Shown: positions 1 through 64,000 of the stretch, in pieces
How the letters are laid out: each line of letters begins with the position of its first letter
Numbering within the stretch: the first letter of the stretch is position 1
Source of the DNA: Squalus acanthias
Lineage: Eukaryota
Length of the DNA: 64,000 nt
Direction of reading: 5' to 3'
NCBI GenBank assembly: GCA_030390025.1
Contig: CM059430.1
Location: 3,782,001-3,846,000 of the forward strand
Made by a program: the position numbers and the translations under genes
The notes under the pieces: generated by a model
Databases searched by the model: none
What the model was told of the DNA's origin: nothing
Seen by the model: only the letters and a program-made list of their open reading frames with translations

Positions 1-260
1 TAATGCATCATTTTAATAAGGTTTTATTCATTTTTATGGTCTGATAAAGCAATTTTCATCTAAAAGAATTACTGTGCAATCACAAAGCATTCCGTGTGAA
101 AAACTAGTTATTATGGAAATTGCGTTATCAGAGAATAATTTTTCGTATAGCAAAATGAGGCCAGACACAAGTGGAAATTTAATAGAAGCGTGGTGCTGAA
201 GTAAGCAACCATATTACGGAGAATGCCAGGCTAATATTTTAGACCAATTTCAGAAGAATT
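1..260. promoter_or_regulatory. Candidate conserved non-coding element or enhancer
   Basis: Repeat-free and AT-rich with homeodomain (TAAT, TTTATGG) and GATA (TGATAA, TTATCA) motifs. Conservation cannot be tested here. Confidence 0.3.
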
Positions 261-1497
261 ATTTTTTAAATTGATTGGCAATATTAATGGAACCTGCCTT
301 TACATGAAATCCCAAACTCCTTCCATTATGTTCCTTCGATTTGTAGCCATTCTTTTTAAATACAGATTTTTTTTTTTACTGAGACCACTACAGATTGCAT
401 TGACTATGCAATTACAGCATTTAAAAAGAGTAATAGTTTCTCTGCACCCTTTTCAAATATGATGAATATTTAAATGTTTCATGAATAACTGAGCGTTTTA
501 ATTAATGGGGTTGTTTTCCATACTTTTTGATGTCACTGTGCCTATCTGGCATCGTTGTGCTATGATTGGTCCAGAAGCCTTTTCAGGTGATATGATGTCG
601 CACTGAGTCCCTGAGGATGATCATTTCCACCCATCAAAATAGAAGCAATTATAAAATACATGTGGATTTGCATTTAGTGCGAGAGACTTTTGGGCTTTAC
701 TGAGTTCCAGTGTCCAGTTTTACTTGTGGGGGAAGGTAGGGGAGTTTCTTTGAGCACTTAAATGTTTTTGCTCCCAGTATTTTATTAAGAATAATGCCCT
801 GAAATAACCGTCTCTATTTACAGCATAATTCTAATGGAAGTTGCAGTATGCCTTTGTCTGGGGCTTTTACACATCTGGGCTCATGGGATAGACCTACAGG
901 TCATGACTCCTTCTACATCATACAAAGAACTAAAAGACAACTTAAGAGTAAAATGCCACATTGTCGCCTGGCAGACTAACAGTTGACTTCTGCATGATAA
1001 AGAATAGCCAGGCACTAACTACAAGACTGAACACATTGGGCAGTCTGAATCCAAAGAGTTTTGGATCCAAGTTCGCTCAATTTCTCAAGTGCAGATCTAT
1101 GTTATTTCAGCCAAGTGCATGTCCACTTTAGGCTCTATTTGCCTCGACTTAACATGCCTACTTCCAGAATCCCAATAGATCAAATTTGAAGTGTTTGACC
1201 AGACACAATTCCATCCAATCAGATTCACATTGGTTCTGTACGCTTCTGATCTCGGCTTTGAATCCATCTCTGCCATGTAAGGGACTGTTACATACAGAGG
1301 AAACAAAATAAATAACAAACCATTTTTACATGGCTGTCACGTGAGTTTCTACGTGGTCATGCTTCTATATCTGTGGAAGTATACTGACATCATTTGGACA
1401 CATGGAACCACTTCCTGTAAAATGTTTTCAACAATCTCTCCCTGGATAAGGTATGGAAACATTTAGGTTGAATAGTAAGCACCGTATATTGCTCTAC

Positions 1498-1605
1498 CTG
1501 TTTCTTTGCTGGGTTCCTTCTCACCCCCACTGTCTTTGTCTTTGGTAGAATCTTCTGCTTCCTGGATGGACTCAATCGGCCCCTCCGCATCTTCGTTGGT
1601 TTCTT
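1498..1605 (-). CDS. ZFHX3: Internal coding exon (108 nt, phase 1-1), probable zinc finger homeobox protein 3 exon 5 homologue; peptide (E)ETNEDAEGPIESIQEAEDSTKDKDSGGEKEPSKET
   Basis: Minus strand reads polypyrimidine tract tttttctcttccttcag, an open purine-rich exon, then donor AG|gtagag. The peptide resembles recalled human ZFHX3 [27 protein letters not shown]. An internal donor G|gtgaga after 1525 gives exactly 81 nt, the recalled human exon length. ZFHX4 is not fully excluded. Confidence 0.72.
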
Positions 1606-1906
1606 CTGAAGGAAGAGAAAAATGTTTTTAAAAAGTGTGCTTCCAAGTGGGCAGCCTGAAGAGGACAGTGAGCTAGACCATGTGCAGAATGGAAATGTCT
1701 AACATATGCTACACGGGGTTCCATTCTGAAATTATGGCCTCAGAACATTGCTGCAACAGTACCTGGGAAGGCGCTACAGAGTATCTAACTTGCTTGTGTC
1801 TGAAACAGCCGGCTTACTTTAAAAATGTACATTTTCACTGACATTTTATGCAGGATGCACTGGAATAGTCGCATTTAAGTTTACCGTAAAAAATCACAGA
1901 ACATTC

Positions 1907-1954
1907 GGGGGGGGGGGGGGGGGGGGGAGGGGGGTGGGGGGGGGAAGGGGGTGG
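1907..1954 (+). repeat. Poly-G tract with G-quadruplex potential
   Basis: About 48 nt of near-pure G. It is the source of the spurious poly-Pro ORF 1835-2023. Confidence 0.85.
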
Positions 1955-2612
1955 TTTGAAATGTGCCCAAATTAAGCTGAATGCCACAAGATTTTGAAAT
2001 GGGAGGCACAGTATAAAGTACACCAGGATACAATTGCTTTTGTTAGTCTACTCATTTCCACATCTGACCTATAGGTGTCACCCTAAGCAAGCAGACGTTC
2101 AAAGTCAACCTGTTTCCCCAGCCGCCCCCGCCCCCGCCCACCCCTAACCTGTGCACATGGTAATAATATACCTCACCATGGTGTCTGGATACCAGGCATG
2201 ATACAAAAAAAACAAACTGCTTTAAAAAGAGAATCTTATAATGCTTTCTGCATGCACCGTTTTGGACCACATCAATTAATCACATTAAAATCTCAGTTTA
2301 AGTGTAGGATTCCAATAGGCAGTCCCTGTGGCGACTTGGATATCTACCTCCTGATGGAATCCATCATATAAAAGATATTTTACCACCTCTTATCCTGCTG
2401 TGCTACATTGATTTTTAATAAGACATTCCTTACTGATCTAACATTCTACTTTCAGCCAGTTTTTTTTTTAAAAAGCAATTTTTAAACCCAAGTTTTTAAA
2501 AAAAAAACAGAGATCAAAGGAAGCAAAAAAATAAATCAGGTTTGGAGAGAAAGCTAAGGTACCTCACATACCGATATCATCAAAAGCTAATACTGTATGA
2601 AGTAACTCAGGA

Positions 2613-2625
2613 AGGTCAAAGGTCA
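2613..2625 (+). promoter_or_regulatory. Perfect nuclear-receptor DR1 element AGGTCA-A-AGGTCA
   Basis: Exact consensus DR1 (COUP-TF, HNF4, RXR, PPAR type) in unique sequence about 1 kb from the exon. Confidence 0.45.
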
Positions 2626-3694
2626 GTTTGGCATCCACATTTCATCTTTAGCTCAGGCCTGTAAAATATCTCCACATCAGCCCCGAATGGGATATTATTC
2701 CTGGAGACCCGAGTCCCCTTCAGTCAGTCCGATTACATTACACTGTGACCACAATAAATAAGCTCTCTTTGCGAAAAGAAACAAAACATTAATTACTTAG
2801 TAAAAAGGCTTTCCTCTCCCACTTGTGAATTTTAACTGCTTTATAATTGTGCCTTCAAAGTAAGGGTAATCTCCAGCCACCTTTTTTTTTTCCAAAACTT
2901 CAATTTTTTTTTGAAAAAAAAAGCTTTGTGGTTATCGAAGTGACACTCCTTGCGCCTTTTTATTGTAATAAGATGAGAAACGACGTGCACGACTGGCAGG
3001 AGTGCGCTCACAGACAATGAGTGCCGGCCTCCATGCTGTGATTCTTTCATGCATAGTACGGGGTGGTTTTTTTTTGATCTTGTGCACCTCTCCTTCTCCA
3101 CACATCTCCCGACTGCTGCAACACATCTACATTTTCCCACAAAACGCTGTGCTTTCTGTTTGAATGTAATCTGCGGCCCCCCTAGCAACTTTCTCTTTGA
3201 AAATAAAATAACTCAAAACAGTAGTTTGCAGGATTGGGGCCTAGTAAATAAGACCATAAAGGTAAGAGCATGAAAGAGAAAGTTACTTAAAAAAAAAACA
3301 AATATAGGCTTTGAAGGTATCAAGCAGAAGGAATGTACCCCAATGGAGTGGACTCTTTTTTTTCATTTTTTTTTGCTGGGTGCATCTTTCTCGTTAGTTC
3401 CTGGTATGTGTTTCAGTTCAAAATAAGAATCCCAGACATGCCTCTCCTTACATCATTACTAAGTCTGACCTTAGACTGACCCCTGGAGCTGTTAGACTAA
3501 TCTAAATGTGAATGAGCACTTTGTGCCAATGCTGTGAAGGGGCCGAATCCAGCAAACAGCAAAACTTTACACATCAACTTAATCACAAACAGCAGTGACT
3601 GGGGGCCCCAGAACAATGACAATCCTCCACTTCCCAAAGAATGAACAGTTTCTTCAATGCTTTAATGTAAGTCCTTATTAAGGACAATATGCAA

Positions 3695-3725
3695 AGTCAG
3701 GTCAGGTCAGGTCGGGTCAGGTTAG
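3695..3725 (+). repeat. (GGTCA)n pentanucleotide tandem repeat, about 6 units
   Basis: agtcaggtcaggtcaggtcgggtcaggttag. Confidence 0.8.
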
Positions 3726-4928
3726 CTGATTGAGATTTTTGCTCATTAAGTTCTCCAGCTGTTCGGTGAGAAAAGAAAGTAAGTATTCTTGAGGTTTCTT
3801 GGTGTTACTTCTGAAGAGCTTAACAGCAGCTGCAACAACCCCAGCACAGATAATCTAACCTGTGTAAACATGATCAGATCGTTCCATCAGAGGAGCCATA
3901 CAGTGACTGTGGATGACCCAACATTGTTTCAATTAAAACACTTTTGTATCTCTCTCTCTGCTGGTATTTCACAGTGCAGCTTTTGATTGCCTCTTCCATC
4001 AGTTTTATGTACGTGCTATCAGGTCTGCAGAGCAAGGCTAGCTGGAGACTAGAATGCAGCGAGCATTACATTATACACAGGGGGGCTCAGTGGTCTGAGA
4101 AGTACATCACATGGGGTGAAGTGTAGGGGGGGGGGGCGGTGGGCTTTATGAAGCAAGTAATATATTACTGGTGCTGGAGGGTGGGGAGTTGTGGCATGGA
4201 ATCACAAGTGCTTTACACAAGACATTCTCTGTAAATTAAACTGCGAGTATGAGAAAGTTGTACGAATTCACAACTGCTTTTCTAAGAAGTTCATTGGGTT
4301 AAAAGAGATAAATCAACAGACACTTTTGATGTGAGCAAATCTGAAACTCCATTTGATCTAAAAATCAGATAAGTTTTTTTTAAAAGTCTGAATTTGGGCC
4401 TGAGTTGAAACATGTCAAGTTGAAACGGCCTGTCCCTTTATATTTTAAAATGGCAATACAGAAATGCTGCTCCACCAGTCACGCTCAATCTATTTTGTGA
4501 TTGTCTTTAGTAAAGGTGGAGTTAAAACTTGATCTGACTCCAGTCTTAACGACAACTTTAGCATCCTTGCCATTTTGCAACAGATGCTGCATTTGCAACA
4601 GTAATGTTCTCTGGGACTGCTCGACTGTTCATTGAGATAATGGGGTGGCAGGATGCAGGGTTCATGTTCCCCGATTCCTAAAGTTCCTCATTTCAGCCGT
4701 ACAGCAAGAGGGAGATGTTGAGCAAAATTAGATGTTTCTGTACAGAGAGGGAAGGGAAGCTGGAGTCATAGGCACCTCAACCCGCTCTCATACAAGGTTC
4801 TATCGATCTGGTCCACATTGGGAAATGCCTGGCAACAGATCAGCTGCCCACCATCTCAGCTGGAGTACAGAATAGCAAAAAAATGTAAATAGCTTAGAAA
4901 GGACAAAATCAAAACTGAACAATAACTA

Positions 4929-5152
4929 TGATGTGGAGATGCCGGTGTTGGACTGGGGTGGACAAAAGTGAGAAGTCGCACAACACCAGGTTATAGTCCA
5001 ACAGTTTTATTTGAAATCACAAGCTTTCGGAGCGGCTGCTCCTTCGTCGGGTGAAGTGACTTCACCTGACGAAGGAGCAGCGCTCCGAAAGCTTGTGATT
5101 TCAAATAAAACTGTTAGACTATAACCTGGTGTTGTGCGACTTCTCACTTTTG
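4929..5152. mobile_element. Penelope-like element terminal repeat (pLTR) as an inverted fold-back pair, flanked by a target-site duplication
   Basis: Arms 4963-5057 and 5059-5152 are reverse complements with 3 differences. Direct repeat tgaacaataacta lies at 4916-4928 and 5151-5163. Each arm has a hammerhead-like core followed by AATAAA. Confidence 0.85.
5062..5098 (+). ncRNA. Minimal type I hammerhead ribozyme motif (Penelope-associated variant)
   Basis: tcac-CTGACGA-a-GGAGC(agc)GCTCC-GAAA-gctt-gtga: catalytic boxes, a 5-bp stem II, palindromic AAGCTT in place of stem III, and tcac/gtga as stem I. Confidence 0.7.
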
Positions 5153-5519
5153 AACAATAACTACTCACACATCAATATATAAATGACATTAGAAGTAGGA
5201 ATTATTAAAGGCCTATAAATTAGTACTGTAAAGCCACAATTTAAAAAGGCTACCGCTATCAAATGGCCTCTATACTGCACTAGGTTCAAACTCAAAGCAG
5301 TGCGAGTTAGTCTTCTGGTGAGGGTCTCACGTCTCAGGGCTTCAGCATGCTTGGTGGCCTCCAGAGTTATACTGCCACTTGTGCATTGATATGCACCCAA
5401 AACTACCTTGCAATGATGCTAAACTCACAGTGTAATTGCACCTTTAGTCTCATCATAAACAACATGCCTTAAAAGCATAGAAAAGATGGCCATCTTTCAA
5501 ATAGTCAGTTCAAAAGTCT

Positions 5520-5930
5520 TCTTGATGCGAGACATTAGCTTTTCACCTCTGCAACATGGGTTCAAATCCAGCCCAGGTGAATGGGATGAAAGTCTCCTCT
5601 GGCTGCAAAAACTACTACTTGAAATGGGTTTGGACAGCCTCAATTCAGTTCCTGGTGCAAATGGGCCCAAGCACAAAACTGTCCCAGATCCAGCACAAAT
5701 TAGCAATCTCACTCAGAAAGGTCATAAATGGTGTGGGATGTGGAAAAAATGTCACACTAGTGCAGCAGAGTGTGCTCTTCTGCGGTTGGAGCCGAGGCAT
5801 GTCACTGAAGCAAAGTAGCAGGAGCTTTAATCTCCATCTGGCTCTGTTAAACCTGAGCGAGGTGTGCTTGGTGCCAACAACGTGTGCCTAAAATGGGAAT
5901 AGGACCATGCCCCAGCCCCAACATCTCTCA
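5520..5930 (+). mobile_element. LF-SINE-like tRNA-derived SINE, degenerate
   Basis: gcttttcacctct..gggttcaaatccagcccaggt (B-box)..tgaaatgggtt..ttcagttcctggtg..cacaaaac follows the recalled LF-SINE consensus. A related copy is at 52920-53240. Confidence 0.6.
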
Positions 5931-6734
5931 GCGCAAAAATCATTTTACCATTTTTTTTAAAATTACAAACTGAATTGCTGAAAAGAATCTATTTAAACAT
6001 TTATTGTACCTTTTGGTCACCCTTGTGTATCAAATGTTGAACTGAGAGTCACTATAAGTTTTTTATGTTGATATCTGATTAAAGGCAGAGGGTGGGAGGA
6101 ACTAGAGGAGAAAATGTAAAAAGGAGGGAGAAACAGGAAAATGAAGTGACTGGAAACTGTTGATTGTTTTTTGAGGCATTTGGTCAAAGTCGAGCATCCG
6201 AGCACACAGGTGAAAATGCTCAATTGTGGACAGTGGTTTTCTTTCACATCTACATTTCTAAGTGACCTATTTTATCACTGTGTTGACTAATCCTCCTACC
6301 ATTAATTCACAGAGTACCTGCTTTATTTGCAGTGCCTTACTGTTTTTCTTAGTCAGATCATTTTCAGCTGACTTAATCAGACATGTTGGAAAGTCTCAAA
6401 GAACAAAAACAAGACATCGGAGTGTAAGCGTACTTCATGGAATTTTGTCAAAGCACCCTCGCCAGATTATCTGATGAGAGGTAACCCTTCACGAGTATCA
6501 CATAAATTGGCATGGTTATATATTTTTTTTTAATATAGAGGTATTTAATTAATTTGGGATGCTATCGACTTAGGTTGAATTCACGTTGCACTGGTTACCA
6601 ACTTTGGCACCTAACTTTGTGAATAATACAGGTCTGCCAGCGAATTCCAGAAAGGAATGAGCTAGTTGACTACAATTCAGAAATCGTGAGATCAAGTTAA
6701 ATGAGTCATTTTCCAGCAAATCCCTGTGAATGGG

Positions 6735-6852
6735 AAATAAAAACGGAAAAGGCTGGAAATGCAAGGCAGGTAGATGAACCAGTCTTTTCCCTTTCAGATG
6801 CTCCTGCATTTCCAGATTTTCCCATTTCAGATTTCCGGCATTTGTGGTTTTT
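6735..6852. mobile_element. Degenerate inverted Penelope pLTR remnant (family of 14115-14233)
   Basis: aaaggctggaaatgc faces gcatttccagatttt, followed by tttcagatttccggcatttg, which matches the 3' part of the 14115 element. Confidence 0.5.
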
Positions 6853-8186
6853 AATCTCTCCACATACAAATACGGCCAATCTGAAGTCTTTCACCAGGAC
6901 TGACACGTATACAAAAACTGAAAAGGAAAATGGGCATTAATTGCAGTTCAAATTTCCTCTTTTTAACAAGGTTTTTCATCCATGTGGAATGCAAGCTGGA
7001 CTAGAGAGTAAACAAAACTCATCCAAATGTACTGAAGACTTCAAGCCAGGGCTGAAAAGAAAAACGTAAAACCACCTCATCAGGCGAGAGTAAATTTTAA
7101 ACATGTGAATGTAACGGGCGGACACGGGGCAGCTTCCAGCACGGAGGGAAAGAAAATGGAAAGATGAGTCACCCCTGGCTCTCTCACACACCTCCCTGTG
7201 GCCAGTCGCAGAGGGCTGGGAGAATGGGACTTGTCTGCCTTTCACCTCAGGGTGCTGAGTGCGTGATGCACGAGAAGGGGAAATAAAGGAGACAATAAAA
7301 GAGGGGACCGCTTCAATAAAAAATAAAAAGATGCAAGAGTATGGGCAGCCCTTTTCTGCGCCAAGTAACAAGAGACTTTCGAGGAAGGTGATGGACATTG
7401 AGGCTGAATTCTACGCTGTGCAAAGGGATGCTGGGATTACTGCTGAGGAAATTTCGCAAATGCTTATTTTAAAATAATACTGATGTGCAGCTGTATCATC
7501 CCACAGAAGGCAGCTATCAAAATCTGAGGACAAGTTAGAACCTACAGCAAAAACCTCTGGCCACATGGTTTGTGTGAATTAAAAAAAAAATCCCAGCACT
7601 GTGACACTGGCTGAATTGGCCAGCGTGTACATTTGCAGCCACACAGATACACCACGCAAAGCTGATAGCTTATTTTGACCAGGACTGCAAGGAGGATATT
7701 TCATATCTCTTCCTGCAGGCTATTTTCTACACAATACGCGTGAAACACTAGCCAACGGCTGACATCGCTCAGCTACTTGAAGTGCGCTTAGGGCCGAGGA
7801 CATTAACACTGTCATGAACTGCAATCAAATCATGTTGAAATATTCATCAGTGGATTGGAAAATGCAATGGTACAGATATGGCAAGAGAGGAGGTAACAGG
7901 ACACCTATTTTCCACGATGATGGAAATATCAGCCCATTCTGAATATGTACAACCCAGAAAACATATTGATTTTTCATTTGGAATAAAAATCACCAACCTG
8001 AAACCGTCAGATCCCTTTGTTAATAGCTCATCCCTTGTAGACGCAGTCCACCACAAACACATTTTAATTGTGAAGCATGCACTCGGATAAACAACTAACA
8101 AAAAGGGCAAGCCGTCCTAGAGACTTCTGTTTTCCAAATCCACTTTTCAAAAAAAAACAATCAACCTTCATTACTAATGCAATAAC

Positions 8187-8908
8187 GGTCCAGGATTTAC
8201 CGGAGCGGGGCATCTCGCGGTGGACCCCGTTTCTTGGATTTTTTTTCCTCACTCTCCAGCTTTTAAAAATTTTTGCGCCGCAAATTGCTGGAAGTGCGAG
8301 CTGATAACGGCGTGCGGCGCGCGGTCAACAGGGGGACCGGCGACCTCGGTGAACGACAGGGCCAACTGTCTATCTCCTTTAACCAATGAGATTTAAGGAT
8401 CGAGAAAGAAACAGGAACGACAGAGAAGGAAATGGGGTGAATTAGAGTCAAACTAGATACAGAAAGAAAAGTAGAGAGGGAAAGAAAGATCGGATTAAGA
8501 GAGAGAAAGAAAAAAAAAGGGATGGAAAGGAAAAGTAAGAATTTTTTTTTTAAAAACCCTCTGGGAACAACTTACTACCTGCAGGAGTGAGACCTTACTG
8601 TTTCAATTGGTCCCTTTCTGGGCCGGGGAGGTTGAGTGGCATTGCAGGAACATAAATCTATATATCTAGTCATTAAAAGGGTCCTTATGTCATTAGGTAC
8701 CAGCCTAACTTTCTGCGGTGAGTTTAATTCATTTTAACTGTGCAAATGCAGCAATTTCTCGAAACTCACAGGGAGGTTGAGCAGCGCAAATCGTCCTGCA
8801 ATTTGCAACTCACGGCATAGCTCTTCCGCCACAAATTGCTGGGCGATTGACACACTAATAACAGTGCGCGCATTGAACTCGCGTTAATTTCCCAGCACAT
8901 TCTGGCCC
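8187..8908. mobile_element. Harbinger-type MITE, about 720 bp
   Basis: CpG-rich ends ggtccaggattt and acattctggccc resemble the GGC..ATTT termini of the other Harbinger copies. Subterminal motif caaattgctgg occurs near both ends. No clear TSD. Confidence 0.55.
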
Positions 8909-9184
8909 ATTATTCTGTATTTTTAAACATGGCATGTGCTTTGTTCATCCGTATAGCATTCGCTTAATGCTGCAGTGTCCCGAGGATGGTGAGATTCTAA
9001 TTATATTCACCGTAAAATGATAACTGATTGTACCGTTTGTCACAAAGCGACACGTTTGTGCGGACATTTTCTGCAAAGCGTTCGCCATGATAGGGAGGAA
9101 ATGGTTATGTCAGGGTTAGAACTAGAGGCCGATCTATTCATCACCACGACATCCGTGAACCTCTGATGTGTGAAAAGCCATATA

Positions 9185-9490
9185 CTAGTGCATTCAGACC
9201 AGAAGGTTCCATTTTCGGCCTGTGCTGCATCAGCTGAAATTAGCCAAGGCAGCATTTGCTGAGTGACACTTCCCCTCAGCACCCCCAAACCAGGAAGGGG
9301 AATAAAATGGCCAGGATTACCACTCTTGACAGCTCTCTTGTGACCTTCCTGGCTCAGCTCTGATCCCCTCTATAGTCAAACAGTTTACTGACACTCGCAC
9401 GTCAAAAATGGGCACTTGAGGGGGCTCCTGGCACCCATGAAACTGTACCCCAAACAGGAGTCTGCAGGAGAGAAGGGGAGAAAATTGGAA
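9185..9490 (+). mobile_element. Ancient tRNA-derived SINE, AmnSINE2-like
   Basis: cagaccagaaggttcc..tgtgctgcatcagctgaaattagccaaggc..cctcagcacccc. Homologous to copies near 22120, 27000 and 30690. Confidence 0.5.
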
Positions 9491-10218
9491 GAGAGAAAAA
9501 AGGAAAAAGCTCAGTTTTTTCCAAAACCTTTATGATAAAAGTTGTGGTGTGGAGCCTCTCTGGCTGGGAGTGCAGATCAGAGAATCAGAGGTGGAGGTGA
9601 ACACACCTGGTTCGTCATCTTCCATTTTCTCATCATTTTAATTTTAATGATGGGAAAATTGAGAGTGCTGCATACTAACCTCGGCACCTGATTCTCTGAT
9701 CCATTCTCCCATCGGAGCCTCACAAAATGTACCCTACTGCATAATATCGGCATCAATGCAGCAGGCACGAGATTCTGATTATCCAGCTCAGTCTAGTCAA
9801 GTATTGCCATTCAGAGTGAACCAATGCTTTTGCTGTGTTTGTTATTTCTCACTCTTCCATTCTCCTTTAACATATTCACTATTTCAGTTTATTGATTATT
9901 CAATGATGTTAGGCATTGAGGTTTGCACTTGAGAATGTGTTACCAGAAGGTGAAGATTAAGAACACTGGAGTATTAATTAAACAATATATGACGGCTGTG
10001 TGTACAGCCTTGCCAAAGTGAAGACAGACTCGACACACAAGGACAACAGTGACAATGCAGCTCATATATTACTGAGTCTACATTTGATAGTAACACACAT
10101 AAGGAGATTTCCTCTGTTTGCTAATGTTGTAATCCTTGTATGCATTCTTTATACTCATTTTTATGATTTTGCTACAATTAGTGAAAAAAGGAACCTGGTA
10201 GCCTATTACTGTTACTTC

Positions 10219-11983
10219 GGGGGGGGGGGAGCAGGGGCTGGTGGGGGATGGTGGGGGGGTCAGTGGCTGCGTTTGGTGGCGGGTCGGGTAGGAATTATTT
10301 TTTTTGACAGCGGGTAGGGAACCCACTGTCAATCCGCCTCCATGCTAGTCTCCCAGATGTTGGGTCTGTCATCGCTGAACAGGCCCGACACCAAGCGGCG
10401 GGGGAGGCAATTTAGATCATTAAGAGCTTGTTAACAGGCACTTAAAAACTATTTTAAGCTCACTTTTAGATTTTAAGAGTTCGCCCACGGGTTCCCCACT
10501 GCTCGGGGAACACGTCAGGTAAGGAGGTCGGGAGTTGTGTCAGCATGGGATGATTTCTTAACGTGACAGCTGAAAATGGTGTATAAAAGCTCCCATTTCA
10601 CTTTCTAAGGTTAGAAGCTTTGCTAAATGCATTTGGAAGACAGATTGAGCTTTATGCAGGTTGCAAGTGCTTGGAGCAAACTCTCTATCCAGTGTCACCT
10701 CATTGGAACAACCTCTCTCACCATTGACAGATCCCTTCTGTCATCTCAAGTTCACCTGCCAGCTATTCCATCAGCATTGGTGCTCTTAAAACTATCTCAC
10801 CTTGGTCCTCAGAATCCCACCACGATCAGCCACAACACCAGCAGCACCAGGCACACCAGCAGCACCAACAACAACACCAACCTTCTCCGCAATCAACAGG
10901 ACACAGGGCATCAGCACCCGACCACATTGCTGCCCGGGACGCCAGGGATGGCCTCACCATGGCCAGATTTACTTCACTTGACGCTGTACACCCTGGCTGC
11001 CACATGATGCGCCAGGTTGGCACCACCCTACACCAACATCATAAAGCATCCCTACAATGCCCAAGCCATTCCTTTTATACTCATCACCATTGCGGGGGTA
11101 CCATTATGTCTCACCATTCACTGCAACTCACTAAGCCACTTCCAAAGGTGCACACAAATCTGTCCAAGAATGCAAGGTTTTGAAAATAAAGATTTCAATG
11201 TTTGACAGCACATTAACAGAAACTTTACATGAACATTGCATAAAACACCCAAGTGCCTACCCTTGTGTGTTGTTAGTTGTTATGATTGGACTAGGATGAG
11301 GGTGAGTGTGAAGGGTGGCTAGTGAGATGGGGAAGTGATAATGTAGATAGAGAGGGATGGGTGGAGGTGCAAGGTATGTTGGTGTGAGTAAGGATGTGCA
11401 GGAGTAGGATAGTGAAGGCAGAGTGATGGGGATGTGATGAGTGGCACAGCAGGATAAGGTTGAGTGTGGCTTGGCAGTAATGTTTCGTGATCTACTGAGA
11501 TCATTGAAAGGTTTGCGCCACTGCAGCCTGGTCCTCCTGACGACATCCCTGCTTGTGTCCTCCTGTGCAATGTTCAACCAGGCTGCGTTGATCTCCTGGG
11601 GAGGTCTCTTCCGCCCACTGGAAGGGAAGAAAACCTCCCTGCGTGCTGTGACTCCCTCCATAAGCATATGGAGGGAGTCATGGGAGAGCCTGGGTGCAGC
11701 CGTGCATCTCTGCGCAGTGCTTGTCAGTGTTTGCAGCACCTCAATGCTGTAGAACACTGACAGCACAACTGTCAAAATCAATGTGGACATGACCCCTTTA
11801 AGGAAACCGGCTGATGACGCATCATCAAATGACGTCATCAGACCCGTTTCCTTCAATTGGCCGGGAAATGCACTGGGTGGGCTTAGCATCATTTCACAGA
11901 GCCGACTGGAGCCAGCAGTGGGGTCGTATCCCGCTACCGACCCTGGCCACACCGGACCCGCCCAGGTAGGCGAAATCGCAGCC
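10219..11983 (-). mobile_element. Non-autonomous PIF/Harbinger element, copy 1, with Myb/SANT-like ORF
   Basis: Colinear with 32845-34543 and 43423-45125. Right terminus gcgaaatcgcagcc is intact. The left TIR has degraded into a G-rich tract. Confidence 0.8.
11480..11725 (-). pseudogene. Harbinger Myb/SANT-like (trihelix) DNA-binding domain coding segment
   Basis: Within ORF 11257-11991: APRLSHDSLHMLMEGVTARREVFF..RKRP..AWLNIAQE....VVRRTRLQWRKPFNDL fits the Myb/SANT pattern W..IA..V.....RT..QC.K.FNDL. Confidence 0.75.
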
Positions 11984-14114
11984 GTCATCACAACTTTAAA
12001 ATTTGTCTCAATTCTTACATTTTTTAGTACTTCTGAACTAGTTTGTCAAATGCTGTGCTGCCAACACAGCCCTGCCCCTCTATTGCAGTTGGACCCAAAT
12101 TGAGAACCTGGCACCAAGATGGCATCAAATCACCCACAATCAGATCTCAGCATTCAAAAAAGACACAATTTCATGAAAACGTGTGATATTTTCTAAGAAA
12201 GCTTGAAGTATTGCAGCATTTAACAAACCTAATAGCGAAACATATTTTAATTTAATGGCATAAAATATTTAAAGTGACTGGACAAGCAAAGGGCTGACGT
12301 CACCATGGTGAACATGTTTTGTACAGGGAGGAGTGCTCAGTGATATGGGCAATGGCATGATACTGTCATTACTCCACTGATCATATCGGATGGGACAGGC
12401 GTTACTGTTTTAAAATAAAAATAACACTTCCACTCAAAAACTCAAATTCGGAATTGAAGGAAAGTTGGGGCTGCGGCACGTATAATTTCCACTGCAGCAG
12501 GAACTCTCCTGGGAAGCTGACGTGGTATTTTCAGAACCAGCTGGTCGAGTACCTGAGCATGCTCTAAGCTCACCAAGTGCCCCTTTAAAAGGGTAAATGA
12601 AAGGTCAGATCACTTACTGCCCTGTGCAGCCACAGTAAATCAGTGATGCACCGTTCAAGAGCAGATGGAAACAAAAATCTTACAAAGGGTTAATTTGACG
12701 TTTTTCTCTCACACTTTGGTATTTGCACATTTTCCTCATGTTGTTCTGACAGTGTTTCTCTAGGTTCCTGCCTAACTCTCGGTCAGTGTGTGGTGTACGG
12801 CGACCAAATGGATAAAGAAAAAAAAAACTGAAGAAAATTAAAATAACGCTCAAGTTACAGCCCTATCTCCCAAGTATATTCTTTCCGGAACAGGGATAGT
12901 GACTTTTATGATAGGATTTTGTCTGATAATAAACTAAGATACTACGTACTGAAGGAAAATCCTCTCCCTTCCGAGACAAATGTGTTCTTTTTAATGACTT
13001 ACTGTACACAAGGTATCAGAACTTTAATAGTCGCTTCATCAGGTTATGAATTCTTGAGGCACTTCCATAGAAAGCAGAAAAATGAAAATGAGGTTAAGCT
13101 ACAGCACTCAATTACTGCAATGTTTACTACTTTCTTCAAGTTAACCTCTCCTGCTCATTTCCTCTTCAGTTGTGGCAGGGTCTGTTCTGTGGACTTGTGA
13201 AACAGGTGGTGTTAATGCTGCTCCTTCCCCAAATGGGCCAGGAGATGTGCTTCAGAAGGTAACGCATTCCTCCCACAACTGGGACAATCTGTCCTCTCGA
13301 CAAAGTCCAGAGAGTGGCCATAGATCGCGGCTGGGGATTGGTACTTGGGTCTTCACCCAGTAACAAGACCAGCAATCTAGCGCTGCAGTTTCCAAGCCTC
13401 GCCAAGGAAAGGTGTCAATTTGCCAGTCTCTGCACTTTATGACAGCAACTTTATCCTGCAAGGATTATAATCCACTTGTCCTGTCCCTCTGTCTCCCCTC
13501 ACAAAAAAAATATTTAAAATTGTGAGGCTTCTGCACTCCTTCAGTCTTCCCTTCATTCCACAATCTATAAGATTTTAAAACCCAATCTTGCTCACACCTA
13601 ACCACTACTTCTTGATTTATCTTGCCTTCTTTCCTAAGTTGTTAAAAGCCACTTTTATTTTGTTTATTTGTCTTGCTAGTGCCACTGGCTCCCAACATGC
13701 GGGTATCATGCAGCTGGTTAAAAACCCTAAATTAAGCTTGCTGGATTCTCCAAGATTAGCGGCTGGGAAGACTGATTCTTCCCAAATCTGTTAAATTTAC
13801 TTTGAGGTTGGTACTGGCTGCATGTGGCATGCACATTAGGAGCTGGCAGCACCAGCGGGACTCAGAAACAAAACCAAAAGCAACTTTACTTTTGCACTTC
13901 AACGTCAGGTTCTAGTGTCCTGCTTCAGAAGAGTAATCTCCATGTGTCACTCTCCTGCTTGTATAATGTACAGACCCAGGCTATAAGCACATGGGACCAG
14001 CTCCCCACATCTACTTCACTGAAACAGTTACCTCAACCAGACATCACTTCCACAGATACAGATTTTCTAGGGTGTACAATGACTTTGTGGCTTCTCCAAT
14101 CTTGGCTCATTTAC

Positions 14115-14233
14115 GACGAAAGGTCATCGACCTGAAACGTTAACTCTGTTTCTCTCTCCACAGATGCGGAGTATTTCCAGCATTTTCTGTTTTTATTTCA
14201 GATTTCCAGCATCCGCAGCATTTTGCTTTTGTT
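14115..14233 (+). mobile_element. Second Penelope-type pLTR fragment with a truncated hammerhead core and 13-bp TSD
   Basis: TSD ttggctcatttac at 14102-14114 and 14234-14246. The insert starts GACGAA-AGGTC(atc)GACCT-GAAAC-GTT. Confidence 0.8.
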
Positions 14234-14334
14234 TTGGCTCATTTACACTTCGGAGTACAGCTGACCGGGGAAGAATTGGATACCTGTGCCTTATTGCATT
14301 CTTCAGTCCTTGACTTTTTTTCCCCCCTCATGCT

Positions 14335-14392
14335 TCCATGCCTTGAGACATTGTTGATGTTAAAGGTTCTATATGAATGCAAGTTATTGTTT
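14335..14392 (+). mobile_element. L2 3' tail fragment
   Basis: gccttgagacatt..gttaaaggttctatatgaatgcaagttattgtt matches the end of the L2 at 63115-63170. Confidence 0.6.
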
Positions 14393-17300
14393 TGAATCTG
14401 GATGTTGTTTTAACTTGCCCCTTCACTTAGGATTCTCAATTTTAAAAAGGAAAAACTTAGCCCAAAGGTTCTTTGGGGAAACAAAATGTGGCCAGACTGC
14501 ACGATTCTGCAAGGTCCTCTTATTATTACACCTGATGTGACAATGTGTAACAACAATCAGATGAGGACAATAAACTAGCTTCCACATAGAATAATCCAGG
14601 ATGAAGCAGCTGAAAAGCGGTTTAATAAAACAGTAATACAATCGAAGAAAATAAGCACATTCCAGACAATGTGCTAAAAGGAGGTAACAATTGAATGAGA
14701 CAGAAAGGGCTGTTACAAAGATAAGAGAACGACTGAGAGCAGAAAGATTAACGCAAAGTTCAAGGCTATTTGAAGTATTCAGGATGGTCATGACAGGTCC
14801 ATTCACACCTACACTAGATGTGAAAAATTTAAGCTGGTTTGTATATTAAATTCAGGCTATTTTCACGATACTTTTAACCCAGACATTAAATTGGGTTCCA
14901 CTGTGGCATAAACAGGCTAGTTTATGTTGGAATTAATAAGAAGTAGCTCAATTTTTTGAAATTCAAGGATAATAAGCAAGTTTCACTATGCTACAAATGG
15001 TCTTTTTTAATTTTAATCATTTGAATAATTATTTATTCATGGTGTTGTACGTTTTTTCATATACAGTGTATATGGATATACACGCCAAGCCATTTATATG
15101 CAAATCTTATCTAAGGAAATTCCTGAGATAAGCACATTTTCACCAAGTCCTAATTTGTTCCAGGGAGCCTGTATATCCAGTCCTGTTATATGTAAACCTA
15201 ATCTGGATATAAGCAATTTATTTTGAAAATCTGTGCCCTGCTGCATATGAAAGGTTTCCAGTTCAATGTACGTTCTATATTAATTGGCCACAAATAACAA
15301 AGGGAGCCAATTTATTATGTGGAATCCTCAGCGCACCAAGAAACTCTCTTTCAACAAGCTGCTCTTCCCCCTCCCCCCACACTGTGCAGTAGGACTGTGC
15401 ATTTGGATGCAGTCAGACTTTCGATATCTAGGGTACAACATTCAGAATCTTAAATCCAAATAATGAGGTCAGTGCACAAGTGAGGAGGCTGCTTTCAATA
15501 GACCAGAATGGGACTGTGAGGGATTGGACACACATTTCCCACCCACCCTGCAGGATCGGATGCATACTCTTTTCTAACCAAAAGACCACCAGGGATTGTA
15601 CATGATATGTACATTCCTTCCTGACCCCAAGCAGACCAAAGAGGACTGAAAGCATAGCCGCCCGAGTAGACCAACAGGAGTGAGCCACTGCATGCTGCCC
15701 TCTCACTTGACTGCCAGGGACTGGATGAATAAACTATCTCCAATAGAAACCCCAAATAGAAAACAGCAACAAACATCATAGATAAAGGGGGAGAAAATGA
15801 GCCTGTGCATGTATACGTGCACACACACACAAAAATAGTAACAGTGGTCACTACTCCAGATACTGATGCCCGACTATCAAATTGAGGGTACGAAGATATT
15901 TGCTGACTCCGAAGATGGCGGAGCTCATATGCATTTCCCTGCCCATGCACAGCAGGTTGTCGAAAGCAAATCCCATTGGGGGAAAATTGGATTTGTTTAA
16001 AATAATCCAATTTGGCAGTACCTCTACCATACACTATTTTATAACGAGCGGTTTATGGAGCCATTTTGCTGAGTTTACCTTTAATTATTATAATTACCTG
16101 TGCAGCAGTCTGACCTCAGTGTAGTTAATTCTGTGGCCTATTACAAAATGTTAAATTTAGACTCACTTTTATTTTCCTTAATATTATAAAAGCACCATGT
16201 TTTCAACCAGCAAAAGCAACCTTGGACACAGTATGAAATAGGGATGTGCTATTAAAATACCACCCGTGCAACCTTTATTATTTTGAATAAAAGGAAAATA
16301 ACCTGTTTTAATACAAAGAATAATTATGTGCCTCTATTTCATTTTCCAAACCAAATAACCAGAAGCATATTTCTCTTAATAATTTTTAAACCTGTTGCTT
16401 AAGCAGCAATTATTATTGCTGAATACATTTTATATCGTTAACTCCTTCGACTAGCCAACAGAACGTAGAGCACGCAGCAGAGTAAACAATGATCATCTCT
16501 TAATCAAAAGTGTTAGATTGATTAGCTGTTATCTGGCATGCTGTACCCTAAAAGTCAAATATGGCTATCTTTTCTTAGTGTGCATGTATTTTTTTCTCTT
16601 TTTTTTTCTAGTGCCATTTAAGTTAACTGATGTGTTTACTGTCTAGAATGGCTGAATACATTCCGGGTCACAGTGCAGAAACAAGCCTGGCTAATTGCAT
16701 TCTGCACTTCACTTCTGCAAAGCTTCCATCTCCTACAATAACAGCATGCCTGAAGTGGTAGGAATATTCATCAAGCAGAAAAGGCACAGACACCTCCTTG
16801 TTATGATTCTCCAAGACCAATCGCTGCTGCCCCAAGGTCATTTGTAAACCTCAGCCATAACTAACAGCAAAATAAGTAAGTGACGTGGCTCTTCTTTTCA
16901 GATCAGAATTACACATCAACACACACAGACAAAAAAATTCGATTTCCTAAAACATAGAGAAAGGCTATTCATACCATGGATTAGGGTCAATGATCTGGAT
17001 GGAAAGTAAACCAGTTTCTATTTTTTTTTTAAATTATTACTGTAGCCTAATAGTAGATCACAAAATCAAAATTAGGATGAACAGTAATTTGACCATTCGT
17101 GCTATTTTTCACCCCACGTGCATCTGGTCATAGCACAGACATAAGCATATTCTGTTTGCGTAAACATGACACAAACAATGTGCACCTGATATTTTCACAC
17201 TTCAGTGTCAGAATGACTTCAAGACAGCTAATTAAAATCATTCCGTGGGTCAAACTCTCTGTTTTGTGAATCAATATGGAAGAGGAGCTGAAAGTTGATC

Positions 17301-17613
17301 AAACTTCAGATGTGGAAAATTAACACCACATTCTGTGTTTGGCAGCGAAGCCAGACTGTACTTTTATTTGTGATTTTAAAAAAATCCGTGTAAACTCAAA
17401 TTGCCAAAAATACTTGGGAATGTTAGGTTTTTTTATGATCAGAAATAACTTAAACAGATGGTGCTGGACAAGTCTCACTCAATTATAAAGTAGAAATGTA
17501 ATTAAGGGATTCAAATGAGACCATGAATTGTTATAAGGAAGCTCAGCTCTGAACCCCTCAACGGTCTCGCAAATCACTGACAGGTAACCATTGTTGTTCA
17601 TAACATACATAGT

Positions 17614-18301
17614 GGGCCGTATTTTCCGATCCCTACAGGTGTGTACGAGCTGTGGACACACCCGTAGGGACCTCGCAAGTGCTGGTTTCAGGCATGCGAA
17701 GCGCATGCGCTGAAAACTGGCATTTCCAATCCGTCAAGAATCCTCTTGACCGATCAGACGCCTGCCCTGGAGAAGGGCCTCTGCGGGTGGAGTGTTCCGC
17801 TTTCTAAGGGTAAAAATCTTACGCTTTTACCAGCATAAGAGTTTAAAAAAGTTAAAAAAAAAAATTTCCACTCATTTATTATGTAAAAATACTTTTAAAA
17901 AAAGGTACGTTTATTTTTAGCCCCGTAAAAAACTTTAATTATTTTTTTCAAAAAATTAAATTTTTATTTAAAATATTTAATTTAATGTAATTTTAACTCA
18001 TTTTAAAAACGTGATTTAAAAAAAAAATTATTTAATGTTGTAGTGTCTTTTTTCAGTGATTCCCCATTCATACTTTTGACAGGTCTACCTGTCAAAAGTA
18101 TGAAGGGGGATTCCCTTCTCCCATTGGCTCGCCTGGCCCAGGTGATCCCAGGGACGCTTGCCTGTGCCCCTGGGATACCTGGGCCTCTGCGCGCGTGCAC
18201 CAGGAGAGGTCCAGGATCGGAAGAGTCCGGACCGCAGGAGCCCTCAGGTAAGGGCATAGATTGTTTCCCGATAGGATGCCTCCTATCGGAAATTACAGGC
18301 C
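17614..18301. mobile_element. Harbinger-type MITE (688 bp) with TIRs and 3-bp TSD AGT
   Basis: TIRs gggccgtattttccgat and atcggaaattacaggcc. TSD agt at 17611-17613 and 18302-18304. AT-rich core and a 17-bp perfect internal hairpin at 18067-18104. Confidence 0.85.
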
Positions 18302-21011
18302 AGTGTGAATTTTCTTTTTTTTTTTACAGTTTAAGCACCACAATTTGTTGGTTGTGTGACGAATCAACATAGGACAAAGAATGTCATAGATTTTATGAGT
18401 TAGGATTTGAAAGTATATCAGATTTATGAAACAGCATTTGGAATATTAGCAGATTGTTTATTTATAGTAAATTACAGGAGTGTGCACTACCTTGTACATG
18501 TATTGTTTATTACTTTAATTTTGAAATTTTACATAAATATAGTTTAAAAGGCAAAGTTATTAATACCTATTTATATTATTTTATTTGGAATTTGCCATTT
18601 TTCCAGGTCTGTGAAAAATCTACAGGGCATTTTAGAGAAGGTAAAATAGCTTAAGCCCAGTGTCTAACAGGAAGTTGAGTGGAGTAATGAGCCAACATGT
18701 TTAAATCTGTCTTGCTTCAGAGGGGTGGAAGGAGCTGAGTAATTGCATTTCCACTCACTTCCCCCCCCCCCGCCACCACCACCACTACTGATAATCATTT
18801 CAGCAGAGGAAGAATTCAAGCTTCCTCTATTCAACAAAGACTTCCTTGGAAAAAAATAATCTGAACTGACTGCAATTTCAGCCCTTAGTCTGCTGCATTT
18901 ATCTATCCCAGCGAGGTCGCTGATGTCAAGTGCACGCTCTTCAATTCTTACAATTTTCCTGTTCATGACATTCATTCGTATGCTTGCCTCAACCACACAT
19001 TCGGAGGTAGCCATTGTGCCAACAATTAAATATATACATCAGTTACGTGTTTTAAGGAAATGTGCTGTGCTGCACAAACGCAGCTATCATGATCTGTTAT
19101 TTTGCAGCAGAAAGCTTCAAACCAACACAATTTTTCATGAAAAGCTGAAAAACTCCAGTTTTCCTTAAGATTTTTTATATCGACTCATTAGATTGCCAAG
19201 TAACCAAAACCTGCCTTCCATGCTTTGTGGCAGAAAAGCGCATTTTTGTTGGTTGCCATTTCTGCGCTACTTTTAACAGAAGAGACAACCTGAAACTGCA
19301 CAAATCTGCAGCATCCCTTTCCCAATGGTCAAACTGTCAACTTCAAGTCAGTTTTATACATTTGAAAACAAATGAGCTGCAGAACTTGGACAAATTCAAA
19401 TGTAAGGGACCATCACCAAATGGGCGGCTGCAATAAAATCCAAATGGCGTGTCAAAAATTCTTCCAGAATAAGCAAAGCTGGATGAAATAATAATATGAA
19501 ATTAAAGATAGCGATAAATATTTATTCTGCTATAGATGGTTGACTGGAGCAGAAATGCTGCAAATTGAACAGTACTGAGGAAAATTCCTGTTTCAATGGC
19601 AAAGAAGGATTTTCCAACAGAAAGCTTGTGGTTCGCTGAAATTACTCATGAAAATCAGCCTTTCCCAGTGTTTCTGTTTAATCCAAAATAGCTGTTCTAT
19701 ACAGAAGCACACCTAAGATGCCGTGCTCTTGAAGAAATATGCTGACTCTGTCCAGAGCAAAAATATAAATGGAGATAAGTGGATGGAAATTGAAAATTGG
19801 ATACATTTTGCTGGTTCCTTTTACATTAGAAGTGGTTCAAGAAAACTCTGCTATTGGGAATGTACACTGCAACACCCTGTGACTTTGTAGCCCATCATCA
19901 GCTCCAGGGAAACACGGGTGGTTTCAAACCAAAGTTCAGTGTTTCCCAGTTGGACTGTCTCTCTGAAACCAAAGTTCAATCCCACAGAAACAGGGGCTAA
20001 AATTGGCTTCATCACCTCTGCTACTTTTGAAAGGACGTGTGATTAAATGGGATGCGGACATGTCACTTTTGGCCCCGTAGCTCCTCCTAAATTGTTTCAA
20101 GTTGACGTTCGTTTTTGTGTAACGAACAAAAATAACAAAAGTTATTTACCGCACAAAATAACTGAACCGGATGGAATTTGGCGAAATGCCTTTTCGCAAA
20201 TGGTAAAAATAAACAAAATATCTGATTATTTGACTGTTGTAGCAAGGAAGCTAAAACATGCACACGTTAGGATGTTCAATTGTTCCGGTATATAAAAGAT
20301 GGAATTCTGTTTCAGTGAAATGAAGTGAAATTGCAGGACGTCTGCAAAAACAAGTTTAACTGTTACTTCAATAACCCACTCCTCTGCGTCCCTTTTTAAA
20401 CAGAGCCACGAGTTTTGTGCCACCTGTGATAAGAATTTCTTTCTTTCAATTAGGTGCACTTGTCCCCAGTCCCAGTTCATCAGCTCAGCACAGCAAAGTC
20501 AATGAAAGTGCCAGTAATGAAGTAATCAGATGCAGCCTGGCTTCCTAGCTTACTCTGGCCACCACAGAAGGGCAGCCTCTTCAATAACACTTTGTACGTA
20601 ACTGAAAGAACTATGCTGCTCATTGTGCCAGACTACTGCATGGCAAACAACTCAAGGAGCAGTGCTGAGGCTACAGGTTAAACCAGGAAGAAATCAAGGC
20701 GAGATCAGCAAAGAAAACCTCCACTGCAGAAGGAAAGAGGCAGCATTAACAACTGAGTCTGAACAACAGAAGGAGTGGCAGCAACCGTGAAAATATTTCT
20801 GTTTGTGACATTAGGTTTTAAAAATCATGTCCGATTGCACTATGAACCGTAAAATGTTGTGGAGCAATAGTTGTTCACAAAAAAAAACAGATTTGATTTT
20901 TCCATTTTATTTTAAAATAAAAAATAATATGCAACTTTCCTGTGCAGACTGGATTACAGTGCCACCATCCACCACTCCCATGTTAACTATGGATACCAGT
21001 TTTTATCTTGA

Positions 21012-21402
21012 TGAGGCTAGTAGCACTCTTGCCCCGAAGGTTGTGGGTTCAATTCCATTAGCAGGACTTGAACTCATAATTGAGACTGACACTTGGTTGG
21101 AATTGCAAAGGAAGTACCATCCTTTGGATAAGACATTAAAGCAAGGTTGTGTCTGTCTGTCCAGGTGGACATAAAAAACATCGAATGGAACCATTCAAAG
21201 AAGGGCAGGGAGTTCTGCGAGTATCCTGACTAACATTCTTCCCCCATCCAATACCACCAAAAATAATCCAAATCAATTTGTACCATTCATCACGTTGCTA
21301 TTTGTGTGATCTTCCTGGGCACAAAATTGCTTGCATGTTGGCCTACATAGCAGTCATTGTACTTCAAAGGATGCTATGTAAATTAAATGACTTTCTTTCT
21401 TT
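21012..21402 (+). mobile_element. Deu-domain SINE (SacSINE1-like), degenerate
   Basis: tRNA-like head gaaggttgtgggttcaattcc. Body is colinear with 31064-31486 and 53925-54383. Short (cttt)n tail. Confidence 0.7.
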
Positions 21403-22119
21403 AACCTTCAAAGGAAGTCTTACTCCTAAACAGTATAATGTCAAATTATAGACAGAAATTATAAATTTTATCACTTATTAACTTTTTGTGATAACTGCCA
21501 TTTGGACTTCACATAAATGGATGAAATATTACTGTCAGGCCTGCTCCAAGTAGACTTTTTTTTTATCACCACCTGTTATCGGGCAAATGTTCATGATCTC
21601 TTGCTACAACCTTGGTTGGTGATTGGCAGAGCGCTTGGAGAATTGGTGTACATGGCTGAAAGCAGCCATCTGTGCTATTTTTCTGTGGTTTTCACCGATC
21701 TCATGACAGGAGATTGGGAGAACCCCTGCTGAGATTCAGGGCGCTGTTTTCTCATCTTATAGGGTGCTTTCATCAAGTGGCTCTGACTGTAAAGATTTGT
21801 TAATCCCAGGAGCTGTTCATTCAGGAAACATTATTACCATAGCTCATGCATTTTAGAAAAAATTAAACATTAGCACAAGAATCTAGTCAGGATCAGTGAC
21901 ATTAAAAAAAAAACCATCAAGCAACGTCAACAAAAGCAAAACTAGTGCGAATAGCTTCCAACACACAATTCTACTGGCAAATATTTTATCAGCACTCATG
22001 AGTGGATGTGCTGGAAGAAGCACACGAGAGAGTCAGAACTTGATTGAAGCGAACACTTATTTCAACCAGGGCTGTGGGAGGGGTGTCCCAAATCGAAGGA
22101 GTTTACAAAATTAGCCTGA

Positions 22120-22295
22120 CTTTCTGCTCATGATTGCCATCCAGTGATCCCTGCTGGAGAGTGGTCATGTGTGAATATTGAGAAACTAAATTGGACTTGA
22201 GTGTGATGCCCTCCCCTACCATGAGTGAATAGCTTGCTAATAATGAGCATTTAGACACGAGCACTGCATATGACGCCACTTGGCCAAGTAGAATA
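22120..22295 (+). mobile_element. AmnSINE2-like SINE fragment
   Basis: tgattgccatccagtgatccctgctgga..tgtgatgccc..gaatagcttgct..gccacttggccaagta is homologous to the reverse complement of 27000-27340. Confidence 0.5.
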
Positions 22296-25200
22296 CCCAT
22301 TTTGTAAACCGCTAATGACATGGACATTGTAGTGATAATAAAATTCTGCCGATTATCTGGCTGAAACACCCTACAACAAACTAAAAAATTGTGTCTAATC
22401 TAGAGAGGGTTTCGTTCACTCAAATTTCACAAGTCAGAATCGTTATGAATACCCTTGTTCACACATTTTCACGTTTCACTCCAAGTTTAAAGTTGACACG
22501 TCAATTTTCCATCGCGCTACAAAGAAAACCTCCCTCTGCAGGTTCTGAGCAACAATGGTACTTAACTGCTCGGAGTCATTAACCTTTAGTGCAGTGTGGT
22601 GTAATGTGATGTACTACACTGAAGTCTACTGAAGGGCCCTATTGATCCAGCTGGTCTTTTCCACATAGTTTGTGCCTTCAAAGTTGTTTATGATCAATAT
22701 GCAAATGACTCACTGCATTGATCCAATATTAATTTTCAATTAGGAAATCCACAGGGGTCTCGAGGGTCAATATCTAACAATTCAAAGAAAAATCTTGAGC
22801 AGGTGTAGGCATCGACATACTCCACCGCTGAACAGCTTACTTATTTCACATTTATTCTCTCATTTCCTTTTTATTCTGTCATGTACACTTCAGCACAAAG
22901 GGGCTTTATTTCCTCACACAGACACTGTTGGCACTGGTGGAACATACAGCAGCACTGTGCAGAGTTGTCAGTCCCACAGATATTCAGAAACTACTGGCGT
23001 ATAAACAGCGATGCTATCAAAATTAAACACTTTAGCCAACAATCTGCTTGAAAAGCTCTGGTATTAAAGGCCTGCCACGGTATTCCGAGATCTCTGAGCA
23101 ACTTGCGGTGTTAACTAGTACATTTCCTACCAAGCCTAATTGGTTTATGGATAACATTAATTACCATGTTGCTCATTAATGGATGAAATCTTTATTGGTT
23201 CCATTGATCAGTGTGACTTGTTCCCCATCTTCCTAACCAATGGTGGATATAACAAGATCATTTATTGGCATATCAATTAATGTAATCAATTCCGAGCTCG
23301 CAGATGCCATTCGCTGTAAGGCTTGTTTAAACATACAGGACAAAGGTGCAGACATACTGGTTTCAAATTATATGATATATACATACCTTTTAACTCTTTT
23401 CACATGACTTTTAGTCTAAATTTTCCAAATATCCAAAATAATTTTCAAAGTACAGTACTTTATGTGGAGTCAATCAGGAAAAAAAAGCTCATTATAACAC
23501 AGGTATGATGGTCAGCTTTATTTAAAGCTCACAACAGTTGTTGCAGGAATATTTCAAGAATTTTGACACAGCCACTTAAAAAGTGCCGGTGTATACAAAA
23601 AAAAAGTGGAAAAAAGCCATTGCATAAGCTAACAGAAAGGAGGAGTGTGTTTAAAAACTTTAAATACATGCATTATTATATATGTTACAAATATTGACTG
23701 CACCGGAGGGGTAGTAGCAATAAACTATTGACCGAAAGGTCACACCTATAACCCAGGGGACAGCAGTTTGTTTTACAGTCTGTTAAGTACAGTCAATGTT
23801 AGTTTAATTATTGGATGGAAGTTTATTTAAAAACTGTTAAAACCTTTCCACCTGTTATGCACAACCCCGCACGTTGTGACATCAGTGGGCACCAGTCTCT
23901 CTTTGATTGTTTGCCAATGACATTCACTGGGAACCAGTGCCTGCCCACATCAATTAGTGGGTAATAGTGAAAACTATTACACATGAAGGACAGTCACAGG
24001 CCACTAATCACAGTCCAGTAGCATTAGGAAATGATTGGATCATCATTCTTGTTTCCACATATATTTTTATTTTTAAATTAAGTATACTCCTGATATCAGT
24101 ACGCAAGTTTAAAACCATCTATCCCAGTTACACTATTTGCCAGTTTACAAGTGAAAAGATTAACACAAAATGACCTGTCCAAACATACACTCGACCTTCA
24201 TGCACATCTGCTAATTTTAAAAAAAAACCTCCATTGGGAGACAATGAGGGAACTAAGACAAAGATGTCTTCATTTTACTTCTGAGATGTGGAAAAAAATT
24301 CTGAGGCTTTCTCAGATATCCTCACTCTCACAGGCACTTACTAGCAAACTATAGGTTAATAAAGCAGGCCACATAAAACTCTCACTGCACCCAGAATGTG
24401 TTATTTTAGATGTGCCATGTGAAATTACAGCATTTTCCCTCCATTTTTCTGCATATTTTTCTTCAAGGCGCTGATTCATGCTGGGACACAGGTGGGGGCA
24501 GTTCTGCAGAACCTTATTGAAATGGCATTCTTCCTATATGAGCGGTAAGCGGCTATTGGACTATGGGCGCCTAAGCCCCCACACTAAGCCAACAGCAGAG
24601 GTGACTGGACAGCCATCAGGAAATATTTTCCCTCCTGGTGTTACTAAGGCCAAGTATAGTGTCTCAACTGTCACTCTGGCTGAATATAATGTTACTTAGA
24701 AAAAATGCATCTTGCATACTTGACTATGGCACACAAATTTAGCTTTCCGTAACTATCTTTCCTTGTCCATTCTCTGAAGCCACTGGGCTGGAGTAATTGA
24801 CATGGTGTAATGATAGGAACATTCAGCATCACATCATTTAGCCTCGATATGTCAAATATTAAACACATGGAGGAACAACACAAAAGTCACTTGGCTTTTA
24901 TGTAAGCATCTACCATTATCATTGAAGATTCTTGGAATGCAGAATGCATAGAAAAACCTAGCACAAGTTGGATACTTGCTTTGTGCCATTTGTTGCTTAT
25001 TATTGAAATAATAAATAAAAATGAAAACAAATCCAATCCTGCCTACTCTGCTTCCTTTATTCATTTATCCCATCAGAAACATTTCATTAATAATCAGTGG
25101 AGCATTTTTCAGGATTTGTGTCCAGCATTGCCCTCTTTTCTCAAAATATCTTTAAAAGATATCCAAGAACGCAGCAGGCTTTTATCAACCTACTGAAGTT

Positions 25201-26999
25201 CAGAATGAACTAAAAGGATTTTATAATCTTCCAATACAGAGACATTTCTAAGGGACCAAAAGTACCTCACTGAATATAGTACAGTTTTATTTTGAAACAT
25301 CTTCTCATTGTTACATTACATGCCAACAAATAGGATGCTGTCTCTTTCGAAATTACAGAATTAATATCGACGTAAACTGTAAAACAAGCAAGTACTGTGA
25401 AACAGAGGGACAGAAAAAGAGTGATCGAAAAGCAAGCTCTGCAGCAACAGCATTTGTTTGGGAGAATGAACATTTCAAAAAGCTGTCACTTCTCATGTAT
25501 AACACCGACTTCCTTAAGGTTCAACGACACGGAGGCAAATCACTAATAGCTGAGGACAACCAACTGCCGACACGCGACCCCACACGTGCCTCACAAGTGG
25601 CACAAAACCAAAGAAGGCGAGGTAACCGTGATGGAAACAACAGCGCCCTCTCAACTACTCTGCCTCTCCTGTGCCGATTAGACACACAGCACCAGCAACA
25701 TGTTCAGTGATTGTACTCCGTTTCCTTTCCACCCCCCCATCCCCAAAACCTCTAAATTATGGACGAGCTCCTACATACTCTCTAAATGGTTACTTGACAT
25801 AAGTTGTAGGTTACAATGTAGTTCTACACAATAGTTAATGCAGTACTAATGCATACGCTGCCAAGCCTCTCCTGCTAATATGCATACTTGCCTAACAGTC
25901 GCTGTTTTATTGTCCTCAGTAATCTTGCGGAACATGAATTAGGGATTGCAAGGATAAGATACTCAGGTCTGCTGGAGCACTAGCTTTAGAGCTTTAACTG
26001 TACATAAATGCCACTACAATGTTCTTTATGTCATCTTTATGATGGCCCACGCCTCAAGTGGTGAGCCAGCAGCTTCTAGTTTGTGATATGTTCCTGAAGT
26101 TTAAAACTGAACTGTTAGCATTTAAGGATTGGGATGTTCAGGCTTAGCATATTAATACTGAATGAATTATGGTTCATTCCGATAGTGGAGTATTTGCTGA
26201 AATAAAATGCACGATTATCAAAAGGCGATACCTACAATGGGAACAGAGAGATACCGTCCTTTAACAAATGCTGAACCACAGCAGGAGCTACTTCAAACAA
26301 TTTCAGCATTGCACACTTGTGGTAAGCCACACTAGTTTCCGGAGGTAATAGTAAATTAAATTAGGAAAAAAACTCCTAGGAATTAAAATGCTGAAAGAAG
26401 TTAATGGAGACAAAGATGCAATTACATTTATTTGAGTGTCACTTTTGAATGGCTACGGCAAACTTCTAAAATATTTAATATTGTGCTGAAGGTATGATGT
26501 AATCACACATAAAATAGAAGCAAACCCATTACAATGAGCATCTGATACAGTTCTGATATTGTACACAAAGCAATTCTAATGGGAATTGCATAAAGGGGAA
26601 CAATCCCTGCTCACCGAGAACAGAATGCTGGGATTGTCAAAACTCAACATCTCGCAAATTAAAGACTAAACACTCAAAATTTAAAGGGCCATGTTTGGCA
26701 AGTCTAACTATTGTCAATGCTCCACTGATACTTACAGCTATCCTTTCTTTAAAGCAGTATAAAACTACCTATGTTTTATATATTTAGATTGGTAGAAATA
26801 GCTGTGCAGACTTCACTATTTGAGTAACACTCGTGAACAAACTCCCCATTTTCACTCATCTCCTGGAACAATGCAAGGCCTCTTTATAACAAAAGCTACA
26901 TAATTAAAAAGCTGGCACTGATCAGCAACACAGTTCCTAAAATTGGTTATGACAGCTCAGTATGAAGCTGAACTTAATAATTCAAACAATCCTGCATGC

Positions 27000-27340
27000 T
27001 CTGTTACCTTGCCCAAGTGGCTAGTCTTCATGTGTGAGCATAGTCAGTGAATGTCAGCAGGCTATTTGACTGTGGAGGGCTTCATAGTCGAGCTCAATCC
27101 TTTTTTCACGCAATGTCCACTCACATGTACTCATCCATAGGGGACATAAGATGGTGGTCAGGAGTGAGAACGCTGATGGACTTTTCCCTCGTTAGCCAGA
27201 GGCACCTAAGCAGTGGCCTGGCCATCACCTTGGCTGAAACAAGCTAACCCAGCACAAACTGAGCACCAAAACTGGGACTTTCTTGCTCTGTAGGACTTAG
27301 TAGAACAACAGGCAGTGCATTTTCGCACTAATTTATCGGG
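27000..27340 (-). mobile_element. AmnSINE2-like SINE
   Basis: Minus strand: aatgcactgcc..gtcccagttt..tgtgctgggttagcttgtttcagccaagg..caaatagcctgctgacattcactg..gccacttgggcaaggta. Confidence 0.55.
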
Positions 27341-29984
27341 AAGCTTCTCCATTTAATTATTTCCCTCGTGTTACTTGTGTGTAATTATTTGGTTTCTGAA
27401 GTAGCTGATCAATAGTTGGTTGATTGTGAAGTTCTAAAAGGGAGGTGAGGTTTGTTGGCGCAGGGAGATCGCAGTTCTGAATGGTGCAATGTCATCATTT
27501 CCCACAGTGTCAGTGACCATTGCAGTAAATCAAGGTCAACATAGTTAAAAAATGGGATCAAGAGGTTCTACCTGTAGTCATATATTGAATACTCGGAGCT
27601 TAGTGACAGGCTGGACTCAAACTCCAGCAAGCTGACCAGCTGAAATTTTCACATTTGATAATCAGTTATTAATAGAAACTTAAAAAAAAGTGAGGATTGA
27701 TCTGAAGAATGTCCCATTTTTGAGAAGTGAGGATGGTTGGAGAGTTGTGCATTTTCTCACAGCACAGGTCTCTGCAGGAGTACATACATTTTTATCTAAA
27801 CCTAACAGAAATTACAGAGGTGTGTGCGTGTTTCTTCTCCTTTTTTTTGGTCATTCTTTCTCGCGCTTGTTCTTCCTTTCTATTCTTAATTTCGTCATCT
27901 CCCAAAACTTAAAACGGGTTCCAAATTCAAAGTTAAAAAGAAATTGCTGTTTGTTTGCTGGAGAGACAGCAGTCAGAATCCCAGAGTTTATTCTGAATTT
28001 TGCCCCCCCCGCCCCCCCCCACCCCGGTTTTCAGCCTTTAGTTTATGAACATTTCTTTTCCAGCAGAAAAGAATTGTTTCCATTGACAGTTATAGCCGCT
28101 GGCAAAAAATTTACTGCCTATAAAATCTTTTAATTCTGTCCCGAGTGATAGGAAACGTGACTTTTTATCTCCATCACATGTCACTGGGTTTGATGCCACC
28201 AGTTATGTCACAACAGATTTCTGTTTATAAATTTGGGACACATCATTAAACCAGCCTGTTTCTTTCCCATAGCTCATAAAAAATCAAGGGGAAAGAAAAG
28301 CAGAAGAGGAGCCTATGCGTAAGTTATGAAGTAAACCAGCTAGAAAATACAGACAAGTTGCCTGTTCTGTAATGAAAAGCTGATGCTCGATCCTAGTGCG
28401 CTGTTGAGTCTTTAATAAACTAAGTATTTGGCTCCACTAACCACGAAGGTAAGGGTTGCTGCGTGATACTTTTATTAGGAATCACCCGCCGGCATTGGCA
28501 CACATCAGAAAGAAGTTCAACAGAACAGAAACTCAGACAGTGAGATGCTTGCCAACTTTGTTTCGTGTTATGTTATGTCACCACATGATGACATGCTAAC
28601 AACATGGCCCATCACAACTTCAGACAACTGCCAGACACAACTGGAATATGTACAATTACACATTTTCTGCTGTTTCCAAGATAGTTCAGTCGAACAACCG
28701 TCGGGTTCTGCAGTTTGGCAAGGATCACTGTCCAGTCCATAGTAAACAACTGGTTAAAATAAGTTACATTTGTTCGAGGCATGATATGGAAATGCTTGAA
28801 AAGCGCTGGGTCTCACCAGTTAGTGCTGTTCAAGTTGTTTTTTTTTTTAAATAGCTTTGAGCCATCTACGTGGACCAAACGAAAAGGGATGCGTCCCTTT
28901 AAATATGACTAAGTGGTGTGGTCTCCACTGAGGCCCTGTTATCAGCATGGGTTGCAATTTAACTCTGTTTTATGAACTAGCTGTTAGTTTGATTCAAGTC
29001 AGATCAAATCATCAGCCAGGGACTACCAAACCAGAAGTGTTGACCTTCATGCTCCAAGTACAGTTTATCATAGATTTACTAGCCTACTGAAAGGGGCTGA
29101 ACACAGAGGACCAGACTCCTGAAACATTAATCCACACCACTTCGCCTGTCAATACCAAAATGGATGTGAGGTTAATGAATTTAAAAGAGCCAGAGATATT
29201 ACACATTGAGTAGAATGAACTGTGTGAACTCATTTTTATATTTCAACACCAACGACAAGTGTCTTCCTTTAGGTCACCAGACCATCGAAACCTTCAGTTA
29301 CCTGGATTCAGAGCGAAAAAGTGAGCATTTTTTATTTTAAAGGAATAGTTTCCTGGATTTTTTGGTTCATATAAATCTCGATATTTATAGCTATCTAAAC
29401 CAAATCTACACAGTATTATCCATTACTTATCTCAGGTTCAACTTGCTTACTTCTTACCCCAAACTGCACTCTCTTGCAGGCCGCTTGAGTATTCCATCCA
29501 TCCTTCTCAGACTGTGAGTGCATCGCCATGCACAAATAGCTCAAAATAAAATTCTTTCTTTATTTTACTATTTTCATTTTGTTTGCCAGGTTCTTATACT
29601 GCTGCCACATACCAGGGATACTTCCTCCTTCAGCTGGAAGGACCAGATGACTTGGACACAGCAACAATCAATAGAGGCTCATGACAATTTAAGAGGAGGC
29701 AAGCATCTATGGCACAGGGCTGGTCCCATGTGGACCCTCCTTCAACCAAGGTGCAGCACCCTAAGTGCTCTAGCCCAGTGGTATCTTTAAGCACATAACT
29801 CTCTCTCTATGCCTCTTGGCATTGCCTGCAGAAGATCTGACTCTGAATGCTAGCAGATGTATTGAGCATGTGCCTTGATTTTACTTGATCTCCGATTCTT
29901 TCCCCCCGTTCTGTGGAGAATCACCTTACCTTTGACCTACACCTTTGCCATAGGTAAGATTAGAAATTCAGCCGGTGGTGACTC

Positions 29985-30410
29985 AGCCCCAGTCACCATT
30001 ACGCCCCTCCAGGGCTCATATTGAGCACCATCACCCTCCTTATTATTTCTGCTCTTACAAATATTGTGGCAGCATAAATCACAAATGTCACCAGCCACAA
30101 TTGGACAAACACTGATCCATTACCCGAAACCCTGGCCAATTTTTGTTATACAGCTTTGGTCATGTTGTTGGATAACCCCCGGAGACGTTGGCCAATCAGA
30201 TCTATTCTCGTCAACCAGTGAGCACCATAATGGAAGCACCTGCAAAGATAATCTTATGCGCGTTGGACTGATCAACAATACCATACAGCACAGAAGCACC
30301 TGGCTTGTTTCAGAGTCCACTATGATTCAGCAGTCATGTGGAATTGATCAATTGATTGAACCGCTCTCTGGACATTCCTGATATTGAGTTGGCAGAAGCC
30401 ACTACCTTCC
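29985..30410 (+). mobile_element. Highly decayed RTE-clade LINE 3' fragment
   Basis: tttggtcatgttgttggataacccccggagacgttggccaatcagatc translates FGHVVG*PPETLANQI, similar to the RTE C-terminal motif W.GHV.RM...RLP.QIL. Confidence 0.4.
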
Positions 30411-30694
30411 CTGCTAAAAGTTCCTTGATTAGACATTGGTCTCAGCATGATCTCACTGTTTTTACCATGTGGAAATCTCTTCGACAAAAATTGTCTGCTT
30501 TCATTATCAGATGTTAAAAATATTTGTTAAAACAGCTATTGGCTTTCGGAATGCATCAGCAGAGACTTCACACACATGCCTTGTGAGACTTAAAGTTACA
30601 TTTTGCACTCTATGAACTCAATGAAAATACTGAGGTTACTTGCTGGGCTATATTTTATCCTTTCCGAATTTGGAAACTCCTTGCCGGGATACAA

Positions 30695-30980
30695 CATCTC
30701 ACCTAAGTAACCATTCTTCATGTGTAAGTCTACACAGCGAGTGCGAACACACTGCTCGGCTGTGCATCACCATGAAGCCTGACATCCACCTGGCAGCTAC
30801 CCATCTACTTTCTACTGGATAGCGATCAGCAGCAGAAACCCTGGCTCACTTTCCCCTCTTGAACCCAGAGGCACTGAGGCCAATTGTACTTTCCCCATTA
30901 CCATCTGGGCTATAAGCAGCTGCTCCAGCACAAACTGGTCACGGGACCTGGAAACAGCTAGTGGATTTGCTCAGTTATAA
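30695..30980 (-). mobile_element. AmnSINE2-like SINE
   Basis: ctggatagcgatcagcagcagaaaccctggct..ggcactgaggccaattgta..cagcacaaactgg..gggacc. Same family as 27000-27340. Confidence 0.55.
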
Positions 30981-31063
30981 AAACTCCGATACAGAGTCTA
31001 TATTTAGGGGAGAAAAAAAGCACCATTTTAATGACAGAAACTTTTGAACTGTTCGAGTAGTAG

Positions 31064-31486
31064 GTCAGCCTTGAATCAGTGGTAGCATTTTCGACTCTGA
31101 GTCAGCAGGTTGTGGGTTCAAGTCACACTCCGGAGACTTGCGCGCATATCCAGGCTGACACTTCAGTGCAGTACTCAGGGAGTGCTGCACTGTTGCAGGT
31201 ACCTTCTTTTGGACGAGACATTAAATGGAGGCCCTGTCTGCCCTCTCAGATGAACACAAAAGTTCCCAAGGCACTATCGGAAGAAGAGCAGGTGAGCGCT
31301 CCCAGTATCCTGGCCAACATTAATCTGGTCATTTATTTCATTGCTGTTTGTGGGAGCTTGCTGTGTGCAAATTGGCTGCTGCGTTTCCTACATTACAACA
31401 GTGACTGCACTTCAAAAGTACTTCATTGGCTGCAAAGCGTTTGGGACATCCTGAGGTCATGAAAGGTGCTGTATAAAATCTTTCTT
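31064..31486 (+). mobile_element. Deu-domain SINE (SacSINE1-like)
   Basis: A/B-box head (tcagtggtagc..ggttcaagtc), central domain and L2-like tail. Closely similar to 53925-54383. Confidence 0.8.
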
Positions 31487-32704
31487 ACTAGACTTTCTCA
31501 CTGGGATGCATCATTTTACTGAACACTACAACTTGTTAAATTAATTCGAGAGTTAACTATTATACAGGGGAAAGTTAACAACAGGTAGCAAACTCCTGAG
31601 TGTCAGTGGCATTTCCCGAATAAACTAGCCACAACCTTAACGTTGTTGGCTCTCGTGGTCCATTATGGACAGCAGAACAAAACAAGAGTAGAGTAGGTAC
31701 AGGAACTATGCCATTAAATGGATCACAATGAAATCCATACCAACACAGGGACTAGCAATCACGGTGCTATAAAACCCCTGCAACACTCAGAGCCGATGGT
31801 ACAATTCAGATTGGGTCCTCTGCAGACTCGACGTTGGCATGCCGCCCAGATGTTGGTGCAACTAATAGGCATTAGAGGTTAAAGTACCTTTACAAATTGG
31901 ATTTAAAGTCAGTTTATTTAACCATTATTACATCTGGATCAAAAAAGACAAACCAGATCTAATGGGAACAAATAGTAAGAATGTATCATGTAACCTGGAA
32001 TATCACCACTCCAGTGATTGTTTTCGCACCCAACAGCACTTTGTAGAAAAGTTATCACCGGGTGATAATAACCCCTATATGTGCCTGCCTCCTTGTTGGC
32101 TGTTACCTGATCAGTGCAGTAATGACTGGATATTATAACCAGAGCGAGGAACTCTGTTTCTTTAACAGGCAGATGGATTACCCACTTATCAAATTTGATA
32201 GCCTATCAAAAATACTTGGAAGTGGAGTTCAGCAAAGAAAGAGCGAAGTTAGCAAATGTTCTTTTCATGGCAGATGTACTTCTAAAGTTAGCAGCACTCT
32301 GCATGTGGGGTTAAAGCTTTTAATAAACACTTTAAAGGGGAGAAGTATCAACCCATCTGTGATTCTGATGGTGAATTTTTAGTGTATGGCTGCTCCTGTC
32401 ACAAATTCCTAGATTTGAAGAAATGTTCTGTTCCAGGCAATCTCGGCCTTCACATTGGGCTACTGCAGAAACTTGCGCCCACTTAACAAGAATGTCGAAG
32501 TAGCCACCTGAAGGGCTTCCGTCTGAAATGAAAAGAAGGGAAGGGGATTGAAGCTGCACACCATCACTGCTCCATGGCGAGTTCCTGATGCCACGGGCCA
32601 AATTTATGGCTGCTGCCATTTTCGGTGATGCTGCAGGCATTGAGCCAAAGGAGGGTTATCTTGGTTGGCACTTAGAGGCATTCTCCCCAGATGAGAGTTG
32701 TCTG

Positions 32705-34978
32705 AAACAACAACAACATTTGTATAGCGCCTTTAACGTAGTAAAACATCCCAAGGTGCTTCACAGGAGTGTCATCAAACAAAATTTGACACAGAAGGAG
32801 ATAAACTTGGGAAAAGAAGGTAGGATTTAAGGAGGAGAGGTACAGGCTGCGATTTTGCTGACCGTGGCGGGCGACGTTGGTGGCGGGTCACAGCCCCGCT
32901 GCTGGCTCCATCCCGCTCTGTGAAATGATTTTCCCTTGATTGGGCTTGTTAAGCCCTCCCAGCGCCTTTGCCGACCAATTAGAGGAAGCGGGTCTGGTAA
33001 AGTCATTTCACGACGCGGCATCAGTCGGTTTCCTTAAAGGGACCATGGCCAACTTTCTTTTGACATTTATGCTGTCAGTGTTCTACAGGATTGAGGTGCT
33101 GCAAACACTGACAATCACTGCACAGAGGCACAGGGCTGCACCCAGGCTCTCCCATGACTCCCTCCATATGCTTATGGATGGAGTCACAGCACGCAGGGAG
33201 GTCCCTCTTCCCTTCCCATTAGCGGAAGAGACCTCCCCAGGAGATCAACACAGCCTGGTTGCACATTGCAAAGGAGGGCACAAGCAGGGATGTGGTCAGG
33301 AGGACCTGGGTGCAGTGGCACAAACCTTTCAATTATCTCAGTAGATCACAAAACGTTAGTACAAAGCCACACTCAGCCTCATCCTGCTGTGCCTCTCATC
33401 ACATCCCCATCACTCTGCCTTCCCTACCCTACTCCTGCACATCCAACACCAACTTATCTTGCACCTCCACCCATCCCTCTCTATCGAAATTATCACTTCG
33501 CCATCTCACTAGCCACCCCTCACACGCACCCTCATCCTAGTGGAATCATACCAACTAACAACATACAAAGGTAGGCACTTGGGTGCTTTATGCAATGTTT
33601 ATGTAAAGTTTCGGTTAATGTGGTGTCAAACATTGAAACCTTTATTTTCAACACTTTGCGTTCTTGGACAGATCTGTGTGCACCTTTGGAAGTGGCTTAG
33701 TGAGTTGCAGTGAATGGTGAGACATAACGGTACCCCCTGCAATGGTGATGAGTGTGAAAGGAATGGCTTGGACATTGTAGGGATGCTTTATGGTGTTGGT
33801 GTGGGGTAGTGCCAACCTGGCGCATCATGTGACAGCCAGGCTGTACAGCGTCAAGTGAAGTAAATCTGGCCATGGTCAGGCCATCCCGGGCCTGCCAGGC
33901 AGCAATGTGGTCGGGTGCTGATGCCCTGTGTCCTGTGCAGCATCAGTTGATTGCGGAGAAGGTTGGTGTGGTTGTTGGTGCTGCTGGTGTTGGGGCTGAT
34001 CGTGGTGGGATTTTGAGGACCAAGCTGAGAGAGTGCAAAGGGCACCCATGCTGATGGAATAGATGGCAGGTGATGTAGAGATGACAGAAGTGATCTGTCA
34101 ATGGTGAGAGAGGTAATGAAGTCAGACTGAATGGAGACTTGTGTAAAGACCTGCAGCATGGTGCATCTGTTGTGGAAATGTAGTGAGGAATAGCTTGTTG
34201 CTGAGGGAAGATATCTCTGTAAGGTGGGAGCTTTTACTTTACATTTGAAGCTGTCAACTCAACAGCTGATTCAATGGCCACTGAACTCCCATCTCAGCTT
34301 TGACAGATGTGGTCCACGACCAGAGTGGACCCTGTGGGCGAGCAGTTAAGTGCAAAAGGTAAGCTGAAAATCTTTCTTACGTGGCTCTAAACAAGCCACT
34401 GAATACCTGAATTAGGTCGCCCGCCGCTGCCTGTTGGGTCTTCTCAGCGCTGACAGACCCGACATTGGGAAAGGCGCGTGGGAGCGAGTTTCCCACCCGA
34501 CCCGCCACCAATCCCGCCCGCTGACCCCCGGAAAATTCCGGCCACAGATTCGGAGAGGCCTAGGGAGGGAATTAGGACCCAGGTAGCTGAAGGCATGAGC
34601 GCCAATGGTGGAGTGAATAAAGTCGAGATTGCGCAAGAGGCCAGAATTGGAGGAGCGAATCTCGAAGGGCTGGAGGACTGGAGGAGGTTACAGAGAGAGG
34701 GAGGAGCAAGGCCATAGAGGGATTTGAAAACAAGGATGAGAATTTTAAAATTGAGGCGTTGCCAGACTGGGCAACAATGTAGGTCTGTGAGCACAGAGGT
34801 GATGGGTGAATGGGACTTGGTGCTAGTTACGATACGAGGGTGGAAGATGGGAGGCCGGCCAGGAGAGCATTGGAATAGTCAAGTCTAGAGGTAACAAAGG
34901 CGTGGATGAGCGTTTCAGCAGCAGATGAGCTGAGGCAGGGCAGAGACGGGCACTATTAAAGGAGGTGGAAGTAGGCAG
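32705..34978 (-). mobile_element. L2 LINE 3' fragment interrupted by Harbinger copy 2
   Basis: The tail at 32705-32770 and the segment 34547-34978 (QRLNFKILILVFKSLYGLAPPSLCNLLQ) match the L2 at 60290-63170. Confidence 0.85.
32845..34543 (+). mobile_element. Non-autonomous PIF/Harbinger element, copy 2 (1699 bp), TSD ACA
   Basis: TIRs ggctgcgattttgc and ggaaaattccggcc. TSD aca at 32842-32844 and 34544-34546. Frameshifted Myb/SANT segment at about 33115-33350. Confidence 0.88.
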
Positions 34979-37584
34979 GTAATATAACATGTGCCAGGGT
35001 GATAGTTGACAGGGTGCTTGTTTTCTGCAATACTCACAGGACCTAGAAGAAGATGGTACACTTGAGGAAAGGTGACAAGGTAATGGTACACAGCACAATT
35101 CCTATAGCAAAAATCTTCCAAGTATTTGAATGAAATATGGCTGCTTAATGAAGCTCTCACCCATTCTGCATGCGAGAGAACGGGTGATGTGGACAATCAG
35201 GTTAGGAACACTGCATGCAACATAAAGTGGGCAGGAGCCGGTGAGCGCGGTTACTTGTGATTTTCCATTTTCCACTTGCTCAGTTCTGGCTGGCGATAGC
35301 ATTTTTGCCAACAGGAAATCCTACCCTTTCGTGCTTGAATATGAAAACCATTAGTTTGAGTCAGAAAGATCGTCACACGGTAAAAATAGTGAGATCAAAT
35401 TGAAACCAGTATTAACACTTGTCCTACTATGAGACTGTGGTAACGCTGTATACTGATTGGTAAGATTATGCCACAATCTCATATTTGGTTTCAATTCTGT
35501 TCTGGAGTGGTAGGTATTGGGGGACACGGGGGAACATGACAACAGTGAAGAATGAGAAAGAAGGGTAAATGGTGTTTTGTTTTTTTAAACTGCTGTGGTG
35601 ATGGACTTTTGCACGAAACCTTGAAGTGGGTAAAGCAAATCAATGGTGTGGTAACCTTCGACTCTTCCCCGTCCCCACCGATAAGTCCACAGTTAGATTT
35701 AGCAGGCCAAATCATTGCACTGGCCAAAGGCTACCATGCAATTTGGAATTTTATCCCCTCAAATCAAAGAACATTTGTCGTAAATGAACAGGCTCACTGG
35801 GTAAAATGGTCCAAACAAATGGAAGGGAATAAAACATTTGCAGAAATTCAATTACAATTGTGCTGGATTACCAACATTTGCTTGCAAAAAAAAAAATGTC
35901 CATCAGATGTGCAACTGACCACTGCCCATATGATTAACTCAGGCCAATAATCCTTCGGTCAAGGACAGTTCGACCTGGAGTGGGGCAGGACTTGTCAGCA
36001 TTCAGTAACTGGACTGGGGAAACCGGTTATTTCAGTGAATTCCACCACTGCGCACACATTGCCTTCTACCTCCTTAAACTTTTATTATAGATCAATGTTG
36101 CATTTTAAGACTCATTGATTTGCGCTTACATCACAAGCATGATATTTTTAAAATAGGAAACTAATTCTGCTTTATAATACTTTCCACCAGCATAAATTAT
36201 TTACTTGGATTTTTTTTTATATTATTAATTTGATGCACAATCCAACCATCTAAACACTCTTTGCATTGATGTCTTTGACTGTTTAACATTATCATGGTTT
36301 ATTAGCATTGGTGAAAAGCATTCGGGCATTCTTATAAAACAAAGCAGTAGTTAAAAATAATCATTTGTATACAGCAGGGACCTAGCACTAACATGAGGGT
36401 CCTACTGGCAATTTTATTTGCAGGATTTGTCCCTGGAGCACAGCATAAGTAGGCTAAGCAATTAAGAATTTCATGCTGATTGCCTGCAGCATGTTTTCCT
36501 ATGCTATAAAGATAATAGCATGGACGACTGAGCCCTCTTTTTTCCTGTATTCATATTAGCGCAGTGCTGGATGTCTAAAGCCTGTTTGCGCTTTATTAAA
36601 GTCGCACTCAATTTTAAACGTATAATGAAATTTGCTGCTCCTGCAGCGTCACCCCTGTCACCTCAAAAGAACGCAAACGTGCCTTGGTGATTTCCTCTGC
36701 CGACGCCGTCAGAGCTGATGCACACACCAAAATAAAAAAAGGGAAGAAAAAAAAAATGATCTTATGAAATAGCCTGCTTTGGGTGAAAACCTAATGGTCC
36801 CCGGTATTAACCGGCGGGTTGGGGCGTTCTAGATGGCGATGGGGGGGGATTAAAGAAGAAGAATGGTTTTAGCACTGTGCTTGTCCAGAATTTTCCTTTT
36901 GATCAACTTACACACACACACACAAAAAAAAACAACATTTTCAGCAAAGCTCCTCTATTTCACTGCATTTAAATTGCAGTCACATCACCTCAGAGAGTGA
37001 GTGATAATTGTGGTGGCCAGTAAATTACAACAGCCTGCACATCAATTATAACCATCACGTCTAGCAATGAAGAAAATGAGATCTTGTGACAAATTTCATG
37101 AGCCTTTCTACCCAGAAGCTTTCTTAACATTCCACAGATAGCAATTCTTTATCGGTGAGAGGTAATGGGAAGGTACAGGGGGCGAGATGAAGAAAGCAAC
37201 ACGACGACAGTCATTTAATTAAAGTAGGGGGGGAAAAAATTGTTATTTATTTTCAGGCACAGCAATGCAGAAATTAGAAGCATTTTTGAATACCTTTTTT
37301 TTGTTAACAGAGCAGATGTTATTAAGCATTCTTCTAAAATATGGAACAGCAGTTTGACTTGTTACACAGCAAATAATATCAAAGGAGCAGGGATTACAAT
37401 TGGGGAGCGATGAGGAAGGCAGAAGTGGTGTTTGACTGCTTTTTTTTTTAAAGAAAAAAAGCACACAAAATTATCGTATGGAGGAGGGGTATTTTGCAAA
37501 AATCAAGTCCAACATTGACAGAAATTAAACTTAATATAACCGGCATCTGATGAACAGCCACCATAGTCAGAATTCCTTTATACT

Positions 37585-37805
37585 AAACATACGTAGATAC
37601 GAAATTGATGGGCAGGAAAAGACCAGCGGGTCCATCAAGCCTACCCCACACCTCATGATGGCTGGAGCATCGTGATTGAACACTTCCCCTCCCCACCAAC
37701 CATGTCATCTCCTGGGAGAGGCAAAAATCCAGGGAAAATTAGGGAAATATACCCTGGAAAATTCCTCTCCAACCTGCTCAGGCGATCAGAACCAGTCCAG
37801 CAGGT
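37585..37805 (-). mobile_element. Old CR1 (L3-like) 3' UTR fragment
   Basis: ggaaaagaccagcgggtccatcaagcc terminal stem-loop. ggaaaattcctctccaacc..gcgatcag is shared with 45380-45430. Confidence 0.55.
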
Positions 37806-37902
37806 CTGTTGTTCCACTAATATATTCCTGGTAGCTGGCCCCTGTTTTAGTGAATCTCCTTTATAGCAAGCTCATCAATGTGAAGATCTATATGTCCAAG
37901 TA

Positions 37903-38060
37903 TATACTTGGGTCGACTAGTCCTTGTTAATAATAATGGTGTAGGAATGAGTGTTAAGAACTCCAGGTTTGGTGCTGCAGTCAGTATCAGCAACACCAAA
38001 TCTGGAGTTCTTATCACTCATTCCTACATTAGATCAACAAGAACTAGTATACCAGAGTAC
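37903..38060. repeat. Palindromic fold-back element
   Basis: Inner arms 37940-37978 and 37990-38028 are 36/39 complementary. Outer arms are actagtccttgttaat and atcaacaagaactagt. Confidence 0.8.
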
Positions 38061-39884
38061 AAACAAATTAGATTGGATTAAATTTTGCTACCTGGTGAAT
38101 AGTTTGTGATGTATAGTTTGTGTGACTGTTATTTCGGTTCCAGTTTTTCCAATTACTGAATATAAAAGAGGGAGTGAGGCAACTGATAGAATTCCACAAA
38201 AGGCACAAATAAAATCCAACTGTCATGATGTTCTAGATGGCAAGCAAATGGGAGTGTGTGGAAAACTCAAGAAGCCACTGTATTTTTCTTAAGATGCCAC
38301 TGAAATGATGCTGTGTGACATTATTAGTGAATGCATTTATTTTAAATGGGTTAATGCCTTTGTTAAATTGATGAAGAGATATTTCATACACATGTGTTAA
38401 TATATTTATTACTAGTATTAAATAATGTAATTTCAACTCCACTGTGTTTGGTACGCATAGATTAATAATTTTTTGGGGAGGGGAAGGAAGTAAATTAATT
38501 TTAAGAATGAATACTTTTTTAAGTGTGATAAATAAATGGCTACAATTAAGCAGGTATCAAAGACTAACCAGGGTTATGAATAAAGAGAAACGGCCACAAA
38601 ATGCTGGCGTAGTGTGGAGAGAAAATCTGGGAGAAGCTTATTAGGGCTACACAGATGAAATCTGCAGGAGTGAAAAGCTTATGTTAAAACACAATGAAAA
38701 ATTCAGAGGGGAAATTAAAAGAAAAACCAAGAGATAAAAAGGAGAGAAGCATGTCAGGACTACAGAAATAAAATTAGGTGATAAAAGGGAGTGACCCAGA
38801 GGTCCAAAACTCCAGAGACCTGTGCATTGTTGAATATAAATATGTTTTATGTTTTAAAAAATACTTTTCTGCACTTCTTTCCCCCCCACCCCCACCCCAA
38901 GACCCCCTCTTCCCACCCCTCCCTCACATGCTGTTGACAATCAAGTCTCTGGATGCCCCTACAACCGGTTTGCCTGTTATGGGTACACTGAGCTGTTATA
39001 TTACAGGATCTTCTTCACTTAGTTATTCCTTTCAAAACTAGCAAATTCACCCCTGGGGTAGCCCCAATGCAATTAACAGGCAAGACTTCAATTGAAACCT
39101 TGGTTCAACAATCTGGTTTATTAACTTTCAGTCTACCCTACTATATACATTCTTCCATAAAAGGATTAAAAAAAAAATTACTGACCACTGGTTTCAATTC
39201 TTATGCAGGCCCACATGTTAAATTGAGATTGCTTTTTAATCAGGTTGTCATGTGGACAGGTTAATTTAATCAAAGCTACATTGAAAAACAATGAACTGAA
39301 AGGATTTAGTTGCCTGGATGCCCAACCAGTTAGTTGGTAAGTCTTCTCCCTTTATGTGAACAGAGTGGTTTCCTATTTTGCCAAGTGCTACAGGTGGTGT
39401 CACAGAGCTCAGTGTAAGATTGGGTACGGGGGAGGATTTGGAGGGCTGTGAAGCAATGCTTCTTTGCAAACTCTCTGGGTCAATTGTTGTCCTTCCTACA
39501 TGTACGGAATCAGCAGGATAATTCTCTCTTAAAAGTAGATACTTGTGGTAGGGGCCATACAACTAAATAAAGATATTCACTGCTGAAGGGCTTAGAAGCA
39601 TTTTACACTTCGGCCCCTGGGTGGGCCTTGGGCACACCCGAGCGGAGTGGCTTTCGACTACTCTGCACTCTAATGGCAGACTGGGATGGGCATGCACGAT
39701 GGGACCTTGCAGGCACCAGTGGCCTGCCATGACTATGCAGATGACTATCCTCACAATTTACTTCGGGCTTATGATCTGCTCTGCTGCACTTCTGTTGACG
39801 GAGTTTTTCTGGTGGTATGAATGTGGATTACATATTAAGCTTGAATGTGAAATACATGTTAAATGGCAATGTGCTTGAGGTAAT

Positions 39885-40500
39885 AAAGCAGGAAAGAGAT
39901 CGGAGGATTTTGGTACATAGGTCAGTAAAACCATCGGTTCAATGTTTGCAGTTGATGGAAAAAAAACACTAAAATATTGGGATTAACAGCTAGGGATGGT
40001 GATTTATAAGTTTAAGGATGTGATGTTGAAGTTGTATCTGGCCTTGGTGCGGCTGCATCTGGAGTGCTGTATTTAGTTTAATTCACTGTATTACGGGAAA
40101 GATGCCGAATTACTGGAGAACTAGACGAGTGCTACAAGGTAGATTCCTGAACTTACAGGCGGAGCTATGAAGAAATATTGTCTAATCTGGTACTTCACTT
40201 GCTGGAGAAGAGGAAGATGAGTGGAGACTTGTCAGAGGTCTTTAAGAGTTTCAAAGGTACAGAGTATTCAGATCCAGTAAAAGTCTCTGCTAGGCACAAG
40301 AATAGAGGCCTCGGAGACAGAGTTTAAAGCTAAGGGTGCCAAAAGCAAATAGGAAATGTAGGCAACTTTTTTTGGTAATAGGGTGCCAGAATTGTGGAAC
40401 AGATTACCAGCAGTAGATCAGAAAATCATGGCAGGTTCTGGAAAAAGGGATCTATTAATTCCCGTTAGGAAAGGGGATACAGGGCTATTAGCTGTAGGAT
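39885..40500 (+). mobile_element. Old CR1 LINE 3' ORF2 fragment
   Basis: ttgaagttgtatctggccttggtgcggctgcatctggagtgctgt translates LKLYLALVRLHLECC, cf. [15 protein letters not shown] in the young CR1. Many stops and indels. Confidence 0.8.
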
Positions 40501-42749
40501 CACGTGAAGGAAACAGAAAAATTTGAATTAGGCAGTAATTTTGAATTAAGCAATCTTTAATTAACAGGAGTAGACTGTGTGTTCCTAATAAAAACTAGCA
40601 CCAAATAAAATGTCACTTAATGGGAACTATTGCATGAAAACACGCCGTACGTCAGTTTTGGGCTATTAAGCATTTAAAAGAGAAAACAAAAAATCCAAAA
40701 TAATCAAATTCTGCCCTGTGTTTCCATTTAGTGGAGAATGCCCCAGATTATGCACTTAACTAGGTTTACAGACAAGATTACTGTCATCATTGAGGAACGC
40801 AGAGCCAGTCCACAGGCCAGATGTGGAATATTACATTTTTTTTTAATATAACCTACAGGAAGCTGTCCCGAGATGAGCGGCGAGAGGCGCAGTGTTGGAA
40901 CGAGACCGGGGTCACATACTTCCTCAGGTCTGCTGACAGCGGCGATATGAATCGTTTCTTGTGGCTGCTCAGAGTGTGAGCTGCTTATTTGTTTTCCCTA
41001 TTTTTAGCAAGTGCTGCCGTGAAAGCTGCACAGGTCAGGGCCTTGATTAAAACTCATTTTCCAAAAAGCTTTAATCAGGAAGCAGCGCAGAGGGGAAGGG
41101 GGCGGTGGGGGGGGGGGGGGAAATAAAAAGGGGACTGCTTTAAACTTTTAACTGTTGTGTAATGGTCGAGTCAGCTGATGACTGCAAGCCACGGACACTG
41201 GTGTTCGACACCCGCAATGTGGTTCGCGTGAAGATCAACAATGCACAGCACAGATGAGTACTGAGCATCAAAGAAAATTCAAAATTACATTTCTTTTTGT
41301 AAAGTTGCAGTTTCCCTTTTTATTGGCCTACATGGGCTGGATTTCAAACACTTAAAAATAAAATACACTAATTTATACAGCATTCTTTTTAAATTATGCT
41401 CAATTCTGTTGGCAGGGTGAATCCAGCACTATTAACCTCCAAAGGTTCCATGGTAATTTTGAATTCTTTGCCTTCAATGTTATGTCTAGCATGTATGTTT
41501 TTAGACATTTTATTTTACAATATTTAAGCACGGTTAAAGCAAGAAGTCAAGCAGTACCCGGTAACAGAAACCCTCTTCCAGTGATGCGCTGATGTTATTA
41601 TTTAAAAAAAAACAGAAAATGTGTATGCAACATAAAACATCTCGAGTTACCAAATGTAAATGACACGCCAGCCATGGTCATATGACACTTGTTGGTCAAT
41701 CAGTGCAAGTGTGCTGCTCTATAAGGACCTGGGCCACTCAAGCTGTGTGTCCACAGCATCACATGCTGCCTGCTCAAGAATTGGCCAGAAACAAAATGGC
41801 CCTCTGTCCTTCAACGCGCACATAGAGAGTTAAAATAGTACGTAAACAACAACAACAGATACCAATGTGGGATTTCAAGAATCTAATCAGGGTTTAGAGA
41901 TTGGTTGTAAATTGCTCGAACTTCACTCTTGGTGGTTTATGATGTCATCTGAACCCCCTCGTTTACATTACAGCCTCATAATCACTCCCAGATACCTACT
42001 ATTCTCTGTTTAATTTGAGTGTTAATGGTAATATTTCTAATCTAAACCAGAAGGTCAAAAGCACGATGCCGTCAGAACGCAGAAAAAATGTTCACTCGCT
42101 TGCCAACAGTGACATAAAATGGGTCAGACGAGTGGAAAAATAACAATCAATGTCAGTTAGGCAGCATTCATTTTCTAAAATTTGCAGAGACCATCTTAAA
42201 TTTAAGATTTTAACCTCCAGACATAATCTGATGGGACGTATAATCGCAGTGGACGAGCCTTCTGCTCAACATAAAAATGACAGCAAGGGAAAAAGCCCCA
42301 CTTTGGAGGCTTTTCTTCCTTCACTCTTTACACTGGAGATAATGGTGAAAATGTAGACGAAGTGATGCCTGACGTGGATGTGCTGCGCGTGGTTATCTTT
42401 GCATGGAGTAGTCTGGATTGCTGACTGTAATAGCAGCCAGCTAACAGAGCTCAATTTAAAGGGACTGCTTAAAATTGTAGGAAGGGTATTTCACAATGGT
42501 TGCTTGCACACATTAGACATTGTACACCAGTCCATCAATGTAACATTTTCTGATACGCCATGACTTCTAGTATGCAGTGCCTTGCTTGTTGCTCCCTCTG
42601 GAGTAGAGAAACCACATAAGACCTACTCTCATGGGCTACTTGGGTGTCACTTACATTAGTGTAAACATTGATGCTTTTGAAATGTAATATTTCTAGGTTA
42701 CTCAGCTACTACTCATATTATCAATTGTTAACGTTGATATGTTTTGATT

Positions 42750-42912
42750 AAAAGTAGAAAATGCTGGAAATACACAGGTTTTTGTCACGTTAATGTGTCA
42801 GGTGCAGCCCTTCCTCAGAACTCAGTGTGTGCTCGTACGTGAATGGTTAACATGTCCTTTTTCTTTCAGATGCTGACCAACCTTATGCGTATTTCCAGTT
42901 TTAATTTCAGTC
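42750..42912. mobile_element. Degenerate inverted Penelope pLTR remnant with eroded hammerhead on the minus strand
   Basis: agaaaatgctggaaatac faces gtatttccag. Minus strand reads ttCTGAGGAAGGG..cctgacacattaac. Confidence 0.5.
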
Positions 42913-43422
42913 TTGCGGGTTCTCTTTAAGGGGTAATTTTTATGAATTTTTGCCAGTGGCAGGGCAGATCAGAAATTCAGGCACAAGTTGCCAATGATTT
43001 TCTAACCAAAACTACCCCTTATGTCTCAGCTCTGAGATTCCCTGCAATGACTGTTCAGAGGGCTATATTTTCCTCTTTTTTTTGTTGAAAGGAGGGGGTG
43101 ATGCCCCCTTTTTGAAGGTTTTTATGACCTGCAAACAAAATGGTGGATATATGCAATTTTACTGCATCCAATACAAATATGTAAGTATTAAACATTTAGC
43201 CAATCATGATGCACCTCTAATAATGATTCTCTTCAAACAGCTAATGAGCCATTTAAATGTTGAAAGGCTCATTAATGCAACTGTGAAGTGCACACTAGTT
43301 TTTAGCAATGCCCTAAAGACAGTATCAAGAAGCAAAGTTTAACAATATGCCTCTGAGACCTTCTACAAGGACAGTTACCAGATATTTTGCAGAGGCAGAA
43401 CAGCCACTCAACAGAACACAAT

Positions 43423-45125
43423 GGGCAGAATTTTCTGGGTGGATGTGTGGGGGTGGGGGGGGTGGAATCAACGGGTGGGATCGGTGGCGGGTTGAGTGGG
43501 AAATTTGATTTTTTTTTTGACAGCAGGTTGAGACCCCGCTGTCAAGCCACCGCAATGCGCCTTTCCCAATACCGCGTGTGTGATCTCTGATCCAACCCAC
43601 AGAGGCGGGCGACCCGATTAAACCAATTATTGGGTTGTTGACAGATCCTTAATAATGCTTTTAACTTTAACTGCTCACCCACAGGGTCCACGCTGCTCGG
43701 GGACCACATCTGTGAACCAGAGGCGGGAGTTGAATGGCCATTGCTCCAGCTGATTACTTGACAGCTTCAAATGTACAGTAAAAGCTCCCACCTGACAGAT
43801 CATCACTTTCCTCAGCCACAAGCTGTTTCTCAGTCCATTTCCAGCACAGATTCTGCAGACTTTCCACTCTCCATCCACTCTTACCTCATTGGAAGAACTC
43901 TCTCACCATTGCCAGAATGCTTCTGTCATCTCTACTTCACCTGCCATCTATTCCACCAACATGGGTGCCCTTTATACTCTCTCACCCTGGTCCTCAGAAT
44001 CTGACCACGATCAGCCCCAACACCAGCAGCACCAACAACAACACCAACCTTCTCTGCAAAAATCACCTGATGCTGCACAGGACAGCGGGCATCAGCACCC
44101 GAGCACATTGCTGCCCGGGAGGCCAGGGATGGCCTCACTATGGCCACATTTACTTCACTTGACGCTGTACACCCTGGCTGCCACATGATGCGCCAGGTTG
44201 GCATCACTCCACACCAACACCATAAAGCATCCCTACAATGCCCAAGCCATTCCTTTCACACTCACCACTATTGCGGGAGGTACCGTTATGTCTCACCATT
44301 CACTGCAACTCACTAAGCCACTTCCAAAGGTGCACACAAATCTATCTAAGTGTTGAAAATAAAGGTTTCAACGTTTGACAGCACATTAACAGAAACTTTA
44401 CATGAACATTGGATAAAAGACCTAAGTGGCTACGCTTATGTGTTGTTAGTTGGTATGATTGGACTAGGATGAGGGTGAGTGTGAGGATGGCTAGTGAGAT
44501 GGGGAAGTGATAATGTAGATAGAGAGGGATGGGTGGAGGTGCAAGGTAAGTTGGTGTGAGTAAGGATGTGCAGGAGTAGGGTAGGGAAGGCAGAGTGATG
44601 GGGATGTGATGAGAGGCACCGGAGGATGAAGGTGAGTGTGTCTTTGTACTAATGTTTTGAGATCATTGCAACGTTTGCACCACTGCACCCAGGTCCTCCT
44701 GACCACATCCCTGTTTGTGACCTCCTCTGCAAAGTGCGACCAGGCTGCGTTGGTCTCCTGGGGATGTCTCTTCCGCCCATGGGAAGGGAAGAGAACCTCC
44801 CTGTGTGCTGTGGAGGGAGTTATGGGAGAACCTGGGTGCAGTCATTGTCAGTGTTTGCAGCACTTCAATGTTGTAGAACACTGACAGCACAAACTTCAAA
44901 AGTAAGGTGGCCATGATCCCTTTAAGGAAACTGGCTGATGATGCCTCATGGCTGACATCACCAGACCCACTGCCTCTAATTGGGCCGGGAAACATGCTGG
45001 GCGGGCTTAACAAGCCCCATCAACGTAAATTCATTTTCCAGAGCGGGATGGAGCCAGCAGCGGGGCCATGACGTACCACCGACATCGCCCGCCCTGGACC
45101 TGCCGAGGTCAGCAAAATCCCGGCC
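43423..45125 (-). mobile_element. Non-autonomous PIF/Harbinger element, copy 3 (1703 bp), TSD AAT
   Basis: TIRs gggcagaattttc and gcaaaatcccggcc. TSD aat at 43420-43422 and 45126-45128. Colinear with copies 1 and 2. Confidence 0.88.
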
Positions 45126-45557
45126 AATGTCATTAAGCATGGAGACATGTAACGGAGTCATCGCTGTGACCAATCCTCAGAAATTCTGTCGGGCAATTTG
45201 AAAAAGCTTATGACTTAAACTTTCGCACCGTGGTTAGGCATGAATATGAATATGAAGTAGCACTGCAGGACACAAACGGAGAGATGGACAAATACGCAAA
45301 AGAAGCTGTAGTGAAATAGAGACATGTTAACAAGGATGTAGTAGTGAAAAGAAAAAAGTCAATTTAGAGAAAAAACAAATTCTGGGAAATTCCTCTCCAA
45401 CCCCCGAAGATGATCAAAATGAGTTCCAGGAGACCACGGTGACCATGAGGCATATGACCCAACATCCCGCCTACCTTTCGTACACGCCAATATCAGCCTC
45501 AGCCAGGAACTCGCCCCGCTCCCTTTTGAACATTTGCAGTGAATATGCACTAACTGC

Positions 45558-48477
45558 ATGAGCGAAATAGAGGAAAGTGAAAGGCAGACAGAAATAAATG
45601 GTAAAAAGGAGAGGAACAAAAAACAAAGGGCCAAACTAATTCATAAAAAATGTGAGCATAAAAAAAGCCTGAGGGTTTTATACCTTAATGCGAGAAGCAT
45701 CAGGAACAAGGTAGATGAATTAGCTGTGGAAATAGAGGTTAATAATTATGATCTAATTGGGATTACGGAAACATGGTTGCAGGGTGAGCAGGGCTGGGAG
45801 CTTAACATACAGGGGTATTCAGTATTTAGGAAGGATCGACAAAAAAGAAAGGGAGGAGGGGTAGCATTGCTGGTAAAAGAGGGGATAAATGCAATTGAAA
45901 GGAAGGATATTAACTCAGTTAATACAGAATCTATATGGGTGGAGCTAAGAAATAGCGAGGGGCGAAAAACATTAATAGGAGTGGTATATAGGCCTCCAAA
46001 TAGTAAAATAGAGGTTGGGGAGGGCATCACGAGGGAAATTAGAGAAGCGTGCAATAAGAGCACAGCTGTCATCATAGGTGACTTTAACTTACATATAGAT
46101 TGGACTAGCCTAATCAGTAAAAATAATGAGGAGGAGGAATTCCTTGAGTGTTTAAGGGATGGTTATCTGGATCAATATGTCGAGGAACCAACTCGGGAAC
46201 AGGCTATATTGGACTGGGTACTGTGCAATGAGAAGGGACTAATTAGTAATCTTGTTGTACGGGGACCCTTGGGTCAGAGCGATCATAACATGATCGATTT
46301 CTCACTCGAAATGGAGAGCGAAGAAATTGACTCAGAGACTCAGGTCCTGAATTTAAACAAGGGGAATTATGATGCCATTAGACGGGAACTGAGTAGGTCT
46401 GATTGGACAACGTTCCTGGGAGGACTGGAGGTAGATAAACAATGGCAAGCATTTAAAGATAGAATGACAAAATTGCAAAAATTGTTTATACCAATCTGGC
46501 ATAAAAGGAAATCTAAAAAGGTGACTCAACCGTGGATAACAGGGGAAATTAGAGACAGCATAAAATCCAAAGATAGGGCGTATAAAATAGCCAAAAAACG
46601 CGCCAGAGCGGAAGATTGGGAACAGTTTAAGATAGAGCAAAGGAGGGCAAAGGGCTTAATCAAGAAGGGCAAAATAGCTTACGAAAGCAAGCTGGCGGAA
46701 AATATAAAAACTAACTCCAAAAGCTTTTATAAGTATATCAAGAGGAAAAGACTGGTGAAAACCAAAGTTGGTCCATTGCAGTCAGATACGGGGGAATATA
46801 TAATGGGAAATAAGGAAATGGCAGACCAACTAAATGCATACTTTGGGTCAGTCTTTACGAAGGAAGACACAAAAAACCTCCCTGGGATATCGGGAAAAAT
46901 AGGGACATTGGCAAAGGAGGAACTGACGCAAATCAATATCTCTAAGGATATGGTGTTAAGGAAGCTAAAGGGATTGAAGGCGGACAAATCCCCAGGGCCT
47001 GATAACATGCATCCTAGGGTACTGAAGGAGGTGGCCCTAGAGATAGCGGATGCACTAAGCATGATTTTTCAGAATTCATTAGACTCGGGAACAGTGCCCA
47101 TGGATTGGAGGGTAGCTAACGTTACCCCACTATTCAAAAAGGGGGGTAGGGAAAAAGCAGGTAATTACAGACCTGTAAGCCTTACATCAGTTGTGGGCAA
47201 AATGCTGGAGTCCATCATTAAGGATGAAATAGCCGAGCACTTAGCAAATGGGGACAGGATAGGACAGAGTCAACATGGATTTACAAAGGGTAAATCGTGC
47301 TTGACTAATCTATTGGAATTTTTTGAGGGAGTAACGGGTAAAATAGATGGGGGAGAGCCAGTAGATGTGGTGTACCTGGACTTCCAAAAGGCCTTCGATA
47401 AGGTCCCACATAAAAGATTAGCATGGAAAATTGAAGCTCATGGGATAAAGGGGAAAGTATTGACGTGGATAGAGAACTGGCTGTCAGATAGAAAACAGAG
47501 AGTTGGAATAAACGGCTCATTTTCTGAATGGCAGGCAGTAACAAGTGGGGTACCACAGGGATCTGTCCTGGGTCCCCAGCTGTTCACAATTTATATTAAT
47601 GACCTGGATCAGGGAGTCGAATGCAGCATTTCCAAATTTGCAGACGACACTAAACTAGGAGGGGGGGGTGGGCTCAGAGGAGGAGACCAGGAAGCTCCAG
47701 AGCGATTTGGACAGACTGGGTGATTGGGCGGATAAATGGCAGATGCACTATAATGTGGACAAGTGCGAAGTTATCCACCTTGGGTGCAGGAACGGGAGGG
47801 CAAATTATTATTTAAATGGCAATAAATTGGGAGAGGGGGAAGTACAGAGAGACCTGGGTGTTCTTGTACACCAGTCACTGAAGGCGAGCATGCAGGTGCA
47901 ACAGGCGGTCAAGAAGGCAAACGGTATGCTGGCCTTCATAGCAAAAGGGTTGGAATACAGGAACAGGGATACCTTGCTGCAGCTGTACAGGGCACTGGTG
48001 AGACCACACCTCGAGTACTGTGTACAGTTTTGGTCGCCTCATCTGAGGAAAGATGTTCTTGCCATGGAGGGGGTGCAGCGGCGATTCACCAGGCTGATAC
48101 CAGGAATGGCGGGATTGACCTATGAGGAGAGACTATGTAGTTTAGGGATGTACACACTGGAGTTTAGAAGATTGAGAGGGGACCTCATAGAAGTGTATAA
48201 AATTCTGACAGGTCTAGACAGATTAGATGCAGAAGGAATGTTTCCCTTGGCGGGTGAGAACAGAACTAGAGGACATAATTTAAGGATAAGGGCTAAACCA
48301 TTTAGGACAGAAATGAGGGGGAATTTCTTCACTCAGAGAGTGGTGAACCTGTGGAACTCATTGCCACAGAGGGCAGTGTACGCCAGCTCATTAAATATAT
48401 TTAAGAGGGAATTAGATATATTTCTACAGGCAAAAGGGGTTAAGGGTTACGGAGAGAAGGCGGGGACGGGATACTGA
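45558..48477 (+). CDS. CR1 ORF2: APE endonuclease plus reverse transcriptase, with a single frameshift in a G8 run at 47661-47668
   Basis: YLNARSI, ITETW, GDFN, SDHN (endonuclease); [33 protein letters not shown] (RT). Removing one G joins ORFs 45558-47723 and 47668-48477 into 972 aa. Confidence 0.92.
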
Positions 48478-48573
48478 ATTGAAGGATCAGCCATGATCTC
48501 ATTAAATGGCGGAGCAGGCTCGAAGGGCCGGATGGCCTACTCCTGCTCCTATCTTCTATGTATGTATCTATGT
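45564..48573 (+). mobile_element. Young 5'-truncated CR1 LINE (shark HER1-like)
   Basis: Near-complete ORF2. 3' UTR gatcagccatgatc..ggagcaggctcgaagggccggatggcctactcctgctcc followed by a (tatg)n tail. No ORF1. Confidence 0.95.
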
Positions 48574-51500
48574 TCCAGAGGCTGATGACCTTCTGCAAAA
48601 AGAAAAACTTTCCTGACATCTAACCTCGTTCTATGCTTGTGTAACTTGTACACACATCCCTGGTTCTCTTTAACCTATCTAATTCAAATAGTCTATCCAC
48701 ATAGATAGAGTCGAGTCCCTTCATTATTTTAAATACCTCAAACAAATCTCCCCAAAATCTGTTTTTCTAGAGTTAAAAGCCCCAGTTCTCTAAGCCTATT
48801 GTGATAACTAAGGCCTTTTAAACTAAGTATCATTTTAGTGGCCTTCCTCTAAACCTTTTCCAGGACCTCTCTATCACCCACCATAAACCCAGAGAAGTAG
48901 CACAGTTATACCCTCAAGAATGTACCAACCAATCCCTCCCAAATACACATTAATGTTGGTTGGTACTAAATTACTGGTAGTTTTTATGCTATGGTGTTGT
49001 GTTGACTAAGGACTGCATAATATTACTCCTTTCAGGAGAGCCAGCACAATGATGGAAGCAGAGGTAAATCAATTGTGTATTGGGTGCATCATTTGGTAAT
49101 GCAGTGACTTAATCTGCTGGAATGTCAATATCTGATTGGGTTCACATGAGGTAGATGCTTCTCAAAGTATGCTGAAAGGGGTGTTGCTTTAGTTCAATCA
49201 ATATTAGCAGTAAATTCTTCCACATGCTTTAAGAGACTCCAGTATCAACCCATTTAGGGTCCCTCACATGAATCTTAAGTGGCCTGACTGTTTGAAGGAC
49301 AACAGTGTTGATTTTGATGACTTCATATGTTTCTAAAATTTGTGACACCATAATTTTGTCTCAATACTGAAAACTAATATTTGACTTAAACTCTATTTAT
49401 AATCTCAGCCCCATCTCCATAATGCTATCTTTCCTTCATTCACTTTAAAATCGCTGGACTATCAAACTGGGAATTATCAGCATAGTCCATGCAGGTGGGT
49501 AAATTGGTTTTGTTGTTGCTAAAATTGGATACTTCAAAAGTATGATGATGGCAAGTGAGAGTAAAATGACAATTGGGATGAGTGACCCGCAACTCTTTAT
49601 ATTCGGAGCTCAATGTACCACTTCTAGAACTGAGACTTTCTTGTTAACTGTTGCTAAATGTAGCCTCCTCGAGCTACCAAATATATATCTTTAATATAAA
49701 GCAACAGATCATTTTCATTCATATTTGCTGCCATGATATTCAGTTACAACTAGTTTGGATTGATAAGTAGTATGCTGCAATGCTCAACTGATGTAGTTAA
49801 AACTCTATAGAACAAATGCTGCATTTAAATAGATAATTGTTTATCTTTATCCATTATAATTTTGGTATCTTACTGTCCGCACACAACCCTCAACAGTATT
49901 CCAGCAATATCAAGTATGACACCGACTGTGACCAAAATTCCTTTCCAATGGTTGCCTAGCAACGCTCCGCCCAATTCCTTCATTCGAGGAGAGCCAGACT
50001 TTCTTTTCTCCTCCCTGCACACACCTTCGCCCCCTCCTCTTAATTATACAATTTGAAAAACCTAAACTAGCTACCCAACTCAGAGGCCCTCATCAAACAT
50101 GGAAAATCAATCTGTTTCAGTAGACAACCCTTCTCTTTGTTGGATATTGTAAACTGTAATGTTACGTGATGGAACACAAAAAAAATCTTTGAATAAAAAT
50201 GTAACTTTCCAGCAAAGTCAAACCTTCTGAGAAGAGGTGGTTGGTTCTGTTTGCATTCTGACTGAGTACTAGGAAAACATTTTTACAGACTGATCAGTAA
50301 GAAACAGTAGCTAACTTTAGCATGTTGAGTCTTGTTGGATAATTTGTAGTGACACAGTCTCTCTAACTACACTGCAATTGGAGTAAGCATATTTACTATA
50401 ATAAGTATTTAAAAACACTTTTTCTTGACCTCCTTCAAAACTGTGATTAAAAGCAGCCAACGGCCATCTATTGGCAATTAAATCTACTTGACATTACATA
50501 GAGTCACAACATGCCCGATTTCAGACTGGACAGTGTGGTGTTTAAGCGGGTTGACTGGAAGTTTCTAAAGTGTAAATCTAAACTAAAGGTGCAAGTTTAA
50601 AAATAGAAATCTATTTTTTTCCCTTTGCTTCTCTCTCTCATGATGTGGAGGCATTAGTTATGAAAGTTGTCAATTAACTTTTACCTCCAATAAAGCAATC
50701 AACAAGACTCATGCCCTGATCCCACTCCATCTCTGTCTGTGTTTGGGTTTAGACTTGACAAAAGGTGGCAACAATTATTTGTGGAACGATTCCTGGTCAT
50801 TTTTGTTATCTTTACAGAATGCATCACCTGTGAAAGTTAATGATGTAAGGACTCACTGATAGAAAGAAAGACCTTTTGATTTAAAATGTCTTTTTTTTAC
50901 TCTGCTGTGTTATGTCAATGTGTGGTCTTGTGTACTCAGGTGCTTCACTCAATACTTCAGTTTCTGACAAGACTCAAAAACAGTTTTCAAAAACAGGAGG
51001 TTAATAAGAGAACAAGTCCCCGTCAAGCAGCTGAGTCTAATTCAACTGACACTGATGAGAATCAATGTTCCTTCCAATGCATTACTTGGCAGAAACAGGA
51101 TTTTGTCCCCAAACCCAGCCAGTGAAAATGATGCCCTTCAAACATTAGTGAGAGGTGAAAATAAAGAGAGACCAAATTCCAGTTTATTCTCTTTCATAGA
51201 GCAAATGGATTCTGTGCACTTTATACATTAATCAATCAATAACATGGACAGTGCATCAGGAACAAGGCAAAGTTATGAATGACCTTTTAAACAAAAGGAC
51301 GCTCTAATGCTCATAAGACTGCTCATAGCTTGGCAACTTTCTGGCTTTTATTCACATGATTAACCCTCGGAGGCATAGAGACCTTGTTGCTGTAGTAAAT
51401 AATATGACAAGCTTAGCAGTTATTTGTGCTATTTGAAAACTATCAATAAGGAGCATTCCATAGGAACTATTCTAATTGTGGTTTTTTTTAATTATTAAGG

Positions 51501-52919
51501 TATTATCGCAGGTTTATGAAACCACCGCCATGCCAGTTAAGAGTAGAACTAGTACAATTTGCTCAGTTTCTGAATCATGTGAGTGAGGCGTAACCCTGTT
51601 ACAAAACTCAAACCTTCTTCCCAGCATTTCACTGACCCTATGCCATGGCTTCCACTGACATTTAACCCCAATCCCCTCAGCGGTGAGATTAGTAAATCAG
51701 GATAAAGACTGTGCACAGACCTTACACTCCATTAAACACAGGTCAGCCAGATTTACTGCGCTTCTATCTTGACGTAGCTTACTTCATCCCTGGACCACTG
51801 TCCTGAAACAGCTGCCTGTGATAACTGTCCTCAGCTCCCATCTGAGTTGATATCTAATTCATAATCAATCTGGGGAACATCACAATCTCAACTCTACCCT
51901 AGGCTGAGACTGGTAAAACATATCACTCATGGGACCATTAACAGCCATGGATGACAGGTACCCTCCAAACTTTACAGGTAATTTGCACTATGAAAAGTCA
52001 TGCCAACATCTGGCCATTTAGGGGCACTGGTCTCAAAATTTTCATTTTATTGACTTAAGTAAAAATAGACAGTTTTTCACAAAATTGCACCTTTTGCTCA
52101 TTTGCATGAAGATGTTGCATTGTTTGTGCAGAGATGATGACTATATTGCAGAACATAAGAGTATACCAGAGGAAATAAAATCAATAATATCAGAGGCTAA
52201 TATAGAATATAGCGTAAAAAAATCATTTAACTGCAGAGATGTCATCAGCTAAGTGAATAACATAATTAAAACAGTATAGAATATAGTGCAAAAAACCTTT
52301 TAATAGATCTGAGTTTTCTTAAAAGCCCTTAAGCAAAGAGATTGGAAATGGTGCAAATACATGACCCTGGGAGATTGATGCAAATCACTGTCCTCAGTCA
52401 CATGAAAGCTAATGAAAGTGGGCCACTGTAATGAGATTCAAAGCCTCTCATATTATCCTTATGAAGGCAGACAAAAAAATGTGTAGAGCTATTACAGGAA
52501 TATTTGAAAATATCTCCTTCCTCGAGAACAATTGGTGGACTTTCACTAAGAGTCATGACATTCAGTGTCCTTCACCTCTGGTGAGCCAGGTACAAAATCA
52601 GCATTGGGAAAACTGAAGGAAAATGTCAAAAGATGCAAGGGTAAATTCAGCAAGTCTCCTCTTCTGGCATGGAGCCTCACTAGACAGGATCATTGACTGG
52701 AGATAAGGCTATAATACTAAGGCCCAATACTCCAATTGCTGCTTCCGTCTAGCAAGGCTCCACACCAGAAGTACAGCCTCGCTGAATTTACTCAATTTTG
52801 TTCCTTTGTGGCTATGGTTGCTCGTGGATCCATATGTCTTTATTGGAAAATACAACCAAAACAAACTCCCAACCTATTTGAATGAATATTAATTCAAAAA
52901 AGATTGGGTGGTACGTAGG

Positions 52920-53240
52920 GTTAGTCTGGGATCTCGGCTCAAATCCAGCCCAAACAGATGGAATGAAAGTGTTCGATGTGAAATGAGTTTGGGAAATCTC
53001 TATCTAATTCCTTGTGCACTAATTTATGATCTCACTTAGAAAGGCCACAGGATGGCTGGTGTGGGATAATGGAAAATTGTCACATTGGTGCATTAGGGCT
53101 TATTCTTCTAAGGCTGGGCTGAGGCTTTTGTCGGAGCAGAGTGGAAGAACCTTTACTCGGTGTCCAACCTGGGAGTTCTTGACGCGCACACTGGATACTG
53201 ATATGGAAAACATTCCTTTCCTCAGCACTATTGTCCCTCA
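52920..53240 (+). mobile_element. LF-SINE-like SINE, degenerate
   Basis: ggctcaaatccagccc..atgaaagt..tgtgaaatgagttt..atctcacttagaaaggcca..tggtgtggga parallels 5520-5930. Confidence 0.55.
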
Positions 53241-53352
53241 GCGTGATGAAAACAAAATTTGCATGCAAATCAAAAAATCTCAAGTTAAATGATTCTCAGC
53301 AATGTGTTGCTAAATTGATTACAGCTTTCAAATAGATACTGAATAATTTACT

Positions 53353-54800
53353 AAACAAAAAGTTGCATTTATATAGTGCCTTTAATATAAAATGACTCAA
53401 GGCATATTACAGAGGGAGAGGAATAGATAAAAGAAATGGACGCTGCACCATGAGGCAAAGATTAGGAGGGATGACTGAAAGCTTGGTCCGAAAGATTGGT
53501 TCTGATAAGATTTTTAAAGGTGAAGGGAGAAGTAGCGAAGTAGAGAGGTAGAGGTCTGTAGGGAGGCAGTTAAGGTGGTTGAAGGTTCTGGGCCTGCTGA
53601 TGATGTTAAAAGGTAGCATGTAGATGGGGAAGATGAGGGGACCCATGGACTTCAAAGGTGATGGTGCAAAGGTAGGAAGAGAAGCCTTTGCTGGAGATGT
53701 GTTGCTGCATTCAAATAGGTAGGAGTGGAAGCATATAAGCGCAGTTACAAAAGCTGGCCAATACAGGAAAAGCAATAGAGGGTGGCATGGCCAAGTGCAT
53801 CAAACACTGTCGAGAGATCGAGGTGGAATAATGCACAATGGTCATAGTCAAGGAGGATATCAATCTTGACTTTAGCCAGGGCAGTCGGAACTGCAAGAAA
53901 TGCAGAAACCATACTGAAAAAAGAAAGACTTGCATTTCTATAGCACCTTTCACGACCACCGGACGTCTCAAAGCGCTTTGCAGCCAATGAAGTACTTTTG
54001 AAGTGGAGTCACTGTTGTAATGTAGGAAACGCGGCAGCCAATTTGCGCACAGCAAGGTCCCACAAACAGCAATGTGATAATGACCAAATAATCTGTTTTT
54101 GTTATGTTGATTGAGGGATAAATATTGGCCAGGACACCGGGGATAACTCCCCTGCTCTTCTTCAAAATAGTGCCATGGGATCTTTTACGTCCATCTGAGA
54201 GAGCAGACGGGGCCTCAGTTTAACGTTTCATCCGAAAGACGGCACCTCCAACAGTGCAGCACTCCCTCAGCACTGCACTGGAGTGTCAGCCTTGCTTTAT
54301 CTGCTCAAGTCCCTGGAGTGGGACTTGAACCCACAACCTTCTGACTCAGAAGCGAGTGTGCTACCCACTGAGCCACAGCTGACACTGACTAGGGGGATTT
54401 GTACAGTGAGTTCTGGGAGAGACAGGCACAGAGCTAGGATTCAAACACATTCGAGGATGTTGGAAAGGAAAGGGAGGATTTAGAGATATGGCGGTCGTTG
54501 GAGAAGACAAATGAGCTGAGTGGGTTTTTGAAGGGAGAGGGACAGTGCCTGAGGAGAGGGAGCTAATATCAGCCAGCATGGGAGCCGGATAACTGAGTGG
54601 TGAGGTAGTTAAATGGGGAGGACATCAAGAGAGCAAGGGGTGGATCTCATTGAAGAGAAGAGCAAAGAGAGGAGGAAATGGGAGAGAAATGCAGTGGTAA
54701 TGGATTGGGGATAAAATGGATTCGAGACTGAGTTGGGGGGAAAGGAGTTGGAGGAGGATCCAGCAGAGACAGCTGCATGGATAGTCTCAAACCGTAGAGC
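53353..54800 (-). mobile_element. Old L2 LINE fragments interrupted by a SINE
   Basis: L2 tail agttgcatttatatagtgcctttaa. Purine-rich body. Minus-strand peptides ALAKVKIDILLDYD..LDLSTVFD and MRSTPCSLD resemble the 60290 L2. Confidence 0.7.
53925..54383 (-). mobile_element. Deu-domain SINE (SacSINE1-like), near full length and relatively young
   Basis: Minus-strand head gtcagctgtggctcagtgggtagc..ggttcaagtccc (Pol III A/B boxes). CpGs are retained. L2-like 3' tail ends gcaagtctttcttt. Confidence 0.88.
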
Positions 54801-55529
54801 CAAAGATGTACTATCTAAAAAGAATAGATGGGAAGAGGAAAATGGAATTAGTTTAGAGATAAAGCAGAAAAATAGGACTATGTAAAATCAAGCTCCTGAG
54901 ATGGATTCAGTGCGGTTAAGAACGCCAAATGCCCTCCTTCTGTCCTTAATTTCTATGTAACTGCAACTATGATCATCAAACTCTAGAAAAATGGGGAATG
55001 AAAAGATGAATGGGGACCCATCTATTATTTATGTGCTGTTTAACCAAATGTTCCTATGTTCTACCAACCAAATAAAAAAACCTGTTTTTAATGTTATCCA
55101 GCATTCTGCATATATAATCAGTTATGGCTGGAACACAGCTAAAGGGTGTTGTTTTTCTTCAGTGACATATAGCTACATATTTGAAGTTGCAATTTAAAAA
55201 AAAAACCATGAAAACAAATTATTATTTATTCAACACATGGATTAAGTACTTGATTTCTCTCAGTGGTAGTCTTGTGTTTCCAACACTAGACAATCCCACG
55301 TTTCATCTCAGCTTTGATGCTCCAGGCAGTGGGAATGTCAATGGGAATACACAGGAGGCAGGAGGTTGGGGTAAGTTTCCAAATAAATGGAGGATGCCCA
55401 GCATTGTTGTCATACGAAGCACTAAGAGTGTCCAAAAAACAATTCTGGGGGTGGGGGGGAGAAAGAGACAAAAGTGAAACTGGAAATGTCTAGCCCATTT
55501 TTTAAAAAGAGATTATGAGAGGTTGGAAC

Positions 55530-58500
55530 CAAATTATAATTATGCATACCTTTCTGCTGCCATTGTAATGACATTTCATGAGTCACCCAAATTGCACAAT
55601 GGGTGACCATCGTGCCATTACTGTTTAATCTTTTATTTCAAAAATCTAAACTGTGAGGAGCAACTTTTTTTTAAAAGACAAAGAATCAAATTGTATTTGC
55701 ATTACATTACTATTTGCTTGCATCTAAGTGACTAAAATACATCCGTCTAAGGTAACCGATATAATAGTGATGATATTATTTAGCAAACCCACAGCTATAG
55801 CTGTTTAGAGGTGTTGCGGGGGGGGGCGGGGGGGGGTAAGAGAGAGCGATTGCTCAATACTATAAAAGCACCTCGCATTTTAAATCTTATTTTCCTGAAC
55901 AAAATGCCTGGCAATAATTTTCTTTTACTCAAATCAACGACTAAATACACAAGCGCACCATGATATTTCTCATCTCTTAGCTTTTAGTTATGCAGCCTTC
56001 TGCTAGTTATTTCTGCAACCCTGCTGCTCATAACAAAACAGCCGCTGCAGTATCACAACTTTGCACAATTGTTATGACTTAATAGGATTTATTAAAAAAA
56101 AATATAGGAAAGGGCTTTCGACAAATCAGGGCTTGAGACAATAGAAAGGGGCAGAGATTGGTGAAGCGAGTGCAGATAGACAGCATTTTCCTCCTGGCTG
56201 ACTTAGGAAGTGAAGTGTGAAGACTGAGTGGAACGGACAGGCTCTGCACTGTGATAACTGAAAGGGAAGAATCAGGTTAAGAGCAGAAATTAATGCTATT
56301 ATGTGCTCACAATGGAAACTGCCAAATGACTGTGACCAAGAGGAAGAAAAAGAAAACAAGATGGCGTTTCTTGTCCATTAAGAACGGGCTCTAACTGTGT
56401 TTTTTTTTAACAAATGCAACTACCAACATGTTTATGGCAGCAAAAGAATTTTTGTGGTTTGGCTGGAAGATAATTCTGATTCGGTTTTGGGACCAAGCCC
56501 CAAAACTATGGACATCTGCAATGAGTCTCAGATCCGCTGAACGAGTAGTTTGATTTATACAAAATAGAATACTTTTAGCTAAAAAATCTTGTAACATGCT
56601 GTGATTGCAACTGAGAAAATAAATTCTATTTCACAATGTCTTTTTCTTTTTAAAAAAAACAATTTGTCCGACTAATATCGGTGGTTACTGAAAAACTTCA
56701 AAAAATATATTGTTCAGAGGTACGGCTTATCGTGCTGCCACAGCGTCAAATGCTATTTCTGGAGTGGGGTGAGGGATTTTTAAGTTGGTCCCGAGGAAGG
56801 GCACCTAGCAGAAATGAACCAAATACTCTGCTGAAACTATTTGCCAGTCCCGGCAACAAAGGGCCAATTTGAATATCTGAATAGTTTACTGGTGGTATTC
56901 AGCCATTCTAACACCTGAACTGAGCTGGAACACCAGTACACAGGGGGAAAGAAGACATTTGACCTCACAGTGCAAGCTGGACACAATGCTAACCATAAAT
57001 TGGGTTCCTTGTACCCTCACTGCTGCGGCTCACTGAGGTCAAGAGTCCAGCAGAAGAAAACAAAAAATAAGCTTTCCACCACCCAGCGCACTGCAAAAAT
57101 CTGCTTTTTGTTTACGCTCATTGTCACATCAGCTCTTAAACCAAAATAAAAAATCAGAAACAGATGTGAACCACTGCTGTCACACCCATTAATAAAGATA
57201 CAAAGATACAACTATAAACCATGATCACATGTAACAGCGCACATCAGAAAATAGGACACTGGACCACGTCAAGCCATACCATTGAAAAACAGGCACTGCA
57301 TATCTGCCAACTCTACAGAGCTTCAACTACCATTAAAACACACAAAACTGCTGAGCTACAGTATTGCAAAATTAAAAGATTATTTTTTCCAAAAGCCAAA
57401 TATTTCATTCAACTGCATGGAGTATCAACACATACAGGCAATATGTGTGGTATTTAGCAAGCTTTGATAAAATGTAATTAAACTGGCAATATCCTCTGTT
57501 ACCATGATTAAATCCCGCAATTACGTTTTTGAAACCCCTTTGAATATGAAAAGGCCTTTCCAGGTTTCAAAATGTACGCCCTTCTATCACAGAAAAGCTG
57601 TAAAAACACATAGCTGTGAGACCTGGCTGGTGAACATCAATTGGTATTAGATAAATACATGGAGTCCGCAAACATTTCTTAATTAGTAAAATTTGTTTAT
57701 GCATTTTTAAAAAGAAAACACAAATCTGGTTGTCTTTTTCTTAGCATTAGTGCAGAAAAAAATACTGCAGTCCTCAAAAGGTTAATGCGGCACTGGTGGA
57801 ATTCAGCAACATGCCTGAAAATAAAGTAGCGTTGAGACAGCTTCCTTTATTATTCTGGAATTATCAGTTACATTGCATCAGGGTTTTTTTTTTATTGTGT
57901 AGTGGGTGTGAGATTACTTGATTAAAGATTCATGGAATCATATTTTTCGTTGTTGCTAGGCTGCCTTATCAGTCAGCTACTTATTTATTTATTGCAAAAT
58001 CAGGGTCAGTGGTGGCTGATGAGAAAAAAAAGGAAATTTGTGCATCACCTGACCTCACTGGTGCCATAAGTTATAGCTGGAGGTGCATTAACTGCTCTCT
58101 GCTTTCAGAAATCAAAAAAATAAATTAGGAAAAAAAAACACCCCAGAAAATGCCGTGCACCGATAACCGGTGCAGCTGCAGCCGATTTCAATGGAATTAT
58201 ATATATGTTTATATATAAAAAGTACATTTATAAAATGGGGGGGGGGAGAAGTAAAAAATAAACATACCATTCAAAAAATGGCAAGCATGTATAACCATGT
58301 CTCAAATACCCACAGGCAGCCTTTATTGTACTGTAAAATGAAGGAAATATAAAAGCGACCCAGCACAGCTTACTCCCATCATTTCTGAAAGGTCACCGGG
58401 AGACAGCAGCGACCTTGAGCTTGCACCTTTGCCTGATTAGTGACTCAGTGGAGTGTGCCAATCTCTGGGGTCAGATAGAGAGAAATGAAAAATGGCCTGA

Positions 58501-59050
58501 TATAACCTTATTTTTATTCTGAGGCTTCATCACACAGCTGCTAAGAAGCTGGGATGTACATTCAGTTAGATATTGTGTGCTCCTTCAGGATGGTTTGTCA
58601 AGATTCTTGGTAGGCGTGCATATTCAAATAATGCAATATGATTACACAGACCAAAAAATTATGCCACCTCCTGACTTTAATCAATAACTGCAGGGACCCA
58701 AATATTATCTGCACGGTGTCCTCGGTATTATCCCAACCGTCAGGAACATTTCTGCTGCAAGTGCAAGAAAGAAAGGAAGCTGATTCAAAGCGTTAAAAAA
58801 GAAAAGAAAAATGGGCCACCGTTTACTTTGTAGTGCGCCTTTCTGATTTTTTTCATTTATTTCGAAAGAATTTATTTTCAAAAAACGTTCAGTGGTTGAA
58901 AATAAACTACTTATTCACTGCAACATGCATGGAATGAAATTCAATCGTGAAAGGTGCCTCTTTTCCTTTAGATTGCATAAACAGGATTGAAAAATATTGA
59001 GAAGCCAATTTACAGAATATTAGAACATACTACATTTACAAAATATTATC
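55530..59050. promoter_or_regulatory. Transposon-free block, candidate cluster of conserved non-coding elements
   Basis: About 3.5 kb with no recognisable repeats and many TAAT/ATTA, ACAAT and TGAC motifs, typical of introns of developmental transcription-factor genes. Unverified. Confidence 0.3.
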
Positions 59051-60290
59051 TGCATCACTACCCTTCCTAGTAAAGAGGTTTAAAATCCCTAATGGCCACT
59101 AAGTATCACATTGCTCTTAAAGGGACCTCTTTTTATTAGCCCTATAATTTATCTTACAATGCAATGGTAAACTGCCATTATACATTATTCTACAGTTAGG
59201 AATTATCATGCATGAGATGTGCACATCAGTCACTTGATGTACCATTTGCCAATCAGGAGCAAATGTGAGGAGCATTTTGGTGAATCTGCAATTTTTAAAA
59301 TCCTGATGTTGCCACCGACCTTTGCAATCTTCCTCGTGACTTACAGTTTTGCCAATCTGGCTTTGGAATTGATGGCAAATCCTGAAACCACCAATTCTTT
59401 GATCAACTCTGGGTGCAATTCATATCTGCAGGTCAACTTAAGACACAGCCCGAGGAGGTAATTGTTGGAGTCAATCAAGACAGTTCAGACCCTGAGGCAA
59501 TTGAAAGGGTATAGGACTGCGAAAGACCACTCTATCAACTCGGTCACTGTCAGACAGACCCCACCCGCTTTACCTCAACATGAATGGTAAATTGTCGTGG
59601 ATTTGCACTTCCCACATCAGAATAACAACAATTTTGTCAGGGCTCAGTACATGGGGCTTCCTTTATTTCTCTCTCACAGTCTTTTAAATTCTTTGATTAT
59701 CTCTTCAGGTCCTAAATCTCATGCCTCAGAAAGATGCACCATTCCCCCCCACCACGGTTTAAGATTCGATGTAGCTTCCTCAATTGCTTCGATTGGTATT
59801 AAAGACATTTTAGGTTATCCTTTCCTTTCTTGAAATCCCCTTCTCTTTGTCTCATTTCCATAAAGGCCTTATTGTTTAGAAAGACTTTCTCCTTATCAAT
59901 TGAGGGCCCTCAATCAATCAGTGGGATTAGGAATCTTCACACTTCCAGTTGGCACCTACTACTGATCGAAAGCATCATTGTTCTGCAGCTGATTTCTTCC
60001 TCATCTCCTGTCTCACCTCCTTCATGCTTGATGTCACTTCTGCCTGCGCTGAGCTGCCTATCAGTTCAGTCCTTCTAAGAGGAGCTGAGTTTGGGATCCG
60101 ATTGGGACCAGAGTTCTATTTTATGTATCTGAACTACCTTACTACAGTTGATGCTTTATCCTTCTTGTTATATTGTAATGAAATTCTCTATCACAAAGCC
60201 TCTTTCTCACACTTTATGTACACTTCTGTCAGATTGTAATGTTTTCCAATAGTTTAATTTGTGGTAGATATAAAGTCTGTATAAAGTTGT

Positions 60291-63170
60291 CACTTGCGAA
60301 CAAGGCCCTTGCCATCCATGAGCTTATCGTGGATGACCGCATCGACATCATGGCTCGGACAGAAACTTGGCTGACGGATGATCACACCTTACCCTTAAAT
60401 TAAGCCTCTCCACCTGGCTATACCTTCCACCACTTGCCCCGCTCAGACCGCCATGGTGGCGGTGTGGCTCTCATCACCAAATCACACCTTGGTCTGTCCC
60501 CCTACTCCTCCGACACTATCTCCTCCTTTGAGCATCTCACCTTGTTCCACCCCTCTCACCTCTCATTTAAAATTGTCATTCTCTACCACCCACCCAAGTA
60601 CGATAAAAATTTTATCACTGAGATATCCTCACTGCTTTCCTCCCTCAGCCTCTGCACCGAACAACTTCTCATCCTCGGTGATTTCAACCTCCATCTCAAT
60701 TCATCATGCTCTCTCTCCTCTGAGTTCACTACCTTCCTATCCTCCCTTACTCTCTCCCTCCATGTAAACTCCCCAACCCATATACACGGCCAGCCTCTTG
60801 ACCTTGACATCTCTCGTGGCCTCGCTACTCCCACCGTGTCAATCGAAGATAAAGCCATCTCTGACCACTTCCTCGTATCGCTCTCCACCCACGTCCCCCT
60901 TCCACCCCACCCCCAACCCTACTTCCTTCTGTGTCCGCCCTGGAAAAAACTCTCTCCCAACTCTCTCACAGCTGCACTTACGAAATCCCAACTGTCCAGC
61001 CTTTGGCCCTCCATTCACCATGACATTTCTGCAGTTACTGATCTGCTCAACCACACCCTCACCACCACCTTTGATGCCCTAGTCCCTATTAAAACCATTA
61101 CAATCTCTCACCCTGGCCATTCCCCCTGGTACGGCCCACATCTTCACTCGCACAAGTCCAAGGGGCGCAGACTTGAACAGATATGGCGGACAACTGGTTT
61201 AGCCATTCACCGCCAGATGTGGCTGGAACACATAAAGCATTATCAGGTCCTGCTCTCGTCTGCCAAAACTGCTCACTATTCCAGGATCATTCTGGAATGC
61301 AAAGATAACCCCCAGCTACTATTTTTTACTGCTAACTGTCTTCTTAAACCCCTCTCTCCTGCCTCCTCCACCCTCACCTCCAACAACAAGTGCGAGGAAC
61401 TCATGGACTTCTTTGTCTCGAAGTTTGAGACCATCCGATCAGCTGCCTCTGCCACTTCCCTTCCTTCCCCTCGCCCACCAGGCCAAACTTCCTCTAAGGT
61501 TCCCCCTGCCCTAGCCCTGAACTCACATCTTTCTCCAGTTTCTCTCCAATCTCCCCTCTTGACCTCTCCACGCTCATCCTGTCCATGAGACCCACTTCCT
61601 GCTCCCTCGACCCTATTCCCACTGAACTGCTGACCACCCAACTTCCTTTTCTGGCTCCCATGTTAGCGGTTCTCTCTCCTCAGGTACTGTCCCCCTCTCC
61701 TTCAAATCTGCCATCATCACCCCTCTCCTCAAAAAACCAACCCTTGACCCCTCCGTCCTTGCAAACTACCGCCCCATCTCCAACCTCCCTTTCCTCTCCA
61801 AAGTCCTTGAACGTGTTGTCGCCTCCCAAATCCGTGCCCATCTTTCCTGCAACTCCATGTTTGAATCCCTCCAATCCTGTTTCCACCCTTGCCATGGTAC
61901 CGAAACGGCTCTCATCAAAGTCACAAATTACATCCTTTGTGACTGTGACAAAAGTAAACTATCTCTCCTCGTTCTTCTTGACCTGTTTGCAGCCTTTGAC
62001 ATGGTTGACCACTGCATCCTCCTCCAACAACTCACCACCATCGTCCAGCTGGGTGGGACTGCACTCGCCTGGTTCCATTCTTATCTATCGAATCGTAACC
62101 AGAAAATCACCTGCAATGGCTTCTCTTCCCACTCCCACATCATTACCTCTGGTGTCCCCCAAGGATCTTTCCTTGGCCACCTCCTATTTCTCATCTACAT
62201 GCTTCCCCTTGGCGACATCATCTGAAAACACAGCGTCAGTTTCCACATGTATGCCGACGACACCCAGCTCTACCTCACGACCACCTCTCTCGACCCCTCC
62301 ACGGTCTCTAAATTGACACACTGCTTGTCCGACATCCAATACTGGATGAGCAGAAATTTGCTCCAATTAAATATTGGGAAGACCGAAGCCACTGTCTTCG
62401 GGCCCTGCCACCGACTCCATCCCTCTCCCTAGCCACTGTCTGAGGCTGAACCAGACCATTCACAACCTAGATGTCATATTTGACCCTGAAATGAGCTTCC
62501 GACCACATATCCGCAGCATAACTAAGACCACCTATTTCCACCTCCGTAACATTGGCCACCTCTGCCCCTGCCTCAGCTCATTTGCTGCTGAAACCCTCAT
62601 CCATGCCTTTGTTACCTCTAGACTTGACTATTCCAACACACTCCTGGCTGGCCTCCCACATTCTACCCAACGTAAACTTGAGGTCATCCAAAGCTCAGCT
62701 GTCCTAACTCGTACCAAGTCCCGTTCACCCATCACCCCTGCGCTCGCTGACCTACATTGGCTCCCGGTTAAGCAACGCCTTGATTTCAAAATTCTCATCC
62801 TTGTTTTCAAATTCCTCCATGGCCTCGCCCCTCCCTATCTCTGTAATCTCCGTCAGCCCCACAACCCCCCCCCGAGGTATCTGCGCTCCTCAAATTCTGC
62901 CCTCTTGAGCATCCCTGATTATAATCGCTCAACCATCGGTGGCCGTGCATTCAGCTGCCAAGGCCCTAAGCTCTGGAACTCCCTCCCTAAACCTCTCCAC
63001 CTCTCTACCTCTCTTTCCTCTTTTAAGGCGCTCCTTGAAACCTCCCTCTTTCACCTGCCCTAATTTCTTATGCGGCTCGGTGTCAATTTTTTTGTCTGCT
63101 AACACTCCTGTGAAGCGCCTTGGGACATTTTACTATGTTAAAGGTGCTATATAAGTACAAGTTGTTGTTG
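60291..63170 (+). mobile_element. L2-clade LINE, 5'-truncated, ORF2 (endonuclease plus RT) disrupted by several stops and frameshifts
   Basis: ETW, GGGVA, LGDFN, ISDH (endonuclease); LLDL.AAFD.VDH, GVPQGS.LG, YADDTQLY (RT); LHWLPVKQR. C-rich strand with a (gtt)n tail. Confidence 0.95.
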
Positions 63171-64000
63171 TATACTTTGGGGGGCTTTCTGTTCCAGAGC
63201 AATTGGCACCGATGACAAAGAACATGTACCCTGCGCTCCCAAGTCTCCGAGGGTTACTGCTTGTACTTGATGTGCATCTTTTTCATGATGTGCTGTCCAC
63301 CTATGCACATTGCCTCTTTTGTTGTCTTGCTTATAAAAGTTTTTTGCACTGTTTTTGAGCATTCCTACTGTAGTATTTGTCTCACCTTTCCACCTGTGAT
63401 GATCAGGTCCTCCGTTAGATGCAAGAAATTATACACTCAGCTTTCATACTCCTCACCTTTACATCTGTCAATCGGAAACTGAGGCGTCATGTGATTGTGT
63501 ACATGCCTCACGTCGGGTACGACCCAATTTAAGATCACATAGGTTGCAAAAAAAAAGCATTTCCATTTTCGGAAGTTCAGCGTTAATTTTCTTTAAGAAG
63601 ACGACACAAATGCATCAGCGATCATTCCTACCTCAGTTGTTCAGTTCAAATCACAGAGTATTGAAATAATGTTCAAATATATTTCAGATCTCATGGTTCT
63701 CTCTCACTACCTAAACTCCCGTTTCTTAATTCAAACATCCTGGGGCCTACATAAATAAACAGAGTGAAAAACTAGGGAAAACCTCAACATTGATGGCAGC
63801 TAAGCTCCTATGTTCTCACAACATCTATTTTGGGAGGATCTTCAATATTAGCAAAAGCCTGGAATATCCTAGACTATTTCCAAGAGTGACTGTATCCACT
63901 GAATTCACCCCCAGGAATGATCACCACTCGGCATACGCAATGTGATCAACATGAAGATACTCGTATTTAGCATTTAGTTGAAAGAGCAAAACTCCAACTC

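What the first reader, a model, noticed from the sequence alone, without database searches (positions are those of the whole stretch)
4916..5163. TSD-flanked fold-back element with two head-to-head minimal hammerhead ribozymes
Seen: ~94-bp inverted arms meet at a 1-nt apex (5058). Each arm starts just 5' of a hammerhead core (CUGACGA, 5-bp stem II, GAAA, palindromic AAGCUU) and continues to AATAAA. A 13-bp direct repeat flanks the unit and there is no ORF. Known: Penelope-like elements carry minimal hammerheads in their pLTRs and leave inverted terminal copies, and minimal hammerheads with palindromic stem III are thought to cleave as dimers. Inference: this may be a non-autonomous, retrozyme-like unit that moved as a ~225-nt ribozyme hairpin. 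A transcript from either strand would contain a ribozyme locked in a long dsRNA stem, a possible ADAR or Dicer substrate or co-transcriptional switch.
Basis: partly seen in the sequence, partly recalled or inferred. Interest (0 to 1): 0.72.

Follow-up and report, generated by a model that had tools for sequence, protein, structure and literature searches.

The report
Penelope hairpin records ribozyme template jump
This 222-base DNA hairpin is one of thousands of short mirror-image stumps of a known kind of jumping gene (Penelope-like), not a mobile unit of its own, and differences between its two halves suggest that the copying enzyme likely switches RNA templates at the element's built-in ribozyme.

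Summary
The hairpin and 13-bp TSD are real, but only the + arm has an intact hammerhead core, and a 34-nt one-sided tail was missed. Each arm is the 5' UTR/pLTR of an autonomous Neptune-type Penelope element in this genome. The unit did not move as a hairpin: only 197 of 1,968 short fold-backs share this apex, and 50 sampled show 32 junctions. Apexes cluster at the likely capped RNA start (TATA at -30, extra G 3,971 vs A 586). In 108 of 110 pairs exactly one arm is tailed. Arms often differ inside the ribozyme (32/108) but rarely downstream of its predicted cut (4/107, 0/41). The two pLTRs of full-length copies show the same split (9/24 vs 1/22). Best reading: two cDNAs from one RNA joined head to head, one having jumped templates at or near the cut. 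The architecture is published and the scan noted it before on other DNA (208 notes); I found no report of the block-wise swap. Cleavage and expression are untested.

The parts
4916..4928 (+). Left target-site duplication, 13 bp
   Evidence: Exact repeat; 90 of 110 related fold-backs have a 10-18-bp TSD, all 90 different
4929..5057 (-). Tailed arm: complete 5' UTR/pLTR of the parent element, arm positions 1-129, from the likely transcription start to the AT of the ORF start codon
   Evidence: 126-127 of 129 bases match pLTRs directly upstream of ~890-aa RT-endonuclease ORFs in L406 and L408; L077 structure
4929..4962 (-). 34-nt Penelope 'tail', on one arm only
   Evidence: No mirror partner; 108 of 110 short pairs have exactly one tailed arm, none has two
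5017..5054 (-). Minimal hammerhead with U4-to-C core change (5049) and 4-nt stem II loop; predicted cut between 5021 and 5020
   Evidence: Sequence; folds to stems I and II; activity untested
5058..5058 (.). Apex G: likely the copied RNA cap of the + arm, and also the complement of the genomic -1 C of the tailed arm
   Evidence: Always G/C in 50 of 50 listed places; G before ACTTCACC 3,971 vs A 586; cap origin inferred
5059..5150 (+). Tail-less arm: pLTR from the likely transcription start, ending in 2-nt overlap (TG) with the right TSD
   Evidence: short-arm ends cluster at arm positions 89-96 in 79 of 110 pairs
5062..5098 (+). Minimal type I hammerhead with intact core: stem I 5062-5065/5095-5098, CUGACGA 5066-5072, extra A 5073, stem II 5074-5086, GAAA 5087-5090, palindrome AAGCUU 5089-5094; predicted cut 5094|5095
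   Evidence: Fold; 98.5% of cells paired and compensatory changes in both stems across 22 family variants
5104..5109 (+). AATAAA in the pLTR (mirror copy on the minus strand); use as poly(A) signal untested
   Evidence: Sequence
5151..5163 (+). Right target-site duplication, 13 bp
   Evidence: Exact repeat

Best explanation
The hairpin is two copies of the 5' UTR/pLTR of an autonomous Neptune-type Penelope element, likely made as two cDNAs from one RNA at the two nicked strands of the target and joined head to head during a single insertion, one of them probably switching template at or near the hammerhead cut. Shown: arm identity with the parent's pLTR, one-sided tail, distinct TSDs, variable but clustered apexes, and arms that share alleles downstream of the ribozyme but often not inside it. 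Inferred: (1) transcription starts at the A of ACTTCACC, 30 nt below a TATA box in the upstream copy; (2) reverse transcription starts at two internal sites (arm position 129 and about 89-96) in the same pLTR; (3) one cDNA runs off the capped 5' end and gains C, often then A; (4) the other often continues on a different ribozyme copy (the 3' pLTR of the same transcript or another transcript), which also gives long inverted copies and partial tandems; (5) the cDNA ends anneal through TCA/TGA microhomology, which yields this apex repeatedly and independently. The copy in the window has no promoter or ORF and is most likely a dead end.
For: Parent elements with RT (PF00078), CX4CX2C linker and GIY-YIG/CCHH endonuclease follow the same 129 nt. 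TATATAT at -30 and TC-A-CTT in long arms. G/A at -1 = 3,971/586 where the native base is C or T; G or TG not supplied by the partner in several junctions (L161, L166, L169, L170, L176, L178, L183; AAGT-CA blunt join in L403). One tailed plus one tail-less arm in 108 of 110 pairs. In 110 pairs not chosen by allele: stem II loop differs in 32/108 (51 if random), position 18 in 9/106 (17), position 37 in 6/110 (13), against position 40 1/110 (4.9), 53 4/107 (53), 91 0/41 (16) (loop vs 53 p=2e-7). Position 18 and loop switch together (12 of 13), so the differences are templated. All 12 rare variants shared by both arms lie 3' of the cut. Full-length copies: stem II differs between 5' and 3' pLTR in 9 of 24, position 53 in 1 of 22 (8.5 if random). 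Arms beginning at the predicted cut 359, one base further 96. PMC11167929 shows both-strand nicking and extension and two internal start sites in vitro.
Against: No RNA evidence for the start site, cap or cleavage. Many -1 G's could be supplied by the partner arm. About a third of the 30 inspected cut-site ends have a 4-nt GTGA microhomology, so the excess is nearer twofold (by eye). The switch is not pinned to the cut: position 37 differs in only 10 of 171 pairs, the same stem II alleles occur on older backgrounds that differ on both sides of stem II (L277, L294, L410), and the rare-variant contrast has p=0.07. No polarity of alleles between cap-side and other arm. About two thirds of pairs are concordant and cannot exclude simple self-priming. 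PMC11167929 found the ribozyme dispensable in vitro and no reads ending at the cut. Samples lean on contig C1 and on exact-match patterns.
Confidence: 0.68

Rival explanations
1. Same two-cDNA origin, but the switch is copy-choice at the stem II hairpin or at terminal redundancy left by polyadenylation at AATAAA, and needs no self-cleavage.
For: Position 37 often stays with the downstream block and stem II alleles recur on several backgrounds; AATAAA and a GU-rich stretch lie in the pLTR; ribozyme mutants insert normally in vitro (PMC11167929).
Against: Excess of arms starting exactly at the cut (359 vs 96); position 37 discordance is enriched in loop-discordant pairs (7/52 vs 3/113, p=0.012); L098 and L213 swap position 37 together with the ribozyme block; stems show compensatory change.
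Confidence: 0.3
2. Each hairpin forms by self-priming: one cDNA (or an antisense template, as proposed in PMC3846280) folds back and copies itself.
For: Explains the shared downstream block and shared rare variants; the AAGT junction class fits a TGA-AG-TCA snap-back and is concordant in 7 of 8 pairs.
Against: Predicts identical arms, yet 10 of 46 pairs with the window's apex and 32 of 108 overall differ by recurrent, linked alleles against 1.3% background; the window's own arms differ at the loop; a 1-nt loop cannot prime.
Confidence: 0.15
3. A discrete non-autonomous hairpin unit (retrozyme- or MITE-like) was amplified as a whole.
For: 197 places share the exact apex with perfect flanks; the 40 best hits are near full length at 97-100% with distinct TSDs.
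Against: Those hits were chosen by likeness to the query. The apex is 10% of short fold-backs; 38 copies with this apex show 10 arm-allele combinations and varied short-arm ends; no promoter is inside the unit; the parent's upstream sequence explains the apex by microhomology.
Confidence: 0.06
4. Arms were identical at insertion and later diverged near the apex by ectopic gene conversion after cruciform breakage, or by assembly error.
For: Discordance falls from the apex outwards (0.5-0.6, 0.46, 0.20, 0.08, 0 of random), which a gradient could also give.
Against: Long inverted pairs are alike right up to their apex (43/3,604 differences upstream, 7/818 downstream), and the same ribozyme-block difference appears between direct pLTRs 3.1 kb apart, where there is no apex.
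Confidence: 0.07

Closest known systems
EN+ Penelope-like insertion unit with inverted pLTR, one-sided tail and TSD (Adineta vaga Pen2a_Av, PMC3846280; overview in PMC8557442 Fig. 2 legend; passages read)
   Same: Head-to-head inverted pLTR, 30-40-bp tail on one end, TSD, TATA plus Inr-like TCACT in the pLTR region.
   Different: Here the ORF is absent and the insert is only two pLTR copies; that paper favours antisense self-priming, which discordant arms argue against.
PAc (Poseidon) of Anolis carolinensis, in vitro (PMC11167929; parts 1-2 of 4 read)
   Same: Two internal RT start sites bounding the tail, both strands nicked and extended, AT-rich targets (TSDs here 67% AT), hammerhead in the pLTR.
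   Different: The parent here is Neptune-type; its tail ends at the start codon rather than inside the ORF; genomic copies point to a template jump at the ribozyme, which was dispensable in that assay.
Minimal hammerheads of metazoan PLEs (PMC4209133; results and discussion read)
   Same: Short helix I, extra base before G10.1, palindromic helix III; opposite-strand pairs 100-700 bp apart already noted; high within-genome variability.
   Different: Helix II is 5 bp here; that paper proposes cleavage and circularisation without genomic evidence for a junction.
Non-LTR retrozymes (bioRxiv 10.64898/2026.07.22.740005; part 1 of 5 and passages read)
   Same: Non-coding, PLE-derived, type I hammerhead.
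   Different: Retrozymes are head-to-tail tandem units; this is head-to-head and not a fixed unit.
LINE-1 twin priming and cap-derived extra G (PMC11702581; passages read)
   Same: Second priming from the other target strand gives an inversion with a discrete TSD; full-length copies carry an extra G.
   Different: In L1 the inverted parts are mostly adjacent, different pieces of the RNA; here both cDNAs cover the same 90 nt.

Membership tests
EN+ Penelope-like element (parent) | Single ORF with RT and C-terminal GIY-YIG endonuclease with CCHH motif | tested here: met
   889-910-aa open frames in five copies; RVT_1 above cut-off; GIY-YIG Pfam hit weak, E 6.7e-4 below cut-off, in L056 only; VVYLIRC..C..WYIGE with two later His visible
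EN+ Penelope-like element (parent) | pLTRs from partial tandems, inverted 5'-truncated copy, 30-40-bp tail on one end, variable TSD | tested here: met
   19 of 26 two-pLTR copies have the upstream TATA region; L077; 34-nt tail in 108 of 110 pairs on one side, TSD 10-18 bp
Neptune clade | CX2-5CxxC linker between RT and endonuclease | tested here: met
   CHGNLCKTC; definition from PMC8557442; shared with Nematis
Neptune clade | RT phylogeny with named Neptune elements | not testable with these tools
   No library of named PLE sequences on hand; Neptune versus Nematis not separated
Minimal type I hammerhead | C3UGANGA9 and GAAA core, extra base before G10.1-C11.1, palindromic helix III (+ arm) | tested here: met
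   Sequence 5062-5098; definition from PMC4209133
Minimal type I hammerhead | Intact core in the minus-strand arm | tested here: not met
   U4 is C at window 5049; the same change recurs in some other copies
Minimal type I hammerhead | Helices supported by covariation | tested here: met
   98.5% paired; C-G to U-G to U-A in stem I, C-G to U-A in stem II; 0/500 shuffles reach the score, but only 2 pairs change on both sides and rows are related
Minimal type I hammerhead | Self-cleavage, as a dimer | not testable with these tools
   No assay; the computed lowest-energy dimer paired through stem II, not helix III; Rfam gave no hammerhead hit
Non-LTR retrozyme | Head-to-tail tandem units, each with a hammerhead | tested here: not met
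   Head-to-head arrangement
Non-LTR retrozyme | Circular RNA of unit length | not testable with these tools
   No raw RNA reads laid
MITE or fold-back DNA transposon | Inverted repeats at both termini, fixed internal structure and TSD length (recalled definition) | tested here: not met
   34-nt unpaired tail, variable apex and short-arm end, TSD 10-18 bp

The most novel reading that the evidence does not exclude
The Penelope hammerhead marks a strand-transfer point. Reverse transcription starts in the 5' pLTR, reaches the self-cleaved end and jumps to a ribozyme 5' half from the 3' pLTR or from another transcript. This one step would explain how an internally primed element copies its ORF, why it forms partial tandems that restore the upstream TATA promoter, and why its ribozymes vary so much within a genome. 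The short hairpins would be the fossil record of that jump.
Probability: 0.4. Interest if true: 0.78.

Novelty: new member of a known kind. Interest (0 to 1): 0.5.

Why it matters
The hairpin itself is an ordinary dead-end product of a very abundant retroelement. Its value is as evidence. How Penelope-like elements form tandem and inverted insertions, and what their hammerhead does, are open questions; the one in vitro study read here found the ribozyme dispensable. The allele patterns in these hairpins and in full-length copies point to a template switch at the ribozyme and argue against the published self-priming model for at least a third of insertions. This gives a direct test with an allele-marked donor. 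Thousands of near-perfect 90-bp hairpins could also be a source of double-stranded RNA, but that is untested.

Tried and rejected
Rfam: only a MIR821 hit (100.9 bits, gathering score 249), read as a generic long-hairpin match; no hammerhead family hit. PDB sequence search with the parent ORF: 0 matches. RNA evidence: no RNA holder listed; the one raw RNA run laid 0 reads; contig runs show only that the family occurs in other organisms' data. Empty-site test: none of four runs covered the unique flanks. Fixed polarity (cap-side arm always one allele): not seen in 38 same-apex pairs. A first impression of hybrids between the two main subfamilies (L167, L175, L182) was dropped: they differ by one core base only. 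A sharp boundary at position 37 was weakened by targeted searches: 37C and 40A mark older subfamilies and are mostly concordant. Linkage among tailed arms did not show a clean break at the cut. The -1 G arising by a switch to the internal GACTTC site: 0 of 30 junctions show the expected upstream letters. Dropped rows: L001-L030 were kept out of the main counts (chosen by likeness to the window); pairs with other stem types were filtered out; 8 of 23 long pairs were not true or long inverted pairs; 34 of 60 ORF-joined loci lacked one of the two pLTR anchors and L441 duplicates L440. No host gene was recognised among 15 of 43 window ORFs scanned. Paper searches found no report of allele swapping at the ribozyme; subscription journals, Repbase and supplements were not seen.

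Full report
Observation. The window holds a 222-nt insert (4929-5150) between two exact 13-mers (4916-4928, 5151-5163). Arms 4963-5057 and 5059-5152 are inverted around one G and differ at three places: 5049, a 1-nt indel in the stem II loop, and 5116. The + arm has a complete minimal type I hammerhead (5062-5098, predicted cut 5094|5095). The minus arm has C in place of core U4. The 34 nt at 4929-4962 have no partner. Rfam gave only a below-threshold plant miRNA hairpin match.

What the arms are. The genome has 3.71 Gb; that it is a cartilaginous fish is my recollection of the repeat, not a call result. A 29-mer of the arm occurs 34,866 times, the reversed control 0 times. L077 shows the parent: an inverted 5'-truncated copy joined to pLTR, ORF, 3' UTR, pLTR. 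The arm is the whole stretch from ACTTCACC to the AT of the start codon, so it is both 5' UTR and pLTR. Five copies keep 889-910-aa open frames with RT, a CX4CX2C linker and a GIY-YIG/CCHH endonuclease, which fits Neptune (or Nematis) by the definition in PMC8557442 (passages). The window's tailed arm matches these pLTRs at 126-127 of 129 bases. Across 22 family variants the two ribozyme stems are 98.5% paired with compensatory changes in each; rows are related, so this is support and not proof.

Not a mobile hairpin. The 40 best DNA hits share the apex and have different TSDs, but they were chosen by likeness. In the first 100 exact hits on contig C1, head-to-head spacings run from 35 to about 2,900 nt; the window's is 79. 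Of 1,968 fold-backs with perfect 12-nt flanks and a 0-30-nt gap, 197 have the window's apex; the first 50 show 32 junctions, the window type 4 times. Thirty-eight same-apex copies carry 10 allele combinations. So the unit is rebuilt at each insertion.

Why the apexes cluster. Long arms carry TATATAT 30 nt upstream of the A in TC-A-CTT, a TATA plus initiator layout also described for Adineta pLTRs (PMC3846280, passages). The native base before ACTT is C or T, yet G precedes it 3,971 times and A 586 times. Of 30 G junctions, 18 read TG-ACTT (by eye), and in several the G or TG is not supplied by the partner; L403 shows AAGT-CA joined bluntly to another arm. An extra G from the cap is described for full-length LINE-1 (PMC11702581, passages). 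I infer that one cDNA ends in AAGT-C(A). Its TCA can pair with any TGA in the other cDNA; the two nearest give the frequent GGTGACTT junction and the window's AAGTGACTT. Many G's could also come from the partner arm, so the cap reading is likely, not shown.

One RNA, two cDNAs. In 110 short pairs not chosen by allele, 108 have one tailed and one tail-less arm and none has two tails; long arms end at 128-129 in 94, short arms at 89-96 in 79; 90 have a TSD of 10-18 bp, all different, 67% AT. This matches the two internal start sites and both-strand extension of PAc in vitro (PMC11167929, parts 1-2 of 4).

The arms differ in blocks. In the same pairs the stem II loop differs in 32 of 108 (51 if arms paired at random), position 18 in 9 of 106 (17) and position 37, the last base before the cut, in 6 of 110 (13). 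Downstream, position 40 differs in 1 of 110 (4.9), 53 in 4 of 107 (53) and 91 in 0 of 41 (16) (loop against 53, p=2e-7). Background difference is 1.3%. Position 18 and the loop change together in 12 of 13 cases, so these are copied alleles. All 12 rare variants present in both arms lie downstream of the cut (12 shared, 115 private; upstream 0 and 36; p=0.07). Long inverted pairs are alike throughout (43/3,604 and 7/818 differences in 15 of 23 pairs), which argues against conversion near apexes. In 25 full-length copies with both pLTRs, stem II differs between them in 9 of 24 scored, position 53 in 1 of 22 (8.5 if random). Of 26 such loci, 19 have the TATA region upstream and one begins with the extra G. 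Arms that begin exactly at the predicted cut number 359, one base further 96; about a third of 30 inspected have a GTGA microhomology, so the real excess is nearer twofold.

Mechanism. Shown: the identities, counts and block pattern above. Inferred: both cDNAs copy the same downstream block of one pLTR; one runs to the cap; the other often continues on a different ribozyme copy, from the 3' pLTR of the same transcript or another transcript; the ends are joined by microhomology. The window's own arms fit: loop alleles differ while the diagnostic downstream sites agree. PMC4209133 proposed cleavage and circularisation as the source of tandems and noted opposite-strand ribozyme pairs; a pure circle would give identical pLTRs, so the 9 of 24 differences need a second template.

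Against and open. The switch is mapped only to arm positions 25-53. Position 37 differs in 10 of 171 pairs; it tracks the loop (7/52 vs 3/113, p=0.012) but the same stem II alleles also sit on older backgrounds that differ on both sides, so exchange happens elsewhere too. A pause at stem II or redundancy from polyadenylation could give a similar pattern with no cleavage. There is no allele polarity between cap-side and other arm. Concordant pairs, above all the AAGT class (7 of 8), could be self-primed. No RNA data were obtained. PAc ribozyme mutants inserted normally in vitro. Samples lean on C1 and on exact patterns.

Novelty. Inverted pLTR, tail and TSD are published. The scan holds 208 notes with these words in at least 26 genomes; several reach the same readings on RNA start, two-strand copying and ends at the cut. 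I formed my reading before seeing them, and they are not independent support. Two word searches of the notes and seven paper searches found no account of ribozyme-block swapping between arms or pLTRs; supplements and subscription papers were not seen. Verdict: a new member of a known kind, interest 0.5, carried by the testable template-jump evidence.

Noticed in passing
G000:C19:16456606-16457181: Nine exact hits of the tail/ORF-start motif spaced 68 bp apart: a short tandem array made from the Penelope start region.
   Followed up: no
L348, L352, L360, L367, L369, L374: pLTR plus only 55-111 nt of ORF; in L348, L360, L367 and L369 a new pLTR follows directly, mostly from near +1: tandems that look like end-to-internal template jumps.
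   Followed up: partly
L316/L317 and L326/L327: A 3-nt deletion just downstream of the ribozyme is shared by both arms in two separate fold-backs and recurs at two more places.
   Followed up: no
L264-L314: Subfamilies with C at the cleavage position (H17) and a U-A pair in stem I; the window's subfamily has U17, by recalled rules a weaker cleavage site.
   Followed up: partly
L408:920-3595 (-), L410, L422, L449, L458: Open frames of 889-910 aa; L408 has near-identical pLTRs and an upstream TATA region, so the family may have been active recently.
   Followed up: partly
Not tested against background.
   Followed up: no
window 45543-47723 (+), 60404-61588 (+); repeats at 10241-11983, 32845-34477, 43447-45125: LINE fragments: endonuclease plus RT in a 726-aa frame, an endonuclease fragment, and three 76-81% alike copies of another repeat.
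   Followed up: partly
window 37905-38059, 18055-18116, 52641-52791: Three older imperfect palindromes (71-87%), with no match to the Penelope arm.
   Followed up: no
window 5491-5845: A separate repeat covered by contigs of other organisms' runs, SINE-like by appearance.
   Followed up: no
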